In this document: in pieces, positions 1 through 64,000 of the stretch
Position numbering within the stretch: the stretch's first letter is position 1
Layout of the letters: each line of letters starts with the position of its first letter
Source: Escherichia coli
GTDB taxonomy: Bacteria > Pseudomonadota > Gammaproteobacteria > Enterobacterales > Enterobacteriaceae
Reading direction: 5' to 3' (one strand)
DNA: 64,000 bases
NCBI RefSeq assembly: GCF_030013595.1
Contig: NZ_CP122768.1
The notes under the pieces: model-generated
Seen by the model: the letters and a program-made list of their open reading frames with translations, nothing else
What the model was told of the DNA's origin: nothing
Databases searched by the model: none
Position numbers and translations under genes: made by a program

Positions 1-1694
1 ACAAAGTTCCCGCCGATCAACTGCGTAAAGGCGATATCGTACTGGTGGAAGCTGGCGATATTATCCCCTGCGATGGTGAAGTCATTGAAGGGGGCGCATC
101 GGTCGATGAAAGCGCCATTACCGGGGAATCGGCACCGGTGATCCGTGAATCCGGCGGCGATTTTGCCTCCGTCACTGGCGGCACGCGTATTCTTTCTGAC
201 TGGCTGGTGATTGAGTGCAGCGTTAACCCCGGCGAGACATTTCTGGATCGGATGATCGCGATGGTGGAAGGCGCGCAGCGACGCAAAACGCCGAACGAGA
301 TTGCCCTGACCATCCTGCTGATTGCCCTGACTATCGTCTTTTTACTGGCAACCGCCACGCTGTGGCCGTTTTCCGCGTGGGGCGGTAATGCAGTCAGCGT
401 AACGGTACTGGTGGCGCTGCTGGTCTGTCTGATCCCAACGACCATTGGCGGTCTGTTGTCAGCGATCGGCGTCGCCGGGATGAGTCGGATGCTGGGCGCG
501 AATGTGATTGCCACCAGCGGACGTGCAGTTGAAGCGGCGGGTGACGTTGACGTCCTGCTGCTGGATAAAACCGGCACAATCACGCTAGGTAACCGTCAGG
601 CATCGGAGTTTATCCCTGCACAGGGCGTAGAGGAAAAAACGCTGGCCGACGCCGCACAACTGGCTTCGCTGGCTGATGAAACGCCGGAAGGTCGCAGTAT
701 TGTGATCCTCGCCAAGCAGCGTTTTAACCTGCGCGAGCGCGATGTGCAGTCGCTCCACGCAACCTTTGTACCGTTTACTGCGCAAAGCCGGATGAGCGGG
801 ATCAACATCGACAACCGCATGATCCGTAAAGGTTCTGTCGATGCCATTCGCCGCCATGTTGAGGCTAATGGTGGTCACTTCCCTGCCGATGTCGATCAAA
901 AAGTCGATCAGGTTGCGCGTCAGGGGGCCACGCCGCTGGTGGTGGTGGAAGGTTCCCGTGTGCTGGGCGTTATTGCGCTGAAAGATATCGTCAAAGGCGG
1001 TATTAAAGAGCGCTTCGCCCAGCTGCGCAAAATGGGCATTAAAACGGTGATGATTACCGGCGATAACCGTCTGACTGCCGCCGCCATTGCTGCGGAAGCG
1101 GGCGTCGATGATTTTCTCGCCGAAGCAACACCGGAGGCCAAGCTGGCATTGATTCGTCAGTATCAGGCAGAAGGCCGTTTAGTGGCGATGACCGGCGACG
1201 GCACCAACGATGCTCCGGCGCTGGCGCAGGCAGATGTCGCGGTGGCGATGAACTCCGGTACTCAGGCGGCGAAAGAAGCGGGCAATATGGTGGATCTCGA
1301 CTCTAACCCGACCAAGTTGATCGAGGTGGTGCATATTGGCAAACAGATGCTGATGACCCGTGGCTCGCTCACTACCTTCAGCATTGCCAACGATGTAGCG
1401 AAATACTTCGCCATTATTCCGGCGGCGTTCGCGGCAACATATCCGCAGTTAAATGCGCTGAACATCATGCGCCTGCATTCGCCCGACTCCGCAATCCTCA
1501 GTGCGGTCATTTTCAACGCCTTGATTATCGTCTTTTTGATTCCCCTGGCGTTAAAAGGCGTGAGTTATAAACCGCTTACCGCTTCTGCCATGTTGCGCCG
1601 TAACTTATGGATTTACGGTCTGGGTGGGCTGCTGGTGCCATTTATTGGTATCAAAGTCATTGATTTACTGCTGACCGTTTGCGGTCTGGTGTGA
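1..1694 (+). CDS. kdpB: K+-transporting P-type ATPase subunit B, 5'-truncated by window edge (C-terminal ~560 aa)
   Basis: ORF in frame from window start to stop at 1692-1694; P-type ATPase motifs DKTGTIT and [12 protein letters not shown] in translation; followed by kdpC-kdpD-kdpE. Confidence 0.95.
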
Positions 1695-1702
1695 GGTTTA
1701 CC

Positions 1703-2275
1703 ATGCGTGGATTACGTCCGGCATTATCGACATTTATCTTTCTGTTATTGATTACTGGCGGCGTTTACCCCCTGCTAACCACCGCGCTGGGGCAATGGTG
1801 GTTTCCCTGGCAGGCCAACGGTTCGTTGATTCGTGAAGGTGATACGGTGCGCGGTTCGGCATTAATTGGGCAGAATTTTACCGGCAACGGCTATTTTCAT
1901 GGTCGCCCGTCGGCAACGGCAGAAATGCCCTATAATCCACAGGCTTCTGGCGGGAGCAATTTGGCGGTCAGTAACCCTGAGCTGGATAAACTAATAGCCG
2001 CACGCGTTGCTGCATTACGGGCCGCTAACCCGGATGCCAGCGCGAGCGTTCCGGTTGAACTGGTGACGGCATCGGCAAGCGGGCTGGACAATAACATCAC
2101 CCCGCAAGCGGCAGCCTGGCAGATCCCACGCGTGGCGAAAGCGCGTAATCTCAGCGTTGAACAGCTCACGCAACTGATCGCAAAATACAGCCAACAACCG
2201 CTGGTGAAATATATCGGCCAGCCGGTCGTCAACATTGTCGAACTCAATCTGGCGCTGGATAAGCTTGATGAATAA
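1703..2275 (+). CDS. kdpC: K+-transporting ATPase subunit C (190 aa)
   Basis: ORF track 1679..2275; start placed at internal ATG 1703 ([15 protein letters not shown]...) by match to KdpC N-terminus; overlaps kdpB stop. Confidence 0.9.
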
Positions 2276-4952
2276 CGAACCCTTACGTCCCGACCCCGAT
2301 CGTCTGCTGGAACAAACTGCCGCGCCGCATCGGGGGAAGCTGAAAGTTTTCTTCGGTGCCTGCGCAGGCGTCGGGAAGACCTGGGCGATGCTGGCAGAAG
2401 CCCAGCGACTGCGGGCGCAAGGGCTGGATATTGTGGTTGGCGTGGTAGAAACCCACGGGCGGAAAGATACCGCCGCAATGCTGGAAGGGCTGGCTGTTCT
2501 GCCGTTAAAACGCCAGGCGTACCGTGGGCGGCACATCAGCGAGTTTGATCTCGATGCCGCCCTCGCCCGCCGTCCGGCACTGATCTTAATGGACGAACTG
2601 GCGCACAGTAATGCGCCAGGTTCTCGTCATCCTAAACGCTGGCAGGACATCGAAGAGCTGCTGGAAGCTGGCATTGATGTTTTCACAACCGTCAACGTTC
2701 AGCATCTGGAAAGTCTGAATGATGTGGTCAGCGGCGTCACCGGAATTCAGGTACGGGAAACCGTGCCCGATCCTTTTTTCGATGCCGCCGACGACGTGGT
2801 GCTGGTGGACTTGCCCCCGGACGATCTGCGTCAACGGCTGAAAGAAGGTAAAGTCTATATTGCCGGGCAGGCGGAACGCGCCATTGAACATTTTTTTCGC
2901 AAAGGCAATCTGATCGCCCTGCGCGAACTGGCACTGCGCCGTACTGCCGATCGCGTAGATGAGCAAATGCGCGCCTGGCGGGGGCATCCTGGCGAAGAGA
3001 AAGTCTGGCACACGCGCGACGCGATCCTTTTATGCATCGGGCATAACACCGGCAGCGAAAAACTGGTCCGCGCGGCGGCGCGGCTGGCGTCACGGCTGGG
3101 TAGCGTCTGGCACGCGGTGTATGTTGAAACCCCTGCCCTGCATCGCTTACCAGAGAAAAAACGTCGGGCAATTCTCAGCGCCTTACGTCTGGCGCAGGAG
3201 CTGGGCGCAGAGACGGCAACACTTTCTGATCCAGCGGAAGAGAAAGCGATAGTGCGTTATGCCCGTGAACATAATCTCGGCAAGATTATTCTCGGTCGCC
3301 CAGCCTCGCGCCGCCGGTGGCGTCGGGAAACGTTTGCTGACCGACTGGCGCGCATCGCCCCCGATCTCGATCAGGTGCTGGTCGCGCTTGATGAACCACC
3401 CGCCCGCACGATAAACAACGCGCCGGATAGCCGCTCTTTTAAAGACAAGTGGCGGGTACAGATTCAGGGATGCGTGGTTGCCGCCGCGTTATGCGCCGTT
3501 ATCACCTTAATTGCCATGCAGTGGCTGATGGCGTTTGATGCCGCCAACCTGGTGATGCTGTACCTACTTGGCGTGGTGGTGGTGGCGCTATTTTATGGAC
3601 GCTGGCCTTCGGTGGTTGCTACCGTCATTAATGTGGTGAGTTTCGATCTCTTTTTTATCGCCCCACGCGGCACGCTCGCCGTCTCTGATGTGCAATATCT
3701 GCTGACCTTCGCGGTGATGTTAACCGTCGGGCTGGTGATCGGGAACCTTACTGCTGGCGTTCGTTATCAGGCGCGGGTAGCCCGTTACCGCGAGCAACGC
3801 ACACGGCACTTATATGAAATGTCGAAAGCTCTGGCGGTGGGCCGCAGTCCGCAGGACATCGCCGCCACCAGCGAACAATTTATTGCCTCCACGTTTCATG
3901 CCCGCAGTCAGGTGTTGTTGCCCGATGACAACGGTAAATTGCAGCCGTTAACACATCCGCAAGGAATGACGCCGTGGGACGATGCCATCGCGCAGTGGAG
4001 TTTTGATAAAGGCCTGCCTGCGGGCGCGGGCACCGACACGTTACCCGGTGTACCGTACCAGATTTTGCCGCTAAAAAGCGGCGAGAAAACCTACGGGCTG
4101 GTGGTGGTGGAACCGGGGAATCTGCGCCAGTTGATGATCCCGGAACAGCAACGCCTGCTGGAGACGTTTACGCTGTTAGTCGCCAATGCCCTTGAGCGGC
4201 TGACACTGACCGCCAGCGAAGAACAGGCGCGGATGGCAAGCGAACGAGAACAGATCCGCAACGCCCTGCTGGCGGCGCTTTCGCATGATTTACGCACGCC
4301 GCTTACGGTGCTGTTCGGTCAGGCAGAAATCTTAACGCTCGATCTGGCGAGCGAAGGATCGCCCCACGCCCGCCAGGCCAGCGAGATTCGTCAGCATGTG
4401 CTGAACACGACCCGACTGGTGAATAATCTACTGGATATGGCGCGAATTCAGTCCGGCGGCTTTAATTTGAAGAAAGAGTGGTTAACGCTGGAAGAAGTGG
4501 TCGGCAGCGCGCTGCAAATGCTGGAACCGGGTTTATCGTCGCCCATCAATCTTTCTCTGCCAGAACCGCTGACCTTAATCCACGTTGACGGGCCACTCTT
4601 TGAACGGGTGCTGATTAATCTGCTGGAGAACGCGGTGAAATACGCGGGGGCGCAGGCCGAAATTGGTATCGATGCCCACGTTGAGGGCGAGAAGCTACAA
4701 CTGGATGTCTGGGATAACGGCCCCGGTCTTCCGCCAGGCCAGGAGCAGACGATATTTGATAAGTTTGCTCGCGGGAATAAAGAGTCGGCGATACCGGGTG
4801 TCGGGCTTGGGCTGGCAATTTGTCGGGCGATTGTGGATGTACACGGCGGCACCATTACCGCGTTCAACCGACCGGAAGGTGGTGCCTGTTTTCGTGTTAC
4901 ACTTCCCCAGCAAACTGCCCCTGAACTTGAAGAATTTCATGAGGATATGTGA
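2268..4952 (+). CDS. kdpD: Sensor histidine kinase KdpD (894 aa)
   Basis: Start at ATG 2268 ([12 protein letters not shown]...) overlapping kdpC stop; Walker-A-like GACAGVGKT, four TM helices, H-box LSHDLRTPL, ATPase G-box [11 protein letters not shown]. Confidence 0.95.
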
Positions 4953-5626
4953 CAAACGTTCTGATTGTTGAAGATGAACAGGCTATTCGTCGCTTTCTGC
5001 GCACGGCGCTGGAGGGCGACGGTATGCGCGTCTTTGAGGCCGAAACGCTGCAACGCGGCTTGCTGGAAGCGGCAACCCGTAAGCCAGATTTGATTATTCT
5101 CGATCTCGGCCTGCCCGATGGTGATGGGATTGAGTTTATCCGCGACCTGCGCCAGTGGAGCGCGGTGCCGGTGATTGTGCTTTCCGCACGTAGCGAAGAG
5201 AGCGACAAAATCGCCGCGCTGGATGCCGGAGCGGATGATTATCTGAGTAAGCCGTTTGGCATTGGCGAATTGCAGGCCCGTCTGCGCGTCGCATTACGCC
5301 GCCACTCTGCCACCACCACGCCCGATCCGCTGGTGAAATTTTCCAATGTTACCGTCGATTTAGCGGCTCGAGTGATCCATCGCGGTGAGGAAGAGGTGCA
5401 TCTCACCCCGATTGAGTTCCGCCTGCTGGCGGTGTTGCTTAATAATGCGGGAAAAGTGCTCACCCAGCGCCAGCTCCTTAACCAGGTGTGGGGGCCAAAC
5501 GCGGTCGAACACAGTCATTATTTGCGTATTTATATGGGGCATCTGCGACAAAAACTGGAACAGGATCCCGCCCGCCCACGCCATTTCATTACTGAAACCG
5601 GTATTGGGTATCGGTTTATGCTTTGA
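4949..5626 (+). CDS. kdpE: OmpR-family response regulator KdpE (225 aa), GTG start
   Basis: ORF 4949..5626 overlapping kdpD stop (ATGTGA); receiver domain with IILDLGLPDGDG; winged-helix C-terminus. Confidence 0.95.
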   Translation: MTNVLIVEDEQAIRRFLRTALEGDGMRVFEAETLQRGLLEAATRKPDLIILDLGLPDGDGIEFIRDLRQWSAVPVIVLSARSEESDKIAALDAGADDYLSKPFGIGELQARLRVALRRHSATTTPDPLVKFSNVTVDLAARVIHRGEEEVHLTPIEFRLLAVLLNNAGKVLTQRQLLNQVWGPNAVEHSHYLRIYMGHLRQKLEQDPARPRHFITETGIGYRFML

Positions 5627-5670
5627 ATTGTTATTCAATAAATTCGCTTTAATAGTGATTAATTTATTAT

Positions 5671-5706
5671 TAAACCTGCTCCAAATATTATTATTTGGCA
5701 GGTTTA
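5671..5706 (+). terminator. Hairpin downstream of kdpE (candidate terminator)
   Basis: Inverted repeat TAAACCTGC...GCAGGTTTA followed by ATTTCTT. Confidence 0.45.
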
Positions 5707-5900
5707 ATTTCTTAACGCAAATATAAAACACGAAATTACAACATTTAAGTAACAAAACAGCATCTAATATGGCAATATTCATAATTAATGATTTATTATC
5801 TGGGGTATGATCGTTTTTTGTTGATCTTCTTCACAGATTATAGCCATTTCATGGATAGAATAACTCTACCTTCAACTGACACAGCAAGAGGTAAAGGTAA

Positions 5901-6005
5901 ATGGAAAATAATAACCGCTTAATGCCTCATATAAGGCGGACAACCCATATCATGAAGTTTGCCCATCGTAATAGTTTTGACTTTCATTTCTTTAATGCCC
6001 GCTAG
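5901..6005 (+). CDS. speFL: speF leader arrest peptide SpeFL (34 codons)
   Basis: ATG at 5901 preceded by AAGAGG/AAAGG; hand translation MENNNRLMPHIRRTTHIMKFAHRNSFDFHFFNAR then TAG at 6003-6005; about 300 nt upstream of speF; too short for the ORF track. Confidence 0.8.
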   Translation: MENNNRLMPHIRRTTHIMKFAHRNSFDFHFFNAR

Positions 6006-6315
6006 TCTTCTGACTAAAGGGCACCCCAACGTACAGGTCTCCCTGACTTTAAGCATTACAGGTTAATACCTGTATCCCTCGGTGCTCATATACTGCTAAC
6101 CCTTTTAAACTCTAAATAATTCGAGTCGCAGCACTTGCAACTTGAGGTATGACGAGTATAGCCAGTTACCGGGCTGGTCTGGGTTATTGCATCTACAAAA
6201 AGCAAACTACTGATTTATTTATCAGCGGTGGGGTTTTGCTTTTTTTCCGGCGTGATCGATTTCTCCTTTGAGAAATTGAGGACCTGCTATTACCTGAAAT
6301 AAAGAGATGAACAAA

Positions 6316-8514
6316 ATGTCAGAATTAAAAATTGCCGTTAGTCGTTCTTGCCCGGATTGTTTTTCAACTCATCGCACATGCGTGAATATTGACGAAAGTA
6401 ATTATATTGACGTTGCCGCCATTATTTTATCGGTCAATGATGTGGAACGTGGAAAACTCGATGAAATAGACGCTACTGGCTATGGCATTCCTGTTTTTAT
6501 TGCAACGGAAAATGAAGAACGTGTACCCGCAGAATATCTGCCACGTATTTCTGGTGTCTTCGAACATTGCGAATCACGTAAAGAGTTTTATGGACGTCAG
6601 TTAGAAACCGCTGCAAGCCATTATGAAACGCAACTGCGCCCGCCCTTCTTCCGCGCACTGGTCGATTATGTTAATCAGGGCAATAGTGCTTTTGACTGCC
6701 CTGGTCATCAGGGGGGTGAGTTTTTCCGTCGCCATCCGGCAGGCAATCAGTTCGTGGAATACTTTGGTGAGGCGCTGTTCCGTGCTGACTTGTGCAACGC
6801 CGACGTAGCGATGGGCGATCTGCTGATTCACGAAGGCGCGCCATGCATTGCACAGCAACATGCGGCTAAAGTCTTTAATGCCGATAAAACCTATTTCGTT
6901 TTAAACGGTACTTCATCTTCTAATAAAGTGGTCTTAAACGCATTGCTGACGCCGGGCGATCTGGTGTTGTTTGACCGCAATAACCATAAATCTAACCACC
7001 ACGGTGCGTTGCTACAGGCTGGCGCGACACCGGTTTATCTGGAAACCGCACGTAACCCGTATGGTTTTATCGGTGGTATTGACGCTCACTGTTTTGAAGA
7101 AAGTTACCTGCGTGAGCTGATTATAGAAGTTGCACCGCAGCGGGCAAAAGAGGCTCGTCCTTTCCGCCTCGCCGTTATTCAGCTAGGCACTTACGACGGT
7201 ACGATTTATAACGCCCGTCAGGTGGTGGATAAAATTGGTCATCTGTGTGACTACATCCTCTTTGACTCCGCATGGGTCGGCTATGAGCAGTTTATCCCGA
7301 TGATGGCGGACTGTTCACCACTGTTGCTGGATCTTAATGAGAACGATCCGGGTATTCTGGTTACGCAATCCGTACATAAACAGCAGGCTGGTTTTTCTCA
7401 AACTTCACAAATCCATAAAAAAGACAACCACATCAAAGGGCAACAGCGTTATGTACCGCACAAACGCATGAACAACGCCTTTATGATGCACGCCTCCACC
7501 AGCCCGTTCTATCCGCTGTTTGCCGCACTGGATATCAACGCCAAAATGCATGAAGGTGTCAGCGGTCGTAATATGTGGATGGATTGTGTGGTAAATGGCA
7601 TTAATGCCCGCAAACTGATCCTCGATAACTGTCAGCATATTCGTCCGTTCGTACCTGAACTGGTGGATGGTAAACCCTGGCAGTCGTATGAAACAGCGCA
7701 AATTGCGGTTGATCTGCGCTTCTTCCAGTTTGTACCAGGGGAACACTGGCATTCTTTTGAAGGCTATGCAGAGAATCAATACTTTGTTGATCCGTGCAAA
7801 CTGTTGCTGACAACCCCAGGTATTGATGCACGTAACGGCGAATATGAAGCGTTCGGTGTACCCGCGACGATTCTTGCTAATTTCCTGCGCGAAAATGGCG
7901 TAGTGCCGGAAAAATGCGATCTTAACTCCATCCTCTTCCTGCTGACTCCAGCAGAAGATATGGCCAAACTTCAGCAACTTGTTGCCCTGCTGGTACGCTT
8001 CGAAAAACTGCTGGAATCTGATGCGCCGCTGGCGGAAGTGCTACCTTCCATCTACAAACAGCATGAAGAGCGCTACGCCGGTTATACGCTTCGTCAGTTG
8101 TGCCAGGAAATGCATGATTTGTATGCCCGCCACAACGTGAAACAACTGCAAAAAGAGATGTTCCGTAAGGAACACTTCCCACGCGTCAGCATGAATCCGC
8201 AAGAAGCTAACTACGCCTATTTACGCGGTGAAGTGGAGCTGGTTCGTCTGCCGGATGCAGAAGGCCGTATCGCTGCCGAAGGTGCGCTTCCTTATCCTCC
8301 GGGTGTGCTGTGTGTTGTTCCGGGTGAAATCTGGGGTGGTGCTGTTTTGCGTTACTTCAGCGCTCTGGAAGAAGGGATCAACCTGCTGCCAGGTTTTGCA
8401 CCGGAGCTGCAGGGTGTCTATATCGAAGAACATGATGGTCGTAAGCAAGTTTGGTGCTATGTCATCAAGCCTCGTGATGCGCAAAGCACCCTGTTGAAAG
8501 GGGAAAAATTATGA
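6316..8514 (+). CDS. speF: Inducible ornithine decarboxylase SpeF (PLP-dependent)
   Basis: ORF track 6307..8514; start placed at ATG 6316 (MSELKIAV...) with AAGAG 10 nt upstream; ATG 6307 is the alternative; full-length match to SpeF. Confidence 0.92.
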   Translation: MSELKIAVSRSCPDCFSTHRTCVNIDESNYIDVAAIILSVNDVERGKLDEIDATGYGIPVFIATENEERVPAEYLPRISGVFEHCESRKEFYGRQLETAASHYETQLRPPFFRALVDYVNQGNSAFDCPGHQGGEFFRRHPAGNQFVEYFGEALFRADLCNADVAMGDLLIHEGAPCIAQQHAAKVFNADKTYFVLNGTSSSNKVVLNALLTPGDLVLFDRNNHKSNHHGALLQAGATPVYLETARNPYGFIGGIDAHCFEESYLRELIIEVAPQRAKEARPFRLAVIQLGTYDGTIYNARQVVDKIGHLCDYILFDSAWVGYEQFIPMMADCSPLLLDLNENDPGILVTQSVHKQQAGFSQTSQIHKKDNHIKGQQRYVPHKRMNNAFMMHASTSPFYPLFAALDINAKMHEGVSGRNMWMDCVVNGINARKLILDNCQHIRPFVPELVDGKPWQSYETAQIAVDLRFFQFVPGEHWHSFEGYAENQYFVDPCKLLLTTPGIDARNGEYEAFGVPATILANFLRENGVVPEKCDLNSILFLLTPAEDMAKLQQLVALLVRFEKLLESDAPLAEVLPSIYKQHEERYAGYTLRQLCQEMHDLYARHNVKQLQKEMFRKEHFPRVSMNPQEANYAYLRGEVELVRLPDAEGRIAAEGALPYPPGVLCVVPGEIWGGAVLRYFSALEEGINLLPGFAPELQGVYIEEHDGRKQVWCYVIKPRDAQSTLLKGEKL

Positions 8515-9830
8515 GTCAGGCTAAATCGAACAAAATGGGCGTCGTTCAGTTAACCATACTGACGATGGTCAACATGATGGGCTCCGGTATCATCATGCTG
8601 CCGACAAAGCTTGCCGAAGTTGGGACAATTTCAATTATCTCCTGGCTGGTGACAGCCGTAGGCTCAATGGCACTGGCATGGGCATTCGCAAAATGCGGTA
8701 TGTTCAGCCGTAAATCAGGCGGTATGGGCGGTTATGCGGAGTATGCTTTCGGTAAATCCGGGAACTTTATGGCGAACTATACCTACGGCGTCTCACTGCT
8801 AATTGCTAACGTCGCGATTGCTATTTCGGCGGTTGGTTACGGCACCGAACTGCTCGGCGCGAGTTTGTCGCCAGTGCAGATTGGTCTTGCGACCATCGGG
8901 GTGCTGTGGATTTGTACCGTGGCTAACTTTGGTGGTGCGCGCATTACCGGGCAAATCAGTAGCATTACCGTGTGGGGGGTCATTATTCCGGTGGTAGGCC
9001 TGTGCGTTATCGGCTGGTTCTGGTTTAGCCCGACGCTTTACGTTGATTCCTGGAATCCGCATCATGCACCGTTCTTCAGTGCGGTAGGTTCTTCCATCGC
9101 TATGACGCTGTGGGCTTTTCTTGGTCTGGAGTCTGCGTGTGCGAATACTGATGTAGTGGAAAACCCGGAACGTAATGTGCCAATCGCGGTACTCGGCGGT
9201 ACGTTAGGTGCGGCGGTGATTTATATCGTCTCCACCAACGTGATTGCAGGGATTGTGCCTAATATGGAGCTGGCAAATTCAACGGCACCATTTGGCCTGG
9301 CCTTCGCACAGATGTTCACGCCAGAAGTGGGTAAAGTCATTATGGCGCTGATGGTGATGTCCTGCTGCGGTTCGCTGCTTGGCTGGCAGTTCACCATTGC
9401 CCAGGTGTTTAAATCTTCATCTGATGAAGGCTACTTCCCTAAAATTTTCTCCCGTGTAACCAAAGTGGATGCACCGGTGCAGGGAATGTTGACCATTGTG
9501 ATTATCCAGAGCGGGTTGGCGCTGATGACGATTAGCCCGTCGCTAAACAGTCAGTTCAACGTGCTGGTTAACCTGGCCGTGGTGACCAATATCATTCCGT
9601 ATATTCTGTCAATGGCGGCATTAGTCATTATTCAGAAGGTCGCTAATGTGCCCCCCTCAAAAGCGAAAGTTGCAAACTTTGTTGCTTTTGTTGGCGCGAT
9701 GTACAGCTTTTATGCGCTGTACTCATCCGGGGAAGAAGCCATGCTATACGGTTCCATCGTGACCTTCCTCGGTTGGACACTGTATGGTCTGGTCTCACCA
9801 CGCTTTGAACTGAAAAATAAACACGGTTAA
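8511..9830 (+). CDS. potE: Putrescine-ornithine antiporter PotE (439 aa)
   Basis: ORF overlaps speF stop (ATGA); polytopic APC-family transporter; speF-potE operon order. Confidence 0.95.
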   Translation: MSQAKSNKMGVVQLTILTMVNMMGSGIIMLPTKLAEVGTISIISWLVTAVGSMALAWAFAKCGMFSRKSGGMGGYAEYAFGKSGNFMANYTYGVSLLIANVAIAISAVGYGTELLGASLSPVQIGLATIGVLWICTVANFGGARITGQISSITVWGVIIPVVGLCVIGWFWFSPTLYVDSWNPHHAPFFSAVGSSIAMTLWAFLGLESACANTDVVENPERNVPIAVLGGTLGAAVIYIVSTNVIAGIVPNMELANSTAPFGLAFAQMFTPEVGKVIMALMVMSCCGSLLGWQFTIAQVFKSSSDEGYFPKIFSRVTKVDAPVQGMLTIVIIQSGLALMTISPSLNSQFNVLVNLAVVTNIIPYILSMAALVIIQKVANVPPSKAKVANFVAFVGAMYSFYALYSSGEEAMLYGSIVTFLGWTLYGLVSPRFELKNKHG

Positions 9831-9841
9831 TTAAGCAAAGC

Positions 9842-9875
9842 AAAAAAGGGCGATCTTCCGACCGCCCTTTTTCTT
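9842..9875. terminator. Bidirectional rho-independent terminator between potE and pgm
   Basis: AAAAAGGGCG-loop-CGCCCTTTTT hairpin with A-run and T-run on either side, between convergent genes. Confidence 0.7.
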
Positions 9876-9886
9876 ATTTAATGTGT

Positions 9887-11527
9887 TTACGCGTTTTTCA
9901 GAACTTCGCTAACAATCTCAACCGCTTCTTTCTCGATCTGCTTGCGATGCTCTTCACCGAGGAAGCTTTCGCAATAAATCTTGTACGCGTCTTCCGTGCC
10001 TGACGGACGCGCGGCGAACCAGCCGTTGTCAGTCATCACTTTCAGACCGCCAATAGAAGCACCGTTGCCCGGAGCAGCAGTCAGGCGTGCGGTGATCGGG
10101 TCACCTGCCAGGGTGCTGGCGCTCACCATTTCCGGAGACAGCTTAGACAGCGCCGCTTTTTGTGCGGAAGTCGCAGCTGCCTGCAAACGGTTGTAGCTCG
10201 GCGCACCAAAGCGTTTTGCCAGTTCGTTGTAGTGTTCCTGCGGGTTCTTACCGGTGACCGCGGTGATTTCTGCCGCCAGCAGACACATAATGATACCGTC
10301 TTTATCGGTTGACCACGGCGTGCCGTCGAAACGCAGGAAGGAAGCCCCTGCGCTCTCTTCGCCGCCAAAGCCGAAGCTGCCGTCGAACAGACCATCAACA
10401 AACCATTTGAAACCTACCGGGACTTCTACCAGCTTACGGCCCAAGTCATTGACCACACGGTCGATCATCGCAGATGAAACCAGCGTTTTACCGACAGCAA
10501 CATCTTTGCCCCACTGCGGACGATGCTGGAACAGGTAGTTGATCGCCACCGCCAGGTAGTGGTTCGGATTCATCAAACCTGCCGGAGTGACGATACCGTG
10601 ACGGTCATAATCCGGGTCGTTAGCAAACGCCAGATCGAACTTATCACGCAGTGCCAGCAGACCCGCCATCGCACACTCGGAGGAGCAGTCCATACGGATC
10701 GCACCGTCTTTATCGAGGTGCATAAAGCGGAAGGTTTGATCGACCTGATCGTTAACGATGGTCAGGTTGAGGTTGTAATACTCGCCAATGCGCTTCCAGT
10801 ATTCGATACCGGAACCACCCAGCGGATCAACGCCCAGCGTCAGGCCCGCTTTCTGAATCGCCGCCATATCAACGATATCGGCCAGCCCTTCCACAAACGG
10901 CTGCACCAGATCCTGCTCTTTCACATGACCGGATGCCATCGCTTCGTCGAGGGAGATACGCTTCACGCCTTTCAGGCCATCAGCCAGCAGTGCGTTGGCT
11001 CTGTCTTCCACCACTTTAGTGACGTTGGTATCAGCCGGGCCACCATTTGGCGGATTGTACTTGATACCACCATCTTCCGGCGGGTTATGGGACGGTGTAA
11101 TCACGATACCGTCTGCCAGCGGGCCACCTTTTTTATTGTGAACCAGGATGGCATTGGAAACGGCAGGCGTCGGAGTGAAGCCATTGTTTTCCTGCACAAT
11201 AACATCTACGCCGTTCGCTGCCAGCACTTCCAGTACGGAAATGAACGCAGGCTCGGACAGGGCGTGAGTATCTTTACCCACATAGCAAGGGCCAGTGATG
11301 CCGTTTTTCGCACGTTCTTCAGCAATTGCCTGAGCGATCGCCAGAATGTGCGGCTCGTTAAAGCTGTGGCGCGCTGCACTGCCACGGTGACCGGAAGTAC
11401 CGAATTTCACCGCGTGCTCCGCATTCCCTGCTTCTGGTTTCAGTACATAATATTGCGCCGTCAGTTGGGCGACGTTAATCAAATCACTCTGTTGTGCAGG
11501 TTGGCCTGCACGATTGTGGATTGCCAT
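9887..11527 (-). CDS. pgm: Phosphoglucomutase (546 aa)
   Basis: ORF track 9887..11578; start at internal Met (MAIHNRAGQ...); active-site motif TPSHNP. Confidence 0.95.
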
Positions 11528-11552
11528 TGCTTTGTCCTTTGTCTGCAACGTT

Positions 11553-12098
11553 TTAGATAGTTCCGCAAACCTTCTCAATCAATTCCGCCGGGAATTGCAT
11601 CGACTGCATGATGTGTTCGATCATGCTGCATTTACGGCCGGTGTTGGTGTTGGTGATCACCCAATACGGCGTGCCAGGCACATGTTTCGGCTTGGTCTGA
11701 TTACCATTTTTCAGCAGCGTTTGTTCATCTGCCGCAAAGTAAACGCGTGTACGACCGTGCAACGATTCCGTTGCTTCGGCAAACGCCTGGGCGTCAAGAG
11801 AATATAGTGTAGACAACAGCAGCATAAAGCGATTGACCGCTCGCTTTTGCTCTGCGTATTCATCCGAAAGCAGAAGTTCACGCATTGCGCGAACCTTGTC
11901 TTTAATCGTTTTGACCGGCTTCGCTTCGACGATAGCAGGTGACGCAACGCGAACCTCTTTCGTCACCGGAGCAGCAGGCTGTGATGCGGCGGAAAATTTC
12001 AACATACGCCGTAAAATGTCGGATGCGCTCTCGCCGATATGCTTAGTGTGGCTGGCAATATAGCTGTAGAGTTCATCATCAACTTCAATCGTTTTCAT
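11553..12098 (-). CDS. seqA: Replication initiation negative regulator SeqA (181 aa)
   Basis: ORF track 11553..12233; start at internal Met ([13 protein letters not shown]...); upstream of pgm on the same strand. Confidence 0.95.
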
Positions 12099-12282
12099 CT
12101 TAATCCAGTGCAGTGTCTTAGCTGAATACAAGTCGCCAGGAGTATATGAATAAATCCCGGCAGCGGATAGCGTCAAGCCTGGCTTGCAGAAAAACTCGGA
12201 ATAAACCTTATTTGTTGCAGCCCTGTGGCACAATGGTCAACATAATACCCTAACCCGACAACGCGAAAAAAAGAACTTTGCC

Positions 12283-13047
12283 ATGAAATTGAATATCCGC
12301 GCGCAAACTGCACAAAACCAGCACAATAATTCTCCCATCGTTCTTGTCCATGGTCTGTTTGGTAGCCTCGACAACCTTGGCGTACTGGCTCGCGATCTGG
12401 TAAACGATCACAATATCATCCTGGTTGATATGCGTAACCACGGTCTTTCACCGAGAGATCCGGTGATGAATTACCCGGCGATGGCGCAGGATCTTGTTGA
12501 TACCCTGGATGCACTGCAGATCGACAAAGCAACATTTATCGGTCACTCCATGGGCGGTAAAGCGGTAATGGCACTTACTGCACTGGCCCCCGATCGCATC
12601 GATAAACTGGTGGCGATCGATATCGCACCGGTCGACTATCACGTACGCCGGCATGATGAGATTTTCGCGGCCATCAACGCAGTCAGTGAATCGGACGCAC
12701 AAACTCGCCAGCAAGCAGCAGCAATAATGCGCCAGCATCTTAATGAAGAAGGGGTGATTCAGTTTCTGCTGAAATCTTTTGTTGACGGGGAGTGGCGCTT
12801 TAACGTGCCGGTATTGTGGGATCAGTATCCGCATATTGTGGGTTGGGAGAAAATCCCGGCCTGGGATCACCCTGCCCTGTTTATCCCAGGCGGCAACTCT
12901 CCGTATGTTAGCGAGCAGTACCGTGATGATTTACTGGCACAATTTCCACAGGCACGGGCGCATGTGATTGCAGGCGCGGGTCACTGGGTCCATGCTGAAA
13001 AACCGGATGCGGTATTACGCGCTATCCGTCGCTATCTCAATGATTAA
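12283..13047 (+). CDS. ybfF: Alpha/beta-hydrolase fold esterase YbfF (254 aa)
   Basis: ORF 12283..13047; nucleophile elbow GHSMGG. Confidence 0.9.
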   Translation: MKLNIRAQTAQNQHNNSPIVLVHGLFGSLDNLGVLARDLVNDHNIILVDMRNHGLSPRDPVMNYPAMAQDLVDTLDALQIDKATFIGHSMGGKAVMALTALAPDRIDKLVAIDIAPVDYHVRRHDEIFAAINAVSESDAQTRQQAAAIMRQHLNEEGVIQFLLKSFVDGEWRFNVPVLWDQYPHIVGWEKIPAWDHPALFIPGGNSPYVSEQYRDDLLAQFPQARAHVIAGAGHWVHAEKPDAVLRAIRRYLND

Positions 13048-13186
13048 CGCAACTGATTAAAAACCCAGCGTCCGCGTCGCTTTCCGCGCGTGGGCGTTGG
13101 CGTGACTCATCGCGCTGATGTATTATGGCGCGCTATCCATCCGGGCAGAGGCCTGGCTGATTGTTTCCCCCGAAGTCACCAAGATC

Positions 13187-13480
13187 ATGGCCAAAGAACA
13201 AACGGACCGTACGACATTAGATCTGTTCGCGCACGAGCGTCGACCGGGACGACCGAAAACTAATCCGCTTTCGCGCGATGAACAGCTGCGTATTAATAAA
13301 CGCAACCAGCTAAAACGCGACAAAGTACGTGGCCTTAAGCGTGTCGAACTGAAGCTGAACGCGGAAGCTGTCGAGGCGCTGAACGAGCTGGCGGAATCGC
13401 GCAATATGAGCCGTAGCGAACTGATCGAAGAGATGTTAATGCAGCAACTGGCGGCGCTGCGTAGTCAGGGCATCGTTTAA
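13187..13480 (+). CDS. ybfE: Small protein YbfE (97 aa)
   Basis: ORF track 13118..13480; start at internal Met ([14 protein letters not shown]...). Confidence 0.8.
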
Positions 13481-13619
13481 ATTTCCACTTTCATGTAGCA
13501 CAGTGTGCAGTCCTGCTCGTTTGCTGATTCCGCAAGACTGCCTGTTCTGCTATGATTGCCTTTATCCGTGGGCAATTTTCCACCCCCATTTCAATAAGTT
13601 TCAAGAGGTTATTTCACTC

Positions 13620-14150
13620 ATGGCTATCACTGGCATCTTTTTCGGCAGCGACACCGGTAATACCGAAAATATCGCAAAAATGATTCAAAAACAGCTTGGT
13701 AAAGACGTTGCCGATGTCCATGACATTGCAAAAAGCAGCAAAGAAGATCTGGAAGCTTATGACATTCTGCTGCTGGGCATCCCAACCTGGTATTACGGCG
13801 AAGCGCAGTGTGACTGGGATGACTTCTTCCCGACTCTCGAAGAGATTGATTTCAACGGCAAACTGGTTGCGCTGTTTGGTTGTGGTGACCAGGAAGATTA
13901 CGCCGAATATTTCTGCGACGCATTGGGCACCATCCGCGACATCATTGAACCGCGCGGTGCAACCATCGTTGGTCACTGGCCAACTGCGGGCTACCATTTC
14001 GAAGCGTCAAAAGGTCTGGCTGATGACGACCACTTTGTCGGTCTGGCTATCGACGAAGACCGTCAGCCGGAACTGACCGCTGAACGTGTAGAAAAATGGG
14101 TTAAACAGATTTCTGAAGAGTTGCATCTCGACGAAATTCTCAATGCCTGA
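13620..14150 (+). CDS. fldA: Flavodoxin 1 (176 aa)
   Basis: ORF track 13503..14150; start at internal Met ([16 protein letters not shown]...); flavodoxin FMN-binding signature. Confidence 0.95.
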
Positions 14151-14158
14151 TGTGATGC

Positions 14159-14186
14159 GGCGTAGACTCATGTCTACGCCGTATTA
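14159..14186 (+). terminator. Hairpin downstream of fldA (weak or partial terminator)
   Basis: GGCGTAGAC-TCAT-GTCTACGCC stem-loop directly after fldA stop; weak T tract. Confidence 0.45.
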
Positions 14187-14355
14187 ATAGATAATGCCAA
14201 TCAAAATAATTGCTACAAATTTGTAACTTTTGCTGTTGTACCTGTACAATGTCCCGGTGTTCAAGTGGCCTTGCCGTTGTAAATGTAAGCTGTGCCACGT
14301 TTTTATTAACAATATTTGCCAGGGACTTGTGGTTTTCATTTAGGCGTGGCAATTC

Positions 14356-14374
14356 TATAATGATACGCATTATC
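14356..14374. promoter_or_regulatory. Fur-box-like operator (TATAATGATACGCATTATC) in the fur upstream region
   Basis: 16 of 19 match to Fur box consensus GATAATGATAATCATTATC; overlaps the uof start codon and a TATAAT hexamer. Confidence 0.55.
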
Positions 14375-14446
14375 TCAAGAGCAAATTCTGTCACTTCTCC
14401 TAATGAAGTGAACCGCTTAGTAACAGGACAGATTCCGCATGACTGA
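14360..14446 (+). CDS. uof: Upstream ORF of fur (28 codons), translationally coupled to fur
   Basis: ATG at 14360; MIRIISRANSVTSPNEVNRLVTGQIPHD; stop at 14444-14446 overlaps fur ATG at 14439. Confidence 0.65.
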   Translation: MIRIISRANSVTSPNEVNRLVTGQIPHD

Positions 14447-14885
14447 TAACAATACCGCCCTAAAGAAAGCTGGCCTGAAAGTAACGCTTCCTCGTTTAAA
14501 AATCCTGGAAGTTCTTCAGGAGCCGGACAACCATCACGTCAGTGCGGAAGATTTATACAAACGTCTGATCGATATGGGTGAAGAAATTGGTCTGGCTACG
14601 GTATATCGCGTACTGAACCAGTTTGACGATGCTGGTATCGTCACCCGCCACAATTTTGAAGGCGGTAAATCCGTATTTGAACTGACACAGCAACATCACC
14701 ACGATCACCTGATCTGCCTCGACTGCGGCAAGGTTATCGAATTTAGTGATGATTCCATCGAAGCGCGTCAGCGTGAAATTGCCGCAAAACATGGCATTCG
14801 CCTGACTAACCACAGTCTCTATCTTTACGGTCACTGTGCCGAAGGCGATTGCCGCGAAGATGAGCACGCGCACGAAGGCAAATAA
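14439..14885 (+). CDS. fur: Ferric uptake regulator Fur (148 aa)
   Basis: ORF 14439..14885; MTDNNTALKKAGLKVTLPRLKILEVL...; C-terminal HHHDHLICLDCG metal-binding region. Confidence 0.97.
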   Translation: MTDNNTALKKAGLKVTLPRLKILEVLQEPDNHHVSAEDLYKRLIDMGEEIGLATVYRVLNQFDDAGIVTRHNFEGGKSVFELTQQHHHDHLICLDCGKVIEFSDDSIEARQREIAAKHGIRLTNHSLYLYGHCAEGDCREDEHAHEGK

Positions 14886-14900
14886 GCCAGCCGGAACGAG

Positions 14901-14930
14901 AAAAGCCAACCTGCGGGTTGGCTTTTTTAT
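14901..14930. terminator. Rho-independent terminator after fur (convergent with chiQ)
   Basis: AGCCAACC-TGCG-GGTTGGCT hairpin followed by TTTTTT. Confidence 0.75.
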
Positions 14931-14968
14931 ACACGGGAAATAAGAAAAGCGAGAGTTACAGCTCTCAC

Positions 14969-15295
14969 TTATTTGTTATTACTGCGAATTTCCTGCCAGA
15001 CCTTATCACAATCGGCTTTTACCGCCTGGTCATTACCGATTTGCGTTGCGCGCAGACACTGCTGATAATCCAGTACGCGTACACTTTCCTGGTCGGCAAA
15101 CTGCTGATGTTGTTTCTCTTTCTTTAGCACGTTTAACACGCTCTGGCAGGCTTCAATTTTTTCCGGCGAACCTTGCGCGGTGTTGATACAGGCGCTGTAA
15201 GCCTCTTTCAGACGGCTGTCTTCCTGCGGTGCGGTTGATTGCGCACAAGCTACCAGCCCCGTTGCCATCATGGCGATGAGAATCAGTTTTTTCAT
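14969..15295 (-). CDS. chiQ: Lipoprotein ChiQ (108 aa)
   Basis: ORF 14969..15295; signal peptide with lipobox LVAC; immediately downstream of chiP on the same strand. Confidence 0.9.
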   Translation of the reverse strand: MKKLILIAMMATGLVACAQSTAPQEDSRLKEAYSACINTAQGSPEKIEACQSVLNVLKKEKQHQQFADQESVRVLDYQQCLRATQIGNDQAVKADCDKVWQEIRSNNK

Positions 15296-16200
15296 AGCAA
15301 ATTCCTCAAACGTGCGGCAGGCACAAAACCTGCCGCGTCGGGCATCAGAAGATGGTGAATGGTGCGATTACCATGAATTTCACGTCGCGCTCATCCTGGA
15401 AAATGTTGCCGTAACCACCGCCCCAGCTTGGGATGTCGGAGTGGTTGTCATATTCGGTGAAATGCAGTTTGAACATCGTGCCCTTGGCGCGACCGTCCTG
15501 AATGGTGTACACCGCATCCAGGCTATATGCAGACTCTTCAATAGTCCGGTTCTTGTCGTAGTACGCATCCGGATTGCTCTGCCAGGTAGCGGGTTTAGCA
15601 TCCCATGCGTAAACGTAGGAAGCGCCGATGGCGAAGCCTGGAAGATTCCAGTTTTTCAGGTCATACATCGCACCGAAGAAGACCGCTTTTTCGCCGTTGG
15701 CGTTGAAGTCAGAACGGTTATCCCACCAGATATCCAGGCGACCGTTCGAGGAAGCGTAGGTTGGAGTCATACGTTGCAGGAAGTATCCCTGCTGACCGTC
15801 GGCTTTAACCCAGGTGCCTTCCAGACGCAAATCCACTACATCAGCCGCCCGGTAACCAAAGGTCAACGCTTGCAGCCAGGCGGTGCCGTCATAAAGATCG
15901 TTGACGCTGCGATCGTCAACTTTATCGCGCGTACCATAGAACTGGTAGCTGGTGGTTAACGGGCTACCGGCGATATCAAATTTGTAGCTGGCTTTGGCAA
16001 AATATTGATCGATATCCCCTTCTGCCTGACCAAATGCCGCTTCCAGTACAAAGTTATTTTTGAAGTCGTACTTCGCACCGATGGAGTGCAGATAATCAAC
16101 TTTGGTGGTTTTATCGTTCTGATAAAACTCATCCATTTCCAGATGCCACGGTGCTTTGTATTCGTTGGTCCACATGTAGGAGAAACTCAAGGCACCAGCA

Positions 16201-16209
16201 TCGCCGTAA
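16201..16209. repeat. Target-site duplication, left copy (TCGCCGTAA)
   Basis: Identical 9-mer directly abuts both ends of the IS. Confidence 0.9.
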
Positions 16210-17266
16210 GGCTTTGTTGAATAAATCGAACTTTTGCTGAGTTGAAGGATCAGATCACGCATCCTCCCGACAACACAGACCATTCCGTGGCAAAGCAAAA
16301 GTTCAGAATCACCAACTGGTCCACCTACAACAAAGCTCTCATCAACCGTGGCTCCCTCACTTTCTGGCTGGATGATGAAGCGATTCAGGCCTGGTATGAG
16401 TCGGCAACGCCTTCATCACGAGGAAGGCCCCAGCGCTATTCTGATCTCGCCATCACCACCGTTCTGGTGATTAAACGCGTATTCCGGCTGACCCTGCGGG
16501 CTGCGCAGGGCTTTATTGATTCCATTTTTTCTCTGATGAACGTTCCGCTACGCTGCCCGGATTACAGCTGTGTCAGCAGGCGGGCAAAGTCGGTTAATGT
16601 CAGTTTCAAAACGCCCACCCGGGGTGAAATCGCACACCTGGTAATTGATTCCACCGGGCTGAAGGTCTTCGGTGAAGGCGAGTGGAAAGTCAAAAAGCAT
16701 GGCCAGGAACGCCGCCGTATCTGGCGTAAGCTGCATCTCGCCGTTGACAGTAAAACACATGAAATCATCTGCGCTGACCTGTCGCTGAACAACGTTACGG
16801 ACTCAGAGGCCTTCCCCGGGTTAATCCGGCAAACCCACCGGAAAATCAGGTCAGCCGCCGCCGATGGCGCTTACGATACCCGGCTATGTCACGATGAACT
16901 GCGGCGTAAGAAAATCAGCGCGCTTATCCCTCCCCGAAAAGGTGCGGGTTACTGGCCCGGTGAATATGCAGACCGTAACCGTGCAGTGGCTAATCAGCGA
17001 ATGACCGGGAGTAATGCGCGGTGGAAATGGACAACAGATTACAACCGTCGCTCGATAGCGGAAACGGCGATGTACCGGGTAAAACAGCTGTTCGGGGGTT
17101 CACTGACGCTGCGTGACTACGATGGTCAGGTTGCGGAGGCTATGGCCCTGGTACGAGCGCTGAACAAAATGACGAAAGCAGGTATGCCTGAAAGCGTGCG
17201 TATTGCCTGAAAACACAACCCGCTACGGGGGAGACTTACCCAAAATCTGATTTATTCAACAAAGCC
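16210..17266 (+). mobile_element. IS903-type insertion sequence (IS5 family), 1057 bp, complete
   Basis: Perfect 18-bp terminal inverted repeats GGCTTTGTTGAATAAATC (16210-16227 and 17249-17266, reverse complement); single transposase ORF; 9-bp flanking direct repeat; length and end sequence match my recollection of IS903. Confidence 0.9.
16287..17210 (+). CDS. IS903-type DDE transposase (about 307 aa from GTG 16287; ORF track gives 322 aa from ATG 16242)
   Basis: Translation ...[36 protein letters not shown]...AADGAYDT... matches the IS903/Tn903 transposase as I recall it; ORF lies wholly within the IRs. Confidence 0.85.
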
Positions 17267-17275
17267 TCGCCGTAA
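17267..17275. repeat. Target-site duplication, right copy (TCGCCGTAA)
   Basis: Identical to 16201-16209. Confidence 0.9.
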
Positions 17276-18171
17276 TCAAAATTCGCTCCGGCTTCCGCAC
17301 CCTGATAAGTACCTGGCATAAAGCTCCAGTGCGGCGCTAACAGCGTCTGACCGGTTGGCTGAATATAACCTGCCCTCGCCCAAACCGGACCGTATTTAAA
17401 TTTGGCCGCAGCTTTATACAGGCTTATACCGCTTTTGTCGCCGGACCAGTCTTCGTCATAGGCTTTATTACTTTTTGAAAACGCGATTTCGTTCGGGTGA
17501 GAGCTGTCGCCGTTTTCCGCCATTTCAATCGCCGTAAACGCGGCAATATCAAGGCCGAACATATCAGCAGCATAACCGGACTGAAAATCGAGGTTGGCGT
17601 TCCAGGTGGAGTGAGAAAGGTTGGTTTTGTATTTGTCGCCGTCGGTAACATCTTTACGGTCGCGTTCACGCTGCCAGTAATAGATACCGCCGGTTAAGGT
17701 TGAATCGTCGATGAATCCTTCGGCGCGAGCCTCCGGCATTGCCATAAAGCCCGACATTGCTGTAACACCGGCGATAGCCAGCGCCAGCGTACTACGTTTG
17801 CCACTAAACGTACGCATGGGTTAATCCTCTTTGACGTATAAATTGCTGCACCAAAGGTGAACAGCGAAAAAAATAAAAATTAAAAAAGTAGCGTTGAGAA
17901 AAGTCTCGCTGACTACAGGAACAGACTATTTTTCGCGACGCGAATTATCAATCTCTTTCTGTAACCAGAATGTAAGAACATGAGCAACCGCACATATTTT
18001 GATGATTTTTGTTACAAGGCTTAAGTTTGCGGTTGAAAGGCTTGCAGAAGAATAAAAACGTGAAATTCCAGCAAGATGAAAGCGTTTACATTTTATTTAA
18101 TTATGATTTGTGATTTTAAATTTATTTTATGAATAAATTGCGAAGCGGAATTAATTCGCGAAGAAAAGCAG

Positions 18172-18199
18172 AAAAAAACGCCGCAGAGCGCGGCATTTT
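18172..18199 (-). terminator. Rho-independent terminator of glnS
   Basis: GCCGC-AGAGC-GCGGC hairpin with A-run on plus strand (T-run on minus strand). Confidence 0.6.
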
Positions 18200-18218
18200 G
18201 AATTGTTTGCATGTTTCA

Positions 18219-18257
18219 TGCCGGATGCGGCGTAAACGCCTCACCCGGCCTGGTAGA
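18219..18257. repeat. REP (repetitive extragenic palindrome) element
   Basis: TGCCGGATGCGGCGTAAACGCCTCACCCGGCCTGGTAG matches the E. coli REP consensus family. Confidence 0.75.
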
Positions 18258-18265
18258 ACTTAAAA

Positions 18266-19930
18266 TTACTCGCCTACTTTCGCCCAGGTATCACGCAGCC
18301 CAACGGTGCGGTTAAATACCGGTTTTTCCGCCGTAGAATGGCGGCTGTCGAGGCAGAAATAACCTTCACGCTCAAACTGGAATGCTTTACCCGCTACCGC
18401 GTCTTTCAGAGACGGTTCAGCAAAGCCCTGTTTGATCACCAGCGATTCCGGGTTAATCACCGACAGGAAATCATCCGCAGCACCTGGGTTCGGCACGCTG
18501 AACAGACGATCGTACAGGCGGATTTCAACCGGCAGCGCATGTGCCGAGCTCACCCAGTGAATAACGCCTTTCACTTTACGACCATCTGCCGGATCTTTGC
18601 TTAAGGTGTCGGCGTCATAAGTACAGAAGATGGTGGTGATATTGCCTTCGGCATCTTTCTCCACGCGTTCTGCCTTAATGACGTAAGCATTACGCAGACG
18701 CACTTCTTTACCCAGCACCAGACGCTTGTACTGCTTGTTAGCTTCTTCGCGGAAATCGGCGCGATCGATCCAAATCTCACCGCTAAACGGCACCTGACGG
18801 CTCCCCATTTCCGGTTTGTTCGGATGGTTCGGCATGGTAACCATTTCACCTTCGCCCTGATAGTTTTCGATAACCAGTTTCACCGGATCGATAACCGCCA
18901 TTGCGCGCGGGGCGTTTTCGTTGAGATCTTCACGGATGCAGGATTCCAGCGACGCCATTTCAATGGTGTTGTCCTGCTTGGTCACGCCGATGCGTTTGCA
19001 GAACTCACGAATAGAAGCCGCAGTGTAACCACGACGACGCAGACCGGAAATGGTCGGCATACGCGGGTCATCCCAGCCTTCAACGTGCTTGTCGGTCACC
19101 AGCAGGTTCAGCTTACGCTTGGACATCACAGTGTATTCCAGATTCAGGCGCGAGAATTCGTACTGGCGCGGGTGAACAGGAATGGTGATGTTGTCCAGCA
19201 CCCAGTCGTACAGGCGACGGTTGTCCTGGAACTCAAGCGTACACAGAGAGTGCGTAATACCTTCCAGCGCATCGCTGATGCAATGGGTGAAGTCGTACAT
19301 CGGGTAGATGCACCACTTGTTGCCAGTCTGGTGGTGTTCAGCAAATTTAATGCGGTACAGCACCGGATCGCGCATTACGATAAATGGCGACGCCATGTCG
19401 ATTTTCGCACGCAGGCAGGCTTTACCTTCTTCAAAACCGCCGGTACGCATTTTCTCGAACAGCGCCAGGTTCTCTTCAACGCTGCGGTCGCGGTACGGGC
19501 TGTTTTTACCCGGCTGCGTCAGGGTGCCGCGGTATTCGCGGATCTGTTCCGGTGTCAGTTCATCAACGTACGCCAGGCCTTTATTGATCAGTTCGATCGC
19601 ATAGGCGTGGAGCTGATCAAAATAATCGGAGGAGTAACGGACGTTACCAGACCAGTGAAAACCTAACCACTCAACGTCGTTTTTGATCGACTCAACATAC
19701 TCGATATCTTCTTTTACCGGGTTAGTGTCGTCGAAACGCAGGTTGCACTGGCCTTTATAGTCCTGGGCGATCCCGAAGTTCAGGCAGATAGATTTCGCAT
19801 GGCCAATATGCAGATAGCCATTCGGCTCCGGCGGGAAACGGGTGTGTACTGTGGTGTGCTTACCACTGGCCAGATCTTCATCGATGATCTGACGAATAAA
19901 GTTAGTCGGGCGGGCTTCTGCCTCACTCAT
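18266..19930 (-). CDS. glnS: Glutaminyl-tRNA synthetase (554 aa)
   Basis: ORF 18266..19930; class I aaRS HIGH motif (HIGHAKS) and KMSKS-type VMSKR. Confidence 0.97.
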
Positions 19931-20049
19931 CGTGGATTCCTCAAAGCGTAAACAACGTATAACGGCGTATGATCTTATAAGCGGGACAGGCTGACAACTG
20001 TTAGTTAGTGAAAATCGAAAATCTCACTGAGATTATGGGGATGATTGAT

Positions 20050-20083
20050 GAAAAAAAAGCGGCAGAGAAGATCTCCACCGCTT
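20050..20083 (-). terminator. Candidate terminator hairpin downstream of nagE
   Basis: AAGCGG...CCGCTT stem with A-run on plus strand (T-run on minus strand). Confidence 0.5.
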
Positions 20084-20093
20084 GTCATTGTTG

Positions 20094-20121
20094 GATGCGA
20101 CGCTCAAGCGTCGCATCAGGC
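20094..20121. repeat. REP-like palindrome
   Basis: GATGCGACGCTCAAGCGTCGCATCAGGC, typical REP-type imperfect palindrome. Confidence 0.65.
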
Positions 20122-20131
20122 ATAAAGCAGA

Positions 20132-22078
20132 TTACTTTTTGATTTCATACAGCGGTGTTTGACCCGCCATGACATGGCCCTGAGCTTTAATGATCAAGCC
20201 GCTGAAATCGTCGATATTGCTGCAAACCACCGGGCTAATCATCGAACGGGCGTTAGCGTTCAGGTAATCCAGATCCATTTCCAGAATCGGTTGCCCTGCG
20301 CTTACTTGCGCGCCCTCTTCCACCAGACGTTTAAAACCTTTACCTTCCAGCGCTACGGTGTCGATACCCATATGGACGACGATCTCCGCGCCTTTTTCGG
20401 TTTCCAGGCAGAACGCGTGGTTGGTATTGAAGATTTTCACGATTGTCCCTGCGGCTGGTGATACGACGATTTTATCTGTCGGTTTCACCGCCACACCGTC
20501 ACCCACCGCTTTGCTGGCGAATGCTTCGTCAGGAACCTGATCCAGTGCCACAACATCACCGGTAATCGGCGATACCAGCTCCGCGATAGACACCGCGTTT
20601 GGTACAGCCTGCGGTTTTGCTACAGGCGCGGCAGTTGCAGGCGCAGTTTCAGCTGACGCAGCGGCTACCGGACCACGGGCAACAACTTTCTTCATTGCAT
20701 CGCCAATGGATTCCGCTTTCGCGCCAACAATCACCTGAATAGTCTGTTTGTTCAGTTTCACTACCCCAGAAGCACCCAGCCGTTTACACATCGCATCGTT
20801 GACGCGAGCCGAGTCAACCACGGTCAGGCGCAGACGAGTAATACAGGCGTCAATTGCTTTCAGGTTGTCAGTGCCGCCAACCGCAGCAATATAGTTGGTC
20901 GCCAGTTGATTGAGGCCTTCTTCAGTGTTGCTGTTGGCTTCTTCAGTAACGATCTCATCTTCTTTATCTTCACGACCCGGCGTTTTCAGGTTGAACATGC
21001 GGATAACCAAACTGAACACCACGAAGTAGATAGCGAAGAAGACAACACCCATCACCAGCAGCATCCAGACGTTCTGGCTGGCGGCCGGCAGGTTATACAT
21101 CAACGCGTAGTCGATAGCCCCCGCAGAGAAGGAGAAGCCCGCGTGGATACCCAGCAGCGTTGCCACAAACAGGCTGATACCGGTCAGCAGTGCGTGCAGG
21201 AGGTACAGCAGCGGCGCAAGGAACATGAACAGGAATTCCAACGGCTCAGTCACACCGGTCAGGAACGCAGTAACAGCAACAGAAAGCAGCATACCGCCAA
21301 CCATCGGACGACGCTCTTTCGGTGCTGCAAAGTACATCGCCAGCGCCGCACCCGGCAGACCGAACATCATGATCGGGAAGAAGCCGGACATGAACATCCC
21401 CGCGGTGCCGTCACCAGCGTAGAAACGGTTGATGTCGCCGTGGAAAACCGTACCCGCCGCGTTGGTGAATTCACCAATCTGGAACCAGGCGATGGTGTTC
21501 AGCACCTGATGCAGACCGGTTGGGATCAGCAGACGGTTGATGAAACCAAAGATACCGGAACCCAGCGCGCCCGCAGAAACGATCCACTCGCCGCCTGCAT
21601 GGATAGCGTGCTGTACCGGCGGCCAGACGTAACCAAAAATGGCCGCCAGCACCAGGCAGAAGAAGCCGGTGGCAATCGGCACAAAGCGTTTGCCGCCGAA
21701 GAAGCTCAGGAAGTCAGGCAGTTTAATATCGGACCAACGGTTATAGGCTGCGCCACCAACCAGACCGGTAATGATACCCGCCAGTACACCCATGTTAATT
21801 TCTGGGTTGATGGTCACCATCGCTTTGGTTAACACAAAGTAACCTACCGCACCCGCCAGCGCCGCCGCACCTGCGCTGTCTTTCGACCAGCTGGATGCCA
21901 CACCGATGGCGAAGATTAATGCGAGGTTATCAAAAATCGCACCGCCCGCCTGGGCAATAAACGCAACGTTAAGTAAATCTGGCTGACCGAATCGCAGCAA
22001 CAGCGCCGCCACCGGCAGCACCGCGATAGGGAGCTGTAACGCCCTACCGAGTCGCTGGAAAAAACCTAAAATATTCAT
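20132..22078 (-). CDS. nagE: PTS N-acetylglucosamine-specific EIICBA (648 aa)
   Basis: ORF 20132..22078; glucose-family EIIC membrane domain, EIIB cysteine motif (…IDACITRLR…), C-terminal EIIA domain. Confidence 0.95.
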   Translation of the reverse strand: MNILGFFQRLGRALQLPIAVLPVAALLLRFGQPDLLNVAFIAQAGGAIFDNLALIFAIGVASSWSKDSAGAAALAGAVGYFVLTKAMVTINPEINMGVLAGIITGLVGGAAYNRWSDIKLPDFLSFFGGKRFVPIATGFFCLVLAAIFGYVWPPVQHAIHAGGEWIVSAGALGSGIFGFINRLLIPTGLHQVLNTIAWFQIGEFTNAAGTVFHGDINRFYAGDGTAGMFMSGFFPIMMFGLPGAALAMYFAAPKERRPMVGGMLLSVAVTAFLTGVTEPLEFLFMFLAPLLYLLHALLTGISLFVATLLGIHAGFSFSAGAIDYALMYNLPAASQNVWMLLVMGVVFFAIYFVVFSLVIRMFNLKTPGREDKEDEIVTEEANSNTEEGLNQLATNYIAAVGGTDNLKAIDACITRLRLTVVDSARVNDAMCKRLGASGVVKLNKQTIQVIVGAKAESIGDAMKKVVARGPVAAASAETAPATAAPVAKPQAVPNAVSIAELVSPITGDVVALDQVPDEAFASKAVGDGVAVKPTDKIVVSPAAGTIVKIFNTNHAFCLETEKGAEIVVHMGIDTVALEGKGFKRLVEEGAQVSAGQPILEMDLDYLNANARSMISPVVCSNIDDFSGLIIKAQGHVMAGQTPLYEIKK

Positions 22079-22202
22079 CTTATTCCCCCTACGAGAACCC
22101 TATTTGGCTCGTTTAAAGCCGTATTTTTATTTTGCTGCAAATTGTACTGCCGATGTTCTGTAATCAGATTGTTAGATCATCTGCTACAGAGTGTGTGAAA
22201 AT

Positions 22203-22224
22203 TTAATTCGTATCGCAAATTAAA
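22203..22224. promoter_or_regulatory. Candidate NagC operator in the nagE-nagB divergent region
   Basis: Quasi-palindrome TTAATTCGTATCGCAAATTAAA; a second AT-rich candidate lies about 90 bp away (around 22291-22316), fitting the two-operator looping arrangement known for this region. Confidence 0.5.
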
Positions 22225-22232
22225 CGCGTGTC

Positions 22233-22254
22233 TTTTGTGAGTTTTGTCACCAAA
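22233..22254. promoter_or_regulatory. CRP binding site (TGTGA-N6-TCACC)
   Basis: TTTTGTGAGTTTTGTCACCAAA between the divergent nagE and nagB starts. Confidence 0.7.
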
Positions 22255-22410
22255 TATCGTTATCATCACTCCCTTTTACTGGCTAAACCAGAAAACTTAT
22301 TTTATCATTCAAAAAATCAGGTCGGATTGACGCCTGTCTGCGCAAATCCAGGTTACGCTTAAAGATGCCTAATCCGCCAACGGCTTACATTTTACTTATT
22401 GAGGTGAATA

Positions 22411-24419
<2,009 letters not shown>

Positions 24420-24427
24420 GAGAAAGT

Positions 24428-25648
24428 ATGACACCAGGCGGACAAGCTCAGATAGGTAATGTTGATCTCGTAAAACAGCTTAACAGCGCGGCGGTTTATC
24501 GCCTGATTGACCAGTATGGGCCAATCTCGCGGATTCAGATTGCCGAGCAAAGCCAGCTTGCCCCCGCCAGCGTAACCAAAATTACGCGTCAGCTTATCGA
24601 ACGCGGGCTGATTAAAGAAGTTGATCAGCAGGCCTCCACCGGGGGCCGCCGCGCTATCTCTATCGTCACCGAAACCCGCAATTTCCACGCAATCGGCGTA
24701 CGGCTTGGTCGTCACGACGCCACCATCACCCTGTTTGATCTCAGCAGCAAAGTGCTGGCAGAAGAACATTACCCGTTGCCGGAACGTACCCAGCAGACGC
24801 TGGAACATGCCCTGCTGAATGCCATTGCTCAGTTTATTGATAGCTACCAGCGCAAGCTGCGCGAGCTGATCGCCATTTCCGTGATCCTGCCGGGGCTTGT
24901 TGACCCGGACAGCGGCAAAATTCATTACATGCCGCATATTCAGGTGGAAAACTGGGGGCTTGTAGAAGCACTGGAAGAGCGTTTTAAAGTGACCTGTTTT
25001 GTCGGCCACGATATCCGCAGTCTGGCGCTGGCGGAGCACTACTTCGGTGCAAGTCAGGATTGCGAAGACTCCATTTTAGTGCGTGTCCATCGCGGAACCG
25101 GGGCCGGGATTATCTCTAACGGGCGCATTTTTATTGGCCGCAACGGCAACGTCGGTGAAATTGGCCATATCCAGGTCGAACCTCTGGGTGAACGCTGCCA
25201 CTGTGGCAACTTTGGCTGCCTGGAAACTATCGCCGCCAACGCTGCCATTGAACAACGGGTGTTGAATCTGTTAAAGCAGGGCTACCAGAGCCGTGTGCCA
25301 CTGGACGACTGCACCATCAAAACTATCTGCAAAGCCGCGAACAAAGGCGATAGCCTGGCGTCGGAAGTGATTGAGTATGTCGGTCGTCATCTGGGCAAAA
25401 CCATCGCCATTGCTATCAACTTATTTAATCCGCAAAAAATTGTTATTGCCGGTGAGATCACCGAAGCCGATAAAGTGCTGCTCCCTGCTATTGAAAGCTG
25501 CATTAATACCCAGGCGCTGAAGGCGTTTCGTACTAATCTGCCGGTGGTACGTTCTGAGCTGGATCACCGCTCGGCAATCGGCGCTTTTGCGCTGGTAAAA
25601 CGCGCCATGCTCAACGGTATTTTGCTCCAGCATTTGCTGGAAAATTAA
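24428..25648 (+). CDS. nagC: ROK-family transcriptional regulator NagC (406 aa)
   Basis: ORF 24428..25648; N-terminal HTH and ROK zinc motif CHCGNFGCLE. Confidence 0.95.
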   Translation: MTPGGQAQIGNVDLVKQLNSAAVYRLIDQYGPISRIQIAEQSQLAPASVTKITRQLIERGLIKEVDQQASTGGRRAISIVTETRNFHAIGVRLGRHDATITLFDLSSKVLAEEHYPLPERTQQTLEHALLNAIAQFIDSYQRKLRELIAISVILPGLVDPDSGKIHYMPHIQVENWGLVEALEERFKVTCFVGHDIRSLALAEHYFGASQDCEDSILVRVHRGTGAGIISNGRIFIGRNGNVGEIGHIQVEPLGERCHCGNFGCLETIAANAAIEQRVLNLLKQGYQSRVPLDDCTIKTICKAANKGDSLASEVIEYVGRHLGKTIAIAINLFNPQKIVIAGEITEADKVLLPAIESCINTQALKAFRTNLPVVRSELDHRSAIGAFALVKRAMLNGILLQHLLEN

Positions 25649-25695
25649 TGTGCTTTTATAGTGGCGCTTATTGTTGTCAATATTCTGGGTAGTCC

Positions 25696-26448
25696 ATGAC
25701 CATTAAAAATGTAATTTGCGATATCGACGGCGTGCTGATGCACGATAACGTCGCCGTACCGGGTGCAGCGGAATTTTTGCACGGGATTATGGATAAAGGC
25801 CTGCCGCTGGTGTTGCTGACCAACTATCCTTCGCAGACCGGGCAAGATCTGGCGAACCGCTTTGCCACTGCCGGTGTCGATGTACCTGACAGCGTGTTTT
25901 ATACCTCTGCGATGGCGACCGCCGATTTCCTGCGTCGCCAGGAAGGCAAGAAAGCATATGTGGTGGGCGAAGGCGCACTGATTCATGAACTGTACAAAGC
26001 CGGTTTCACTATTACCGATGTGAACCCTGATTTTGTGATTGTTGGCGAAACGCGTTCCTACAACTGGGACATGATGCATAAAGCAGCCTATTTCGTCGCT
26101 AACGGTGCACGCTTTATCGCCACCAACCCGGACACCCACGGGCGCGGTTTTTATCCGGCCTGTGGCGCGCTATGCGCGGGGATCGAAAAAATCTCCGGAC
26201 GTAAACCGTTCTATGTTGGTAAGCCGAGTCCGTGGATCATCCGCGCAGCATTAAACAAAATGCAGGCGCATTCGGAAGAAACGGTGATTGTCGGCGATAA
26301 CCTGCGTACCGATATTCTGGCGGGCTTCCAGGCCGGTCTGGAGACGATTCTGGTACTCTCCGGTGTTTCGTCGCTCGACGATATCGACAGTATGCCATTC
26401 CGCCCCAGCTGGATTTACCCATCGGTCGCCGAAATCGACGTTATCTGA
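25696..26448 (+). CDS. nagD: HAD-family ribonucleotide monophosphatase NagD (250 aa)
   Basis: ORF 25696..26448; HAD motif I DIDGVL. Confidence 0.93.
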   Translation: MTIKNVICDIDGVLMHDNVAVPGAAEFLHGIMDKGLPLVLLTNYPSQTGQDLANRFATAGVDVPDSVFYTSAMATADFLRRQEGKKAYVVGEGALIHELYKAGFTITDVNPDFVIVGETRSYNWDMMHKAAYFVANGARFIATNPDTHGRGFYPACGALCAGIEKISGRKPFYVGKPSPWIIRAALNKMQAHSEETVIVGDNLRTDILAGFQAGLETILVLSGVSSLDDIDSMPFRPSWIYPSVAEIDVI

Positions 26449-26704
26449 ATAGCAACCACGCCTCAGGGCGTGGTTTCTTATTTTTACCCATCATTAAAAT
26501 TCACCCATTCAATAAAACCCGCCAAAAATTATCGATTCATCAATAAATACACCTCCACACCCTACCCTTTTTCATTAATCAGCAATCACCATTACGTTTT
26601 TTATTTTCACCCTGCCAAATCGCTTGCGCACAGTGCTGCTTTGCGGCATTTTTTTAAACAAGCAAACACAACAAGCAACAAATACCAGGTTAACGGAGAA
26701 GGTT

Positions 26705-28369
26705 ATGTGTTCAATTTTTGGCGTATTCGATATCAAAACAGACGCAGTTGAGCTGCGTAAGAAAGCACTCGAGCTGTCACGCCTGATGCGTCATCGTGGC
26801 CCGGACTGGTCCGGTATTTATGCCAGCGATAACGCCATTCTCGCCCACGAACGTCTGTCCATTGTTGACGTTAACGCGGGGGCGCAACCTCTCTACAACC
26901 AACAAAAAACCCACGTGCTGGCAGTAAACGGTGAAATCTACAACCACCAGGCATTGCGCGCTGAATATGGCGATCGTTACCAGTTCCAGACCGGGTCTGA
27001 CTGTGAAGTGATCCTCGCGCTGTATCAAGAAAAAGGGCCGGAATTTCTCGACGACTTGCAGGGCATGTTTGCTTTTGCCCTGTACGACAGCGAAAAAGAT
27101 GCATACCTGATTGGCCGCGACCATCTGGGGATCATCCCACTGTATATGGGCTATGACGAACATGGTCAGCTGTATGTGGCCTCAGAAATGAAAGCCCTGG
27201 TGCCGGTATGCCGCACGATTAAAGAGTTCCCGGCGGGGAGCTATTTGTGGAGCCAGGACGGCGAAATCCGTTCTTATTATCATCGCAACTGGTTCGACTA
27301 CGATGCGGTGAAAGATAACGTAACCGACAAAAACGAGCTGCGTCAGGCACTGGAAGATTCCGTTAAAAGCCATCTGATGTCTGACGTTCCTTACGGTGTG
27401 CTGCTTTCCGGTGGTCTGGATTCCTCAATTATTTCCGCGATCACCAAGAAATACGCCGCCCGTCGCGTGGAAGATCAGGAACGTTCTGAAGCCTGGTGGC
27501 CGCAATTACACTCCTTTGCTGTAGGTCTGCCGGGTTCACCGGATCTGAAAGCAGCCCAGGAAGTGGCAAACCATCTGGGCACGGTGCATCACGAAATTCA
27601 CTTCACTGTACAGGAAGGTCTGGATGCCATCCGCGACGTGATTTACCACATCGAAACTTATGATGTGACCACTATTCGCGCTTCAACACCGATGTATTTA
27701 ATGTCGCGTAAGATCAAGGCGATGGGCATTAAAATGGTGCTGTCCGGTGAAGGTTCTGATGAAGTGTTTGGCGGTTATCTTTACTTCCACAAAGCACCGA
27801 ATGCCAAAGAACTGCATGAAGAGACGGTGCGTAAACTGCTGGCCCTGCATATGTATGACTGCGCGCGTGCCAACAAAGCGATGTCAGCCTGGGGCGTGGA
27901 AGCACGCGTTCCGTTCCTCGACAAAAAATTCCTTGATGTAGCGATGCGTATTAACCCACAGGATAAAATGTGCGGTAACGGCAAAATGGAAAAACACATC
28001 CTGCGTGAATGTTTTGAAGCGTATCTGCCCGCAAGTGTGGCCTGGCGGCAGAAAGAGCAGTTCTCCGATGGCGTCGGTTACAGTTGGATCGACACCCTGA
28101 AAGAAGTAGCGGCACAGCAGGTTTCTGATCAACAGCTGGAAACTGCCCGCTTCCGCTTCCCGTACAACACGCCGACGTCCAAAGAAGCGTATCTGTACCG
28201 GGAGATCTTTGAAGAACTGTTCCCGCTTCCGAGCGCCGCTGAGTGCGTGCCGGGCGGCCCTTCCGTCGCGTGTTCTTCCGCTAAAGCGATCGAGTGGGAT
28301 GAGGCGTTCAAGAAAATGGACGATCCGTCTGGTCGTGCGGTTGGCGTTCACCAGTCGGCGTATAAATAA
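26705..28369 (+). CDS. asnB: Asparagine synthetase B, glutamine-hydrolysing (554 aa)
   Basis: ORF track 26624..28369; start at MCSIFGV (N-terminal nucleophile Cys2); PP-loop SGGLDSS. Confidence 0.95.
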   Translation: MCSIFGVFDIKTDAVELRKKALELSRLMRHRGPDWSGIYASDNAILAHERLSIVDVNAGAQPLYNQQKTHVLAVNGEIYNHQALRAEYGDRYQFQTGSDCEVILALYQEKGPEFLDDLQGMFAFALYDSEKDAYLIGRDHLGIIPLYMGYDEHGQLYVASEMKALVPVCRTIKEFPAGSYLWSQDGEIRSYYHRNWFDYDAVKDNVTDKNELRQALEDSVKSHLMSDVPYGVLLSGGLDSSIISAITKKYAARRVEDQERSEAWWPQLHSFAVGLPGSPDLKAAQEVANHLGTVHHEIHFTVQEGLDAIRDVIYHIETYDVTTIRASTPMYLMSRKIKAMGIKMVLSGEGSDEVFGGYLYFHKAPNAKELHEETVRKLLALHMYDCARANKAMSAWGVEARVPFLDKKFLDVAMRINPQDKMCGNGKMEKHILRECFEAYLPASVAWRQKEQFSDGVGYSWIDTLKEVAAQQVSDQQLETARFRFPYNTPTSKEAYLYREIFEELFPLPSAAECVPGGPSVACSSAKAIEWDEAFKKMDDPSGRAVGVHQSAYK

Positions 28370-28380
28370 GACGTATAATA

Positions 28381-28408
28381 TTGCCCCGGAGAAATCCGGG
28401 GCAATTTC
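28381..28408 (+). terminator. Terminator hairpin after asnB
   Basis: TTGCCCCGGA-GAAA-TCCGGGGCAA hairpin followed by TTT. Confidence 0.6.
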
Positions 28409-28680
28409 AGTTACTGGGGCGCTTGTTGATTCTGATATGCAGTAAGGAAATGTTCCGGGTTTGCCACATCACTGTTTGACAACTCATCACTGTAGGCCAG
28501 TATTTCATTGATTAATTTCCCACCACTATTGTTGAATTCCGAATTTCATCCTGTATGACAAAAGAATGGCTGTAGGGTGGGGAAAAAACACAAAGTAAAC
28601 AATAATTGACGAATATAGCGCCACGCTGTTCGCAACCTAACCAAACAGTCACTTTCGAGCAATTTTCCTTGAAAAAGAGG

Positions 28681-28709
28681 TTGACGCTGCAAGGCTCTAT
28701 ACGCATAAT
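28681..28709 (+). promoter_or_regulatory. Candidate sigma70 promoter of the tRNA operon
   Basis: TTGACG, 17-nt spacer, CATAAT, then GC-rich discriminator GCGCCCCGC (stringent-type); AT-rich upstream tract. Confidence 0.6.
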
Positions 28710-28749
28710 GCGCCCCGCAACGCCGATAAGGTATCGCGAAAAAAAAGAT

Positions 28750-28826
28750 GGCTACGTAGCTCAGTTGGTTAGAGCACATCACTCATAATGATGGGGTCAC
28801 AGGTTCGAATCCCGTCGTAGCCACCA
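28750..28826 (+). tRNA. metT: tRNA-Met (elongator, anticodon CAU)
   Basis: 77-nt cloverleaf GGCTACGTAGCTCAGTTGG...CTCATAA...GGTTCGAATCC...GCCACCA with encoded CCA. Confidence 0.95.
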
Positions 28827-28835
28827 TCTTTTTTT

Positions 28836-28920
28836 GCGGGAGTGGCGAAATTGGTAGACGCACCAGATTTAGGTTCTGGCGCCGCAAGGTGTGCGAGTTC
28901 AAGTCTCGCCTCCCGCACCA
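28836..28920 (+). tRNA. leuW: tRNA-Leu (anticodon UAG)
   Basis: 85-nt long-variable-arm tRNA GCGGGAGTGGCGAAATTGGTAGACG...TTTAGG...CGCACCA. Confidence 0.93.
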
Positions 28921-28943
28921 TTCACCAGAAAGCGTTGTACGGA

Positions 28944-29018
28944 TGGGGTATCGCCAAGCGGTAAGGCACCGGTTTTTGATACCGGCATTCCCTGGTTCGA
29001 ATCCAGGTACCCCAGCCA
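28944..29018 (+). tRNA. glnU: tRNA-Gln (anticodon UUG)
   Basis: 75-nt TGGGGTATCGCCAAGCGGTAAGGCACCGGTTTTTGATACCGG...CCAGCCA. Confidence 0.93.
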
Positions 29019-29052
29019 TCTTCTTCGAGTAAGCGGTTCACCGCCCGGTTAT

Positions 29053-29127
29053 TGGGGTATCGCCAAGCGGTAAGGCACCGGTTTTTGATACCGGCATTCC
29101 CTGGTTCGAATCCAGGTACCCCAGCCA
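29053..29127 (+). tRNA. glnW: tRNA-Gln (anticodon UUG)
   Basis: Identical copy of the preceding Gln tRNA. Confidence 0.93.
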
Positions 29128-29142
29128 TCGAAGAAACAATCT

Positions 29143-29219
29143 GGCTACGTAGCTCAGTTGGTTAGAGCACATCACTCATAATGATGGGGTCACAGGTTCG
29201 AATCCCGTCGTAGCCACCA
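29143..29219 (+). tRNA. metU: tRNA-Met (elongator, anticodon CAU)
   Basis: Second copy of the metT sequence. Confidence 0.93.
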
Positions 29220-29267
29220 AATTCTGAATGTGTCGAATAAGTTCGGCAAATTCACAAACCAATTTGT

Positions 29268-29342
29268 TGGGGTATCGCCAAGCGGTAAGGCACCGGATTC
29301 TGATTCCGGCATTCCGAGGTTCGAATCCTCGTACCCCAGCCA
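29268..29342 (+). tRNA. glnV: tRNA-Gln (anticodon CUG)
   Basis: 75-nt Gln tRNA with anticodon loop GGATTCTGATTCC. Confidence 0.93.
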
Positions 29343-29379
29343 ATTTATTCAAGACGCTTACCTTGTAAGTGCACCCAGT

Positions 29380-29454
29380 TGGGGTATCGCCAAGCGGTAA
29401 GGCACCGGATTCTAATTCCGGCATTCCGAGGTTCGAATCCTCGTACCCCAGCCA
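29380..29454 (+). tRNA. glnX: tRNA-Gln with anticodon CUA: amber (UAG) suppressor allele, supE44-type
   Basis: Same sequence as the preceding Gln(CUG) gene except anticodon loop GGATTCTAATTCC; anticodon CTA at 29412-29414. Confidence 0.9.
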
Positions 29455-29461
29455 CATTAAA

Positions 29462-29490
29462 AAAGCTCGCTTCGGCGAGCTTTTTGCTTT
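29462..29490 (+). terminator. Rho-independent terminator of the tRNA operon
   Basis: AGCTCGC-TTCG-GCGAGCT hairpin followed by TTTTT. Confidence 0.8.
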
Positions 29491-29496
29491 TCTGCG

Positions 29497-29607
29497 TTCA
29501 TTCAATGTCGAATGCGATGTTGACACGTCTTATCCTTCAATGTCGGATGCGACGCTGCCGCGTCTTATCCGACCTACGGTTGGCACGCATCCGGCAATGT
29601 TGTAAGG
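29497..29607. repeat. Cluster of REP-like palindromes (BIME-like)
   Basis: Repeated units of the AATGTCGGATGCGACGCTGCCGCGTCTTATCCGACCTAC type, one near-complete and two degenerate. Confidence 0.65.
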
Positions 29608-30783
29608 CTACAACCCTAACGCATATTTCAGCGCCTGACGTTTCAACACGCCAGCACGCTCCGCCGCCATCAAACCAAGATTACGCACAAAACGCAGCGG
29701 CGGCAGATTATTACTGAATCCGGCATAAAACAGATCCATACCGCTCTGCATAATGAAGTTATCCGCCATGCGCCGCATCTGGTAACGCTTGAGGACAGGA
29801 TAACTGGCCCACGCTTCGCCGTAGCTGCGGGCATTCACCAGAACATCAATCAGGGCATCGACATCACGATAACCAAGATTCACCCCCTGCCCCGCCAGCG
29901 GATGGATGGTATGCGCGGCATCGCCCACCAGCGCAAGCCCCGGCTGCACATACTGCAACGCATGGCGACGCGTCAGCGGAAACGCACCAGCGGCAAGCGG
30001 TGTCACGTAACCCAGACGCGACGGGAAATGCTTCGCGATTTCCGCCTGGAGCTGTGCCATATTCATATTCTGCAACTGGCGAATGCGCGCCGGAGAGTCA
30101 TACCACACCAGCGATGCCCAGTTATCAAACAACGGCAGAAACGCACGCGGTCCGTCCGGGGTAAATTGCTGCCAGGTGCTGTCGCCGGGATCGTTCTCAC
30201 ACTGTACGCTAATCAACATACACGACTGTGCATACTGCCAGGCATGAACGCCAATTCCCGCCATCTGCCGCACCTGCGAATTTGCGCCGTCGGCACCAAT
30301 CACCAGCTTCGCGCGGATCGTTTCACCGCCCTTCAGTTCCAGCTCCTGAAGATCATTATGGCGATGCAGCGCAATCAGCGAGCCTGGCACACGTAACGTT
30401 ACTTTCGGATGCGCTTCCAGCGCCTGCCACAGCGCCTGTTGCAGGACAGTGTTTTCCACCATGTAGCCAAGCAACGGTAGCTTAAGTTCAGCGGCGTCAA
30501 ACACCACATGCGCCGTTTCCCACTCCCACGTTTCCAGTCTGCGGTAAGGATGGCAACGCATAGCCTGTACTGCATCCCAGACCCCTAACCCTTTAAGCAA
30601 TGATACCGAAGCCGCACTAATCGCCGAGATCCGCACGTCCGGCTGGCTGTCAGCGACAAACGGTGCAGGTTGGGCATGTTCGATAACCATTACCGAAAAT
30701 CCGTGCTGAGCCAGTCCCAGCGCCAGTGCGCCGCCGACCATTCCTCCGCCGACAATGGCAATTTCCGTTGGTTGATTTGTCAT
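29608..30783 (-). CDS. ubiF: Ubiquinone biosynthesis flavin monooxygenase UbiF (391 aa)
   Basis: ORF track 29608..30789; N-terminal FAD-binding GGGMVGG. Confidence 0.93.
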   Translation of the reverse strand: MTNQPTEIAIVGGGMVGGALALGLAQHGFSVMVIEHAQPAPFVADSQPDVRISAISAASVSLLKGLGVWDAVQAMRCHPYRRLETWEWETAHVVFDAAELKLPLLGYMVENTVLQQALWQALEAHPKVTLRVPGSLIALHRHNDLQELELKGGETIRAKLVIGADGANSQVRQMAGIGVHAWQYAQSCMLISVQCENDPGDSTWQQFTPDGPRAFLPLFDNWASLVWYDSPARIRQLQNMNMAQLQAEIAKHFPSRLGYVTPLAAGAFPLTRRHALQYVQPGLALVGDAAHTIHPLAGQGVNLGYRDVDALIDVLVNARSYGEAWASYPVLKRYQMRRMADNFIMQSGMDLFYAGFSNNLPPLRFVRNLGLMAAERAGVLKRQALKYALGL

Positions 30784-30928
30784 GGTCAATCATCCTGTTA
30801 GCAATATGCTTTAAGTTTACAGGATTTTTACCCCCAAGGGCTGATAACGCTCATACTGGTCACAACGGCAGCAAAGCATTACACTATGCGCCCTGCATTC
30901 CTAGCTACTATTTCGCAAGAGCAAGTCG

Positions 30929-32353
30929 ATGACCAAAAAACTCCATATTAAAACCTGGGGCTGTCAGATGAACGAGTACGATTCATCGAAGATGGCCGAT
31001 CTGCTGGATGCCACCCACGGCTATCAACTGACCGACGTGGCGGAAGAAGCGGATGTGCTGCTGCTGAACACCTGCTCAATCCGCGAGAAGGCTCAGGAAA
31101 AAGTCTTCCATCAGTTGGGTCGCTGGAAACTGTTAAAAGAGAAGAATCCAGACCTGATTATCGGCGTCGGCGGCTGCGTGGCATCGCAAGAAGGCGAGCA
31201 CATTCGCCAGCGCGCCCACTATGTCGATATTATTTTTGGGCCGCAAACGCTGCACCGTCTGCCGGAGATGATCAACTCCGTGCGCGGCGACCGCAGCCCG
31301 GTTGTAGATATCAGCTTCCCGGAAATCGAGAAGTTTGACCGTCTGCCGGAACCGCGTGCCGAAGGGCCGACCGCGTTTGTCTCCATCATGGAAGGCTGCA
31401 ATAAATATTGCACCTACTGCGTAGTGCCTTACACCCGTGGTGAAGAGGTAAGCCGTCCGTCCGACGATATTCTGTTTGAGATCGCCCAGCTTGCGGCTCA
31501 GGGCGTGCGTGAAGTTAACCTGCTCGGTCAGAACGTGAACGCTTGGCGTGGTGAAAACTACGACGGCACCACCGGATCGTTTGCCGATCTGCTGCGTCTG
31601 GTTGCTGCGATCGACGGGATCGATCGTATTCGCTTTACCACCAGCCATCCGATCGAATTCACCGACGATATTATCGAAGTGTACCGCGACACGCCGGAGC
31701 TGGTGAGCTTCCTGCATCTGCCGGTACAGAGCGGTTCCGATCGCATTCTGAACCTGATGGGACGTACCCATACAGCGCTGGAGTACAAAGCGATCATCCG
31801 TAAACTGCGTGCGGCGCGTCCGGATATTCAGATCAGTTCTGACTTCATCGTTGGCTTCCCTGGCGAAACCACCGAAGACTTCGAGAAAACGATGAAGCTG
31901 ATTGCCGACGTCAATTTCGACATGAGCTACAGCTTTATCTTCTCTGCACGTCCGGGTACGCCAGCCGCCGATATGGTTGATGATGTTCCGGAAGAAGAGA
32001 AGAAGCAGCGTCTGTATATTCTGCAAGAACGCATTAATCAGCAAGCGATGGCATGGAGCCGCCGAATGCTCGGCACCACCCAGCGTATTCTGGTAGAAGG
32101 TACATCGCGTAAGAGCATCATGGAGCTTTCCGGTCGCACTGAAAATAACCGCGTGGTTAACTTCGAAGGTACACCGGATATGATCGGTAAATTCGTCGAT
32201 GTAGAAATTACCGACGTCTACCCGAACTCTCTGCGCGGTAAAGTGGTGCGAACTGAAGATGAAATGGGTCTGCGCGTGGCAGAAACACCGGAATCGGTGA
32301 TTGCCCGTACCCGCAAAGAAAACGACCTTGGCGTGGGTTATTATCAGCCGTAA
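30929..32353 (+). CDS. miaB: tRNA-i6A37 methylthiotransferase MiaB (474 aa)
   Basis: ORF 30929..32353; radical-SAM CxxxCxxC motif (CNKYCTYC). Confidence 0.95.
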
Positions 32354-32357
32354 TTCT

Positions 32358-32390
32358 CAGGCCCGCCGTTCCGGTGGGCCTTGTTTTTTC
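32358..32390 (+). terminator. Candidate terminator after miaB
   Basis: GGCCCGCCG-TTCC-GGTGGGCC hairpin followed by TTGTTTTTTCT. Confidence 0.6.
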
Positions 32391-32505
32391 TCTCTTTATC
32401 CCCATCTTTATCGCAATGCTTGCGCCTTTTTCCTGTGGCGTGAATAATTTCCTTATAGGCCGGTGAATGTTCAGCTTCCGGCGGCATACAGATAAGAGGA
32501 ACGGT

Positions 32506-33546
32506 TTGAACATAGACACTCGCGAAATCACCCTGGAGCCAGCAGACAATGCGCGTCTGTTGAGCCTGTGCGGCCCGTTTGATGACAACATCAAACAACT
32601 CGAACGCCGTCTCGGCATCGAGATCAATCGCCGCGATAACCACTTTAAACTGACCGGCCGTCCGATTTGCGTCACCGCTGCGGCAGACATTCTGCGTAGC
32701 CTGTATGTCGATACAGCCCCGATGCGCGGTCAGATTCAGGATATCGAACCGGAACAGATCCACCTTGCGATTAAAGAAGCGCGGGTACTGGAGCAAAGCG
32801 CGGAGAGCGTGCCGGAGTACGGCAAAGCGGTCAATATCAAAACCAAACGCGGCGTAATCAAGCCGCGCACGCCAAACCAGGCGCAGTACATTGCCAATAT
32901 TCTCGACCATGACATCACCTTCGGCGTTGGCCCGGCGGGTACGGGTAAAACCTACCTGGCAGTGGCTGCGGCAGTTGATGCCCTGGAGCGTCAGGAAATT
33001 CGCCGTATTCTGCTGACTCGTCCGGCGGTAGAAGCCGGTGAGAAACTGGGCTTCCTGCCTGGCGATTTAAGCCAGAAAGTAGACCCGTATTTGCGCCCGC
33101 TGTACGACGCGCTGTTTGAAATGCTGGGCTTTGAGAAAGTCGAGAAACTGATTGAGCGCAACGTTATTGAAGTCGCGCCGCTGGCCTATATGCGTGGCCG
33201 TACGCTGAACGACGCGTTTATCATTCTCGATGAAAGCCAGAACACCACCATCGAACAGATGAAGATGTTCCTGACCCGTATCGGTTTTAACTCAAAAGCG
33301 GTTATCACCGGCGACGTCACACAGATCGACCTGCCGCGTAATACCAAGTCAGGCTTACGTCATGCCATCGAAGTGCTGGCTGACGTCGAAGAGATCAGCT
33401 TTAACTTCTTCCACAGCGAAGACGTGGTTCGTCACCCTGTGGTGGCGCGTATCGTTAACGCTTATGAAGCCTGGGAAGAAGCAGAACAAAAACGTAAAGC
33501 GGCGCTGGCAGCAGAACGCAAGCGCGAAGAACAGGAACAAAAATGA
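32506..33546 (+). CDS. ybeZ: PhoH-like ATPase YbeZ (346 aa), TTG start
   Basis: ORF track 32467..33546; start placed at TTG 32506 with AAGAGGA 5 nt upstream; Walker A GPAGTGKT. Confidence 0.88.
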
Positions 33547-34010
33547 GTCAGGTGATCCTCGATTTACAACTGGCATGTGAAGATAATTCCGGGTTACCGG
33601 AAGAGAGCCAGTTTCAAACATGGCTGAATGCGGTGATCCCGCAGTTTCAGGAAGAGTCGGAAGTGACTATTCGCGTGGTCGATACCGCCGAAAGCCACAG
33701 TCTGAATCTGACCTATCGCGGTAAGGATAAGCCGACCAACGTGCTCTCCTTCCCGTTTGAAGTGCCGCCTGGCATGGAAATGTCGCTACTGGGCGATCTG
33801 GTTATCTGCCGTCAGGTGGTTGAGAAGGAAGCTCAGGAGCAAGGCAAACCACTGGAGGCGCACTGGGCGCATATGGTGGTGCACGGCAGTCTGCATTTGT
33901 TAGGTTACGATCACATCGAAGATGACGAAGCAGAAGAAATGGAAGCCCTCGAAACAGAGATTATGCTTGCTCTGGGCTATGAGGATCCGTACATTGCCGA
34001 GAAAGAATAA
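33543..34010 (+). CDS. ybeY: Endoribonuclease YbeY (155 aa)
   Basis: ORF overlapping ybeZ stop; metal-binding motif [11 protein letters not shown]. Confidence 0.95.
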
Positions 34011-34099
34011 TTTGCCAGGCATTTGACTGGCAGATGTCCCCGCCGTTGGTGATTAACGACGGCGTTTTGATTAACTAACATGAGAACCCATACGACGCC

Positions 34100-34978
34100 A
34101 TGAGCGACGACAATTCACATAGTAGTGACACGATAAGCAACAAGAAGGGATTTTTCTCCCTGTTACTCAGCCAACTTTTCCACGGTGAACCGAAAAACCG
34201 TGACGAACTGCTGGCGCTGATCCGTGATTCCGGGCAGAACGACCTTATCGACGAAGATACGCGCGATATGCTCGAAGGGGTGATGGACATCGCAGACCAA
34301 CGCGTCCGCGACATCATGATCCCCCGCTCCCAGATGATTACCCTGAAACGCAACCAGACGCTGGACGAATGCCTTGATGTCATCATCGAGTCCGCCCACT
34401 CACGTTTCCCGGTGATTAGCGAAGACAAAGATCACATTGAAGGGATTCTGATGGCGAAAGACTTGCTGCCGTTTATGCGCAGCGATGCTGAAGCCTTCAG
34501 CATGGACAAAGTGTTACGTCAGGCAGTTGTCGTTCCTGAAAGTAAGCGCGTAGACCGGATGCTGAAAGAGTTTCGCTCTCAGCGTTACCACATGGCGATC
34601 GTCATTGACGAATTCGGTGGGGTTTCCGGTCTGGTGACCATTGAAGACATCCTGGAACTGATTGTTGGTGAGATTGAAGACGAGTATGACGAAGAAGATG
34701 ATATCGACTTTCGTCAGCTGAGTCGCCATACCTGGACCGTGCGCGCACTGGCTTCCATTGAAGACTTCAACGAAGCGTTCGGCACCCACTTTAGCGATGA
34801 AGAGGTCGACACCATCGGTGGTCTGGTGATGCAGGCATTTGGGCATCTTCCGGCGCGTGGCGAAACCATCGACATCGACGGTTACCAGTTCAAAGTGGCG
34901 ATGGCCGACAGTCGGCGTATTATTCAGGTTCATGTCAAAATTCCGGATGACTCACCCCAGCCAAAGCTGGATGAATAA
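34100..34978 (+). CDS. corC: Mg2+/Co2+ efflux-associated CBS-domain protein CorC (YbeX), 292 aa
   Basis: ORF 34100..34978; CBS pair plus CorC/HlyC C-terminal domain. Confidence 0.93.
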
Positions 34979-35002
34979 AACCGAAACTGGATAGATAACT
35001 AC

Positions 35003-36541
35003 ATGGCTTTTGCCTCATTAATTGAACGCCAGCGCATTCGCCTGCTGCTGGCGTTATTATTCGGTGCCTGCGGAACGCTGGCCTTCTCTCCTTACGACGT
35101 CTGGCCTGCGGCGATTATTTCGCTGATGGGGCTTCAGGCGCTGACCTTTAACCGCCGTCCACTCCAGTCTGCCGCTATTGGCTTTTGCTGGGGATTTGGC
35201 CTCTTTGGCAGCGGTATTAACTGGGTCTATGTCAGCATCGCGACCTTTGGCGGAATGCCTGGCCCGGTTAACATCTTCCTGGTGGTACTGCTGGCGGCGT
35301 ATTTGTCGCTGTATACCGGATTATTTGCTGGCGTGCTGTCGCGTCTGTGGCCGAAAACCACCTGGCTGCGCGTGGCGATTGCCGCCCCTGCTCTCTGGCA
35401 AGTGACCGAGTTTCTGCGCGGTTGGGTGCTGACTGGTTTCCCGTGGTTACAGTTCGGCTATAGCCAGATTGATGGCCCGTTAAAAGGGCTGGCACCGATA
35501 ATGGGCGTGGAAGCCATTAACTTCCTGCTAATGATGGTTAGCGGCCTGCTGGCACTGGCGTTGGTCAAACGCAACTGGCGTCCGATGGTGGTGGCCGTCG
35601 TGCTGTTCGCCCTTCCCTTCCCGCTGCGTTACATCCAGTGGTTTACCCCGCAACCGGAGAAAACCATTCAGGTTTCGATGGTTCAGGGCGATATTCCGCA
35701 ATCGCTGAAGTGGGACGAAAGCCAGCTTCTTAATACGCTGAAAATTTATTACAACGCAACGGCACCGCTGATGGGCAAATCATCGTTGATTATCTGGCCG
35801 GAGTCGGCGATAACCGATCTGGAAATTAATCAGCAACCGTTCCTCAAAGCACTGGACGGTGAGTTGCGTGATAAAGGTAGCTCGCTGGTCACCGGGATTG
35901 TCGACGCGCGTCTCAATAAGCAGAACCGCTACGATACCTACAACACCATCATCACGCTGGGTAAAGGTGCGCCGTACAGCTACGAATCAGCCGATCGCTA
36001 TAACAAAAACCATCTGGTGCCGTTTGGCGAGTTTGTCCCGCTGGAGTCGATTCTGCGTCCGTTAGCACCGTTCTTTGATCTGCCGATGTCGTCGTTCAGC
36101 CGTGGGCCATATATCCAGCCGCCGCTGTCGGTGAATGGTATTGAGCTTACTGCGGCCATTTGCTATGAGATCATTCTCGGCGAGCAAGTGCGCGATAACT
36201 TCCGCCCGGATACCGACTACCTGCTGACTATCTCCAACGATGCGTGGTTTGGTAAATCTATTGGTCCATGGCAACACTTCCAGATGGCGCGAATGCGTGC
36301 GCTGGAGCTGGCGCGCCCACTGTTGCGCAGCACCAACAACGGCATTACGGCGGTGATTGGCCCGCAGGGTGAGATTCAGGCGATGATCCCGCAGTTCACC
36401 CGCGAGGTGTTAACCACTAACGTGACGCCGACTACCGGACTTACACCGTACGCACGTACCGGCAACTGGCCGCTGTGGGTGCTGACGGCACTGTTTGGTT
36501 TTGCTGCTGTGCTGATGAGCCTGCGTCAACGACGTAAATAA
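35003..36541 (+). CDS. lnt: Apolipoprotein N-acyltransferase Lnt (512 aa)
   Basis: ORF 35003..36541; N-terminal polytopic domain plus C-N hydrolase domain. Confidence 0.95.
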
Positions 36542-36584
36542 TCCCTTCTTATCGTGCCGGAATACATCCCGTATTTCGGCACGC

Positions 36585-36620
36585 TCACCGGATGCGGCAT
36601 CAGTGCGTTATCCGGATAAC
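36585..36620. repeat. REP-like palindrome downstream of lnt (preceded by a hairpin at 36553-36583)
   Basis: CCGGATGCGGCATCAGTGCGTTATCCGG; upstream hairpin GTGCCGGAATAC...GTATTTCGGCAC. Confidence 0.6.
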
Positions 36621-36640
36621 AAAATTCCCCTTTCCAACTT

Positions 36641-36656
36641 TGGCACATCTATTGCT
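36641..36656 (+). promoter_or_regulatory. Candidate sigma54 (-24/-12) promoter element upstream of gltI
   Basis: TGGCACatctaTTGCT fits TGGCAC-N5-TTGCW with correct GG-to-GC spacing. Confidence 0.5.
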
Positions 36657-36937
36657 TTGTTATACAAGGCAAAGCTTGAACCAGCATCAGTACAACCCGG
36701 TTGCACCACAGCAATCCACGGGTAGCACCAAAAGAGTGCATTTTAAGAATTTTGCTTCGGAATGGTGCGGCGCATCTCGCAAAAACAAACAATAAAACAG
36801 CAATATCTTTACATTTAGCCAAACTAAATGTTACCTAACAGGCACAACACTGCACAATAAAGTTGCAGACGATAACAACACAAACACTCACAACGGGTAT
36901 CCATGCGTTCTTAACGCAGAAGATAAAGGAGTTGGAT

Positions 36938-37846
36938 ATGCAATTACGTAAACCTGCCACAGCAATCCTCGCCCTAGCGCTTTCCGCAGGACTGGCACAG
37001 GCAGATGACGCCGCCCCGGCAGCGGGCAGTACGCTGGACAAAATCGCCAAAAACGGTGTGATTGTCGTCGGTCACCGTGAATCTTCAGTACCTTTCTCTT
37101 ATTACGACAATCAGCAAAAAGTGGTGGGTTACTCGCAGGATTACTCCAACGCCATTGTTGAAGCAGTGAAAAAGAAACTCAACAAACCGGACTTGCAGGT
37201 AAAACTGATTCCGATTACCTCACAAAACCGTATTCCACTGCTGCAAAACGGCACTTTCGATTTTGAATGTGGTTCTACCACCAACAACGTCGAACGCCAA
37301 AAACAGGCGGCTTTCTCTGACACTATTTTCGTGGTCGGTACGCGCCTGTTGACCAAAAAGGGTGGCGATATCAAAGATTTCGCCGATCTGAAAGGCAAAG
37401 CCGTAGTCGTCACTTCCGGCACTACCTCTGAAGTTTTGCTCAACAAACTGAATGAAGAGCAAAAAATGAATATGCGAATTATCAGCGCCAAAGATCACGG
37501 TGACTCTTTCCGTACCCTGGAAAGCGGTCGTGCCGTTGCCTTTATGATGGATGATGCTCTGCTGGCTGGTGAACGTGCGAAAGCGAGGAAACCAGACAAC
37601 TGGGAAATCGTCGGCAAGCCGCAGTCTCAGGAAGCCTACGGTTGCATGTTGCGTAAAGACGATCCGCAGTTCAAAAAGCTGATGGATGACACCATCGCGC
37701 AGGTGCAGACCTCCGGTGAAGCGGAAAAATGGTTTGATAAATGGTTCAAAAACCCAATTCCGCCGAAAAACCTGAACATGAATTTCGAACTGTCAGACGA
37801 AATGAAAGCACTGTTCAAAGAACCGAATGACAAGGCACTGAACTAA
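36938..37846 (+). CDS. gltI: Glutamate/aspartate periplasmic binding protein GltI (302 aa)
   Basis: ORF track 36863..37846; start at internal Met (MQLRKPATAILALALSAGLAQA signal peptide). Confidence 0.93.
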   Translation: MQLRKPATAILALALSAGLAQADDAAPAAGSTLDKIAKNGVIVVGHRESSVPFSYYDNQQKVVGYSQDYSNAIVEAVKKKLNKPDLQVKLIPITSQNRIPLLQNGTFDFECGSTTNNVERQKQAAFSDTIFVVGTRLLTKKGGDIKDFADLKGKAVVVTSGTTSEVLLNKLNEEQKMNMRIISAKDHGDSFRTLESGRAVAFMMDDALLAGERAKARKPDNWEIVGKPQSQEAYGCMLRKDDPQFKKLMDDTIAQVQTSGEAEKWFDKWFKNPIPPKNLNMNFELSDEMKALFKEPNDKALN

Positions 37847-37849
37847 TTA

Positions 37850-38002
37850 CAAGAACCAGGGGCGGAAATTCCAGCCCTCTCGATTGTTACGTAGCACGGA
37901 CAGACTATACGCCTGATGGTCGTTCCCCATCGGGCCTGAAAACCGCAATACGCTGGGTAACAATCTTCGAGGGTAGCAGTTAACGCTGCTACCCTCTTTT
38001 TT
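37850..38002 (+). ncRNA. sroC: sRNA SroC (gltI 3'UTR / gltI-gltJ intergenic), approximate 5' end
   Basis: 169-bp intergenic region ending in a strong intrinsic terminator (GAGGGTAGCAG-TTAACG-CTGCTACCCTC + TTTTTT at 37969-38002); location matches where SroC lies in K-12. Confidence 0.6.
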
Positions 38003-38015
38003 CTGGAGTAGATTT

Positions 38016-38756
38016 ATGTCTATAGACTGGAACTGGGGTATTTTTTTACAACAAGCCCCGTTCGGCAACACCACCTATCTTGGTTGGATCTGGAGTGGTT
38101 TTCAGGTGACGATCGCTTTGTCGATCTGCGCCTGGATTATCGCTTTCCTCGTCGGTTCATTTTTCGGCATTTTACGTACCGTTCCAAACCGTTTTCTCTC
38201 CGGTCTGGGTACGTTGTATGTCGAACTGTTCCGCAACGTGCCGTTGATTGTGCAATTCTTTACCTGGTATCTGGTGATCCCGGAGCTGTTGCCGGAGAAA
38301 ATCGGCATGTGGTTTAAGGCCGAGCTGGATCCCAATATTCAGTTTTTCCTTTCATCCATGCTTTGCCTGGGGCTGTTTACCGCCGCCCGTGTTTGCGAAC
38401 AGGTACGCGCCGCGATTCAGTCGTTGCCGCGTGGGCAAAAGAATGCCGCGCTGGCAATGGGGCTGACGCTACCGCAGGCTTATCGCTACGTACTGCTGCC
38501 TAATGCTTATCGCGTTATCGTCCCGCCGATGACTTCCGAGATGATGAACCTGGTGAAAAACTCCGCCATCGCCTCGACTATCGGTCTGGTGGATATGGCA
38601 GCGCAGGCCGGTAAATTGCTTGATTACTCAGCCCACGCCTGGGAGTCGTTTACCGCCATCACGCTGGCGTATGTATTGATTAACGCTTTTATCATGCTGG
38701 TGATGACGCTGGTTGAACGTAAAGTTCGCCTGCCTGGCAACATGGGGGGCAAATAA
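38016..38756 (+). CDS. gltJ: Glutamate/aspartate ABC transporter permease GltJ (246 aa)
   Basis: ORF 38016..38756; polar amino acid ABC permease. Confidence 0.93.
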
Positions 38757-39430
38757 TGTACGAGTTTGACTGGAGTTCCATTGTCCCTTCCCTGCCATAT
38801 CTGCTCGACGGGCTGGTGATCACGCTGAAAATCACCGTCACAGCAGTCGTGATTGGTATTTTGTGGGGCACCATGCTGGCGGTGATGCGCTTATCCAGCT
38901 TCGCGCCTGTTGCGTGGTTTGCCAAAGCCTACGTTAACGTGTTCCGCTCGATTCCTTTAGTTATGGTTTTGCTGTGGTTTTACCTGATTGTGCCGGGTTT
39001 TCTGCAAAACGTGCTGGGATTATCGCCAAAAAATGATATCCGTTTAATTTCGGCAATGGTGGCGTTTTCGATGTTTGAAGCGGCCTACTATTCAGAGATT
39101 ATCCGTGCCGGTATTCAAAGTATTTCCCGTGGTCAGTCGAGCGCCGCGCTGGCGTTGGGGATGACTCACTGGCAGTCGATGAAACTGATTATTCTGCCGC
39201 AGGCTTTCCGCGCGATGGTGCCGCTGCTGCTCACTCAGGGCATCGTACTGTTCCAGGATACCTCACTGGTGTATGTGTTATCTCTGGCCGATTTCTTCCG
39301 TACCGCTTCAACCATTGGTGAGCGTGATGGTACGCAGGTCGAGATGATCCTGTTTGCCGGATTTGTTTATTTCGTTATTAGCCTTAGCGCGTCGTTGTTG
39401 GTCAGCTACTTGAAAAGAAGGACAGCTTAA
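38756..39430 (+). CDS. gltK: Glutamate/aspartate ABC transporter permease GltK (224 aa)
   Basis: ORF overlapping gltJ stop; permease with EAA loop. Confidence 0.93.
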
Positions 39431-40155
39431 TGATTACCCTGAAAAATGTTTCAAAATGGTATGGTCACTTTCAGGTGCTGACCGACTGCTCAACCGAAGT
39501 GAAAAAAGGCGAAGTGGTGGTGGTTTGCGGCCCGTCTGGTTCCGGCAAATCAACGCTGATTAAAACCGTCAACGGCCTCGAACCGGTGCAGCAAGGTGAA
39601 ATTACCGTCGATGGCATCGTGGTTAACGATAAGAAAACCGATCTGGCAAAGCTGCGTTCCCGCGTCGGGATGGTATTCCAGCATTTCGAGCTGTTCCCTC
39701 ATCTGTCGATTATCGAAAACCTGACCCTGGCGCAGGTGAAAGTGCTTAAACGCGATAAAGCGCCGGCTCGTGAAAAAGCATTGAAATTGCTGGAGCGCGT
39801 GGGACTTTCCGCACATGCCAATAAATTTCCGGCGCAGCTTTCCGGCGGTCAGCAACAGCGTGTGGCGATCGCTCGCGCATTGTGTATGGATCCTATTGCC
39901 ATGCTGTTCGACGAACCGACATCGGCGCTGGATCCGGAGATGATCAACGAAGTGCTGGACGTAATGGTCGAACTGGCGAACGAAGGAATGACCATGATGG
40001 TGGTGACCCACGAAATGGGCTTTGCCCGTAAAGTGGCGAATCGGGTGATCTTTATGGACGAGGGTAAAATTGTCGAAGACTCGCCGAAAGACGCTTTCTT
40101 CGATGATCCGAAATCGGACCGCGCAAAAGACTTCCTCGCGAAAATCCTGCATTAA
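39430..40155 (+). CDS. gltL: Glutamate/aspartate ABC transporter ATPase GltL (241 aa)
   Basis: Walker [10 protein letters not shown], signature LSGGQQQR, Walker [12 protein letters not shown]. Confidence 0.95.
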
Positions 40156-40272
40156 TCACTCTGGCGCGCATACCCAAGTGCGCGCCATCTCACGCTTTAT
40201 CGTTTCGCCCCTCGTATCTGTTACATCCTGGCGTTACCCTTGTCGCAAAGAAGCACACAACAAGGAGCAACA

Positions 40273-41208
40273 ATGGCACTGCCAATTCTGTTAGATTGCG
40301 ACCCTGGTCATGATGACGCTATCGCAATAGTTCTCGCCCTCGCCTCACCAGAGCTTGATGTCAAAGCAATTACGTCTTCCGCCGGAAACCAGACACCAGA
40401 GAAAACCTTACGCAATGTTCTGCGTATGCTGACCTTGCTTAATCGCACCGATATTCCGGTGGCAGGCGGCGCGGTAAAACCGTTAATGCGTGAGTTGATT
40501 ATCGCGGACAATGTGCACGGCGAAAGCGGTCTCGACGGCCCGGCATTACCGGAACCGACGTTCGCACCGCAAAACTGTACGGCGGTGGAGCTGATGGCGA
40601 AAACGCTGCGCGAAAGTGCGGAACCTGTCACGATTGTGTCTACCGGACCGCAAACTAACGTTGCCTTGCTGCTCAATAGCCATCCGGAACTGCATAGCAA
40701 AATTGCTCGTATCGTGATTATGGGCGGCGCAATGGGGCTTGGTAACTGGACGCCTGCGGCTGAATTTAATATTTACGTTGACCCGGAAGCGGCAGAAATT
40801 GTCTTCCAGTCAGGGATCCCGGTGGTGATGGCCGGTCTGGATGTTACTCACAAAGCACAAATTCACGTTGAGGACACCGAGCGTTTCCGCGCGATTGGCA
40901 ACCCTGTTTCAACCATTGTTGCCGAACTGCTGGATTTCTTCCTCGAATATCATAAAGACGAAAAATGGGGCTTTGTCGGCGCACCGCTGCATGACCCATG
41001 CACCATCGCCTGGCTGTTAAAACCGGAGTTGTTTACCACTGTTGAGCGCTGGGTTGGCGTGGAAACACAAGGGAAATATACCCAGGGTATGACGGTTGTT
41101 GATTATTATTATCTGACCGGCAATAAACCGAATGCCTCTGTAATGGTCGATGTTGATCGTCAGGGCTTTGTTGATTTACTGGCTGATCGTCTGAAATTTT
41201 ACGCTTAA
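40273..41208 (+). CDS. rihA: Pyrimidine-specific ribonucleoside hydrolase RihA (311 aa)
   Basis: ORF track 40240..41208; start at internal Met ([18 protein letters not shown], nucleoside hydrolase DxDxxxDD motif). Confidence 0.93.
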
Positions 41209-41214
41209 TCACTC

Positions 41215-41239
41215 GCCGGATGACATCACGCCATCCGGC
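41215..41239. terminator. Hairpin between convergent rihA and ybeL
   Basis: GCCGGATG-loop-CATCCGGC; no strong T tract. Confidence 0.4.
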
Positions 41240-41252
41240 ACCACTCATTTCA

Positions 41253-41735
41253 TTAAGGCTCGAACGGGCGTCTCTGGAACTGGTCATGACCGCATTTCGG
41301 GCATAGCGTCAGCACTTCCGGTGTGTAGATCGGGAGATGGAAATGACATTTCTCGCAGACCAGATTCCCCAGCCCTACCACTTCTCCGCTGTGATAAACC
41401 CCGTGATGATTGAGGTCCTGGAAAACTTCGCGCCATTCAAGCTGTGTTTTATCGGTGATGTCTGCCAGTTCCTGCCACAAGCTTTCTTTAATCACCCGCA
41501 TAAAGACGCTGTCAGACTCTTCTTTCAGGCTCTCTTCATAGCTCATGGCGAACTCTTCCAGGTCACGTCTGACAGCTCGCGTCAGCTCATCGACTTCGGT
41601 TCGCGTTAACTCCCCTGTTTTTATTACGCGCTCGCGCGCCTGTTCCACCAGTGCGTCGATATCACGTTCGCCATTGCGCAGGCGTTCGCTCAGTGACGCG
41701 ACCAGTTCACGGTAATATTGAGCAACCTTGTTCAT
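41253..41735 (-). CDS. ybeL: Zinc-ribbon protein YbeL (DUF1451), 160 aa
   Basis: ORF 41253..41735; C-terminal CxxC...CxxC (CEKCHFH...CPKCGH). Confidence 0.88.
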   Translation of the reverse strand: MNKVAQYYRELVASLSERLRNGERDIDALVEQARERVIKTGELTRTEVDELTRAVRRDLEEFAMSYEESLKEESDSVFMRVIKESLWQELADITDKTQLEWREVFQDLNHHGVYHSGEVVGLGNLVCEKCHFHLPIYTPEVLTLCPKCGHDQFQRRPFEP

Positions 41736-41969
41736 CGTTTCATCTCCCGGGTCGTTAACTGACTATAATAATAGACGTTCTTTGTTCCTTGCTTTGCTAA
41801 TACGCCCACAAACTCTGTAAATTAATGTATGAATAATCCGGGCATCATTTCAACGTCGAATGCGCGAAAGGCTGTTTTGACGCGGACGTTTGGGCTATGC
41901 TATGCGGATCTGAAAAACCACCTCAACGCTACATTTGTAGCCGTATTGAAAACAGGACCACTGGCTGCC

Positions 41970-44552
41970 ATGCAAGAGCAATACCGCCCGGAAGAGATAG
42001 AATCCAAAGTACAGCTTCATTGGGATGAGAAGCGCACATTTGAAGTAACCGAAGACGAGAGCAAAGAGAAGTATTACTGCCTGTCTATGCTTCCCTATCC
42101 TTCTGGTCGACTACACATGGGCCACGTACGTAACTACACCATCGGTGACGTGATCGCCCGCTACCAGCGTATGCTGGGCAAAAACGTCCTGCAGCCGATC
42201 GGCTGGGACGCGTTTGGTCTGCCTGCGGAAGGCGCGGCGGTGAAAAACAACACCGCACCGGCACCGTGGACGTACGACAACATCGCGTACATGAAAAACC
42301 AGCTCAAAATGCTGGGCTTTGGTTATGACTGGAGCCGCGAGCTGGCAACCTGTACGCCGGAATACTACCGTTGGGAACAGAAATTCTTCACCGAGCTGTA
42401 TAAAAAAGGCCTGGTATATAAGAAGACTTCTGCGGTCAACTGGTGCCCGAACGACCAGACCGTACTGGCGAACGAACAAGTTATCGACGGCTGCTGCTGG
42501 CGCTGCGATACCAAAGTTGAGCGTAAAGAGATCCCGCAGTGGTTTATCAAAATCACTGCTTACGCTGACGAGCTGCTCAACGATCTGGATAAACTGGATC
42601 ACTGGCCAGACACCGTTAAAACAATGCAGCGTAACTGGATCGGTCGTTCCGAAGGCGTGGAAATCACCTTCAACGTTAACGACTATGACAACACGCTGAC
42701 CGTTTACACTACCCGCCCGGACACCTTTATGGGTTGTACCTACCTGGCGGTAGCGGCGGGTCATCCGCTGGCGCAGAAAGCGGCGGAAAATAATCCTGAA
42801 CTGGCGGCCTTTATTGACGAATGCCGTAACACCAAAGTTGCCGAAGCTGAAATGGCAACGATGGAGAAAAAAGGCGTCGATACTGGCTTTAAAGCGGTTC
42901 ACCCATTAACGGGCGAAGAAATTCCCGTTTGGGCAGCAAACTTCGTATTGATGGAGTACGGCACGGGCGCAGTTATGGCGGTTCCGGGTCACGACCAGCG
43001 CGACTACGAGTTTGCCTCTAAATACGGCCTGAACATCAAACCGGTTATCCTGGCAGATGACGGCTCTGAGCCAGATCTTTCTCAGCAAGCCCTGACTGAA
43101 AAAGGCGTTCTGTTCAACTCTGGCGAGTTCAACGGTCTTGACCATGAAGCGGCCTTCAACGCTCTCGCCGATAAACTGACTGCGATGGGCGTTGGCGAGC
43201 GTAAAGTGAACTACCGCCTGCGCGACTGGGGTGTTTCCCGTCAACGTTACTGGGGCGCGCCGATTCCGATGGTGACGCTGGAAGACGGTACCGTAATGCC
43301 GACCCCGGACGACCAGCTGCCGGTGATCCTGCCGGAAGATGTGGTGATGGACGGCATTACCAGCCCGATTAAAGCAGATCCGGAGTGGGCAAAAACTACC
43401 GTTAACGGTATGCCAGCGCTGCGTGAAACCGACACTTTCGACACCTTTATGGAGTCCTCCTGGTACTATGCGCGCTACACTTGCCCGGAGTACAAAGAAG
43501 GTATGCTGGATTCCGAAGCGGCTAACTACTGGCTGCCGGTGGATATCTACATTGGTGGTATCGAACACGCCATTATGCACCTGCTCTACTTCCGCTTCTT
43601 CCACAAACTGATGCGTGATGCAGGCATGGTGAACTCTGACGAACCAGCGAAACAGTTGCTGTGTCAGGGTATGGTGCTGGCAGATGCCTTCTACTATGTT
43701 GGCGAAAACGGCGAACGTAACTGGGTTTCCCCGGTTGATGCTATCGTTGAACGTGACGAGAAAGGCCGTATCGTGAAAGCGAAAGACGCGGCAGGTCATG
43801 AACTGGTTTATACCGGCATGAGCAAAATGTCCAAGTCGAAGAACAACGGTATCGACCCGCAGGTGATGGTTGAACGTTACGGCGCGGACACCGTTCGTCT
43901 GTTTATGATGTTTGCTTCTCCGGCTGATATGACTCTCGAATGGCAGGAATCCGGCGTGGAAGGGGCTAACCGCTTCCTGAAACGTGTCTGGAAACTGGTT
44001 TACGAGCACACAGCGAAAGGTGATGTTGCGGCACTGAACGTTGATGCGCTGACTGAAGATCAGAAAGCGCTGCGTCGCGATGTGCATAAAACGATCGCTA
44101 AAGTGACCGATGATATCGGCCGTCGTCAGACCTTCAACACCGCAATTGCGGCGATTATGGAGCTGATGAACAAACTGGCGAAAGCACCGACCGATGGCGA
44201 GCAGGACCGCGCCCTGATGCAGGAAGCGCTGCTGGCGGTAGTCCGTATGCTTAACCCGTTCACCCCGCACATCTGCTTCACGCTGTGGCAGGAACTGAAA
44301 GGCGAAGGCGATATCGACAACGCACCGTGGCCGGTTGCTGACGAAAAAGCGATGGTGGAAGACTCCACGCTGGTCGTGGTGCAGGTTAACGGTAAAGTCC
44401 GTGCAAAAATCACCGTTCCGGTGGACGCAACGGAAGAACAGGTTCGCGAACGTGCTGGCCAGGAACATCTGGTAGCAAAATATCTTGATGGCGTTACCGT
44501 GCGTAAAGTGATTTACGTACCCGGTAAACTCCTCAATCTGGTCGTTGGCTAA
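41970..44552 (+). CDS. leuS: Leucyl-tRNA synthetase (860 aa)
   Basis: ORF track 41829..44552; start at [15 protein letters not shown]; HIGH motif (HMGHVRNY) and KMSKS (MSKMSKSK). Confidence 0.96.
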
Positions 44553-44566
44553 GCGCGGGAGGAAGC

Positions 44567-45148
44567 GTGCGATATCTGGCAACATTGTTGTTATCTCTGG
44601 CGGTGTTAATCACCGCCGGGTGTGGCTGGCATCTGCGTGATACCACGCAGGTTCCTTCCACTATGAAGGTCATGATCCTGGACTCAGGCGATCCGAACGG
44701 GCCATTAAGCCGTGCGGTGCGTAACCAGTTACGTCTGAATGGTGTCGAGTTGCTTAATAAAGAAACCACGCGTAAGGACGTTCCATCCCTGCGTTTGGGT
44801 AAAGTGAGCATCGCGAAAGATACCGCATCGGTATTCCGTAACGGTCAAACAGCAGAGTATCAGATGATCATGACGGTCAATGCGACCGTGTTGATCCCCG
44901 GCCGTGACATCTACCCGATTAGCGCCAAAGTCTTCCGTTCGTTCTTCGATAACCCGCAAATGGCGTTAGCGAAAGATAACGAACAAGACATGATCGTAAA
45001 AGAGATGTACGACCGTGCTGCCGAACAGCTGATTCGTAAGCTGCCAAGCATCCGTGCTGCGGATATTCGTTCCGACGAAGAACAGACGTCGACCACAACG
45101 GATACTCCGGCAACGCCTGCACGCGTCTCTACCACGCTGGGTAACTGA
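44567..45148 (+). CDS. lptE: LPS assembly lipoprotein LptE (193 aa), GTG start
   Basis: ORF 44567..45148; lipobox ITAGC. Confidence 0.93.
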
Positions 45149-46179
45149 TGATTCGGTTGTACCCGGAACAACTCCGCGCGCAGCTCAATGAAGGGCTGCG
45201 CGCGGCGTATCTTTTACTTGGTAACGATCCTCTGTTATTGCAGGAAAGCCAGGACGCTATTCGTCAGGTAGCTGCGGTACAAGGATTCGAAGAACACCAC
45301 ACTTTTTCCATTGATCCCAACACTGACTGGAATGCGATCTTTTCGTTATGCCAGGCCATGAGTCTGTTTGCCAGTCGACAAACGCTATTGCTGTTGTTAC
45401 CAGAAAACGGACCGAATGCGGCGATCAATGAACAACTTCTCACACTCACCGGACTTCTGCATGACGACCTGCTGTTGATCGTCCGCGGTAATAAATTAAG
45501 CAAAGCGCAAGAAAATGCCGCCTGGTTTACTGCTCTTGCGAATCGCAGCGTGCAGGTGACCTGTCAGACACCGGAGCAGGCTCAGCTTCCCCGCTGGGTT
45601 GCTGCGCGCGCAAAACAGCTCAACTTAGAACTGGATGACGCGGCGAATCAGGTGCTCTGCTACTGTTATGAAGGTAACCTGCTGGCGCTGGCTCAGGCAC
45701 TGGAGCGTTTATCGCTACTCTGGCCAGACGGCAAACTGACATTACCTCGCGTTGAACAGGCGGTGAATGATGCCGCGCATTTCACCCCTTTTCATTGGGT
45801 TGATGCTTTGTTGATGGGAAAAAGTAAGCGCGCGTTGCATATTCTTCAGCAACTGCGTCTGGAAGGCAGCGAACCGGTTATTTTGTTGCGCACATTACAA
45901 CGTGAACTGTTGTTACTGGTTAACCTGAAACGCCAGTCTGCCCATACGCCACTGCGTGCGTTGTTTGATAAGCATCGGGTATGGCAGAACCGCCGGGGCA
46001 TGCTGGGCGAGGCGTTAAATCGCTTAAGCCAGCCGCAGTTACGTCAGGCCGTGCAACTCCTGACACGAACGGAACTCACCCTCAAACAAGATTACGGTCA
46101 GTCAGTGTGGGCAGAGCTGGAAGGGTTATCTCTTCTGTTGTGCCATAAACCCCTGGCGGACGTATTTATCGACGGTTGA
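45148..46179 (+). CDS. holA: DNA polymerase III delta subunit HolA (343 aa)
   Basis: ORF overlapping lptE stop; [30 protein letters not shown]. Confidence 0.95.
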
Positions 46180-46180
46180 T

Positions 46181-46822
46181 ATGAAATCTTTACAGGCTCT
46201 GTTTGGCGGCACCTTTGATCCGGTGCACTATGGTCATCTTAAACCCGTGGAAACGCTGGCGAATTTGATTGGTCTGACGCGGGTCACAATCATCCCTAAT
46301 AATGTTCCTCCGCATCGTCCCCAGCCGGAAGCGAACAGCGTGCAGCGTAAACACATGCTTGAACTGGCGATTGCCGACAAGCCATTATTTACTCTTGATG
46401 AACGCGAGCTAAAGCGCAATGCCCCCTCTTACACTGCGCAAACACTGAAAGAGTGGCGGCAGGAACAAGGGCCGGACGTGCCGCTGGCGTTTATTATAGG
46501 TCAGGATTCACTGCTGACCTTTCCGACCTGGTACGAATACGAAACGATACTCGACAATGCACATTTGATCGTCTGTCGGCGTCCAGGTTACCCACTTGAA
46601 ATGGCGCAACCGCAATACCAGCAATGGCTGGAAGATCATTTGACACATAACCCGGAAGATCTTCACCTTCAGCCTGCCGGTAAAATTTATCTGGCTGAAA
46701 CGCCGTGGTTTAACATCTCGGCGACCATCATCCGCGAACGTTTGCAAAACGGTGAATCGTGTGAGGATTTATTGCCGGAACCGGTACTGACTTACATTAA
46801 CCAACAAGGCTTGTATCGCTGA
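46181..46822 (+). CDS. nadD: Nicotinate-nucleotide adenylyltransferase NadD (213 aa)
   Basis: Nucleotidyltransferase motif [11 protein letters not shown]. Confidence 0.95.
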
Positions 46823-46845
46823 TACCTGTCGTTACGGAGGGCATG

Positions 46846-47457
46846 ATGCGACTGTGGTTAATTCGTCATGGTGAAACGCAAGCGAATATCGATGGTCTTT
46901 ACAGCGGTCATGCGCCCACACCTCTGACCGCGCGCGGTATTGAGCAAGCGCAAAATCTGCATACGCTGCTACATGGTGTTTCCTTTGACCTGGTTTTATG
47001 CAGTGAACTGGAACGGGCACAGCATACCGCGCGACGGGTTCTCAGTGACCGCCAGCTCCCCGTGCAAATCATCCCTGAACTCAACGAAATGTTTTTTGGC
47101 GACTGGGAGATGCGACATCATCGCGACCTCATGCAAGAAGATGCCGAAAACTATAGCGCGTGGTGCAATGACTGGCAGCATGCTATCCCCACGAACGGTG
47201 AAGGATTTCAGGCATTTTCACAACGTGTGGAACGCTTTATCGCAAGGCTTAGTGAATTTCAGCACTATCAGAATATTTTAGTCGTCAGCCATCAGGGTGT
47301 ACTGAGTCTGTTAATCGCCCGTTTAATTGGTATGCCTGCCGAAGCTATGTGGCATTTTCGCGTTGACCAGGGGTGTTGGAGCGCCATTGATATCAACCAA
47401 AAATTCGCGACGCTACGCGTCCTCAATAGCCGTGCCATCGGGGTCGAGAATGCATGA
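46846..47457 (+). CDS. cobC: Histidine-phosphatase family protein CobC/PhpB (203 aa)
   Basis: ORF track 46843..47457; phosphoglycerate-mutase-like RHG motif (LIRHGET). Confidence 0.9.
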   Translation: MRLWLIRHGETQANIDGLYSGHAPTPLTARGIEQAQNLHTLLHGVSFDLVLCSELERAQHTARRVLSDRQLPVQIIPELNEMFFGDWEMRHHRDLMQEDAENYSAWCNDWQHAIPTNGEGFQAFSQRVERFIARLSEFQHYQNILVVSHQGVLSLLIARLIGMPAEAMWHFRVDQGCWSAIDINQKFATLRVLNSRAIGVENA

Positions 47458-47698
47458 CTTTGCTGTTTTTTTACGGGTAAGCCACAACGACCATTGACAG
47501 CCCCGGGCAGGCTGATATTCTCCGCAGCCAGACTTTTTTCGCCAGACACGACTTTGTAGAAATTGTTTTACAAAAATGGCGATGCAATCTGCGGCGCGGG
47601 GTGGGATGATAGCCCACTTTCGAAAGCCGATTCGGCGACAATTGTCCCGAAATCGCCTCTGGTTCAGGTATACTGACAGACCATTTTTATCTATTTGA

Positions 47699-48034
<336 letters not shown>

Positions 48035-48037
48035 TGC

Positions 48038-48505
48038 GTGAAGCTGCAACTTGTCGCCGTGGGAACGAAAATGCCGGACTGGGTACAAACCGGTTTTACC
48101 GAGTACCTGCGTCGTTTTCCGAAAGATATGCCCTTCGAGCTGATTGAAATTCCGGCCGGAAAACGCGGCAAGAATGCGGACATCAAGCGCATACTCGACA
48201 AAGAGGGTGAGCAGATGTTGGCGGCCGCAGGCAAAAACCGCATTGTCACCCTCGATATTCCAGGCAAGCCCTGGGATACGCCGCAGTTAGCCGCTGAGCT
48301 GGAACGCTGGAAACTGGATGGTCGCGACGTCAGTCTGCTGATTGGCGGGCCTGAAGGGTTGTCGCCTGCCTGTAAAGCGGCGGCGGAGCAGAGCTGGTCG
48401 CTGTCGGCGCTTACCCTTCCCCATCCGCTGGTTCGCGTGCTGGTCGCAGAGAGTCTGTACCGGGCGTGGAGCATCACCACCAACCATCCTTATCACCGTG
48501 AGTGA
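48038..48505 (+). CDS. rlmH: 23S rRNA m3-pseudouridine1915 methyltransferase RlmH (155 aa), GTG start
   Basis: ORF 48038..48505; SPOUT-family fold. Confidence 0.93.
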
Positions 48506-48535
48506 TAAGGGAGCTTTGAGTAGAAAACGCAGCGG

Positions 48536-50437
48536 ATGAAACTACAGAACTCTTTTCGCGACTATACGGCAGAGTCCGCGCTGTTTGTGCGCCGGGCGCT
48601 GGTCGCCTTTTTGGGGATTTTGCTGCTGACCGGCGTGCTTATCGCCAACCTGTATAATCTGCAAATTGTTCGCTTTACCGACTACCAGACCCGCTCTAAT
48701 GAAAACCGCATTAAGCTGGTGCCTATCGCGCCCAGCCGCGGCATTATCTACGACCGTAACGGTATCCCTCTGGCACTCAACCGCACTATCTACCAGATAG
48801 AGATGATGCCGGAGAAAGTCGATAACGTGCAGCAAACGCTGGACGCTTTGCGCAGCGTGGTTGATCTGACCGATGACGATATTGCTGCATTCCGAAAAGA
48901 GCGAGCACGTTCACACCGTTTCACCTCCATTCCGGTGAAAACTAACCTGACCGAAGTACAAGTGGCGCGCTTTGCCGTCAATCAGTACCGTTTTCCGGGT
49001 GTCGAAGTTAAAGGCTATAAGCGTCGTTACTATCCTTACGGTTCGGCGTTGACCCACGTCATCGGCTATGTGTCGAAAATCAACGATAAAGACGTCGAAC
49101 GCCTGAATAATGACGGCAAACTGGCCAACTATGCGGCAACGCATGATATAGGTAAGTTGGGCATTGAGCGTTACTATGAAGACGTGCTGCACGGTCAGAC
49201 AGGTTATGAAGAGGTTGAAGTTAACAACCGTGGGCGTGTTATCCGCCAGTTAAAAGAAGTCCCACCGCAAGCCGGACACGATATTTACCTGACGCTGGAT
49301 CTCAAACTCCAGCAATATATTGAAACGCTGCTGGCGGGTAGCCGCGCAGCGGTGGTAGTCACCGATCCGCGTACAGGTGGGGTGCTGGCGCTGGTTTCCA
49401 CGCCTAGTTATGACCCAAACCTATTTGTTGACGGTATCTCCAGCAAAGATTATTCCGCCTTGCTGAACGACCCGAATACACCGCTGGTGAACCGCGCCAC
49501 ACAGGGGGTTTATCCTCCCGCGTCTACAGTTAAACCCTATGTGGCGGTTTCGGCATTGAGCGCCGGAGTGATCACGCGCAATACGACGCTGTTTGACCCA
49601 GGCTGGTGGCAACTGCCAGGTTCGGAAAAACGTTATCGTGACTGGAAAAAATGGGGCCACGGGCGTCTGAATGTCACAAGATCGCTGGAAGAATCTGCGG
49701 ATACCTTCTTCTATCAGGTGGCCTACGATATGGGAATCGATCGCCTCTCCGAATGGATGGGTAAATTCGGTTATGGTCATTACACCGGTATCGACCTGGC
49801 GGAAGAACGTTCCGGCAACATGCCTACCCGCGAATGGAAACAGAAACGCTTTAAAAAACCGTGGTATCAGGGTGACACCATTCCGGTTGGTATCGGTCAG
49901 GGTTACTGGACAGCGACCCCAATCCAGATGAGTAAGGCACTGATGATCCTGATTAATGACGGTATCGTGAAGGTTCCGCATTTGCTGATGAGCACCGCCG
50001 AAGACGGCAAACAGGTGCCATGGGTACAACCGCATGAACCGCCCGTCGGCGATATTCATTCCGGTTACTGGGAGCTGGCAAAAGACGGTATGTACGGTGT
50101 TGCTAACCGCCCTAACGGTACGGCGCATAAATACTTTGCCAGCGCACCGTACAAAATTGCGGCGAAATCTGGTACAGCTCAGGTCTTCGGTCTGAAAGCG
50201 AACGAAACCTATAATGCGCACAAAATTGCCGAGCGTTTACGTGACCACAAACTGATGACCGCCTTTGCGCCATACAACAATCCGCAAGTCGCTGTCGCCA
50301 TGATTCTGGAGAACGGCGGTGCGGGTCCGGCGGTTGGTACGCTGATGCGCCAGATCCTCGACCACATTATGCTGGGTGATAACAACACCGATCTGCCTGC
50401 GGAAAATCCAGCGGTTGCCGCAGCGGAGGACCATTAA
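48536..50437 (+). CDS. mrdA: Penicillin-binding protein 2 (633 aa)
   Basis: Transpeptidase motifs STVK, SGT (KSGTA). Confidence 0.96.
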
Positions 50438-50439
50438 TC

Positions 50440-51552
50440 ATGACGGATAATCCGAATAAAAAAACATTCTGGGATAAAGTCCATCTCGATCCCACAATGC
50501 TGCTGATCTTACTGGCATTGCTGGTTTACAGCGCCCTGGTTATCTGGAGCGCCAGCGGTCAGGATATTGGCATGATGGAGCGTAAAATCGGCCAAATCGC
50601 GATGGGTCTGGTCATCATGGTGGTGATGGCGCAAATTCCTCCACGCGTTTATGAAGGCTGGGCCCCCTATCTCTATATCATCTGTATTATTTTGCTGGTG
50701 GCGGTAGATGCTTTTGGTGCCATCTCTAAAGGCGCTCAACGCTGGCTGGACCTCGGTATCGTTCGCTTTCAGCCGTCGGAAATTGCCAAAATAGCCGTAC
50801 CACTGATGGTAGCGCGCTTTATCAACCGCGACGTTTGCCCGCCATCGTTGAAGAACACTGGCATCGCGCTGGTGCTGATATTTATGCCCACGCTGCTGGT
50901 GGCTGCACAGCCTGACCTGGGAACATCAATCCTCGTTGCGCTTTCCGGTCTGTTTGTACTGTTCCTCTCTGGCCTTAGCTGGCGTCTGATTGGCGTCGCA
51001 GTAGTGCTGGTAGCGGCGTTCATTCCGATTCTGTGGTTCTTCCTGATGCATGATTACCAGCGCCAGCGCGTAATGATGCTCCTGGACCCGGAATCAGACC
51101 CACTCGGCGCGGGCTATCACATTATTCAGTCTAAAATTGCTATTGGCTCCGGCGGATTACGCGGCAAAGGCTGGCTGCACGGCACTCAGTCACAACTTGA
51201 ATTTCTCCCCGAACGCCATACCGACTTTATCTTCGCGGTACTGGCGGAAGAGCTGGGATTAGTGGGCATTTTGATTCTGCTCGCTCTCTACATTCTGCTG
51301 ATCATGCGCGGGCTGTGGATAGCCGCCAGAGCGCAAACCACCTTTGGTCGCGTCATGGCTGGCGGCTTAATGCTGATATTATTCGTTTATGTCTTCGTAA
51401 ATATTGGTATGGTAAGCGGTATTCTGCCGGTTGTAGGGGTTCCGCTCCCACTGGTCAGTTATGGAGGATCAGCGCTAATTGTGCTGATGGCTGGGTTCGG
51501 GATTGTAATGTCAATCCACACCCACAGGAAAATGTTGTCGAAAAGCGTGTAA
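50440..51552 (+). CDS. mrdB: Peptidoglycan glycosyltransferase RodA (370 aa)
   Basis: SEDS-family polytopic membrane protein immediately after mrdA. Confidence 0.96.
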
Positions 51553-51562
51553 GAGGTGCGCA

Positions 51563-52651
51563 ATGCGTAAGCAGTGGCTCGGGATCTGCATCGCGGCAGG
51601 AATGCTCGCGGCATGTACAAGCGATGATGGTCAGCAACAGACGGTAAGTGTACCGCAGCCTGCGGTATGTAACGGCCCCATAGTTGAAATTAGCGGGGCG
51701 GACCCGCGTTTCGAACCACTGAACGCGACGGCAAATCAGGATTACCAGCGCGACGGTAAAAGCTACAAAATCGTGCAGGATCCGTCTCGATTTAGCCAGG
51801 CGGGACTGGCGGCAATCTATGATGCCGAACCCGGCAGTAACCTGACGGCCTCTGGCGAAGCTTTCGATCCGACACAGTTGACGGCGGCCCATCCAACGCT
51901 TCCGATCCCCAGCTACGCCAGAATCACTAACCTGGCTAACGGGCGAATGATCGTGGTGCGCATTAATGATCGCGGTCCTTACGGCAACGACCGCGTTATT
52001 TCGCTTTCTCGCGCGGCAGCTGACCGTCTTAACACGTCAAACAACACCAAAGTTCGTATCGATCCGATTATTGTCGCCCAGGATGGTTCGCTTTCTGGTC
52101 CTGGTATGGCTTGTACCACAGTTGCCAAACAGACTTACGCCCTGCCTGCACCTCCCGATTTAAGCGGTGGCGCGGGAACAAGTTCAGTGTCTGGCCCGCA
52201 GGGTGACATTCTTCCGGTCAGTAATTCGACGCTAAAAAGCGAAGATCCGACCGGCGCGCCGGTAATCAGCAGCGGTTTCCTCGGTGCACCAACGACGTTA
52301 GCGCCTGGTGTGCTGGAAGGCAGCGAACCAACACCTGCGCCACAGCCCGTTGTTACAGCCCCCTCGACAACGCCTGCAACCTCGCCTGCAATGGTGACAC
52401 CGCAAGCCGCCTCACAAAGCGCCAGCGGCAACTTTATGGTGCAAGTCGGGGCCGTTAGCGATCAGGCTCGTGCGCAACAGTACCAACAGCAACTGGGACA
52501 GAAGTTCGGCGTCCCCGGTCGCGTAACTCAAAATGGCGCAGTCTGGCGGATCCAGCTTGGCCCATTCGCCAGCAAAGCCGAAGCCAGTACCTTGCAGCAA
52601 CGTTTGCAAACCGAAGCCCAATTACAGTCATTTATTACCACCGCGCAGTAG
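51563..52651 (+). CDS. rlpA: Septal lytic transglycosylase / rare lipoprotein RlpA (362 aa)
   Basis: Lipobox LAAC; DPBB domain; C-terminal SPOR domain. Confidence 0.93.
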   Translation: MRKQWLGICIAAGMLAACTSDDGQQQTVSVPQPAVCNGPIVEISGADPRFEPLNATANQDYQRDGKSYKIVQDPSRFSQAGLAAIYDAEPGSNLTASGEAFDPTQLTAAHPTLPIPSYARITNLANGRMIVVRINDRGPYGNDRVISLSRAAADRLNTSNNTKVRIDPIIVAQDGSLSGPGMACTTVAKQTYALPAPPDLSGGAGTSSVSGPQGDILPVSNSTLKSEDPTGAPVISSGFLGAPTTLAPGVLEGSEPTPAPQPVVTAPSTTPATSPAMVTPQAASQSASGNFMVQVGAVSDQARAQQYQQQLGQKFGVPGRVTQNGAVWRIQLGPFASKAEASTLQQRLQTEAQLQSFITTAQ

Positions 52652-52790
52652 CGTAAAGCAGGCATCTGATGTGTCAATTTCTGTAAATGACGTTAACAAA
52701 GTCACGCGGAAAGTCAGATGCCTGCCGGTAGTGCATTTGCTATAGTAGGGCACTTTTTTTAATTCCATCACGGATGTCGTAGTTCAGACC

Positions 52791-54002
52791 ATGAATACCA
52801 TTTTTTCCGCTCGTATCATGAAGCGCCTGGCGCTCACCACGGCTCTTTGCACAGCCTTTATCTCTGCTGCACATGCCGATGACCTGAATATCAAAACTAT
52901 GATCCCGGGTGTACCGCAGATCGATGCGGAGTCCTACATCCTGATTGACTATAACTCCGGCAAAGTGCTCGCCGAACAGAACGCAGATGTCCGCCGCGAT
53001 CCTGCCAGCCTGACCAAAATGATGACCAGTTACGTTATCGGCCAGGCAATGAAAGCCGGTAAATTTAAAGAAACTGATTTAGTCACCATCGGTAACGACG
53101 CATGGGCTACCGGTAACCCGGTGTTTAAAGGCTCTTCGCTGATGTTCCTCAAACCGGGCATGCAGGTTCCGGTTTCTCAGCTGATCCGCGGTATTAACCT
53201 GCAATCGGGTAACGATGCTTGCGTCGCCATGGCCGATTTTGCCGCTGGTAGCCAGGACGCTTTTGTTGGCTTGATGAACAGCTACGTTAACGCACTGGGC
53301 CTGAAAAATACCCACTTCCAGACGGTACATGGTCTGGATGCTGATGGTCAGTACAGCTCCGCGCGAGATATGGCGCTGATCGGCCAGGCGTTGATCCGTG
53401 ACGTACCGAATGAATACTCGATCTATAAAGAAAAAGAATTTACGTTTAACGGTATTCGCCAGCTGAACCGTAACGGTCTGTTATGGGATAACAGCCTGAA
53501 TGTCGACGGCATCAAAACCGGACACACTGACAAAGCAGGTTACAACCTTGTTGCTTCTGCGACTGAAGGCCAGATGCGCTTGATCTCTGCGGTGATGGGC
53601 GGACGTACTTTTAAAGGCCGTGAAGCCGAAAGTAAAAAACTGCTGACCTGGGGCTTCCGTTTCTTCGAAACCGTTAACCCACTGAAAGTAGGTAAAGAGT
53701 TCGCCTCTGAACCGGTTTGGTTTGGTGATTCTGATCGCGCTTCGTTAGGTGTTGATAAAGACGTGTATCTGACCATTCCGCGTGGCCGCATGAAAGATCT
53801 GAAAGCCAGCTATGTGCTGAACAGCAGTGAATTGCATGCGCCGCTGCAAAAGAATCAGGTCGTCGGTACTATCAACTTCCAGCTTGATGGCAAAACGATC
53901 GAACAACGCCCGCTGGTTGTGCTGCAAGAAATCCCGGAAGGCAACTTCTTCGGCAAAATCATTGATTACATTAAATTAATGTTCCATCACTGGTTTGGTT
54001 AA
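52791..54002 (+). CDS. dacA: D-alanyl-D-alanine carboxypeptidase PBP5 (403 aa)
   Basis: Signal peptide; SxxK (SLTK), SGN, KTG motifs. Confidence 0.96.
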
Positions 54003-54054
54003 AAATCGAACACTTGAAAGTGTAATTTCCGTCCCCATATACTAAGCATCAGTA

Positions 54055-54088
54055 AAAAACTCCCGCCTTCTGGCGGGAGTTGCTATTT
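54055..54088 (+). terminator. Rho-independent terminator after dacA
   Basis: AACTCCCGCC-TTCT-GGCGGGAGTT hairpin followed by a T-rich tract. Confidence 0.7.
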
Positions 54089-54111
54089 AATTACGTTACG
54101 CCGGAGCTGAC

Positions 54112-54375
54112 ATGAAAACCAAACTTAACGAACTGCTTGAATTCCCTACTCCTTTTACTTACAAAGTTATGGGGCAGGCGTTACCTGAGCTGGTTGATCA
54201 GGTGGTTGAAGTGGTACAGCGCCATGCGCCAGGTGACTACACCCCAACGGTAAAACCAAGCAGCAAAGGCAACTACCACTCGGTATCTATCACTATCAAC
54301 GCTACTCATATCGAGCAGGTTGAAACACTGTATGAAGAACTGGGCAAAATCGATATTGTCCGCATGGTTCTGTAA
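54112..54375 (+). CDS. ybeD: UPF0250 protein YbeD (87 aa)
   Basis: ORF 54112..54375 in the conserved dacA-ybeD-lipB arrangement. Confidence 0.9.
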
Positions 54376-54475
54376 CTCGCTTCTCCGTTACCCGGCTCCT
54401 GGTCGGGTAACTCCCCTCTCCTCGCTGTGATATACTTTTCCCCCACTTTTACTCATTCTCCACGGAGATGCCGTT

Positions 54476-55117
54476 TTGTATCAGGATAAAATTCTTGTCC
54501 GCCAGCTCGGTCTTCAGCCTTACGAGCCAATTTCCCAGGCTATGCATGAATTCACCGATACCCGCGATGATAGTACCCTTGATGAAATCTGGCTGGTCGA
54601 GCACTATCCGGTATTCACCCAAGGGCAGGCAGGAAAAGCGGAGCACATTTTAATGCCGGGTGATATTCCGGTGATTCAGAGCGATCGCGGTGGGCAGGTG
54701 ACTTATCACGGGCCGGGGCAACAGGTGATGTATGTGTTGCTTAACCTGAAACGCCGTAAACTCGGTGTGCGTGAACTGGTGACCTTGCTTGAGCAAACAG
54801 TGGTGAATACCCTGGCTGAACTGGGTATAGAAGCGCATCCTCGGGCTGACGCGCCTGGTGTCTATGTCGGGGAAAAGAAAATTTGCTCACTGGGTTTACG
54901 TATTCGACGCGGTTGTTCATTCCACGGTCTGGCATTAAACGTCAATATGGATCTTTCACCATTTTTACGTATTAATCCTTGTGGGTATGCCGGAATGGAA
55001 ATGGCTAAAATATCACAATGGAAACCCGAAGCGACGACTAATAATATTGCACCACGTTTACTGGAAAATATTTTAGCGCTACTAAACAATCCTGACTTCG
55101 AATATATTACCGCTTAA
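54476..55117 (+). CDS. lipB: Octanoyltransferase LipB (213 aa), TTG start
   Basis: ORF 54476..55117 beginning TTG with ACGGAG upstream; active-site Cys in KKICSLGLR. Confidence 0.93.
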
Positions 55118-55376
55118 TTCCATACATCAATGGCCCAATTTACACTGGGTCATTACTCATAATACCTGCTAATGCTTTACATCTCCTTCGCGTTTGTATA
55201 TTTTCTTTATCACTTGCAGAAATGCGATGCTACGCCTTGCTCCGTAACTCACCCCATTGATTAACTTATTGAAATAGTTGATTATGGTGAGCAAAAGCGT
55301 TCCGTTCCAATTAGACATAAGATTATTGTAATTTTTTTAAATATTATTTTTCCATGAATAAAATTGGAGTAAGTGC

Positions 55377-56330
55377 GTGGATAGTAATAATCAAATTGAA
55401 ACCTGTTTAAGCAGAAAGTCGTCAGAAGGTAAACCACAAATATTTACAACCTTACGAAATATTGATCTTAACCTTCTGACTATTTTTGAAGCTGTATATG
55501 TACATAAAGGGATCGTTAATGCAGCGAAAGTGCTTAATCTGACACCCTCGGCAATCAGTCAGTCTATTCAGAAACTGCGCGTTATATTCCCTGACCCATT
55601 GTTTATTCGCAAAGGCCAGGGTGTCACTCCTACCGCATTTGCGATGCATCTACATGAGTATATCAGTCAGGGCCTTGAGTCCATTCTTGGCGCGCTGGAT
55701 ATCGAAGGAAGCTATGATAAGCAACGAACGATAACTATTGCGACCACCCCCTCGGTCGGAGCCCTGGTCCTTCCTGTCATCTATCGGGCGATTAAATCTC
55801 ACTATCCGCAGCTTTTACTGCGCAACCCGCCCATCAGCGACGCGGAAAACCAACTCAGTCAGTTTCAAACCGATCTCATCATCGATAACATGTTTTGCAC
55901 CAATCGTACGGTGCAACATCATGTTCTGTTCACCGACAATATGGTGTTAATTTGCCGTGAGGGAAATCCACTACTCTCTTTAGAAGATGACAGGGAGACT
56001 ATCGACAACGCTGCGCATATACTCCTGTTACCGGAAGGGCAAAATTTCAGCGGTCTGCGGCAGAGAGTTCAAGAGATGTTTCCGGACCGGCAAATCAGTT
56101 TCACCAGCTACAACATTTTGACAATCGCTGCACTGGTTGCCAACAGTGACATGTTAGCGATTATTCCCAGCCGTTTTTATAACCTGTTTAGCCGTTGCTG
56201 GCCGCTGGAAAAACTGCCTTTTCCGTCCTTAAATGAGGAGCAAATAGATTTCTCTATCCACTACAACAAATTCAGCCTGCGTGATCCCATCCTGCACGGG
56301 GTAATAGATGTTATCCGTAATGCATTTTGA
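55377..56330 (+). CDS. ybeF: LysR-family transcriptional regulator YbeF (317 aa), GTG start
   Basis: N-terminal LysR HTH (LNLLTIFEAVYVHKGIVNAAKVLNLTPSAISQSIQKLR). Confidence 0.88.
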   Translation: MDSNNQIETCLSRKSSEGKPQIFTTLRNIDLNLLTIFEAVYVHKGIVNAAKVLNLTPSAISQSIQKLRVIFPDPLFIRKGQGVTPTAFAMHLHEYISQGLESILGALDIEGSYDKQRTITIATTPSVGALVLPVIYRAIKSHYPQLLLRNPPISDAENQLSQFQTDLIIDNMFCTNRTVQHHVLFTDNMVLICREGNPLLSLEDDRETIDNAAHILLLPEGQNFSGLRQRVQEMFPDRQISFTSYNILTIAALVANSDMLAIIPSRFYNLFSRCWPLEKLPFPSLNEEQIDFSIHYNKFSLRDPILHGVIDVIRNAF

Positions 56331-56538
56331 AAAAGTATTGTTACAGCCAGATCACAGCGAAGAACGAAAAAATGGCACAATCCAACAACAATTTTACATT
56401 TTCGCGACCGCTTTGGCTGCTTTCAGGTCCGTTTCAATGATATACTGCCAGTCGTTAATTCAAAAATAGTTGATAATTACAACAATCTATTGAATTGAAA
56501 CGCTTTCCTTCGTAATTCGCAACTGGAACACGCACGCT

Positions 56539-57504
56539 ATGAGTAAACCCATTGTGATGGAACGCGGTGTTAAATACCGCGATGCCGATAAGATGGCCCT
56601 TATCCCGGTTAAAAACGTGGCAACAGAGCGCGAAGCCCTGCTGCGCAAGCCGGAATGGATGAAAATCAAGCTTCCAGCGGACTCTACACGTATCCAGGGC
56701 ATCAAAGCCGCAATGCGCAAAAATGGCCTGCATTCTGTCTGCGAGGAAGCCTCCTGCCCTAACCTGGCGGAATGCTTCAACCACGGCACAGCAACGTTTA
56801 TGATCCTCGGCGCTATTTGTACCCGCCGTTGTCCGTTCTGTGACGTTGCCCACGGTCGCCCGGTAGCTCCGGATGCCAATGAACCAGTGAAACTGGCGCA
56901 GACCATTGCCGATATGGCGCTGCGTTATGTGGTTATCACCTCCGTTGACCGTGATGACCTGCGCGATGGCGGTGCCCAACACTTTGCGGATTGCATTACT
57001 GCCATTCGGGAAAAAAGCCCGCAAATCAAAATTGAAACTCTGGTGCCGGATTTCCGCGGTCGTATGGATCGTGCTCTGGATATTCTGACCGCCACACCAC
57101 CAGATGTATTCAACCATAACCTGGAAAACGTACCGCGTATTTACCGTCAGGTACGGCCTGGTGCAGATTACAACTGGTCGCTGAAGCTGCTGGAACGCTT
57201 TAAAGAAGCGCATCCGGAAATCCCGACCAAGTCTGGTCTGATGGTGGGTCTGGGTGAAACCAATGAAGAAATTATTGAGGTAATGCGCGACCTGCGCCGT
57301 CATGGTGTGACGATGCTAACGCTGGGGCAATATTTGCAGCCAAGCCGCCATCACCTGCCGGTTCAACGTTACGTTAGCCCGGATGAGTTCGACGAAATGA
57401 AAGCCGAAGCGCTGGCGATGGGCTTTACCCATGCTGCATGCGGTCCGTTTGTCCGCTCGTCTTACCACGCCGATTTGCAGGCGAAAGGGATGGAAGTTAA
57501 GTAA
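56539..57504 (+). CDS. lipA: Lipoyl synthase LipA (321 aa)
   Basis: Radical-SAM CxxxCxxC (CTRRCPFC) plus N-terminal auxiliary cluster cysteines. Confidence 0.96.
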
Positions 57505-57533
57505 TCCTGTAATAATTACTTACATCTATCTGA

Positions 57534-57567
57534 TAAAAAACCCGCTTTTTGAAGCGGGTTTTTTTGT
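57534..57567. terminator. Bidirectional terminator between lipA and tatE
   Basis: AAAAACCCGCTT-TTTGA-AGCGGGTTTTTTT hairpin flanked by A-run and T-run. Confidence 0.8.
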
Positions 57568-57605
57568 ATCGAACAAGATATTGAGGGAGCGTCCTGCTCG
57601 CCACG

Positions 57606-57809
57606 TCACTCTTTATGAGAGAGCTTTTCAGCCTGAAGATCAACGTCTGCGCCTTTTTTCGCCGCAGCATCGTCATCATTCATCGCCTTCTTGAACCCTT
57701 TAATGGCCGCTCCAAGGTCTCCGCCCAGCGTACGTAACTTCTTAGTCCCAAACAGCAGAACGACCAGCGCCGCAACTACCAGCAGTTTGGTAATACTAAT
57801 CTCACCCAT
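57606..57809 (-). CDS. tatE: Twin-arginine translocase subunit TatE (67 aa)
   Basis: TatA/E family N-terminal TM helix plus amphipathic helix. Confidence 0.93.
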
Positions 57810-57937
57810 AGATACCTTCTTGACATATAACCGGCAACAGAACGCGCCTTAAAAACCAGAGAATATTAACGGTCATTCGACGCGCGCACACAATAGCAAT
57901 CTGTAACAAGGTGAATCAAGCGCCGAGTAAAAAAACA

Positions 57938-58732
57938 TCATAATAATTGCGGCGGCGCAAAGCGACGGTTGTTTAAAACGGGAAGTTGCGCGCGCACCTG
58001 ACGCACACGTTCGGGCGTCACTTCCGCCATAATGAGTGCAGGCATTTCTGACGCTGCCGCAATGGTGACGCCAAAGGGATCTATAATCCGGCTTTGCCCG
58101 ATATTTTTGTTCCCGCACTCCCCCGCCGCCACCATATAACAGGTGGTATCCAGCGCACGAGCGGCAAGCAACGTTGACCAGTGATGCTCTTTGAGCGGCC
58201 CACGAACCCAGGCGGCAGGAAGTACCAGGATTTCAGCTCCCTGTAATGCCTGTGCCAGCGCCAGCTCTGGAAAGCGTAAGTCATAACAGGTCATCAGACC
58301 GACCTTCATCCCTTCCACCTCCAGTAACGGAGCTATTTCATTACCAGCATCAACATGGCGTGATTCCTGAATGGCAAATGCATCATAGAGATGCAGTTTG
58401 GCATAACGGGCGACGATGTTTCCTGCCTGTAGCGCCACCAGCATATTCCATGCGCGCCCCGGCGTTGAAGGAACATGAATCGTCAGAATTGTCGTCATCA
58501 TGTTACGTTTACTTTCTCGCCGTAAACGTCCGAGGAATTCGCCTTCCAGCAGCTGTGCTGATTTAACCGATAGATCTGCATCATGATCATCGCGCGCCAG
58601 CAATGCTTCCGGCAGGACAAACAGCGATACGTCGTTTTCCGCCGCCTGCGCCATCAACGAGGCACAAATCTCAGCGTTCTTTTCCCACACAGATGTAACA
58701 GCAAACTGTCCTGCGGCAACCAGCATTGCCAC
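57938..58732 (-). CDS. ybeM: C-N hydrolase (nitrilase-superfamily) protein, uninterrupted 264-aa ORF
   Basis: ORF 57938..58732; catalytic triad candidates E42 (LPE), K112 (YAKLHL), C149 (MTCYD). Confidence 0.8.
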
Positions 58733-58821
58733 CTCCTCCTGTCAGAGTCGTAAAATTCGCCAACGGCGATTATTCGGCGTTACACTTATCACTCATACAA
58801 ATCAAATAGCAGGATTTTGCA

Positions 58822-59205
58822 GTGTTACAACTTCTTTTAGCAGTTTTTATTGGCGGTGGTACGGGAAGCGTGGCGAGATGGCTGTTAAGTATGCGATTTA
58901 ACCCGCTGCATCAAGCGATTCCGTTGGGGACGCTGGCTGCAAACCTGATTGGGGCATTCATCATAGGAATGGGATTCGCCTGGTTTAGCAGGATGACGAA
59001 CATTGATCCAGTGTGGAAAGTATTAATCACCACCGGATTTTGTGGCGGTCTAACAACCTTCTCAACATTTTCGGCAGAAGTGGTGTTTTTGTTACAAGAG
59101 GGCCGCTTTGGCTGGGCGTTACTGAACGTTTTCGTCAACCTTTTGGGGTCTTTTGCCATGACCGCACTGGCTTTCTGGCTGTTTTCCGCCTCAACCGCAC
59201 ACTAA
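58822..59205 (+). CDS. crcB: Fluoride channel CrcB/FluC (127 aa)
   Basis: Four-TM small membrane protein with GGxTTFSTF motif. Confidence 0.93.
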
Positions 59206-59211
59206 AGACCA

Positions 59212-59240
59212 AAAAAAACCCGCTGATTAAGCGGGTTTTG
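59212..59240. terminator. Bidirectional terminator between crcB and cspE
   Basis: AAAACCCGCT-GATTA-AGCGGGTTTT hairpin. Confidence 0.75.
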
Positions 59241-59258
59241 AATTCTTGCTGACGTATC

Positions 59259-59468
59259 TTACAGAGCGATTACGTTTGCAGCAGAAGGGCCTTTGGCACC
59301 GTTAGTGATTTCGAACTCTACGCGCTGACCTTCAGCAAGAGTTTTAAAACCATTAGTCTGGATTGCAGAGAAGTGTACGAACACGTCTTTGCTGCCGTCT
59401 TCCGGAGTAATGAAACCGAATCCTTTGGACTCATTAAACCACTTAACGTTACCTTTAATCTTAGACAT
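59259..59468 (-). CDS. cspE: Cold-shock-like protein CspE (69 aa)
   Basis: ORF track 59259..59552; start at [20 protein letters not shown] (RNP1 motif). Confidence 0.95.
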
Positions 59469-59642
59469 CAAAATTACCTTTACATGAAAAATAGACACAA
59501 ATGCTGTGTCGGTTACCAGTACACCAATTGTGGTACGCTTTGTCCAGTGCAACTTTACTAAAAAGTGATAAAAGTCGCGTTATTTTTGATGTTAATTATT
59601 TTACTCATTGATTTTAAAGAGTTTACTAAAATTTCATTTGTC

Positions 59643-60203
59643 TCAAAACTGAAAGCTCATCCAGGCAAAGTACACATTGCCATTGTTATAGGTACCCGGA
59701 ATGTAGGTCATCTGAAAAGTCACTGGACCATAACCCACAGAGGCCAATGGCAGTAGAACCGGGAGAGGGATGTAATTCCAGTTATCGCGTGCCGTTACGC
59801 CAGCGGTGAATCCCAGACCTAAATGAAAATTTTCATCCGCCAGCGGTCGCCAGGTACTTTCCCATCCGTATCCGGCAATCGGTTCCCATTTGTTCCACGA
59901 GTCCTTAAATGCCATGGCATACAGGCCATGCCAGTTTCCTTTTTCATCCCAACGCGACAGGCCAAAACCGCCACCCCACGGTCGCTCGTTATAGCGATCG
60001 GTTTTTTCTTTGTCGTAAGCGAAACGAGCATGCCAGGTGATGGCAGGAATATATAAATCATAATGTTCTGGCTGTTGCCAGGTTTGTGTAATATTTTCTC
60101 CAAACGTTGTCATCCACTCATCTGCGTTAGCAAAAACTTTACCAACGCTGATTAACTGAATAAAAACAAAGGAAAAGATAGCGACATATTTACTCACGTT
60201 CAT
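59643..60203 (-). CDS. pagP: Lipid A palmitoyltransferase PagP (186 aa)
   Basis: ORF track 59643..60227; start at [16 protein letters not shown]; outer-membrane beta-barrel. Confidence 0.93.
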
Positions 60204-60685
60204 TTGTGACCATAAAACATTTATCAAAAATCTACTACTAGCATAGCAAAGCTACAATTAACATAACCTTAATAGCCCCAACATAAAGAACAATCTGAAT
60301 AGCTGCTCTATTTATTTCCGCTTGTTTAAGTTAAATATTTCCGCGCATCGATTAAAGATGATGTATCGTTTTCTGCGATGGGAATAGTCATAAAAAAACC
60401 AAGTCTTTTTTGATGACAAAATACAACCAAGAAAAAATTACTTTATTTTTTAATAGGATACAAAAAACCTCTTAACGAAGAATATATTATATATCGTCAA
60501 CCTATGCTCATGTTAGATTATTTTTTGAGCGCACAGCCGCAGCTAACACCATTGCAATTAACAAATTTGCATCAATCCACCATCAATTTACACACATTAT
60601 TATGTGATAATTGCCAACCGCTAAATATGCGTTTTGTTATCTATGTATAAAAACAGCAAATTCAATGTCTTAATGGCAGTTTTTC

Positions 60686-60699
60686 TTGATTTTAATCAG
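60686..60699. promoter_or_regulatory. Candidate FNR site (TTGAT-TTTA-ATCAG) upstream of dcuC
   Basis: 9 of 10 match to TTGAT-N4-ATCAA, about 90 bp upstream of the dcuC ATG. Confidence 0.45.
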
Positions 60700-60788
60700 C
60701 ATTCATCGCCAATTTATTGGGCATATTTTTTCCTTAAGCTTTAGGAATTTTTTATTATTTACTTTGGGGCCTGGAGACAGGAAAAATT

Positions 60789-62174
60789 ATGCAGACATTC
60801 ATTGAACTCCTTATTGGGGTTGTGGTTATTGTGGGTGTAGCTCGCTACATCATTAAAGGGTATTCCGCCACTGGCGTGTTATTTGTCGGTGGCCTGTTAT
60901 TGCTGATTATCAGTGCCATTATGGGGCACAAAGTGTTACCGTCCAGCCAGGCTTCAACAGGCTACAGCGCCACGGATATCGTTGAATACGTTAAAATATT
61001 GCTAATGAGCCGCGGCGGCGACCTCGGCATGATGATTATGATGCTGTGTGGCTTTGCCGCTTACATGACCCATATCGGCGCTAATGATATGGTGGTCAAG
61101 CTGGCGTCAAAACCATTGCAGTATATTAACTCCCCTTACTTGCTGATGATTGCCGCCTATTTTGTCGCCTGTCTGATGTCTCTGGCCGTCTCTTCCGCGA
61201 CCGGTCTGGGTGTTTTGCTGATGGCAACCCTGTTTCCGGTGATGGTAAACGTTGGTATCAGCCGTGGTGCAGCTGCTGCTATTTGTGCCTCCCCGGCGGC
61301 GATTATTCTCGCACCGACTTCAGGGGATGTGGTGCTGGCGGCGCAGGCTTCCGAAATGTCGCTGATTGACTTCGCCTTCAAAACAACGCTGCCTATCTCA
61401 ATTGCTGCAATTATCGGCATGGCAATCGCCCACTTCTTCTGGCAACGTTATCTGGATAAAAAAGAACACATCTCTCATGAAATGTTAGATGTCAGTGAAA
61501 TCACCACCACTGCCCCTGCGTTTTATGCCATTTTGCCGTTCACGCCGATCATCGGAGTGCTGATTTTTGACGGCAAATGGGGTCCGCAATTACACATCAT
61601 CACTATTCTGGTGATTTGTATGCTGATTGCCTCCATTCTGGAGTTCATCCGCAGCTTTAATACCCAGAAAGTTTTCTCTGGTCTGGAAGTGGCTTATCGC
61701 GGGATGGCAGATGCATTTGCAAACGTGGTGATGCTGCTGGTTGCCGCTGGGGTATTCGCTCAGGGGCTTAGCACCATCGGCTTTATTCAAAGTCTGATTT
61801 CTATCGCTACCTCGTTTGGTTCGGCGAGCATCATCCTGATGCTGGTATTGGTGATCCTGACAATGCTGGCGGCAGTCACGACCGGTTCAGGCAATGCGCC
61901 GTTTTATGCGTTTGTTGAGATGATCCCGAAACTGGCGCACTCTTCCGGCATTAACCCGGCGTATTTGACTATCCCAATGCTGCAGGCGTCAAACCTCGGC
62001 CGTACCCTGTCACCCGTTTCTGGCGTAGTCGTTGCGGTTGCCGGGATGGCGAAAATCTCACCATTTGAAGTCGTAAAACGCACCTCGGTGCCGGTGCTTG
62101 TTGGGCTGGTGATTGTTATCGTTGCTACAGAGCTGATGGTGCCAGGAACGGCAGCCGCGGTCACAGGCAAGTAA
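60789..62174 (+). CDS. dcuC: Anaerobic C4-dicarboxylate transporter DcuC (461 aa)
   Basis: ORF 60789..62174; polytopic membrane protein. Confidence 0.93.
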   Translation: MQTFIELLIGVVVIVGVARYIIKGYSATGVLFVGGLLLLIISAIMGHKVLPSSQASTGYSATDIVEYVKILLMSRGGDLGMMIMMLCGFAAYMTHIGANDMVVKLASKPLQYINSPYLLMIAAYFVACLMSLAVSSATGLGVLLMATLFPVMVNVGISRGAAAAICASPAAIILAPTSGDVVLAAQASEMSLIDFAFKTTLPISIAAIIGMAIAHFFWQRYLDKKEHISHEMLDVSEITTTAPAFYAILPFTPIIGVLIFDGKWGPQLHIITILVICMLIASILEFIRSFNTQKVFSGLEVAYRGMADAFANVVMLLVAAGVFAQGLSTIGFIQSLISIATSFGSASIILMLVLVILTMLAAVTTGSGNAPFYAFVEMIPKLAHSSGINPAYLTIPMLQASNLGRTLSPVSGVVVAVAGMAKISPFEVVKRTSVPVLVGLVIVIVATELMVPGTAAAVTGK

Positions 62175-62214
62175 ATAGTCATGCCGGAGGCAAGTTTCCT
62201 CCGGCTTTATCATG

Positions 62215-62895
62215 TCACCCACTGTGGTATATGCGTTGCGGTCTGCCAACTTTGCCGTGAACAATTTCAGCAATAATCAGATGGCGGCTGGCGCAATATT
62301 CAAGATAACGTCTGGCAGTGGTGCGGCTGATAGTCAGTGCCTGCGCCACCGTTTCTGCCGTATGTTGCACACCAGGCTCTTTAAACAGTTTTCGCACTGC
62401 GTTTAGCGTCAAGGGGTCAATGCCGGTCGGCAGTTCGTCTTTGGGTTCACCGCGAGCATAGGCATTAAACATCTCATCAATTTGCTTCTGGCTGGCGCTA
62501 TCAATACTTTCCAGCATATGTTTACGCTGGCGGAAACGGGTTAGCGTTTGCCCCAGCCGTTCATAGGCAATTGGCTTAATGAGATAATCAAATACACCAC
62601 AACGTACGGCTTCAGACACCGTTTCCATATCACTGGCTGCAGTGGTAAACACCACGTCGCCGGGATAATGCGCCTGCACCAGTTCATGCAGTAAATTAAT
62701 CCCTCTACCGTCAGGAAGATAGTTATCAAGCAAGATTAGCCCCGGCTTAAAACGCTCGATCATCATTCGGGCCTGCGCCAGGTTTCCCGCCAGTAATATC
62801 TGACTGAATCCGGGAATGTGACGAATATATTCCGCATGCATCTCTGCCAGCGGCGTTTCGTCCTCAACGATCAATAGGGTTAATGGAGCTGTCAT
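62215..62895 (-). CDS. dpiA: Response regulator DpiA (CitB), 226 aa
   Basis: Receiver domain (LLIVEDE...ILLDNYLPDG) plus C-terminal HTH. Confidence 0.93.
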   Translation of the reverse strand: MTAPLTLLIVEDETPLAEMHAEYIRHIPGFSQILLAGNLAQARMMIERFKPGLILLDNYLPDGRGINLLHELVQAHYPGDVVFTTAASDMETVSEAVRCGVFDYLIKPIAYERLGQTLTRFRQRKHMLESIDSASQKQIDEMFNAYARGEPKDELPTGIDPLTLNAVRKLFKEPGVQHTAETVAQALTISRTTARRYLEYCASRHLIIAEIVHGKVGRPQRIYHSG

Positions 62896-64000
62896 TAGGT
62901 TTCACTTTCGGAATATAGATTGAAAATAAGGTACCGCAGGGATCATTATCTTCGAGAGTGATAACACCACCGCAGCGCGTTACGTAACTGGCAATCAAGT
63001 ACAACCCAATGCCATGTTCGCCGGGCTCGTCAGCACGCGTACTGACACCCTGCTCAAATATTTTGTCTCGTAGAGACTCTGGAACGCCGCAGCCCTGATC
63101 GGCGACTTCAATCACCACATCATCGCCTTCATCGCTGAGGAATAATTCAACGATCTTGTTTCCTTCATCGCTACGCAGGCTGGCTTCGAAGGCGTTATCA
63201 AGTAAATTGCCAACAATGGCTGCAAACTCGGTGCTGTCCAGTCCTGGCGGCAGTTGCGAAAGCTGACTTCCGGGGACGATGACCATTTTTAGCCCCAGTT
63301 CGCGGGCGCGCTGCACTTTACCAAAAAGCAGCCCCGCCACCTGGCGATCGGCAAACGCCTCGCGCAGGCTATCAATAAGCTGTTGCTGGGCCTGAGACTC
63401 CCCCTGCACCATCGCCAACACGCGATCATACTCTTTCATCTGCAACAGACCATTGAGCGTCGACATCCAATTGAGATGCTCGTGTCGCAATGTGCGCAGG
63501 CTCTCGACGTATTGTTTAATTTGCGTCAGTTGCGCATTGAGGGTGGATATTTCGTCTTTACTACGAAAGCTGATAATGGCCCCCAGCAAATCATCACCTG
63601 AACGAATAGCTTCCCGGTTGGCAATAACGCTCAGACCGTTAAAGTTCGCCACCACATCCTGACGTTTTTCATCAATCTGTTCGGTAAAGAAATCGGCGGG
63701 CCTGACCACTTCAGCAATGGGTTTACCCAACCATTGCCGTCCGGGGGAACTCAGACCCAGCATCTTTCTTGCGTTACGATTGATGGCGGTAATGTAACCA
63801 TGAGGATCCACCGCAATGAGCCCTTCATAAACCGAACTAAACAGCGCCTCTTGCTGACGGACCACGCGTGCGATTTGCTTTGGCTCCATGCCCATCATCT
63901 GCCGACGGATATGCGCGGCCAGGAACCACGATAGCAACATCAGAATCCCTAACAGCACGACAAACACGCCAGCCATCGGTAATAAAAACTCAGCCCGCCA
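62864..64000 (-). CDS. dpiB: Sensor histidine kinase DpiB (CitA), 5' end beyond the window
   Basis: Reading frame enters from the window edge; PAS region, H-box, HATPase_c motifs (DNAFEAS; GHGIGLYL); overlaps dpiA start. Confidence 0.9.
   Translation of the reverse strand, partial: WRAEFLLPMAGVFVVLLGILMLLSWFLAAHIRRQMMGMEPKQIARVVRQQEALFSSVYEGLIAVDPHGYITAINRNARKMLGLSSPGRQWLGKPIAEVVRPADFFTEQIDEKRQDVVANFNGLSVIANREAIRSGDDLLGAIISFRSKDEISTLNAQLTQIKQYVESLRTLRHEHLNWMSTLNGLLQMKEYDRVLAMVQGESQAQQQLIDSLREAFADRQVAGLLFGKVQRARELGLKMVIVPGSQLSQLPPGLDSTEFAAIVGNLLDNAFEASLRSDEGNKIVELFLSDEGDDVVIEVADQGCGVPESLRDKIFEQGVSTRADEPGEHGIGLYLIASYVTRCGGVITLEDNDPCGTLFSIYIPKVKPNDSSINPIDR

Follow-up and report, generated by a model that had tools for sequence, protein, structure and literature searches.

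The known promoter of the seven-tRNA metT operon of Escherichia coli: core elements, mapped start, and conservation across Enterobacterales

The tRNA operon and its genomic setting

Seven tRNA genes lie on the plus strand of the 64,000-nt stretch of E. coli DNA analyzed here (hereafter the window; contig NZ_CP122768.1), each identified from ARAGORN, Rfam, and the MG1655 annotation: metT (28750-28826), leuW (28836-28920), glnU (28944-29018), glnW (29053-29127), metU (29143-29219), glnV (29268-29342), and glnX, here with anticodon CTA (29380-29454). The order of the tRNAs is Met, Leu, two copies of Gln(TTG), Met, Gln(CTG), and the CTA-anticodon tRNA. The cluster ends in an intrinsic terminator on the same strand (29460-29485), an 11-pair stem followed by a T-run; a rho-independent terminator has been described for the metT operon (PMC2241853). 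Upstream, the asnB reading frame ends at 28369, leaving an asnB-metT spacer of 380 nt, and downstream ubiF lies on the opposite strand from 29608. Beyond the seven tRNAs, all Rfam matches in 27500-30500 fall below the gathering score. REP-type repeats occupy 29506-29574, just past the operon terminator, and produce a weak Rfam naRNA4 match (31 bits vs a gathering score of 59.5).

Gene set, gene order, and the flanks asnB and ubiF are as in K-12 MG1655, and the metT region was found in 5424/5426 complete E. coli genomes. The strain itself has a non-K-12 background: across the locus, identity is 98.8% with MG1655 and 99.96% with the pig isolate HCP5S3_I2. Positions 28580-29231 are base-for-base identical to MG1655, so that the entire interval of interest, 28600-28750, is covered. 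The sequence in front of metT is an ordinary promoter, the one already known for the seven-tRNA metT operon of E. coli. This promoter has been known since the early 1980s. It is the metT operon promoter of E. coli K-12 (historically that of the supB-E tRNA operon), present here without any difference, and since it is recorded in RegulonDB/EcoCyc its confirmation adds nothing new to biology. The first-pass annotation had proposed a comparison with the mapped metT operon promoter, and this comparison bears its reading out: the sequence is identical to K-12, and the -35/-10 assignment is that of PMC2760140 Table S1. A full-text literature search with the promoter sequence itself matched no paper.

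Elsewhere in the window, a 1053-bp insertion relative to HCP5S3_I2, the closest genome, occupies 16210-17262. The inserted segment shares 99.9% identity with copies of IS903B (IS5 family) elsewhere, and its insertion point falls within chiP (chitoporin) of HCP5S3_I2. Apart from this insertion, 19 substitutions and one small gap separate the window from HCP5S3_I2 over 48 kb.

The glnX anticodon (29412-29414) reads CTA through a G to A change at 29414, the same anticodon change as in supE44. ARAGORN labels the gene tRNA-Pyl, and RefSeq annotates no feature at 29380-29454. Over 1.1 kb, the G to A change at 29414 is the sole difference between HCP5S3_I2 and the window. The CTA allele is carried by 154/5426 complete E. 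coli genomes, mostly named laboratory or K-12 strains among the 40 matches listed. In the present strain the allele may represent an amber suppressor that is natural or that arose independently.

This allele gives the promoter its local relevance: a CTA (amber-suppressor-type) glnX is the last cistron of a conserved stable-RNA unit in a non-K-12 strain. The suppressor tRNA had been claimed to be co-expressed with the operon at high, growth-rate-dependent levels, and its co-expression is borne out. The operon has one promoter and one terminator, with no promoter-like site inside it, and a Northern analysis detected a full-length transcript that spans the seven tRNAs, the metU-glnV-glnX species being an RNase P product rather than a separate transcript (PMC2241853). 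In the part of the dRNA-seq data of PMC4681348 that covers 695038-696311, an interval that brackets the distal tRNA genes by coordinate conversion, there is no reverse-strand start except a Class II signal at 696311. Since there is no internal promoter and the full-length transcript carries all seven tRNAs, glnX depends on the metT promoter and, having none of its own, is therefore made in fixed proportion to the other six tRNAs. As glnX is the last cistron of a single one-promoter unit, suppressor supply should track those six tRNAs and fall as ppGpp rises. The word "high" holds for this expression in a relative sense only, and the tRNAs of the metT operon are of low to middle abundance.

Core promoter and transcription start

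As the first-pass annotation had it, the plus strand reads exactly TTGACG, a 17-nt spacer, CATAAT, and GCGCCCCGC. The -35 hexamer TTGACG (28681-28686) matches TTGACA at 5/6 positions, the spacer occupies 28687-28703, and the -10 hexamer CATAAT (28704-28709) matches TATAAT at 5/6 positions. The G+C-rich discriminator block GCGCCCCGC follows at 28710-28718, of which GCGCCC (28710-28715) is the discriminator proper for a start at 28716. The hexamers thus score 10/12 at a spacing of 17 nt, within the 17 ± 1 bp expected of a sigma-70 promoter, and the block GCGCCC(CGC) after the -10 is 100% G+C. The second base downstream of the -10 is C (CATAAT-G-C), as in rrnB P1, and the promoter precedes tRNA-Met (start 28750) by 41 nt on the same strand. 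An extended -10 (TGn) is absent, with ACG preceding CATAAT. An alternative pair, TTGAAA (28669) and TATACG (28697), was ruled out by its spacing of 22 nt.

As bare motifs in 64 kb, the hexamers could have arisen by chance, and so could the discriminator. Hexamer pairs scoring 10/12 or more number 6 in the window vs 8.2 ± 3.0 in dinucleotide shuffles, and the 9-mer GCGCCCCGC occurs once vs 1.3 expected. The metT site alone in the window combines hexamers of at least 10/12 with a discriminator of at least 8/9 G+C (0.30 expected; at least one in 26% of shuffles). These counts would allow a reading in which the hexamers are a chance match and the operon owes its transcription to asnB read-through or to a different promoter upstream, and the length of the asnB-metT spacer and an asnB hairpin (28384-28405) without a clear T-run are in its favor. 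We nevertheless regard it as extremely improbable: no second plus-strand site of at least 9/12 exists between asnB and metT, the hexamers and spacer length are invariant across species while the spacer sequence drifts (see below), and a Class I start 6–7 nt past the -10 already contradicts it. What lifts the metT promoter above chance is its position before the tRNA cluster, its conservation, and the published mapping of its start.

Published 5′ ends were converted to window coordinates by setting the beginning of metT at 697133 in NC_000913.3 and applying a +777 offset from U00096.2 to NC_000913.3, a shift that we assume to hold between the two. Romero et al. 2014 (PMC4681348) used differential and global RNA-seq of BW25113, mapped to U00096.2; in that study, Class I starts are TAP-enriched and at the leading edge of transcription. 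Its Table S2 for E. coli lists a Class I start, RVS_(I)-696391, with a range of 696390-696391 on U00096.2. These positions convert to 28716/28715, 7 and 6 nt past CATAAT, and give C28716 on the plus strand as the transcription start and C28715 as a minor one. The first-pass annotation had tied its reading to a start about 7 nt past CATAAT, with which the Class I start agrees, and the literature thus places the 5′-triphosphate end within the approximately 5–9 nt past the -10 expected for sigma-70. Furthermore, a native-precursor primer from the same laboratory (PMC3985628) begins CGCAACGCC, that is at 28716, and so corroborates the +777 offset.

Mendoza-Vargas et al. 2009 (PMC2760140 Table S1) report a single 454 read at -37 from metT (28713), assign the same -35 and -10 (AGGTTGACG and CGCATAAT) at a spacing of 17, and label this promoter "Known". 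The "known" RegulonDB start in that study is 7 nt off; by its sign convention, -30 corresponds to window position 28720. Published 5′ ends scatter, all inside 28713-28720. The available part of the supplement text of PMC4782308 (Cappable-seq) and PMC3415461 holds no entry at the metT coordinates. The PMC4681348 table also gives the Class II signal at U00096.2 696311 (window about 28795, inside metT), which is TAP-enriched but not at the leading edge and is probably an artefact rather than an internal start.

From the present results and published work, RNA polymerase binds TTGACG and CATAAT 17 bp apart and starts at C28716 (minor C28715). A single transcript, comprising a 34-nt leader and the seven tRNAs, extends to the terminator at 29460-29485 and is processed to tRNAs by RNase P and RNase E.

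Conservation from the upstream region to the leader

Loci were fetched, one genome per species, with a pattern placed only in the tRNA-Met 3′ end and the tRNA-Leu 5′ end, and because the search pattern was confined to tRNA genes the retrieval was blind to the promoter. Among 114 Enterobacterales junctions with enough upstream DNA, 112 keep TTGACN-N17-NATAA(T/G), and the 2 without the promoter both follow another tRNA gene within an operon. The spacer is 17 nt long in 112/112 loci and takes 54 different sequences. The -35 is TTGACG in 107/112 and TTGACT in 5/112, with TTGAC invariant, the -10 is CATAAT in 109/112, GATAAT in 2, and CATAAG in 1, and GCGCCCCGC is identical in 109/112. TTGAC, ATAA, and an A5 tract upstream of the -35 are conserved at nearly 100%, and an alignment of 26 genera gives the same pattern from Escherichia to Proteus, Morganella, Budvicia, and the endosymbionts Hamiltonella and Fukatsuia. 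Hexamers and spacing are conserved while the spacer sequence drifts, as purifying selection predicts, and a functional promoter should leave just such a pattern. The comparison provides a reusable map of the tRNA-promoter bases under selection, namely the hexamers, the 17-bp spacing, the A-tract, the discriminator, and the early leader.

Some individual positions and loci stand out. T28700 (-16) and G28703 (-13) are invariant in the 26 genera within an otherwise variable spacer, and they form no TGn motif. Enterobacter mori (locus L080) has CATAAG instead of CATAAT. In Budvicia diplopodorum (locus L019, 10749-11731), the promoter and the tRNA-Met–tRNA-Leu pair are present in two tandem copies, the second of which has diverged to GATAAT, GCGCTGCGC, and an altered leader.

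Upstream of the -35, an AT-rich tract had been put forward as a possible UP element or as Fis sites. The tract (28655-28680) is only moderately AT-rich (62% A+T vs 48.6% in the whole window), but its 22-mer AGCAATTTTCCTTGAAAAAGAG (28658-28679, plus strand, -58 to -37) lies in register for a UP element and matches the UP consensus NNAAAWWTWTTTTNNAAAANNN at 12/15 specified positions, including 7/8 in the proximal subsite. A UP score of 12 is reached by only 0.023% of window positions. The distal T-tract (28663-28666) is conserved at 79–96% and the proximal A5 tract (28672-28676) at 99–100% (107 distinct sequences), with A28673-A28676 invariant and A28672 nearly so in the 26 genera. Fis-like sites, on the other hand, lie upstream of the tract and not in it.

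The first candidate Fis site, a G-N13-C motif GACGAATATAGCGCC (28608-28622), is centered at about -101 relative to the start. Its end bases, G28608 and C28622, do not vary among the 26 genera. All 25 gap-free aligned sequences (25/25) keep G-N13-C there, around a variable center of 71% A+T vs a background of 60%, and their mean match to GNNYAWWWWWTRNNC is 8.4/11. A second block, recognized by its conservation (28628-28646), consists of a G-N13-C motif GTTCGCAACCTAACC centered at about -81 and then CAAAC; G28628, C28642, and A28643 are invariant in the 26 genera and T28627, T28630, and A28644-C28646 nearly so. With 50% A+T, the center of the -81 block is less Fis-like than that of the -101 site, and Fis or Lrp are its candidate ligands. 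In the window, the two conserved sites match the Fis consensus at no more than 8/11, neither strongly, and no G-N13-C occurs at the classical -71 position upstream of metT. Judged from sequence, Fis binding at the two blocks is plausible. According to EcoCyc, via PMC10100675 Table 2, metT-leuW-glnUW-metU-glnVX is activated by Fis and repressed by both Lrp and ppGpp. In the Fis ChIP literature, the text of PMC3064808 gives no tRNA detail and PMC3662779 does not mention metT.

Downstream of the start, a 34-nt 5′ leader (28716-28749, plus strand) ends in an A-run just before the tRNA and is removed by RNase P, and precursors with the 5′ non-coding region are kept in RNase P mutants (PMC2241853). 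Leader positions +1 to +17 (CGCAACGCCGATAAGGT) are nearly invariant, as conserved as the hexamers; their conservation spans Escherichia to Proteus, and the endosymbionts show some changes. Set against the tyrT leader (L124 1166-1147, minus strand), metT 28716-28732 has CCGATAAGG in common, after an identical GCGCCCCGC.

One possibility is that 28710-28732 is kept mainly as a leader RNA element, for example a GCC/GGU hairpin with a GAUAA loop common to the tyrT leader, rather than as promoter DNA. The degree of conservation of +1 to +17 would fit such an element, as would the occurrence of CCGATAAGG at the equivalent position of the tyrT leader and the retention of some pairing in divergent taxa, by one-sided changes in the same register in locus L040, if in shifted registers only in loci L007 (GCUU/AAGC) and L054. 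We consider this reading unlikely, since the leader RNA folds no better than shuffles (z = -0.49) and RNAalifold yields no consensus helix for it, two results on which RNA structure was rejected as the main cause of leader conservation. In addition, the putative stem has 3 bp that are mostly invariant, so that covariation cannot be judged, some variants need a shifted register, and 28710-28715 lie upstream of the start and so are not in the RNA.

Within the metT promoter as read here, it seems rather doubtful that T28700, G28703, and the leader segment CGCAACGCCGAT(G)AAGGT (28716-28732) jointly form a distinct functional element. Possible roles of such an element would be control of promoter escape or of the ppGpp/DksA response, a protein site, or a 5′-end RNA motif. 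The literature searched contained no description of the 28716-28732 leader element, and the conservation of the leader is the sole mildly novel point of this analysis.

Stringent-type architecture and comparison with tyrT and rrnB P1

We are highly confident that the best overall explanation of the locus is the metT operon promoter, giving one transcript and having the architecture of a stringent-type stable-RNA promoter. The stringent-type reading, already made in the first-pass annotation, is supported by the sequence comparison, in which the discriminator equals that of tyrT and is near that of rrnB P1, and by EcoCyc (via PMC10100675), with ppGpp as repressor and Fis as activator. In this architecture, the A/T tracts from -58 to -37 would act as a UP element for the alpha C-terminal domains, and the G+C-rich discriminator, with C two bases past the -10, would give a short-lived open complex inhibited by ppGpp/DksA. 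Through such inhibition, output would follow growth rate and the supply of amino acids, as it does at tyrT and rrn P1, and the conserved G-N13-C blocks at about -101 and about -81 would be candidate Fis sites. The predicted ppGpp/DksA, alpha-CTD, and Fis effects draw on second-hand database annotation and on analogy.

A C two bases past the -10 makes a less than optimal contact with sigma region 1.2, and open complexes are shorter-lived as a result. Haugen et al. 2006 reportedly found that C, not G, at this position makes the non-optimal sigma region 1.2 contact, and Lamond and Travers are said to have relieved stringent control by mutagenesis of the tyrT discriminator.

The metT core is less clearly of the stringent kind. 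Stringent promoters typically, if not strictly always, have a suboptimal core feature that helps to destabilize the open complex, an example being the 16-bp spacer at rrn P1 and tyrT; at metT the spacer is 17 bp in every species, and the sole suboptimal core features are the two single-base hexamer deviations. In the main alternative reading, the promoter is real and strong but stringent and growth-rate control of it is weak or absent, with the G+C block kept for start-site choice, escape, or a leader role. A 17-bp spacer, 10/12 hexamers, and a good UP-like element favor stable open complexes, in contrast to the 16-bp spacers of rrnB P1 and tyrT, and conservation extends past the start to about +17, so that discriminator function cannot explain all of it. 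Three observations nonetheless make this alternative improbable in our view: the metT 9-mer is that of the tyrT discriminator, C stands two bases past the -10 as in rrnB P1, and EcoCyc (via PMC10100675) gives ppGpp as a negative effector of the metT operon. Under the stringent-type reading itself, a consensus 17-bp spacer and 10/12 hexamers leave room for a matter of degree; metT may form more stable open complexes than rrn P1 does and may be less sensitive to ppGpp.

Among known systems, tyrT, the classic tRNA promoter under stringent control and Fis activation, shares with metT the 9-mer after the -10, which is GCGCCCCGC in both, as well as CCGATAAGG in the early leader and G-N13-C sites in the upstream region. 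The tyrT core, TTTACA-16-TATGAT-GCGCCCCGC, differs from the TTGACG, 17 bp, and CATAAT of metT, and the tyrT G-N13-C 15-mer GGATGAAAATTACGC is centered at -71, whereas the metT candidates lie at about -81 and -101 instead. In addition, tyrT starts with G, whereas the mapped metT start is C. The rrnB P1 promoter, the model case of control by ppGpp/DksA, a UP element, and Fis, starts 9 nt past its -10, and metT differs from it in having neither a tandem P2 promoter nor an antitermination box. The G-N13-C 15-mer of rrnB P1, GGTTGAATGTTGCGC, is likewise centered at -71, where Fis site I of both rrnB P1 and tyrT is presumably placed, and fits the layout of the metT blocks. In the core, rrnB P1 reads TTGTCA-16-TATAAT-GCGCCACC, in which GCGCCACC is close to the metT GCGCCCCGC, is G+C-rich, and places C two bases past the -10 as metT does. 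Finally, the UP element of rrnB P1 lies in the same register as that of metT and has the same score of 12/15.

Follow-up and report, generated by a model that had tools for sequence, protein, structure and literature searches.

The last of the seven tRNA genes in the metT operon of a non-K-12 Escherichia coli strain (assembly GCF_030013595.1, contig NZ_CP122768.1) carries the anticodon CUA, and on the best reading this gene is probably an amber suppressor of the supE type that arose independently. The stretch of 64,000 nucleotides that was analysed is referred to below as the window. The setting of the allele is unusual, being a lineage that differs by 2-3% from K-12 and in which every close relative readable at the anticodon is wild type.

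The metT operon and its seventh gene

ARAGORN calls seven plus-strand tRNA genes between 28750 and 29454 (Table 1), and the earlier note, which had assigned the anticodon CUA to the seventh of them, was correct in its coordinates and gene order. The anticodon lies at 29412-29414. The two distal Gln genes had been described as differing by a single anticodon base, and their alignment confirms this, with 74 of 75 positions equal and the sole difference at column 35, i.e., at 29414, where the sixth gene has G and the seventh has A. Since the sixth gene, glnV (29268-29342), reads CTG, a wild-type tRNA-Gln2 is present beside the altered one, as it is with suppressors of the supE type. The tRNA body outside the anticodon is likewise unchanged, as judged by the alignment, by the fold (the CTA and CTG copies have the same predicted cloverleaf at the same energy, -28.0 kcal/mol) and by the score against the Rfam tRNA model, which is 62.4 bits for the CTA gene and 62.0 for the CTG copy. 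Direct reading of the CTA gene found U1/A72, G73 and the encoded CCA all present; the identity elements recognized by glutaminyl-tRNA synthetase (GlnRS) are the acceptor-stem pairs U1-A72, G2-C71 and G3-C70 and the base G73, plus U35. The tract from 28581 to 29231, promoter included, equals K-12 base for base, and from what is known of K-12 this promoter would drive transcription of the tRNAs.

ARAGORN itself labels the CTA gene tRNA-Pyl, because the program names tRNAs by their anticodon. This identity was rejected, as the gene is tRNA-Gln2 base for base save for the anticodon and lies in an enterobacterial metT operon. The annotated genes of the syntenic region include nothing like pylS or pylBCD.

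Table 1. The metT operon and the glnS gene in the window (positions counted from its first letter)
Feature	Coordinates	Strand	Basis
Sigma-70-type promoter of the metT operon: TTGACG, 17-nt spacer, CATAAT	28681..28709	+	Consensus scan, 10/12 matches
tRNA-Met (CAT), metT ortholog	28750..28826	+	ARAGORN; Rfam 71.1 bits; MG1655 gene order
tRNA-Leu (TAG), leuW ortholog	28836..28920	+	ARAGORN; Rfam; MG1655 gene order
tRNA-Gln1 (TTG), glnU ortholog	28944..29018	+	ARAGORN; alignment; MG1655 gene order
tRNA-Gln1 (TTG), glnW ortholog	29053..29127	+	ARAGORN; alignment; MG1655 gene order
tRNA-Met (CAT), metU ortholog	29143..29219	+	ARAGORN; MG1655 gene order
tRNA-Gln2 (CTG), glnV ortholog, wild-type copy kept, decodes CAG	29268..29342	+	ARAGORN; alignment; MG1655 order
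tRNA-Gln2 (CTA), glnX ortholog, putative supE-type amber suppressor gene	29380..29454	+	ARAGORN; alignment; Rfam
Intrinsic terminator hairpin, then T-run, at the operon end	29460..29485	+	Identical to K-12
glnS, glutaminyl-tRNA synthetase, expected to charge the suppressor	18266..19930	-	Full-length 554-aa ORF

Identity with supE44 and distribution of the allele

In MG1655 the operon runs metT-leuW-glnU-glnW-metU-glnV-glnX on the minus strand, and its promoter-distal gene, glnX (b0664), is annotated with the anticodon CUG. Window position 29414 aligns to MG1655 696470, which is a G in the reference when read on the strand of the window, and the CTA gene is thereby the promoter-distal tRNA-Gln2 copy, the ortholog of glnX; CUA is thus not the reference state at this gene, as had been anticipated. 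The lesion is a G>A transition at nucleotide 35 of the gene, which is tRNA position 36 and the third base of the anticodon. For XL1-Blue and JM109, supE44 has been described as a G>A at nucleotide 35 of the copy that comes next after glnV, and glnV44 accordingly became glnX44 (PMC11148124); an analysis of the ER2796 genome found the same G>A for supE44 and the same reassignment (PMC4444293), and both papers credit the latter to Singaravelan et al. 2010. The nomenclature given in the earlier note, in which supE44 is glnX44(AS) and was earlier glnV44, agrees with these two sources. In K-12 HST08, Mukai et al. removed "supE44 (or glnX44)" via two homology arms (PMC3001078); the arms match the window exactly, once each, at 29330-29379 and 29456-29504, and as they flank 29380-29454 they bracket the CTA gene. 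The claim that a supE44-type lesion sits in the last gene of the operon is borne out by the MG1655 alignment, the published lesion and the knockout arms together, and at the level of sequence the window's lesion is the supE44/glnX44 lesion, nucleotide for nucleotide. Glutamine at UAG was seen by mass spectrometry in a K-12 strain relying on supE44/glnX44 (PMC3001078), and K-12 rpoS(Am) is mentioned in the ER2796 work (PMC4444293).

The strains that carry supE44 (C600, DH1, DH5alpha, JM109, XL1-Blue and HB101, among others) share with the window the gene, the nucleotide, the G>A change and the 75-nt product, and the immediate flanks, the promoter and the terminator are identical as well. What differs is the chromosome around them: that of the supE44 strains is K-12, whereas the window is 2-3% diverged, has another metU-glnV spacer haplotype and, unlike those strains, is without the K-12 alleles at the discriminating sites near the gene. 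DH5alpha, S17-1 and XH1815 likewise have CTA in the seventh gene, and that of DH5alpha is identical to the window's. The suppressors supD/serU, supF/tyrT and supP/leuX involve other tRNAs, amino acids and loci than the Gln2 suppressor proposed here; they share the principle of a single anticodon change to CUA within a redundant tRNA set and of competition with release factor 1 (RF1), which is textbook knowledge (Eggertsson and Soll 1988, as cited in PMC11148124).

A collection of 5,426 complete E. coli genomes was used to follow the distribution of the allele. Of the 5,423 genomes in it that have the gene, 154 hold the 75-nt CTA form exactly, always on the chromosome and always once per genome, and the other 5,269 have one mismatch. 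Sixty CTA genomes were sampled, and all 60 are laboratory strains (4.50-4.77 Mb) or their transconjugants. A 229-nt query that joins the K-12 spacer haplotype to glnX-CTA matches perfectly in 133 complete genomes, and a haplotype-independent query of 187 nt (glnV-CTG, spacer, glnX-CTA) gives 133 as well, so that all complete genomes with the glnV-CTG/glnX-CTA arrangement have it on the K-12 haplotype; the window haplotype with CTA was found in none of the 5,426. A further 20 complete genomes, the J53 family, have CTA in the sixth gene, i.e., at the glnV position, and CTG in the seventh (in E. coli J53, NZ_CP195070.1, the CTA gene is at 1201-1275 of locus L140). The J53 family thus has the same 75-nt CUA tRNA in the same operon, but at the glnV position, the reverse of the window, and together with supE44 at glnX this means that the suppressor can sit in either of the two copies. 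Laboratory K-12 strains accordingly hold two supE alleles, glnX-CTA (n=133) and glnV-CTA (n=20). With 153 of the 154 complete genomes that have the CUA tRNA on the K-12 haplotype, the CTA allele is a near-diagnostic marker of laboratory strains; the one remaining genome fits none of the arrangements tested by query, which were the glnX type, the glnV type and a single copy on K-12 flanks.

Outside this collection, a 31-nt CTA pattern had 0 matches in metagenome contigs and 0 in 100,044 species-representative genomes, counts to be read against small denominators, since the wild-type control pattern hit 63 stretches in the metagenomes and 68 in the species representatives across Enterobacterales. 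The k-mer GGCACCGGATTCTAATTCCGG combined with the metU-glnV spacer haplotype would serve as a query for supE-type alleles outside K-12.

Two further observations concern how such alleles may be lost or overlooked. Full-length matches to a synthetic query with a single copy (metU spacer, one tRNA-Gln2, terminator) occur in 95 complete genomes, and in the two of these that were inspected, SY3626C1 (L161), which is like J53 in size and coordinates, and MC1061 (L162), one tRNA-Gln2 with CTG lies between metU and the terminator; this suggests that the tandem Gln2 duplicate can collapse by recombination, which could erase a suppressor copy. In the RefSeq records of DH5alpha, J53, S17-1 and XH1815 the CTA tRNA is present without an annotated feature, and the suppressor is therefore invisible in the gene tables of these K-12 records.

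Chromosomal background and origin of the change

A BLAST comparison of the window with the syntenic 80 kb of MG1655 gave blocks that are 94.7-98.5% identical, mostly 97-98.5%, and over 10.3 kb around the operon there are 242 differences between the two. The metU-glnV spacer haplotype of the window is non-K-12, and this, the level of identity and the complete-genome census place the window outside the K-12 pedigree to which supE44 proper belongs. The laboratory K-12 provenance implied by the earlier note is contradicted by the 97-98.5% identity to MG1655, by the spacer haplotype and by the relatives described below, natural isolates with CTG. A K-12 origin of the whole genome is effectively refuted by the window-wide divergence from MG1655.

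The gene content of the region differs from that of MG1655 as well. A cluster of ~8 kb, ybeQ-ybeR-djlB-ybeT-ybeU-djlC-hscC, is missing between rihA and ybeL (window 41209-41252), IS5D is missing between gltI and lnt (about 36834-36838), and the ybfP-ybfG-ybfI segment is missing between pgm and potE (about 9842-9854).

It has to be considered that CTA is nevertheless supE44 by descent, the strain being K-12 or having received the allele by recombination with K-12, by transduction or through contaminating reads (from C600, DH5alpha or S17-1). C600, DH5alpha, DH1, RR1 and similar strains match the window at 100% over 158 bp around the gene, K-12 has the same sequence as the window in 29256-29413 and 29415-29670, and supE44 strains are routine conjugation partners of farm and clinical isolates, with many transconjugants among the CTA genomes. 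The inner tract, however, is conserved across E. coli, 3,617 genomes being at least 99% identical over the same 158 bp, and its identity with K-12 therefore says nothing on origin. The nearest differences that discriminate the window from K-12 are in the metU-glnV spacer (29232, 29240 and 29255) and in the 3' end of ubiF (from 29671), i.e., at distances from 29414 of 159 bp on the upstream side and 257 bp on the downstream side, so that an imported tract would have to be shorter than ~415 bp and to have transferred only base 29414. Moreover, a second private SNP, at 31543, is not a K-12 allele, the relatives of the lineage share all bases flanking 29414 with the window, and the window is diverged from MG1655 throughout. 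Descent from K-12 is thus extremely improbable.

The relatives themselves were found in two steps of increasing closeness. With a 12-kb query the close matches among complete genomes were HCP5S3_I2 and LCP30S3_I5, both from UK pig faeces, and all other complete genomes were at most 98.6% identical. Direct alignment showed 11,997 of 12,001 bases of HCP5S3_I2 to be identical to the window (99.97%), with G at 29414, which is why its seventh gene is annotated as tRNA-Gln. Relative to both the window and MG1655, HCP5S3_I2 has nine derived substitutions, several of them non-synonymous, and it has novel RefSeq protein accessions for KdpD, GlnRS (S109), LeuS and a nitrilase-family amidase.

Closer relatives were found among public draft assemblies via exact-protein look-ups with the GltI, YbfF, PagP, GlnRS and NagE alleles. 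Compared over 20,909 bases, GCA_020366405.1 and the window differ at two, 29414 and 31543, and over 14.4 kb further on only by a 1-nt indel. GCA_026548445.1 is identical to the window over 13.9 kb and has one indel over 6.9 kb. GCA_030346525.1 (contig L146) matches the window at 100.000% over 16,732 bases, among them an insertion sequence (IS) in chiP, in a compared locus that ends 6 kb before glnX; judged by this match, it is the same strain as the window or an immediate sibling. A literature search found no publication that mentions the sibling assembly accessions. CTG was read in both Gln2 copies of HCP5S3_I2, of the loci L007, L008 and L157-L160 and of seven further loci, i.e., in every relative that is readable at the anticodon.

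The IS just mentioned is a 1,057-bp element of the IS5 family (IS903-like) at 16210-17266, with its transposase ORF at 16242-17210 on the plus strand, and it interrupts the chitoporin gene chiP. It has terminal inverted repeats GGCTTTGTTGAATAAATCG... and is flanked by a 9-bp target duplication, TCGCCGTAA. GCA_030346525.1 has the element at the same site, and it is missing from MG1655, from the pig isolates and from most relatives of the lineage. A look-up of the unique protein encoded across the chiP::IS junction found no record of it.

Over ~56 kb, the changes private to the window versus its nearest wild-type relatives are two SNPs, two single-A deletions and the IS. The SNPs are G>A at 29414 and C>T at 31543, the latter synonymous in miaB. 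At 31543 the inner cytosine of a Dcm site is altered, CCTGG to CTTGG, a position that is a classic hotspot of 5-methylcytosine deamination and also a context for long-read miscalls, and the change could be either a deamination or a base-calling error related to methylation. The deletions are in two intergenic A-runs, at about 20050 and about 60461, where the window is one A shorter than its relatives; homopolymer consensus errors and real slippage are both possible, and the assembly may therefore contain some consensus errors.

These differences bear directly on the possibility that the A at 29414 is itself an artefact of base calling, consensus building or polishing, or is carried by only a minority of the sequenced culture, and that the strain is really CTG/CTG. 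The A is private to the window, all readable relatives having G, and the other private differences are of error-prone types (the two 1-nt A-run deletions and the C>T in a Dcm motif). Position 29414, however, is in no homopolymer, Dam site or Dcm site, cross-mapping between the Gln2 copies cannot create an A that is present in neither, and an independent public assembly, the sibling contig L146, has the A-run deletion near 20050 as well. In addition, the substitutions that create a suppressor, counted in the seven anticodons, are 4 of the 168,138 possible in the 56 kb, and the chance that one of two random SNPs would make a suppressor anticodon is P about 5e-5. An error at this base is accordingly unlikely.

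The allele might also be real and yet have been made in the laboratory, either by selection on amber-mutant phage or markers or by editing of a wild isolate. Laboratory selection readily yields suppressor mutations, hardly anything else has changed on the terminal branch that bears the allele, and the complete genomes, metagenomes and species representatives searched gave no natural example outside K-12. On the other hand, the window contains no scar, marker or vector sequence, and the nearest relatives are draft assemblies of the surveillance type and farm isolates. A laboratory origin is for these reasons distinctly unlikely, more so than an error.

The reading that is preferred, and that is probably correct, remains an independently arisen supE-type suppressor in a non-K-12 strain. 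Given the non-K-12 background and the relatives with CTG throughout, CTA would be identical to supE44 by state and not by descent. A non-K-12 lineage whose readable members are wild type also points to a lesion that is independent and very recent, and the mutation would have arisen on the terminal branch leading to the window's genome.

Expected suppression and its consequences

The G>A in the seventh gene would yield a tRNA-Gln2 with the anticodon CUA, which, as in K-12, would be transcribed from the unaltered operon promoter together with the remaining six tRNAs and processed normally. GlnRS would be expected to charge it with glutamine, presumably at less than wild-type efficiency, because G36 is among the anticodon bases that GlnRS reads. 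Once charged, the tRNA would compete with RF1 for UAG and insert glutamine at some amber codons. The cell should tolerate the loss of one CUG gene, as CAG can still be decoded through glnV, the duplicate upstream, whose anticodon remains CUG. Read-through of UAG across the genome, which the earlier note had expected at low efficiency, is a reasonable extrapolation from K-12.

The synthetase that would charge the suppressor is encoded in the window (Table 1). Its ORF has no internal stop and differs from K-12 by A163T and A462S, and the exact protein is a common allele (237 collection blocks). A GlnRS co-adapted to the suppressor was considered and rejected: S109, the novel variant, is a feature of the pig isolate only, and the window has the common allele.

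Among 57 genes of the window that were checked, three end in TAG, speFL, ubiF and rlpA. If the base call is real, UAG would be partly read through, and the computed extensions would be 4 residues for SpeFL, 26 for UbiF and 6 for RlpA. SpeFL, a leader peptide encoded at 5901-6005, senses ornithine and arrests the ribosome at its own stop codon, where it blocks RF1, and it may be speculated that a tRNA reading UAG might perturb the induction of speF through it. A scan for in-frame TAG codons found none in the intact genes of the window, and no amber-interrupted gene for the suppressor to rescue. A mutation that selected for the suppressor, if there was one, therefore lies elsewhere, and the selection would presumably have been the rescue of an amber mutation outside the window.

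The window thus presents a new, independent instance of a well-known type of suppressor; the novelty is in the background, and the mechanism is that of the textbooks. If the base call is real, a CTA k-mer does not by itself suffice to flag contamination by K-12, constructs or phage that contain amber codons would be mis-expressed in this strain, and a suppressed amber mutation is probably present elsewhere in its genome. It is possible, though this is put forward tentatively, that a wild E. coli clone spontaneously gained a glnX amber suppressor and kept it for rescuing an amber mutation elsewhere, e.g., in a regulator such as rpoS, on the pattern of the early K-12 pedigree. There would be a precedent for such a natural setting, since Marshall and Levy reportedly described amber suppressors in environmental coliforms (in Nature, 1980). 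If this scenario is true, informational suppression would be a natural compensatory route in E. coli, and the supE44 event would have been repeated independently outside the laboratory strains.

Follow-up and report, generated by a model that had tools for sequence, protein, structure and literature searches.

The REPs, or palindromic units, of Escherichia coli, with their y, z1 and z2 types and the BIMEs, were reportedly described by Bachellier et al., and later studies are said to connect REPs with mRNA: Newbury et al. 1987 are named for the malE-malF REP as an mRNA stabiliser, Espeli et al. 2001 for REP-linked attenuation and mRNA stabilisers, and Liang, Rudd and Deutscher 2015 for REPs within 15 nt of the stop codon.

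A GTAG tetranucleotide located 5' of the stem foot is a conserved feature of REPs (Ton-Hoang et al. 2012, PMC3333891), and both binding and cleavage by TnpA-REP in vitro depend on this GTAG and on a two-base stem mismatch (PMC3333891). About 60% of the E. coli REPs lie between convergent genes, where their presence correlates with higher expression of both genes, and one array, REP325, acts both as a terminator and as an mRNA stabiliser (bioRxiv 10.64898/2026.03.23.713779). For REP-bearing genes genome-wide, the legend to Figure 4G-H of the same preprint (bioRxiv 10.64898/2026.03.23.713779) gives the difference in half-life as not significant; in its supplements, ubiF/glnX occurs in a single row of the expression table and the locus is not listed. 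The other described system that bears on the locus presented here is supE44 of K-12, which is now assigned to glnX and designated glnX44 according to PMC4444293, where Singaravelan et al. 2010 is cited for it.

We analysed a stretch of 64,000 nt of E. coli DNA (contig NZ_CP122768.1), hereafter called the window, which is 97-98% identical to MG1655 and is not K-12. Its segment 29497-29607 lies in a gap bounded by the metT-leuW-glnU-glnW-metU-glnV-glnX operon on the + strand and by the stop codon of ubiF on the - strand.

Anatomy and family membership of the repeat cluster

The segment 29497-29607 contains one complete REP, one decayed copy in the same orientation and one inverted half-arm. An earlier, sequence-only reading of this DNA had claimed that the interval from the tRNA terminator to the end of ubiF is occupied by three REP units, two of them degenerate and one nearly complete; the repeats, a strict REP pattern and the comparison to REP consensus sequences confirmed this. 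The complete unit, unit 2 (29542-29577, - strand), was recognised as an inverted repeat, by the strict pattern, by its consensus match and by direct reading. On the - strand, it reads GTAG-GTCGGATAAGACGC-GGCA-GCGTCGCATCCGAC: two arms of 14 nt (29542-29555 and 29560-29573) are paired at 12 of 14 positions around a loop of 4 nt, a central two-base mismatch at stem positions 8-9 sets AA opposite GC, and the GTAG, which appears as CTAC at 29574-29577 on the + strand, is located 5' of the stem foot. The upper stem and the loop are z2-like, whereas the foot is a compensated variant, GTC...GAC, and not GCC...GGC.

Unit 1 (29507-29538, - strand) is a degenerate copy of unit 2 and is defined by a tandem direct repeat of 35 nt (29498-29532 and 29533-29567) whose two halves are 83% identical. 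Both the stem foot and the GTAG are gone from it, and pairing is left in the upper stem only. Since this unit still ends in CCTAC in a cryptic-clade Escherichia strain and in the sequence L022, it represents an old, decayed REP. Unit 3 (29586-29599, + strand), found as an inverted repeat, is an inverted half-REP that comprises the distal arm only (CGCATCCGGCAATG); its 14 nt repeat the left arm of unit 2 in inverted orientation with 86% complementarity, and in E. coli SCPM-O-B-8794 the unit reads CATCCGAC, which is the exact complement of GTCGGATG in unit 2. In MFE folds, unit 3 pairs either with the left arm of unit 2 (+ strand) or with the left arm of unit 1 (- strand). Unit 2 is an imperfect palindrome within the REP size of 30-40 nt; units 1 and 3 taken alone fall short of it, and both lack the GTAG, as do the REP-like sites that start at 18219, 20094 and 36588 of the window.

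MG1655 has 355 annotated REP elements; REP identity was tested here from the sequence, as the copy of NC_000913.3 that was used carries no REP features. The strict REP core pattern (GATGCGNCG...CGNCTTATC) matched the 64 kb only once, at unit 2, and did not match any of 100 shuffled versions. For the consensus comparison, y, z1 and z2 consensus strings were compared using blastn-short plus shuffles; unit 2 agreed with the z2 core consensus in 23 of 24 bases (40.1 bits), the maximum in 30 shuffled windows being 26.3 bits. Taken individually, units 1 and 3 were not significant, unit 3 alone reaching 22.3 bits, i.e. chance level; its conservation in all Escherichia species examined nevertheless makes unit 3 credible. 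The REP325-derived Rfam family naRNA4 (RF02564) gave a sub-threshold match at 29506-29574 with 31.2 bits and E=0.0055, which does not reach the gathering score of 59.5 bits.

These data bear on the view that the cluster consists of chance palindromes, or is merely a part of the terminator, and does not belong to a REP family. In line with such a view, neither unit 1, unit 3 nor the site at 36588 individually exceeds chance in the consensus comparison. Against it, unit 2 fits a strict pattern for which no match was expected, and its 40 bits compare with at most 26 in shuffled windows; the naRNA4 model lends partial support, units 1 and 3 are partial copies of unit 2, and the terminator, 20 nt away, forms a hairpin of its own. 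We regard this view as very improbable for the cluster as a whole, and for unit 2 the strict-pattern and consensus-versus-shuffle tests refute chance palindromes.

Judged by its sequence, unit 2 is a genuine E. coli REP that shows every REP feature tested. With the described y, z1 and z2 units (PMC3333891), it shares the imperfect palindrome of 36 nt, the GTAG and the two-base mismatch, and like other E. coli REPs it has an extragenic 3'UTR position between convergent genes, here with the ubiF stop at 29608 on one side and the end of the glnX terminator at 29485 on the other. The earlier description of the cluster units as typical of E. coli REPs thus agrees with the features and the consensus match of unit 2. 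Unit 2 differs from typical E. coli REPs in its GTC/GAC foot and in combining a y-like stem (CGGAT) with a z2-like top. The layout of BIME-1 and BIME-2, in which a full REP and a full inverted REP alternate with an L or S linker, was not found: the cluster is neither BIME-1 nor BIME-2, since units 1 and 2 are direct instead of alternating and the inverted partner is only a 14-nt half-arm. To REP325/naRNA4 (RF02564; PMC4550694, mBio 2015; bioRxiv 10.64898/2026.03.23.713779) the cluster is similar in having tandem REP hairpins in a 3'UTR, but REP325 consists of twelve alternating z2/y units within an operon, in contrast to three partial units between convergent genes. By its sequence, with only a weak match to the covariance model, the cluster does not qualify as a member of the naRNA4 family. 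Our main reading, to which we assign a probability of roughly 80%, is that the cluster represents the ordinary REPs of the Escherichia glnX-ubiF spacer, i.e. a z2/y-hybrid REP with a decayed copy and a half-arm that together form a partly eroded, atypical BIME.

Single REPs had also been proposed downstream of three other genes of the window. The one in the glnS 3'UTR, previously placed at 18219-18257, was recovered as a y-type single REP at 18219-18256 (- strand) with 30 of 33 bases matching (42.1 bits, E=3e-7); its GTAG position is degenerate (CCTGGTAG on the + strand). After nagE, where a REP had been assigned to 20094-20121, the 3'UTR contains a REP-derived site at 20094-20122 with 32.2 bits. 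The derivation from a REP was therefore upheld, but the site is atypical: a perfect 10-bp palindrome made of two z2 left arms placed head to head, with neither mismatch nor GTAG/CTAC. The REP proposed after lnt (36585-36620) corresponds to a weak, degenerate y-type REP-like palindrome at 36588-36615 (- strand), whose consensus match covers only 11 nt and, with 22.3 bits, is at chance level; direct reading revealed an imperfect palindrome of 12 positions with the typical internal two-base mismatch, and on this sequence we consider the site a plausible degenerate REP.

The repeats as part of the ubiF 3' end

An intrinsic terminator hairpin, putatively common to the tRNA operon (+ strand) and ubiF (- strand), was recognised as an inverted repeat at 29460-29485, 3' of glnX. 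It is formed by a perfect 11-nt inverted repeat, AAAAAGCTCGC-TTCG-GCGAGCTTTTT, with a GC stem (29465-29470 paired to 29475-29480), the loop TTCG, an A6 run on the left and a T5 run on the right, so that a U-tract follows the stem on either strand. The terminator scan called this hairpin on the + strand; on the - strand, where UUUUUU comes after the GC stem, the scan made no call, as it counted the A-U pairs as stem. Given this sequence, the hairpin could terminate transcription in both directions. The repeats lie downstream of the tRNA operon terminator, as the sequence-only reading had stated, and are thus normally outside the tRNA transcript. In the sense of ubiF, they lie upstream of the same hairpin and therefore constitute the 3'UTR of ubiF on the - strand. 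The ubiF stop codon is a UAG at 29608-29610 (- strand; ORF 29608-30789), and ubiF is annotated at the same place in relatives.

The RNA from the ubiF stop codon to the terminator was predicted to fold with -53 kcal/mol (z=-3.9), and none of 200 shuffled sequences folded as well; the + strand RNA of the spacer reached -64.4 kcal/mol (z=-6.7) when compared to shuffles. In the predicted ubiF-sense fold, units 3 and 1 pair to form a helix that encloses the hairpin of unit 2. In the ubiF mRNA, the units would accordingly fold into nested hairpins, the predicted structure beginning 8 nt after the UAG. The likeliest effect of such a structure would be local and modest, on the 3' end of ubiF, for which we see about an even chance. 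It could hold up 3'-to-5' exonucleases as a second obstacle after they have passed the terminator hairpin, or could act as a pause or backup stop for transcription arriving from either side of the convergent junction. As in the described REP stabilisers and attenuators, REP hairpins are found in ubiF just past the stop codon; unlike in those stabilisers, the REPs are not 3'-terminal, since a strong intrinsic terminator lies distal to them. The strong terminator hairpin at the 3' end of ubiF also speaks against a strong stabilising role, as an additional stabiliser may be redundant. A modest RNA role would, we infer, fit the current view of REPs as context-dependent 3'UTR regulators (bioRxiv 10.64898/2026.03.23.713779).

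Conservation and turnover of the spacer

The comparison to the corresponding K-12 region that had been suggested for this locus revealed no differences between the spacer 29455-29607 and MG1655, i.e. REP units were neither gained nor lost; the cluster has its counterpart at 696277-696390 of MG1655. The base at 29414 is the sole difference from MG1655 over 29256-29670, while ubiF differs from that of K-12 MG1655 at 45 of 1,176 nt. Of 5,426 complete E. coli genomes, 5,424 contain the spacer, and in 5,357 of them at least 80% of the query is covered. In divergent haplotypes, changes are found mostly in the loop of unit 2 (TGCC, TGAC, TGAT, TGGC) and in the degenerate units. Among six Escherichia haplotypes, none of the 32 columns of the GTAG and stems of unit 2 was variable, compared to 18 of the remaining 86 columns of the spacer (Fisher p=0.002), and the variable positions of unit 2 were confined to two loop bases. 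In the same six haplotypes, compensatory base-pair changes were not found: the helix of unit 2 is invariant, and substitutions in the outer helix are either one-sided or disrupt pairing. Covariation thus adds no support beyond thermodynamics and invariance, and the invariance of unit 2 could also result from its homogenisation with other copies of the REP.

All three units recur, with unchanged stems of unit 2, in E. albertii, E. whittamii, a divergent E. coli and the cryptic-clade strain MOD1-EC7003; judging from these sequences, the three-unit arrangement is older than the split of the genus. Units 2 and 3 are dispensable, as 44 of the 5,426 E. coli genomes, among them Rb-50 and CE10, have unrelated single-copy sequence in their place. 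In this alternative spacer (Rb-50 extract 1360-1500), unit 1 is kept and is accompanied by about 140 nt that contain a CCCTCTCCCC...GGGGCGAGGGG palindrome. Beyond E. coli, syntenic loci were taken from the control scan with the wild-type tRNA 40-mer. Salmonella enterica subsp. diarizonae and Citrobacter species carry different, z1-like REPs in the gap, and Enterobacter cloacae and three metagenome contigs carry a CCCTCTCCC...GGGAGAGGG palindrome. The element of the 44 E. coli genomes resembles the one at the same position in E. cloacae and these contigs. Across Enterobacterales, the last tRNA-Gln is followed by the terminator, the spacer and the convergent ubiF, and both this order and the terminator hairpin are conserved. 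Since the occupant changes between genera, the gap is probably a permissive landing site and not a device under selection.

These comparisons are central for a serious rival to the RNA-role reading, according to which the cluster is a neutral relic, decaying selfish REP DNA in a permissive gap, with no effect on ubiF or on the tRNA operon. Such neutrality would account for the erosion of two of the three units, for the other REPs or palindromes that other genera have in the gap next to a retained terminator, for the unrelated sequence in the 44 E. coli genomes, and for the lack of covariation, and it agrees with the cited figure legend, in which REPs do not shift mRNA half-lives genome-wide. 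It does not account for the retention of the arrangement since before the Escherichia species split, for the lower variability of the GTAG and stems of unit 2 relative to the surrounding spacer (p=0.002 as above), or for a spacer folding far better than shuffled sequence. We consider neutrality a real possibility, yet one that falls clearly below an even chance.

Alternatively, the primary role of the cluster could be at the level of DNA, as a site for TnpA-REP, DNA gyrase or a nucleoid protein, or as a hotspot for IS insertion. Unit 2 alone has both the GTAG and the mismatched stem that TnpA-REP needs, and a partial inverted unit adjoins it (PMC3333891), so that the earlier idea of REPs as transposase targets is tenable for unit 2 but not for the other units; REPs are, moreover, documented as IS targets according to PMC1525189. 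However, the cluster is not a canonical BIME, as both a full REP/iREP pair and an IHF-site-bearing L linker are missing. Neither an IS nor a rearrangement was found here among the genomes inspected, the spacer length is constant in the 5,357 genomes with at least 80% coverage, and a model REP was described as having no role in nucleoid compaction (bioRxiv 10.64898/2026.03.23.713779). A primary DNA-level role is thus improbable, and a modest RNA role at the 3' end of ubiF is the reading that we prefer. The cluster itself is a textbook repeat of already known biology, at a position where small palindromes are routine in Enterobacteriaceae, and matters little, but the locus offers a clean natural series for REP turnover, with a conserved terminator, an Escherichia-wide array, a different sequence in a minority of E. 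coli genomes and different REPs in Salmonella and Citrobacter.

Elsewhere in the window, a copy of IS903B (IS5 family, 1,057 bp) at 16210-17266 interrupts the chitoporin gene chiP and is flanked by a 9-bp target duplication, TCGCCGTAA, at 16201-16209 and 17267-17275; this insertion is absent from MG1655 and from the nearest pig-isolate relatives. At 41216-41251, the ybeQ-ybeR-djlB-ybeT-ybeU-djlC-hscC segment of MG1655, about 8 kb in length, is missing and rihA is directly followed by ybeL. Between lnt and gltI, at about 36834-36838, the window lacks the IS5D of MG1655.

A suppressor anticodon in glnX

The base 29414 lies 83 bases upstream of the REP cluster within glnX (29380-29454, + strand), the last tRNA gene of the metT-leuW-glnU-glnW-metU-glnV-glnX operon. 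The A at this position gives the anticodon CUA, an amber-suppressor anticodon that had been missed in the sequence-only reading. ARAGORN assigned the anticodon cta to glnX, and the Rfam tRNA model scored 62.4 bits, indicating an intact tRNA-Gln2 body; the gene differs from glnV only at gene position 35. All 75 of its 75 bases are identical to glnX of DH5alpha (extract 386-460), including the G-to-A change that gives CUA. On this sequence, glnX of the window is a supE44-type (glnX44) allele and a predicted amber suppressor. It agrees with supE44 of K-12 in gene, G-to-A change and anticodon, but resides in a non-K-12 haplotype with 45 ubiF differences and with neither IS5D nor the ybeQ-hscC segment.

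An exact 40-mer of the suppressor allele, centred on the anticodon region, was found in 156 of 5,426 complete E. coli genomes. The matches listed, 97 distinct records of the 156, all come from genomes of 4.47-4.83 Mb, mostly with names of K-12 laboratory strains, and five listed records with non-laboratory hosts are identical to MG1655 over 1,534 nt except for this base. Thus, among the listed matches (97/156), the suppressor allele occurs only in K-12-type strains. The same 40-mer had no match in metagenome contigs or in species-representative genomes; since the wild-type controls found only 61 and 68 stretches there, these zeros carry little weight. A PGAP feature covering the suppressor glnX was not present in any of the 97 suppressor genomes listed of the 156, and in six K-12-type suppressor genomes inspected in detail, the operon is annotated with six tRNAs instead of seven; these are DH5alpha and five genomes in whose extracts the gene lies at 1386-1460. 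There is thus a systematic annotation gap for suppressor tRNAs in RefSeq PGAP.

The nearest complete relatives of the window are the UK pig isolates HCP5S3_I2 and LCP30S3_I5, which have the normal G at 29414 and differ from the window by 26 real single-base differences and 2 single-base indels over about 63 kb; a 27th difference, at 17266, turned out to be an artefact of the IS903B junction. The closest relative, contig L152 (GCA_017839865.1), also carries the normal G and differs from the window solely at 29414 over 3.1 kb. As the closest public relatives have G, the A at 29414 is private to this genome, which leaves a recent independent mutation or an error in base calling as its origin. The changes derived in the window have an ordinary mutation spectrum with five G>A, two of them at Dcm CCTGG sites. 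A sequencing error at 29414 may still be involved, given that L152 differs at this base only over 3.1 kb.

The two changes at Dcm sites, both window-derived G>A, are located at 30903 and 36976 and turn CCTGG into CCTAG, the signature of a 5-methylcytosine deamination hotspot; position 30903 is 26 nt upstream of the miaB start codon. A local excess of differences relative to the rest of the window is found in kdpD (2208-4952), where the window and the pig isolate differ at five positions, four of them non-synonymous; the pig isolate has the derived state at three of the five and the window at two.

Contamination with K-12 DNA, or the transfer of a K-12 segment, was considered as a simple source of the CUA and rejected on the grounds of the non-K-12 flanks: ubiF has its 45 differences, and SNPs specific to the window are found on both sides of glnX. 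A conversion tract from K-12 of at most 415 bp may nevertheless be the source, since K-12 and the wild relatives do not otherwise differ over this stretch.

As ubiF ends in UAG, suppression would extend UbiF. The in-frame translation past this codon (29530-29607, - strand) reads PYNIAGCVPTVGRIRRGSVASDIEG and stops at a TAA at 29532-29530. Under suppression with Gln, the extension comprises 26 residues (Q-PYNIAGCVPTVGRIRRGSVASDIEG) and runs through REP units 3 and 2 to the TAA in unit 1. The sequence being identical, the same extension of UbiF is expected in every supE44 laboratory strain. Provided that the A at 29414 is true, the CUA may have arisen independently in a wild-type, pig-associated lineage, in which a fraction of UbiF would carry a 26-residue tail encoded by REPs; we put this at somewhat less than an even chance. 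If true, this would be a natural supE-type suppressor by which REP DNA is exposed to translation. The suppressor allele matters more than the REPs and, if real, would represent a second independent origin of a supE44-type allele outside the K-12 pedigree, which would alter termination at every UAG in this strain, that of ubiF included.

What the first reader, a model, noticed from the sequence alone, without database searches (positions are those of the whole stretch)
36641..36790. Sigma54-type -24/-12 element and NtrC-like half-sites between lnt and gltI
TGGCACatctaTTGCT (36641-36656) fits the sigma54 consensus with correct spacing, about 280 bp upstream of gltI. Downstream of it lie GCACCA/TGGTGC motifs (36703-36708, 36725-36739, 36776-36781) resembling NtrC half-sites. 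The glutamate/aspartate ABC operon is reported to be nitrogen-regulated in K-12. The arrangement is unusual (enhancer-like sites downstream of the core element, long 5' UTR), so either the architecture is atypical or one motif is coincidental.
Basis: partly seen in the sequence, partly recalled or inferred. Interest (0 to 1): 0.45.

Follow-up and report, generated by a model that had tools for sequence, protein, structure and literature searches.

The report
Known nitrogen-regulated gltI promoter, enhancer downstream
This is the already documented sigma-54/NtrC nitrogen-starvation promoter of the E. coli glutamate/aspartate transporter operon gltIJKL; the only unusual point is that its activator-binding sites lie downstream of the promoter, an arrangement found in all 80 related species examined.

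Summary
The motifs are real. TGGCACatctaTTGCT (36641-36656) is the only perfect sigma-54 match in the window. Three NtrC-type sites follow it: A 36702-18, B 36724-40 and C 36753-69.

This is not new biology. The same 17-mer is a published sigma-54 ChIP-seq site in E. coli K-12, and its Salmonella orthologue is a ChIP-chip site. NtrC ChIP-seq and in vitro SELEX both hit this spacer. gltI (ybeJ) falls in rpoN mutants of CFT073 and EDL933. The operon is described as having sigma-70 and sigma-54 promoters.

My addition is comparative. All 80 Enterobacteriaceae species examined carry TGGCAY-N5-TTGCW about 290-440 bp upstream of gltI. In every one the NtrC-like cluster lies downstream of it. The cluster is locked without indels to an A-rich block and a sigma-70-like promoter. 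So neither motif is coincidental, and the atypical layout (sigma-54 promoter, then enhancer, then sigma-70 promoter) is conserved.

The most likely mechanism is that NtrC~P loops back from about +44, +66 and +95 to activate the distal promoter, giving an mRNA with a leader of about 271 nt. Downstream (3') enhancers have precedent in Caulobacter. K-12 carries IS5 between these elements and gltI; this window does not. Interest is low to moderate.

The parts
36641..36656 (+). Sigma-54 -24/-12 core promoter, TGGCACatctaTTGCT. GG is at 36642-43 and GC at 36654-55. The predicted start is at about 36667.
   Evidence: Exact consensus match. TGGCA and TTGC are at least 95% conserved in 82 aligned sequences while the N5 spacer varies. 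Published sigma-54 ChIP-seq and ChIP-chip site. The start site is inferred, not mapped.
36702..36718 (.). NtrC-like site A, TGCACCAcagCAATCCA. The left half, GCACCA, is invariant; the right half is degenerate. Its centre is at about +44 from the predicted sigma-54 start.
   Evidence: GCACCA is at least 95% conserved. The A-to-B spacing is 22 bp in 79 of 82 sequences.
36724..36740 (.). NtrC-like site B, AGCACCAaaaGAGTGCA, a full dyad. Its centre is at about +66.
   Evidence: 3 mismatches to TGCACCA-N3-TGGTGCA in the window and 1-4 mismatches in all 82 sequences. Family consensus is AGCACC-N5-gGTGCA.
36753..36769 (.). NtrC-like site C, TGCTTCGgaaTGGTGCG. The right half, TGGTGCG, is invariant. 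Its centre is at about +95.
   Evidence: The B-to-C spacing is identical in 82 of 82 sequences.
36776..36842 (+). Highly conserved block. It holds an A-rich UP-like tract, then a sigma-70-like promoter with -35 TTTACA at 36808-13 and a -10-like TTACCT at 36831-36 preceded by TG. The inferred proximal start is at about 36843.
   Evidence: Most columns are at least 95% conserved. The distance from site C to TTTACA is invariant in 82 of 82 sequences. The literature states the operon has sigma-70 and sigma-54 promoters. The simple promoter scan did not call it. The start site is not mapped here.
36850..36868 (+). Small stem-loop, CTGCAcaataaagtTGCAG, in the leader. It scored as a fourth NtrC-like match but is a hairpin.
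   Evidence: Different genera keep a hairpin with different stems: CUGCA/UGCAG, CUGCC/GGCAG, CUCGC/GCGAG, GUUGCGC/GCGCAAC.
36874..36894 (+). C/A-rich leader segment, AACAACACAAACACTCACAAC. This is the published GcvB sRNA target and translation enhancer of gltI.
   Evidence: Sequence. GcvB binding to a C/A-rich 5' UTR site of gltI is described.
36938..37846 (+). gltI (ybeJ), the periplasmic glutamate/aspartate binding protein and first gene of gltIJKL. The Shine-Dalgarno AAGGAG is at 36926-31.
   Evidence: ORF and annotation.
35003..36541 (+). lnt, the upstream gene on the same strand. It ends 99 bp before the sigma-54 element.

Best explanation
This is the distal, nitrogen-regulated promoter of gltIJKL.

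Sigma-54 RNA polymerase sits as a closed complex on TGGCAC-N5-TTGCT (36641-56). Under nitrogen limitation, phosphorylated NtrC binds the three phased sites A, B and C (36702-69). These sites lie downstream of the core promoter, centred at about +44, +66 and +95. NtrC oligomerises there and loops back 60-115 bp to drive open-complex formation.

Transcription then starts near 36667. It reads through the enhancer and through the proximal sigma-70 promoter (-35 at 36808) into gltI-sroC-gltJKL. The resulting mRNA has a leader of about 271 nt that still carries the GcvB target. The sigma-70 promoter supplies expression when nitrogen is plentiful.

Shown by published experiments: sigma-54 occupancy, NtrC occupancy of this spacer, rpoN-dependent expression, and nitrogen induction of the operon's 3' product SroC that is blunted when IS5 intervenes.

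Shown here: family-wide conservation of the element, of the three sites and of their order.

Inferred: which bases NtrC contacts, that it activates from the downstream side, and the start site.
For: Sigma-54 binding:
- E. coli ChIP-seq site OS04, motif TTGGCACATCTATTGCT, enrichment 21, flagged as predicted in EcoCyc.
- Salmonella ChIP-chip site TGGCACGTCTATTGCTTT upstream of gltI, with gltIJKL up 1.8-fold under a promiscuous activator.

NtrC binding:
- ChIP-seq peak assigned to gltIJKL, 55-fold. Mapped onto the window through the OS04 motif centre, it spans about 36646-36726.
- In vitro gSELEX peaks for both the RpoN holoenzyme and NtrC in the insH/lnt spacer.

Expression:
- ybeJ is down in rpoN deletion mutants of CFT073 and EDL933.
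- The operon is stated to have sigma-70 and sigma-54 promoters. SroC is nitrogen-induced in Salmonella, O157 and O111 but only marginally in K-12, which has IS5 upstream of gltI.

- 80 of 80 species have TGGCAY-N5-TTGCW at -287 to -439 from the ATG.
- NtrC-like sites occur at fixed offsets downstream and nowhere consistently upstream.
- A-to-B is 22 bp in 79 of 82 sequences and B-to-C is invariant.
- Site consensus sequences match NtrC half-sites.
- In most genera lnt ends only about 45-130 bp upstream of the element, leaving little intergenic room for a canonical upstream enhancer.
- The divergent E. coli haplotype that carries a rhomboid-protease gene keeps a sigma-54 element (TGGCATgtaagTTGCT) at the same 61-bp distance from site A.
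Against: - No transcript start has been mapped at about 36667 in anything I could read.
- The ChIP resolution cannot place NtrC upstream or downstream. NtrC peak centres fall within about 20 bp of the sigma-54 motif centre even at glnK and glnH, whose NtrC sites I recall to be upstream (my knowledge, not checked here).
- The NtrC cluster is spaced more rigidly to the downstream sigma-70-like promoter (0 indels in 82 sequences) than to the sigma-54 element (5 length classes).
- Sites A and C are each only half good.
- The textbook position for NtrC sites is 80-150 bp upstream.
- The length classes of the sigma-54-to-enhancer spacer (about +12, +22.5, +31, +34.5 bp) fit whole helical turns only loosely. 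My estimate is p about 0.1 for four events.
Confidence: 0.75

Rival explanations
1. The NtrC sites belong functionally to the proximal promoter. They sit at about -82, -111 and -133 from the inferred proximal start. From there they would either act as a canonical upstream enhancer for an unrecognised second sigma-54 promoter or modulate the sigma-70 promoter. On this reading the distal sigma-54 element is served some other way or is only a poised binding site.
For: Spacing from site C to the -35 hexamer TTTACA is invariant in 82 of 82 sequences, whereas spacing to the distal sigma-54 element varies. The distances to the proximal start resemble what I recall for glnAp2 (sites near -108 and -140; my knowledge, not checked here); the order sites-then-promoter is visible in the glnA probe. 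A sigma-54-like string, AGGCACaacacTGCA, lies at 36840-54.
Against: In that string GG and GC are one base too close, and the GG is poorly conserved (30-40%). No other GG-N10-GC is conserved in the proximal block. Sigma-54 ChIP-seq reports only the distal motif. NtrC is described as acting exclusively at sigma-54 promoters. The invariant spacing is also expected simply because sites A-C, the A-tract and the promoter abut with no neutral DNA between them.
Confidence: 0.12
2. The working enhancer is upstream, in the 3' end of lnt or in the REP-like region. The downstream NtrC-like sites would then do something else, such as acting as a roadblock or insulator on read-through from lnt or from the distal promoter.
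For: This would be the canonical geometry. A weak dyad, TTCACCCGCGAGGTGCT (4 mismatches), occurs in the lnt coding sequence of 9 of the 82 sequences scanned. The gSELEX peak coordinate (688,560) maps nearer the lnt end, though at low resolution.
Against: That dyad has 5 mismatches in this window. It sits at variable distances (-205 to -336) and lies in conserved coding sequence. DNA immediately upstream of the element is not conserved. In many Escherichia genomes that DNA is replaced by a 1.9-kb gene without loss of the promoter. The ChIP-seq peak for gltI is offset downstream, not upstream.
Confidence: 0.08
3. One of the two motifs is a chance match.
For: Within the window alone, matches with up to 1 mismatch to the sigma-54 pattern and up to 3 mismatches to the NtrC dyad occur at chance frequency.
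Against: Both motifs are conserved in position and sequence in all 80 species while flanking and spacer bases drift. Both proteins are experimentally found at this locus.
Confidence: 0.03

Closest known systems
glnAp2 of glnALG, the paradigm NtrC/sigma-54 promoter, paired with the sigma-70 promoter glnAp1
   Same: The -24/-12 element is of the same type (glnA has TTGGCACAGATTTTCGCT). It has multiple NtrC dyads, including AGCACTATATTGGTGCA and a weak TTTTGCACGATGGTGCGCAT that closely resemble gltI sites B and C (glnA probe sequence). Both operons pair a sigma-70 promoter with a sigma-54 promoter and respond to nitrogen limitation.
   Different: In the glnA probe the NtrC sites lie upstream of the sigma-54 element; that they overlap the upstream sigma-70 promoter is from my knowledge. 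Here the order is reversed: sigma-54 promoter, then NtrC sites, then sigma-70 promoter. The enhancer is therefore transcribed. Site spacing is 22 and 29 bp here against 32 bp between the two strong glnA sites (counted).
Caulobacter crescentus FlbD/ftr flagellar promoters with 3' enhancers
   Same: These are natural sigma-54 promoters activated by an NtrC-family protein bound downstream of the start site. [quoted passage not shown]
   Different: Different activator, regulon and phylum. In at least one case the ftr elements serve divergent units. I read only the titles, so distances were not compared.
Relocated NtrC enhancers (Reitzer and Magasanik 1986; Ninfa et al. 1987)
   Same: These experiments showed that NtrC sites still activate glnAp2 when moved far from the promoter, including to the downstream side. 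This is from my own knowledge; the papers were not held in the library.
   Different: Those were engineered constructs. Here the downstream position would be the native, conserved state.
Other NtrC-dependent amino-acid ABC transporter promoters (glnHp2, argTp, hisJp)
   Same: Same regulon and same physiological logic of scavenging nitrogen-rich amino acids. All are listed together as NtrC/sigma-54 operons.
   Different: Reviews describe those enhancers as lying 80-150 bp upstream, often with IHF. No IHF site was identified here.

Membership tests
Sigma-54 (RpoN) -24/-12 promoter | GG and GC doublets at the exact consensus spacing within TGGCAC-N5-TTGCW | tested here: met
   Zero mismatches at 36641-56. 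The same spacing is present in all 82 sequences.
Sigma-54 (RpoN) -24/-12 promoter | Purifying selection on the two elements but not on the spacer | tested here: met
   TGGCA and TTGC are at least 95% conserved, while spacer positions are 40-90% conserved.
Sigma-54 (RpoN) -24/-12 promoter | Occupancy by sigma-54 holoenzyme in vivo | not testable with these tools
   Published: E. coli ChIP-seq site OS04, Salmonella ChIP-chip and in vitro gSELEX.
Sigma-54 (RpoN) -24/-12 promoter | rpoN-dependent expression of the downstream gene | not testable with these tools
   Published: ybeJ is down in rpoN deletion mutants of CFT073 and EDL933, and up 1.8-fold with a constitutive activator in Salmonella.
Sigma-54 (RpoN) -24/-12 promoter | Transcript 5' end about 12 nt after the GC, at about 36667 | not tested
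   No mapped start was found in the papers I could read.
NtrC (NRI) enhancer | 17-bp dyad TGCACCA-N3-TGGTGCA | tested here: met
   Site B has 3 mismatches here and 1-4 in the 82 sequences. Sites A and C each keep one perfect half-site.
NtrC (NRI) enhancer | Two or more sites at fixed spacing that allows oligomerisation | tested here: met
   A-to-B is 22 bp in 79 of 82 sequences and B-to-C is identical in 82 of 82.
NtrC (NRI) enhancer | Located about 80-150 bp upstream of the sigma-54 promoter it serves | tested here: not met
   All conserved sites lie downstream, centred at about +44, +66 and +95. No conserved site lies upstream.
NtrC (NRI) enhancer | NtrC occupancy | not testable with these tools
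   Published ChIP-seq peak and gSELEX peak. Their resolution is too low to assign individual sites.
Sigma-70 promoter (proximal gltI promoter) | -35 and -10 hexamers 16-18 bp apart | tested here: inconclusive
   TTTACA-N17-TTACCT is preceded by TG and an A-tract and is very highly conserved. The -10 is weak and the consensus scan did not call it. The literature states that a sigma-70 promoter exists.

The most novel reading that the evidence does not exclude
The gltI control region may be a natural, family-wide conserved case in enteric bacteria of an NtrC enhancer working from downstream of its sigma-54 promoter. The enhancer would sit inside the transcribed leader, between a sigma-54 and a sigma-70 promoter. 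The promoter-to-enhancer spacer would be tolerated only in roughly whole-helical-turn lengths (84, 96, 107, 115 bp). If this geometry has not already been described, for example in Reitzer and Schneider 2001, which I could not read, it would be a ready-made natural system. It could be used to study how an activator ring reaches sigma-54 from the downstream side and how polymerase then transcribes through its own enhancer.
Probability: 0.3. Interest if true: 0.45.

Novelty: already known. Interest (0 to 1): 0.25.

Why it matters
The element explains nitrogen-starvation induction of glutamate/aspartate uptake and of the SroC sponge RNA made from the same transcript. It also explains why K-12, with IS5 wedged between these signals and gltI, responds poorly.

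The one point of wider interest is architectural. Most described sigma-54 enhancers are upstream. A conserved downstream enhancer in model enterics would be a convenient test bed for looping geometry and for transcription through an occupied enhancer.

For genome annotation the practical lesson is that gltI has two promoters, and that the regulatory region extends almost to the lnt stop codon.

Tried and rejected
- **Second, canonical sigma-54 promoter near gltI.** AGGCACaacacTGCA at 36840-54 has the doublets one base too close and its GG is poorly conserved. Rejected.
- **Fourth NtrC-like match.** TGCACAATAAAGTTGCA (36851-67) is a hairpin that different genera maintain with different stems. 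It is not a protein dyad.
- **Upstream enhancer in lnt or the REP-like region.** I scanned up to about 400 bp upstream of the element (700 bp upstream of the ATG) in 82 sequences. The only hit was a weak dyad in coding sequence at variable positions. Rejected as the conserved enhancer.
- **Using ChIP-seq coordinates to place NtrC.** NtrC peak centres are +20 (glnK), -11 (glnH), +10 (rutA) and +38 bp (gltI) from the sigma-54 motif centres. The data therefore cannot resolve upstream from downstream sites.
- **Consensus promoter and terminator scan of 36500-36960.** It found nothing.
- **Rfam scan.** It found only sroC.
- **Helical-phase test on spacer length classes.** The result is suggestive only (my estimate p about 0.1).
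- **Papers not held.** I could not obtain Reitzer and Schneider 2001, Zimmer 2000, Sharma 2007 or Zinser 2003. I could therefore not check whether the downstream NtrC sites or the mapped starts are already described there.

Full report
**What is in the sequence**

The window carries lnt (35003-36541, +) followed by gltI (ATG at 36938, +). Megablast places it in E. coli.

TGGCACATCTATTGCT lies exactly at 36641-36656. It is the only perfect match to TGGCAC-N5-TTGCW in the 64 kb.

Three NtrC-type sites follow it on the same DNA:
- Site A: TGCACCAcagCAATCCA, 36702-18.
- Site B: AGCACCAaaaGAGTGCA, 36724-40.
- Site C: TGCTTCGgaaTGGTGCG, 36753-69.

The third (36776-81) reads CTCGCA; the real TGGTGC is at 36763-68.

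Single motif matches of this quality are not rarer than chance within the window. However, the three half-sites form the only such cluster in the window.

**What is already published**

The sigma-54 element:
- The identical 17-mer, TTGGCACATCTATTGCT, is site OS04 in the E. coli K-12 sigma-54 ChIP-seq map. Its enrichment is 21, and it is listed upstream of insH3 and flagged as a predicted promoter in EcoCyc.
- The Salmonella orthologue, TGGCACGTCTATTGCTTT, was recovered by sigma-54 ChIP-chip upstream of gltI. gltIJKL rose 1.8-fold with a promiscuous activator.

NtrC binding:
- NtrC ChIP-seq in nitrogen-starved E. coli gives a 55-fold peak assigned to gltIJKL.
- In vitro genomic SELEX finds both the RpoN holoenzyme and NtrC in the insH/lnt spacer.

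Expression:
- ybeJ (= gltI) is one of the few genes down-regulated in rpoN deletion mutants of CFT073 and EDL933. It is described there as transcribed from a known sigma-54 promoter.
[quoted passage not shown] It also reports that nitrogen induction of the operon's 3' product SroC is marginal in K-12 because of an IS5 upstream of gltI, but clear in Salmonella, O157 and O111.

The finding is therefore a rediscovery of a known regulatory element.

**The K-12 complication**

In MG1655, IS5D sits 103 bp upstream of the gltI ATG. Direct comparison shows it inserted at the CTAA at window 36835-38, with target duplication. That position is immediately after the -10-like hexamer of the proximal promoter.

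The sigma-54 element and NtrC sites are intact in K-12 but lie 1.2 kb further from gltI. This is why the K-12 studies list insH3 as the downstream gene. The window has no IS5.

A scan of one genome per species returned 80 gltI loci from about 25 genera of Enterobacteriaceae.

- Every locus has TGGCAY-N5-TTGCW between -287 and -439 from the ATG, mostly -290 to -300. The two elements are invariant and the spacer is variable.
- NtrC-like dyads recur at fixed offsets downstream of the element: A at +61/62, B at +83/84 and C at +112/113 from the T of TGGCA. No site recurs upstream.
- In an 82-sequence alignment, A-to-B is 22 bp in 79 of 82. B-to-C and C-to-TTTACA are identical in 82 of 82.
- The site consensus sequences are nGCACCA..., AGCACC-N5-gGTGCA and TGCCTc..AAtGGTGCG.
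- All length variation lies between the sigma-54 element and site A. The distance from the element to site B falls into five classes: 83-85 bp (69 sequences), 96-97 (5), 107 (4), 115-116 (3) and 119 (1). The increments are near whole helical turns. With about four independent events this is only suggestive.
- In most genera lnt ends about 45-130 bp upstream of the element.
- Within Escherichia, about two thirds of complete genomes carry a 1.9-kb rhomboid-protease gene inserted there. They nevertheless keep a sigma-54 element, TGGCATgtaagTTGCT, at the same 61 bp from site A.

Both motifs are therefore under selection, and their unusual order is ancestral to the family.

**Rest of the leader**

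- 36776-36842 is the most conserved non-coding stretch. It contains an A-rich tract and TTTACA-N17-TTACCT (TTAACA or TAACAA in other genera). I take this to be the sigma-70 promoter that the literature mentions. The simple scan did not call it, and its start site is not mapped here.
- The NtrC-like match at 36851-67 is a hairpin that different genera keep with different stems.
- The C/A-rich GcvB target lies at 36874-94.
- sroC lies at 37842-38004.

**Mechanism**

The best-supported reading is that NtrC~P bound at A, B and C activates the distal sigma-54 promoter by looping back from the downstream side. The site centres are at about +44, +66 and +95, that is 60-115 bp from the promoter centre. 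From memory (not checked here), that resembles the distances at glnAp2 in mirror image. The transcript then runs through the enhancer and the sigma-70 promoter.

Engineered downstream NtrC sites are known to work (my knowledge; the papers were not held). Natural 3' enhancers exist for Caulobacter FlbD promoters, though I saw only the paper titles.

The main rival is that the sites serve the proximal promoter, to which they are rigidly spaced at about -82, -111 and -133. Three points weaken this rival:
- The proximal region has no correctly spaced or conserved -24/-12 element.
- Sigma-54 ChIP reports only the distal motif.
- NtrC is described as acting only at sigma-54 promoters.

ChIP-seq cannot settle the geometry. 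NtrC peak centres fall within about 20 bp of the sigma-54 motif at glnK, glnH and rutA too. The gltI peak is offset 38 bp downstream, which is consistent but not decisive.

**Verdict**

The residual novelty is the documented, family-wide conservation of a downstream enhancer placed between two promoters. I could not establish whether that detail is already in the older literature.

Interest is low to moderate.

Noticed in passing
window 36542-36692; L002 1-700: About two thirds of complete E. coli genomes match the query only from 36693 onward. They carry a 1,878-bp 'rhomboid family intramembrane serine protease' gene between lnt and gltI, divergent from gltI. Among the 80 species loci this gene is present only in two Escherichia loci (E. 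whittamii, Escherichia sp. MOD1-EC7003). This haplotype has a different sigma-54 spacer (TGGCATgtaagTTGCT) at the same distance from the NtrC sites.
   Followed up: partly
window 36835-36838 (CTAA); L001 2352-3501, L005 1-146: K-12 MG1655 has IS5D inserted at this CTAA with target duplication. The site is directly after the -10-like hexamer of the proximal gltI promoter. The insertion separates both promoters and the NtrC sites from gltI by 1.2 kb. The window lacks it.
   Followed up: yes
window 36776-36842: This is a near-invariant 67-bp block across about 25 genera: TCGCAAAAAyAAACAAT...AGCAAAATCTTTACA...AACTAAATGyTAACA. It is more conserved than the NtrC sites. It includes an ATA-N9-TAT string (36792-36806) that fits the Nac consensus as I recall it, but this is low-information in AT-rich DNA. 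What binds here besides polymerase is not established.
   Followed up: partly
window 36850-36868: A stem-loop, CTGCA-N9-TGCAG, lies just after the inferred proximal start. Other genera keep a hairpin with different stems, which looks compensatory. It may be a 5'-terminal stabilising hairpin of the short gltI mRNA.
   Followed up: partly
window 36691-36705: A conserved near-palindrome, TACAACCCGGTTGCA (family consensus tgCAACcngGTnGCA), overlaps the left half of NtrC-like site A. It could be a fourth, differently spaced NtrC-type site or a site for another factor.
   Followed up: no
window 36553-36620: A 13-bp-stem inverted repeat, GTGCCGGAATACa...CGTATTTCGGCAC, lies just after the lnt stop. 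It is followed by a REP-like CCGGATGCGGCATCAGTGCGTTATCCGG. The region is not conserved outside Escherichia. It probably holds the lnt terminator and a REP remnant.
   Followed up: no
window 37842-38004: The sroC sRNA (Rfam RF00369, 174.8 bits) overlaps the last 5 bases of gltI, as expected for the GcvB sponge processed from this operon.
   Followed up: yes

What the first reader, a model, noticed from the sequence alone, without database searches (positions are those of the whole stretch)
37850..38002. Structured gltI-gltJ intergenic region ending in a strong terminator: probable sRNA SroC
The 169-bp spacer between gltI and gltJ ends in an 11-bp GC-rich stem (37969-37996) followed by six T residues, immediately before the gltJ RBS. 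This is where the 3'UTR-derived sRNA SroC (a sponge of GcvB) lies in K-12. The terminator must be partly read through for gltJKL expression, so it acts as an internal attenuation point.
Basis: partly seen in the sequence, partly recalled or inferred. Interest (0 to 1): 0.35.

Follow-up and report, generated by a model that had tools for sequence, protein, structure and literature searches.

The report
SroC small RNA in gltI–gltJ spacer
This is the well-studied E. coli small RNA SroC, cut from the tail of the gltI message, which binds the regulator RNA GcvB and triggers its destruction; the sequence is identical to the K-12 reference, so the finding is correct but ordinary.

Summary
The gltI stop is at 37844-37846 and the gltJ ATG at 38016, leaving a 169-bp spacer. 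It ends in an 11-12-bp stem (37969-37996), six T (37997-38002) and the gltJ RBS (38005-38008).

Rfam sroC (RF00369) matches 37842-38004 full length at 174.8 bits (threshold 45). The stretch is 100% identical to the annotated K-12 sroC gene (b4763) and is present in 5421 of 5426 complete E. coli genomes. Both published GcvB-pairing sites are intact and 14 nt apart, as in the primary paper. An alignment of 48 enterobacterial sequences shows strong compensatory variation in the SroC stems, an invariant BS2 loop and a terminator in every one.

The "partly read-through terminator" idea is already in print: Miyakoshi et al. 2015 call it a "leaky Rho-independent terminator".

A regulated anti-terminator, a REP element and an antisense ORF were each tested and found no support.

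Verdict: already known, low interest.

The parts
36874..36883 (+). C/A-rich element AACAACACAA in the gltI 5' leader, complementary to the GcvB R1 seed (GcvB 73-82). It makes the parental mRNA itself a GcvB target.
   Evidence: sequence; 10-nt perfect complement to K-12 GcvB. gltI as a GcvB target: PMC4474525 abstract. Site assignment here is by complementarity only.
36938..37846 (+). [quoted passage not shown]
   Evidence: NF008063, 667 bits, protein residues 26-327 of the longer mechanical ORF; K-12 gltI is 909 nt; translation ends ...NDKALN*.
37842..38004 (+). SroC sRNA (163 nt by the K-12 annotation). The 5' end lies inside the last gltI codons and the 3' end in the terminator T-run.
   Evidence: RF00369, 174.8 bits, full length; 100% identical to b4763. 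The 5' end may be 37839 if the Salmonella numbering (+3) reflects the true end.
37859..37878 (+). SL1 hairpin (SroC 18-37).
   Evidence: MFE; a hairpin forms at this place in all 48 aligned sequences with different stem sequences (GGGGCGG/CUGCCCU, GGGAGG/CCUCCC, GGGGCAA/UUGCCCU).
37882..37965 (+). Large SL2 domain (SroC 41-124): closing helix GAUUG/CAAUC, internal helices, and tip helix 37911-37919/37927-37935.
   Evidence: 97.5% of cells paired; 132 cells with compensatory change against 43 +/- 5 in shuffles and at most 34 in slid controls.
37898..37905 (+). BS1, GGACAGAC (SroC 57-64). Pairs with GcvB 156-163 (R3/SL4).
   Evidence: perfect 8-nt complement to K-12 GcvB; C60 opposite G160 corresponds to the paper's C63/G160; probing and compensatory mutants in Salmonella.
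37920..37926 (+). BS2, UCGUUCC (SroC 79-85), which is exactly the apical loop of SL2. Pairs with GcvB 13-19 (SL1).
   Evidence: 7-nt complement; C84 opposite G14 corresponds to the paper's C87/G14; 14 nt from BS1 as published; the part not forced by my search pattern (37923-37929, TTCCCCA) is invariant in all 48 aligned sequences.
37969..37996 (+). Intrinsic terminator hairpin (SroC 128-155).
   Evidence: -21.3 kcal/mol; the base GGGUAGC/GCUACCC is invariant and 100% paired in all 48 aligned sequences, while the apical part varies in length.
37997..38002 (+). T6 tract: the termination site, and by general sRNA knowledge the Hfq-binding U-tail.
   Evidence: Most other genera have T8.
38005..38008 (+). 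gltJ Shine-Dalgarno GGAG, 8 nt after the stem. It is not sequestered by the hairpin.
   Evidence: conserved in the alignment.
38016..40155 (+). gltJ (38016-38756), gltK (38756-39430) and gltL (39430-40155). These distal genes can only be expressed by read-through of the terminator.
   Evidence: No promoter-like site was found between gltI and gltJ, but that scan is insensitive.

Best explanation
The region is the sroC gene of E. coli. It is a 3'-UTR-derived, Hfq-dependent small RNA embedded in the gltIJKL glutamate/aspartate ABC-transporter operon. The proposed mechanism has five steps.

(1) Transcription starts at the single gltI promoter. This is published and the promoter was not located here.

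(2) At the intrinsic terminator 37969-38002, some polymerases stop and give a monocistronic gltI-SroC RNA. The rest read through into gltJKL, so the binding protein is made in excess over the membrane components. The terminator is shown at sequence level here. Leakiness is published for Salmonella and inferred for this strain.

(3) RNase E, guided by Hfq and a 5'-monophosphate, trims the gltI RNA down to the very stable, roughly 160-nt SroC. Its 5' end lies in the last gltI codons, about 37842. This is published and not testable here.

(4) SroC pairs with GcvB through two short sites: BS1 (37898-37905) with GcvB 156-163, and BS2 (37920-37926) with GcvB 13-19. This triggers RNase E decay of GcvB. 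The sites are shown intact here and the mechanism is published.

(5) Loss of GcvB de-represses the amino-acid and peptide transport regulon. That regulon includes gltI itself, whose leader carries a C/A-rich GcvB site (36874-36883), giving a feed-forward loop.

Published additional targets are the MgrR sRNA and the fliE/flhBAE mRNAs.
For: Rfam RF00369 full-length hit at 174.8 bits against a gathering score of 45, E = 7e-37. 191/191 identity to K-12, where the stretch is annotated ncRNA sroC b4763. Present in 5421/5426 complete E. coli genomes, at 99% identity or more in 5249. Operon context lnt-gltI-[sroC]-gltJKL-rihA. Fold z-score -7.35.

BS1 and BS2 are perfectly complementary to K-12 GcvB and 14 nt apart. 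Five positions probed or mutated in the paper (G61, C63, G65, G84, C87) all map with one consistent +3 offset (paper).

In the 48-sequence alignment of enterobacterial genera (Escherichia, Salmonella, Citrobacter, Kluyvera, Raoultella, Klebsiella, Kosakonia, Enterobacter and others), the stems covary: 132 compensatory cells against 43 in shuffles. The BS2 loop is invariant, and terminator + T-run + gltJ RBS is always present.

Literature:
- RNase E/Hfq biogenesis, compensatory mutants, a growth phenotype on peptides, and functional E. coli homologues (PMC4474525).
- E. coli RIL-seq, with the GcvB-SroC hybrid at about 70% of GcvB chimeras in stationary phase (PMC9299463).
- In E. coli, GcvB half-life is 3.8 min with SroC against >16 min without, and SroC half-life is >16 min (PMC10250213).
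- Review (PMC9438474).
Against: Nothing substantive. Caveats:
- No expression data exist for this particular strain.
- gcvB is not in the window, so pairing was tested against the K-12 copy.
- Short complementarity is not evidence on its own. 21% of shuffled SroC sequences also show an 8-mer plus a separate 7-mer complement to GcvB, so the pairing claim rests on published genetics.
- The comparative set was retrieved with a pattern that forced SroC 52-68 and 76-81. Conservation of BS1 is therefore circular, and more distant homologues (e.g. Yersinia) were not sampled.
- The exact 5' end is uncertain by 3 nt, and the extent of read-through in E. coli is unmeasured here.
Confidence: 0.97

Rival explanations
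1. A regulated terminator/anti-terminator switch. The conserved CCCUCUCG (SroC 34-41) would compete with the terminator's 3' arm for GAGGG/CGAGG (127-132), so that some signal or factor tunes how much SroC versus gltJKL is made. This would be an extra layer on top of SroC, not a replacement for it.
For: CCCUC occurs twice, at SroC 34-38 and in the terminator 3' arm at 151-155. The Rfam consensus structure pairs UCUCG 37-41 with CGAGG 127-131. The predicted fold of the 140-nt transcription intermediate uses that pairing. Both blocks are almost invariant in the 48-sequence alignment although they lie outside the GcvB sites. Miyakoshi et al. raise this possibility themselves.
Against: The alternative adds only about 2.5 kcal/mol, against about 20 kcal/mol for the terminator, and its equilibrium probability is 0.0. 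No pair of the alternative helix shows a compensatory change, and its central pair (U39-A129) is broken in 9 of 47 distinct sequences without compensation. CCCU 34-37 is also used by SL1, which forms in every sequence. No ligand or factor is known.
Confidence: 0.08
2. A purely cis-acting intercistronic element: a terminator or RNA-stabilising hairpin that sets GltI:GltJKL stoichiometry, with the small RNA being an inert decay product.
For: The terminator, T-run and adjacent gltJ RBS are the most conserved architecture. [quoted passage not shown]
Against: Published compensatory base-pair mutants, chromosomal sroC** point mutants that stabilise GcvB and slow growth on peptides, and E. coli RIL-seq chimeras show a trans function. 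An invariant 7-nt loop over a covarying stem is not expected of a mere stabiliser. The cis role is real but not the whole story.
Confidence: 0.02
3. The SL2 tip is a REP (repetitive extragenic palindrome) element, as EcoCyc is reported to annotate for SroC.
For: PMC12306157 states that SroC is one of three EcoCyc sRNAs 'containing REP elements'. The left arm GCCTGATG (37911-37918) equals the REP arm GCCKGATG, and the right arm CATCGGGCCTG resembles CATCMGGCCTAC.
Against: The canonical REP tail ATCMGGCCTAC is absent here and anywhere in the window. The exact 28-mer occurs only once in the window. The K-12 RefSeq record lists no repeat feature under sroC. In other genera the stem covaries to GUCAGGUGG/CCACCUGGC or GGUGGCUGG/CCAGCCGCC, which are unlike REP, while the loop stays invariant. 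The REP consensus I used is from my own knowledge.
Confidence: 0.03
4. The spacer encodes a small protein on either strand, for example the mechanical 75-aa antisense ORF at 37847-38074.
For: the ORF listing reports the antisense ORF.
Against: No Pfam match. The antisense strand is stop-free across the stretch in only 3 of the 48 aligned sequences, and all three sense frames contain stops. Indels of 7 nt occur between genera. Nothing is annotated there in K-12.
Confidence: 0.005

Closest known systems
SroC sRNA (Rfam RF00369; E. coli K-12 b4763; Vogel et al. 2003; Miyakoshi, Chao & Vogel 2015, PMC4474525)
   Same: Everything testable matches: sequence (100% to K-12), structure model, position between gltI and gltJ, both GcvB-pairing sites, and the terminator.
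   Different: Nothing within the RNA. The host strain differs from MG1655 nearby, lacking IS5D upstream of gltI. Relative to Salmonella, where most mechanism work was done, the Escherichia terminator stem is longer (-21.3 against -13.1 kcal/mol) with T6 instead of T8.
Other RNase E-processed 3'-UTR sRNAs (CpxQ, SdhX, NarS, MalH, OppZ; review PMC9438474)
   Same: Made by mRNA processing. They share the host mRNA's terminator, depend on Hfq and carry a 5'-monophosphate.
   Different: SroC sits inside an operon at a leaky internal terminator rather than at the operon's end. Its main target is another sRNA (sponge action) rather than an mRNA.
Intercistronic stabilisers or terminators after the binding-protein gene of ABC-transporter operons (e.g. 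REP hairpins in malE-malF)
   Same: Placed directly after the first gene, the periplasmic binding protein. The result is excess binding protein over membrane components.
   Different: The paper states that here the monocistronic RNA arises by termination at a leaky intrinsic terminator, not by 3'-exonuclease protection. The released fragment also has a trans-acting function.

Membership tests
SroC (Rfam RF00369) | Sequence-plus-structure match to the family covariance model above the curated gathering score | tested here: met
   174.8 bits against gathering score 45, E = 7.4e-37, model positions 1-163 of 163, not truncated.
SroC (Rfam RF00369) | Location: from the last codons of gltI (ybeJ) through the gltI-gltJ spacer, on the same strand as the operon | tested here: met
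   gltI stop 37844-37846, SroC 37842-38004, gltJ ATG 38016. The K-12 annotation has the same layout. All 48 loci from other species keep a gltJ-like start just downstream; gltI upstream was confirmed by tblastn in the five loci checked.
SroC (Rfam RF00369) | Orthology to the experimentally defined K-12 gene b4763 | tested here: met
   191/191 identical columns.
SroC (Rfam RF00369) | Rho-independent terminator forming the 3' end | tested here: met
   11-12-bp stem plus T6; present in all 48 aligned sequences. Actual termination was not measured.
SroC (Rfam RF00369) | Two GcvB-pairing sites (BS1 and BS2), 14 nt apart, complementary to GcvB R3/SL4 and SL1 | tested here: met
   SroC 57-64 with GcvB 156-163, and SroC 79-85 with GcvB 13-19. 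The mutated positions of the paper align. Complementarity alone is not statistically significant (21% of shuffles), so function rests on PMC4474525.
SroC (Rfam RF00369) | Conserved secondary structure (SL1, large SL2, terminator) supported by covariation | tested here: met
   97.5% paired; 10 pairs and 132 cells with compensatory change; shuffles and slid controls are far lower.
SroC (Rfam RF00369) | Stable, roughly 160-nt, 5'-monophosphorylated, Hfq-bound RNA made by RNase E processing; no promoter of its own | not testable with these tools
   Published for E. coli K-12 and Salmonella. The consensus promoter scan found nothing in 36400-40600, but it also missed the gltI promoter, so it is uninformative.
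Regulated transcription attenuator (terminator/anti-terminator switch) | A mutually exclusive alternative helix that is thermodynamically competitive and evolutionarily maintained | tested here: not met
   The alternative helix gains only about 2.5 kcal/mol and has probability 0.0 at equilibrium. It shows no compensatory change, and its central pair is broken in 9 of 47 sequences. Kinetic (co-transcriptional) effects could not be tested.
REP element | Imperfect palindrome of about 35 nt with conserved arms GCCKGATGCG...CTTATCMGGCCTAC, repeated through the genome | tested here: not met
   Only the 8-nt left arm matches and the tail motif is absent. The sequence is unique in the window. K-12 annotates no repeat there. 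The stem covaries away from the motif in other genera. The consensus used is from my own knowledge.

The most novel reading that the evidence does not exclude
The near-invariant blocks outside the GcvB contact sites are CCCUCUCGAUUG (37875-37886) and AAUCUUCGAGGGUAGC (37962-37977). They might form a cis element, or the binding site of a trans factor, that sets the ratio of termination (SroC plus gltI mRNA) to read-through (gltJKL), and so indirectly sets GcvB levels. The authors of the primary paper raised this question and, as far as the searchable literature shows, it is still open. A related point is that the Escherichia lineage has lengthened the terminator stem by about 8 kcal/mol relative to Salmonella, so the ratio may differ between the two model organisms.
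Probability: 0.08. Interest if true: 0.4.

Novelty: already known. Interest (0 to 1): 0.05.

Why it matters
As it stands this is a correct re-identification of a textbook sRNA. SroC links one amino-acid transporter mRNA to the whole GcvB regulon. It is a model case of a 3'-UTR-derived RNA sponge, but the biology was established in 2003-2015 and has been confirmed in E. coli since. The only open aspect touched here is what determines the leakiness of the internal terminator. My comparative and thermodynamic tests give no support for a simple anti-terminator, which narrows that question slightly but does not answer it.

Tried and rejected
- **Full-length RNAduplex of SroC against GcvB.** It gave a meaningless -78 kcal/mol all-along duplex because intramolecular structure is ignored. 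I replaced it with an exact-complement search plus a shuffle control.
- **Shuffle control on BS1/BS2.** Complementarity is not significant by itself, so I do not count it as independent evidence. Two further 7-8-nt complements (SroC 101-108 with GcvB 189-196; SroC 146-152 with GcvB 114-120) lie inside stable stems and are treated as chance.
- **Anti-terminator hypothesis.** No covariation and weak energetics.
- **REP reading.** Only a partial arm matches.
- **Antisense 75-aa ORF.** Not conserved and no family match.
- **Promoter scan.** Zero sites in 4.2 kb, including upstream of gltI, so it says nothing about an internal promoter.
- **Literature search for E. coli Term-seq or read-through data at sroC.** Nothing specific found in the searchable library.
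- **Not run.** The large protein-database and structure tools were not used because the question is about an RNA already identified.

Full report
**1. The observation**

Reading 37700-38120 shows the gltI reading frame ending ...AAG GCA CTG AAC TAA, with the stop at 37844-37846. The next long ORF starts with ATG at 38016.

Its last part is GAGGGTAGCAG (37969-37979), TTAACG, CTGCTACCCTC (37986-37996), TTTTTT (37997-38002), CT, GGAG (38005-38008), then seven bases and ATG. A consensus terminator scan of 36400-40600 ranks this site first, with 12 pairs of which 7 are G-C. The hairpin alone is predicted at -21.3 kcal/mol and is paired with probability about 1.0 in a 260-nt context.

The whole 162-nt stretch folds at -66.3 kcal/mol, against -40.3 +/- 3.5 for 200 dinucleotide-preserving shuffles (z = -7.35). 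So "structured" is justified, not only "ends in a terminator".

NCBIfam identifies the flanking proteins as GltI (667 bits), a GltJ-type permease, GltK (479 bits) and the GltL-type ATPase, with Lnt upstream and RihA downstream.

**2. Identity**

A scan of the whole window against Rfam gives sroC (RF00369) at 37842-38004 on the + strand. The score is 174.8 bits against a gathering score of 45, E = 7e-37, covering model positions 1-163 of 163 without truncation.

The K-12 MG1655 RefSeq record annotates ncRNA sroC (b4763, "small regulatory RNA SroC") at 686681-686843. It lies between gltJ and gltI and overlaps the last 5 nt of gltI. An alignment of window 37830-38020 with that stretch is identical in all 191 columns.

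The 174-nt query occurs in 5421 of 5426 complete E. coli genomes, at 99% identity or more in 5249 of them. The correct coordinates are therefore 37842-38004. [quoted passage not shown]

**3. Mechanism: what is published and what I could verify in the sequence**

Miyakoshi, Chao and Vogel (PMC4474525) showed the following in Salmonella:
- SroC is released from the gltI mRNA by RNase E in a 5'-monophosphate- and Hfq-dependent way.
- It pairs with GcvB at two short sites, BS1 and BS2, which are 14 nt apart in SroC but far apart in GcvB.
- Compensatory mutations (SroC C63G/C87G with GcvB G160C/G14C) abolish and then restore regulation.
- Chromosomal point mutants stabilise GcvB, lower OppA and GltI expression, and slow growth on peptides.
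- The E. coli homologues are functional in their two-plasmid assay.

I fetched K-12 gcvB and searched for exact complements. SroC 57-64, GGACAGAC (window 37898-37905), pairs with GcvB 156-163. SroC 79-85, UCGUUCC (window 37920-37926), pairs with GcvB 13-19. The two sites are exactly 14 nt apart. The five positions named in the paper (G61, C63, G65, G84, C87) all fall on the right letters with a single offset of +3 relative to K-12 numbering. BS2 is exactly the 7-nt apical loop of the predicted SL2.

A control is needed here. In 5000 shuffles of SroC, 21% also had an 8-mer plus a separate 7-mer complement to GcvB. The complementarity is therefore consistent with the published mechanism but is not independent evidence for it.

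E. coli-specific experimental support comes from two sources. In RIL-seq, the GcvB-SroC hybrid rises to about 70% of GcvB chimeras in stationary phase (PMC9299463). In decay measurements in E. coli, GcvB half-life is 3.8 min with SroC and >16 min without, and SroC half-life is >16 min (PMC10250213).

The other half of the published feed-forward loop is also visible in the window. The gltI leader carries AACAACACAA (36874-36883), which is perfectly complementary to the GcvB R1 seed.

A review adds MgrR sponging and repression of fliE/flhBAE as further activities (PMC9438474).

**4. Comparative evidence**

One exact-pattern scan of species-representative genomes returned 48 loci. They come from Escherichia, Salmonella, Citrobacter, Kluyvera, Raoultella, Klebsiella, Kosakonia, Enterobacter, Lelliottia, Phytobacter, Pluralibacter and Huaxiibacter. 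The pattern forced SroC 52-68 and 76-81, so conservation of those columns is circular.

Forty-seven of these loci, all different in sequence, were aligned with the window (48 sequences). The remaining locus was cut at its contig end and left out. Outside the forced columns, the following are invariant or nearly so:
- the rest of the BS2 loop (TTCCCCA, 37923-37929);
- CCCTCTCGATTG (37875-37886);
- AATCTTCGAGGGTAG (37962-37976);
- GCTACCC plus the T-run;
- the gltJ RBS and start.

RNAalifold recovers the SL2 tip helix, the internal helices, the closing helix and the terminator. Counting pairs on a structure I named gives 97.5% of cells paired and 132 cells with changes on both sides. That compares with 43 +/- 5 in column shuffles and at most 34 when partners are slid by 1-3 columns. 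SL1 was lost in the alignment because of gaps, but folding it species by species gives a hairpin everywhere, with stems such as GGGGCGG/CUGCCCU, GGGAGG/CCUCCC and GGGGCAA/UUGCCCU.

The terminator never shows a compensatory change. Its base is invariant, so its conservation says it is needed but gives no covariation evidence.

Its apical part differs between lineages. Escherichia and Kluyvera have longer stems (-19.7 to -21.3 kcal/mol), whereas Salmonella and most other genera have GAGGGUAGCGCUGCUACCCUU (-13.1 kcal/mol) followed by T8.

**5. The terminator as an "attenuation point"**

The paper already states that one promoter makes both the full-length gltIJKL mRNA and the short gltI mRNA.

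I tested the obvious structural version of a regulated switch. CCCUC occurs both at SroC 34-38 and as the terminator's 3' arm (151-155). The Rfam consensus pairs UCUCG 37-41 with CGAGG 127-131. In a 140-nt transcription intermediate, that pairing is the predicted minimum-energy fold.

Against this, the pairing adds only about 2.5 kcal/mol, compared with about 20 for the terminator, and has zero equilibrium probability in the full RNA. None of its pairs shows a compensatory change, and its central pair is broken in 9 of 47 distinct sequences. I conclude there is no support for a simple anti-terminator. A kinetic or factor-dependent effect cannot be excluded.

Because leakiness was measured in Salmonella and the Escherichia hairpin is predicted to be about 8 kcal/mol stronger, the actual read-through fraction in E. 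coli remains an inference. I found no open-access paper that reports it.

**6. Other readings considered**

- REP element. A 2025 paper reports that EcoCyc lists SroC as containing a REP element. The SL2 tip shares the 8-nt arm GCCTGATG with REPs. However, the diagnostic tail is absent, the sequence is unique in the window, K-12 annotates no repeat there, and the stem covaries away from the REP motif in other genera.
- Antisense ORF. The mechanical 75-aa antisense ORF has no Pfam match and is interrupted in 45 of the 48 aligned sequences. All three sense frames also carry stops.

**7. Verdict**

The finding is a correct identification of a known, well-characterised sRNA gene, identical to the reference allele. 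Novelty: already known. Interest is low. The only residual open question, what sets the termination/read-through ratio, was raised by the original authors, and my tests do not support the simplest answer.

Noticed in passing
window 36542-36937: The lnt-gltI intergenic region is 396 bp and lacks the IS5D insertion (insH3) that K-12 MG1655 carries at this place. The K-12 gap equals 396 bp plus the 1195-bp IS5 plus a 4-bp duplication. So the window comes from an E. coli that is identical to K-12 at sroC but is not MG1655-like here.
   Followed up: partly
window 59211-59569 (-): Rfam 'cspA thermoregulator' (RF01766) hit at 123 bits, with many non-canonical pairs in the 5'-UTR part. The embedded CDS reads [19 protein letters not shown]..., which I recognise from memory as CspE-like. 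The hit is probably driven by cold-shock-protein CDS homology rather than showing a cspA-type thermosensor.
   Followed up: no
window 28750-29451 (+): A cluster of seven tRNA genes (Rfam tRNA hits of 57-71 bits) about 8.5 kb upstream of sroC. It is consistent with the metT-leuW-glnUW-metU-glnVX cluster of K-12 (identity from memory; anticodons not checked).
   Followed up: no
L022:2028-2153 (-), L026:523-650 (+), L030 about 1770-1905 (-): In Citrobacter braakii and two Phytobacter species, an insert of about 127 nt separates the gltI stop codon from SroC SL1. It contains ...CTTACATGAGTAAGTAACCGGG..., which resembles an ERIC/IRU repeat (from my own knowledge, not tested). It replaces the leader from which RNase E makes the SroC 5' end in E. 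coli and Salmonella, so SroC biogenesis may differ there.
   Followed up: partly
window 37969-38002, versus L003-L050: The terminator differs by lineage. Escherichia has a 12-bp stem (-21.3 kcal/mol) and T6, because a C interrupts the T-run. One E. coli representative (L007) and E. albertii (L004) carry single-base variants (T8, or a stem mismatch giving -14.6). Kluyvera lengthened the stem with a different apical sequence. Salmonella and most other genera have a 9-bp stem (-13.1 kcal/mol) and T8.
   Followed up: yes
window 41215-41239: A perfect palindrome, GCCGGATGACATCACGCCATCCGGC, lies 7 nt after the rihA stop (41208). It has REP-like arms and may be a bidirectional terminator or a REP-like element.
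   Followed up: no
window 36560-36620: Two palindromes directly after the lnt stop: GTGCCGGAATACATCCCGTATTTCGGCAC and a REP-like CCGGATGCGGCATCAGTGCGTTATCCGG. This is close to where IS5 is inserted in K-12.
   Followed up: no
(E. coli genomes): Two of the 5431 sroC matches lie on plasmids, some genomes carry two copies, and five complete genomes have no match.
   Followed up: no

Follow-up and report, generated by a model that had tools for sequence, protein, structure and literature searches.

Within the nitrilase superfamily of C-N hydrolases, the Nit2/omega-amidase branch acts on alpha-ketoglutaramate, unlike the Nit1-type enzymes. Yeast Nit2 is taken here to be an orthologue of Nit1, a relationship that is said to go back to work by Peracchi and colleagues in 2017, and the E. 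coli protein reportedly acts on deaminated glutathione according to the same work. A separate yafV gene is presumably also present in E. coli. One account, citing Peracchi et al. 2017, describes deaminated glutathione as a side-product of transaminases, and its hydrolysis by Nit1, an enzyme present in many bacteria, as recovering 2-oxoglutarate, cysteine and glycine (PMC7041631). YbeM has been equated with NIT1 (PMC8788347), and its gene is differentially expressed in CFT073 (PMC5320621). One study, which has a tetA-tetR insertion in ybeM of the K-12 strain MG1655, refers to the gene there as a pseudogene (PMC7242477).

The current MG1655 record lists ybeM under the identifier b4581, not under b0626 as given in an earlier note on this DNA, and annotates it as a pseudogene of 788 bp at 658031..658818. 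The same locus, in the same orientation between crcB and tatE and with 98.6% nucleotide identity to b4581, is found in the window, by which we mean the whole 64,000-nucleotide stretch of E. coli DNA that was analysed. Here the ybeM-like open reading frame occupies 57938..58732 on the minus strand and runs uninterrupted for 264 codons from a GTG start in the list of open reading frames; the earlier note gives the same positions and length. Its downstream neighbour is tatE (57606..57809, minus strand), and the divergent upstream neighbour is the fluoride channel gene crcB (58822..59205, plus strand); this gene order is that of annotated genomes.

A single base accounts for the pseudogene state of the MG1655 copy. 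Pairwise and multiple alignments show that a G (gene strand), present at 58527..58527 on the minus strand of the window, is missing in MG1655, a 1-bp deletion in codon 69 of the 264-codon open reading frame that converts GGACGTTTACGG into GGACTTTACGG. The K-12-type deletion, which changes GGACGTTT to GGACTTT and shifts the frame past codon 68, is thus absent from the window, and since the G at 58527 is present the frame stays open. In MG1655 the N-terminal frame stops about 10 codons past the shift and the remainder of the protein lies in another frame; unlike in the window, the two parts that bear the catalytic Glu, Lys and Cys are split between different frames. The earlier note had tentatively taken ybeM for a pseudogene or truncated product in K-12, which the annotation of b4581 and the missing G bear out, and had proposed that the present strain carries an intact allele, which is confirmed by the G at 58527. 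The pairwise alignment with MG1655 that it suggested was run and, besides the 1-bp deletion, revealed 10 substitutions in the open reading frame, seven synonymous and three non-synonymous (V35A, V39A and H126R in the 264-codon numbering). Its alternative, that the reference annotation is in need of checking, has no support, as the frameshift in MG1655 is real and common to natural isolates whose copies are flagged as frameshifted by PGAP; the pseudogene annotation of K-12 ybeM is sound.

While all 264 codons are open, the protein itself is most likely two residues shorter. In RefSeq relatives ybeM starts at the ATG at 58726, two codons past the GTG, which gives a coding sequence at 57938..58726 on the minus strand with 262 codons and a TGA stop codon at 57938-57940, encoding a predicted deaminated glutathione amidase, a Nit1-type C-N hydrolase. 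The ATG start is supported by a Shine-Dalgarno-like sequence, GGAGGAGG, read from the sequence at 58732..58739 (minus strand), whose AGGAGG core comes to an end 5 nt upstream of the ATG; the GTG of the 264-codon frame, in contrast, overlaps this Shine-Dalgarno sequence. The two additional in-frame codons, GTG GCA at 58727..58732 (minus strand), which account for the 264 codons of the mechanically called frame, are probably untranslated. The length given in the earlier note therefore stands for the open frame, but for the protein the RefSeq start and the Shine-Dalgarno sequence favour 262 amino acids with an ATG start.

Within the 95-nt spacer between crcB and ybeM, a consensus scan of 57550-58900, a crude method, detected no sigma-70-like promoter; across the same 57550-58900 the scan returned two terminator-like sites, which is not above chance expectation. 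An Rfam scan of 56000-61000 found no fluoride riboswitch in the spacer. The sole match in that scan was a cspA-type thermoregulator (RF01766) at 59211-59569 on the minus strand, with 123 bits (gathering score 78), spanning cspE and its leader. Inside ybeM, an out-of-frame open reading frame of 47 codons is located at 58333-58476 (minus strand) and begins with MFLQRRGAH. A peptide of this sequence, encoded by a 29-bp ybeM fragment of UTI89, caused filamentation on over-expression from pBAD24 (PMC6206680), which the authors of that study regard as an effect that has not evolved for that function.

In the protein, the Pfam domain PF00795 (CN_hydrolase) was matched over profile positions 2-255 of 256, with an E-value of 4.3e-41 and 141.4 bits against a gathering cut-off of 23.2, which is far beyond chance and upholds the description of the product as a full-length nitrilase-superfamily protein in the earlier note. 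Among the NCBIfam models, NF033621 (de_GSH_amidase), the deaminated glutathione amidase family with EC number 3.5.1.128, scored 451.5 bits against a curated cut-off of 355 and was covered at profile positions 2-260 of 260. All remaining amidase, nitrilase and NAD-synthase models reached 24-83 bits, compared with their own cut-offs of 133-500; the model of the omega-amidase Nit2/YafV-type family, NF007757, was among those falling short, with 61.5 bits against 249. The location between crcB and tatE and the near-identity to annotated E. coli members are those of an orthologue.

In a comparison with solved structures, the best matches were the Nit domain of NitFhit (1EMS, E = 1.7e-29) and yeast Nit2 (4H5U, 1.1e-26), with mouse Nit2 (2W1V, 4.4e-22) and yeast Nit3 (1F89, 6.4e-20) ranking lower. 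Taken with the score of NF007757 below its cut-off, these E-values place YbeM nearer to Nit1-type than to Nit2/omega-amidase-type relatives. The eukaryotic Nit1-type structures (1EMS and the yeast Nit2 entries 4H5U, 4HG3, 4HG5 and 4HGD) align with YbeM at the E, K, E and C positions with near-full-length coverage, but the sequence similarity is distant, and YbeM is shorter, lacking both the Fhit fusion of 1EMS and the insertions of yeast Nit2. Members of the Nit2/omega-amidase branch (2W1V, 1F89 and the YafV-type family NF007757) have the fold and the catalytic residues in common with YbeM, while the similarity is weaker.

The catalytic residues were located by a HMMER alignment to NitFhit from C. 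elegans (1EMS), in which we take E54, K127 and C169 to form the catalytic triad; these residues are said to have been described by Pace and colleagues in 2000. The catalytic Glu, encoded by GAA at 58607..58609 (minus strand), is E40, or E42 in the 264-codon numbering, within the motif LPE and aligned with residue 54 of 1EMS. The catalytic Lys is K110 (K112; AAA at 58397..58399, minus strand), within AKLHL and aligned with residue 127, and the nucleophilic Cys is C147 (C149; TGT at 58286..58288, minus strand), within TCYD and aligned with C169. A second active-site Glu, E121 (E123; GAA at 58364..58366, minus strand), lies in the motif QES, opposite the 'ES' motif of both 1EMS and 4H5U in the alignment. 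All four residues occupy conserved positions of the superfamily, and the triad E42, K112 and C149 listed in the earlier note reads exactly as stated there. The position aligned with C147 is the only one that is a Cys in one yeast Nit2 structure (4H5U) and a Ser in another (4HGD).

We infer the substrate and the chemistry of YbeM from its family membership and from published work, the individual steps following what is established for Nit1 and for the nitrilase superfamily. Cys147 would attack deaminated glutathione, N-(4-oxoglutaryl)-Cys-Gly, at its amide carbonyl, with Glu40 acting as the general base and Lys110 together with Glu121 stabilising the tetrahedral intermediate. Departure of Cys-Gly would be accompanied by formation of a thioester acyl-enzyme, whose hydrolysis would free 2-oxoglutarate. 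The reaction may thus serve metabolite repair or salvage.

Intact ybeM, as found in the window, is the common form of a gene that was known before. Over its full length the gene is identical (100% of nucleotides) to the coding sequence of WP_001305561.1 in strain 7/2, from human faeces in Sweden, and also to that in TUM1223; the YbeM protein of strain 7/2 shows no difference, and the context crcB-ybeM-tatE-lipA is alike. At least 1,000 public contigs encode the exact 262-residue protein, which is named deaminated glutathione amidase there. YbeM of O157:H7 (WP_000959109.1) is identical at 261/262 residues, the exception being H124 in the window and R124 in O157:H7. This position, three residues past Glu121, is an Arg in both the O157 and the K-12 haplotypes. 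At the nucleotide level the window and O157:H7 alleles differ by nine synonymous and one non-synonymous changes (H124/R124), a bias that indicates purifying selection. Among the records listed, E. coli B strain B-LamR carries the full 795-bp open reading frame, and the DE3 laboratory strain Nico21(DE3) has the exact intact 61-mer described below. The weakest match, at 85% in strain UTME-9 (H40), was considered as a divergent ybeM allele and rejected, all genes in the stretch examined there being flagged as frameshifted or incomplete.

To what extent the two states are distributed across the species was determined from exact-match counts among complete E. coli genomes (5,424 matching of 5,426), with a 60-mer standing for the deletion and a 61-mer for the intact sequence. 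The intact 61-mer was exact in 3,625 of the 5,424 matching genomes and the K-12 deletion 60-mer in 860 (~16%); the other genomes were exact for neither, and the non-carriers among the matches listed span the 61 bases with the G kept and one to three substitutions. Intact ybeM is the majority state in E. coli. Eight of ten exact deletion matches sampled came from human, pig or environmental isolates with genomes of 4.8-5.1 Mb. An identical deletion is carried by 300709 (Mozambique), AR_0114, BA92 O2:H16 (Brazil) and Z1323CEC0011 (chicken, Korea), in all four of which PGAP flagged the gene as frameshifted. All eight substitutions that MG1655 has downstream of the deletion recur in these four isolates, a pattern indicative of one origin, as judged from these sequences. 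Every deletion copy examined represents one haplotype, which many wild isolates also bear, and the frameshift is a natural allele, not a laboratory mutation. V35A and V39A, both upstream of the frameshift, are found in MG1655 but not in the four natural carriers of the deletion, which fits relaxed constraint or drift after inactivation. That this old natural allele spread by selection for losing the salvage of deaminated glutathione, and not by neutral hitch-hiking, appears unlikely; if it were so, the window would be a mere wild-type comparator.

The open reading frame is, in our view very probably, an ordinary, predicted functional ybeM allele of a non-K-12 E. coli strain, encoding a 262-residue Nit1-type amidase. 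Three other readings were weighed against this one. The window might stem from a laboratory derivative of K-12 whose ybeM was restored, whether the frameshift had reverted or a small patch had been recombined in. Its sole support is the impression of a K-12 signature elsewhere in the DNA, which had led the earlier note to call the intact allele an awkward fit and behind which there is no computed result. Against it, the open reading frame differs from MG1655 by 10 substitutions besides the indel. In a BLAST alignment of the window to MG1655 651000-736000, eight colinear blocks with 94.7-98.5% identity by segment were obtained across the 64 kb, with 1,384 mismatches in 62.4 kb and 97.8% identity overall, so that the window is nowhere K-12-like. 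Three K-12 marker segments, IS5D, the ybeQ-hscC island and ybfP-ybfG-ybfI, are all absent, and an IS903-family element resides in chiP. The best genomes for the last 25 kb (39001-64000), from a search of 5,426 complete E. coli genomes, are the pig isolates HCP5S3_I2 and LCP30S3_I5 with 100.0% identity, and the top matches listed include no K-12 strain. The window is not K-12, the whole-window divergence refutes a repaired K-12 derivative, the probability of which is vanishingly small, and an intact ybeM is not awkward in a strain outside the K-12 lineage.

The two other readings accept the open frame and differ from ours in what it does. An activity other than that on deaminated glutathione, such as that of an omega-amidase (Nit2/YafV-like), an aliphatic amidase, an N-carbamoylputrescine amidase or a true nitrilase, would share the superfamily fold and the triad; weak cross-matches to aguB, nitrilase, YafV-type amidohydrolase and formamidase models were seen, and sequence is an unreliable guide to substrate within the nitrilase superfamily. 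The competing models nevertheless score far below their cut-offs where NF033621 exceeds its own, the YafV-type NF007757 is a distinct NCBIfam family that ybeM fails to reach, and Nit1-type structures outrank those of the Nit2/omega-amidase type, which together render another activity quite unlikely. The gene could also be open but silent or decaying, that is, unexpressed or dead by missense and on the same path as in K-12. The consensus scan found no promoter, loss is evidently tolerated with the frameshift in 860 complete genomes, and Nit1 loss is described as having no obvious phenotype in mice, yeast and Arabidopsis (PMC7041631). Against this, the differences between the window and O157 alleles are almost all synonymous (9 to 1), every catalytic residue is intact and a strong Shine-Dalgarno sequence precedes the ATG, in contrast to the frameshifted copy of MG1655, which has the extra V35A and V39A as would be seen under relaxed constraint. 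We consider a silent or decaying gene highly unlikely.

K-12 and its wild relatives with the deletion are most likely without YbeM as a glutathione-repair amidase, whereas the frame remains open in most E. coli, a point that is relevant when K-12 serves for studies of glutathione damage and repair. Other findings on this DNA that lean on a K-12 signature in the window need re-examination.

Several structural differences from MG1655 were observed along the window. IS5D, located at 687851-689045 between gltI and lnt in MG1655, is missing, and its flanks are joined directly at a junction at ~36834-36838 with a 4-5 base alignment overlap, as expected for the empty target site. An ~8-kb MG1655 segment with ybeQ-ybeR-djlB-ybeT-ybeU-djlC-hscC (675501-683471) is missing at the junction 41215-41252, where ~36 bases are without a counterpart in the MG1655 alignment. 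The speF-potE block at 5628-9854 has 94.7% identity to MG1655, compared with ~97-98% elsewhere; the alignment is broken between 5628 and 6174, in the spacer of kdpE and speF, and ybfP-ybfG-ybfI (MG1655 715242-716922) is missing at ~9842-9854.

The chitoporin gene chiP is interrupted at 16210-17266 by a 1,057-bp IS903-family element (IS5 family) that is not in MG1655. The element has perfect 18-bp terminal inverted repeats, GGCTTTGTTGAATAAATC, is flanked by a 9-bp target duplication, TCGCCGTAA, at 16201-16209 and 17267-17275, and contains a transposase open reading frame at 16242-17210 (plus strand) with 358 bits on NF033579. In the two pig isolates, HCP5S3_I2 and LCP30S3_I5, 96% of the window query is covered in two pieces with a gap of ~1 kb, which most likely corresponds to the IS903-family element in chiP.
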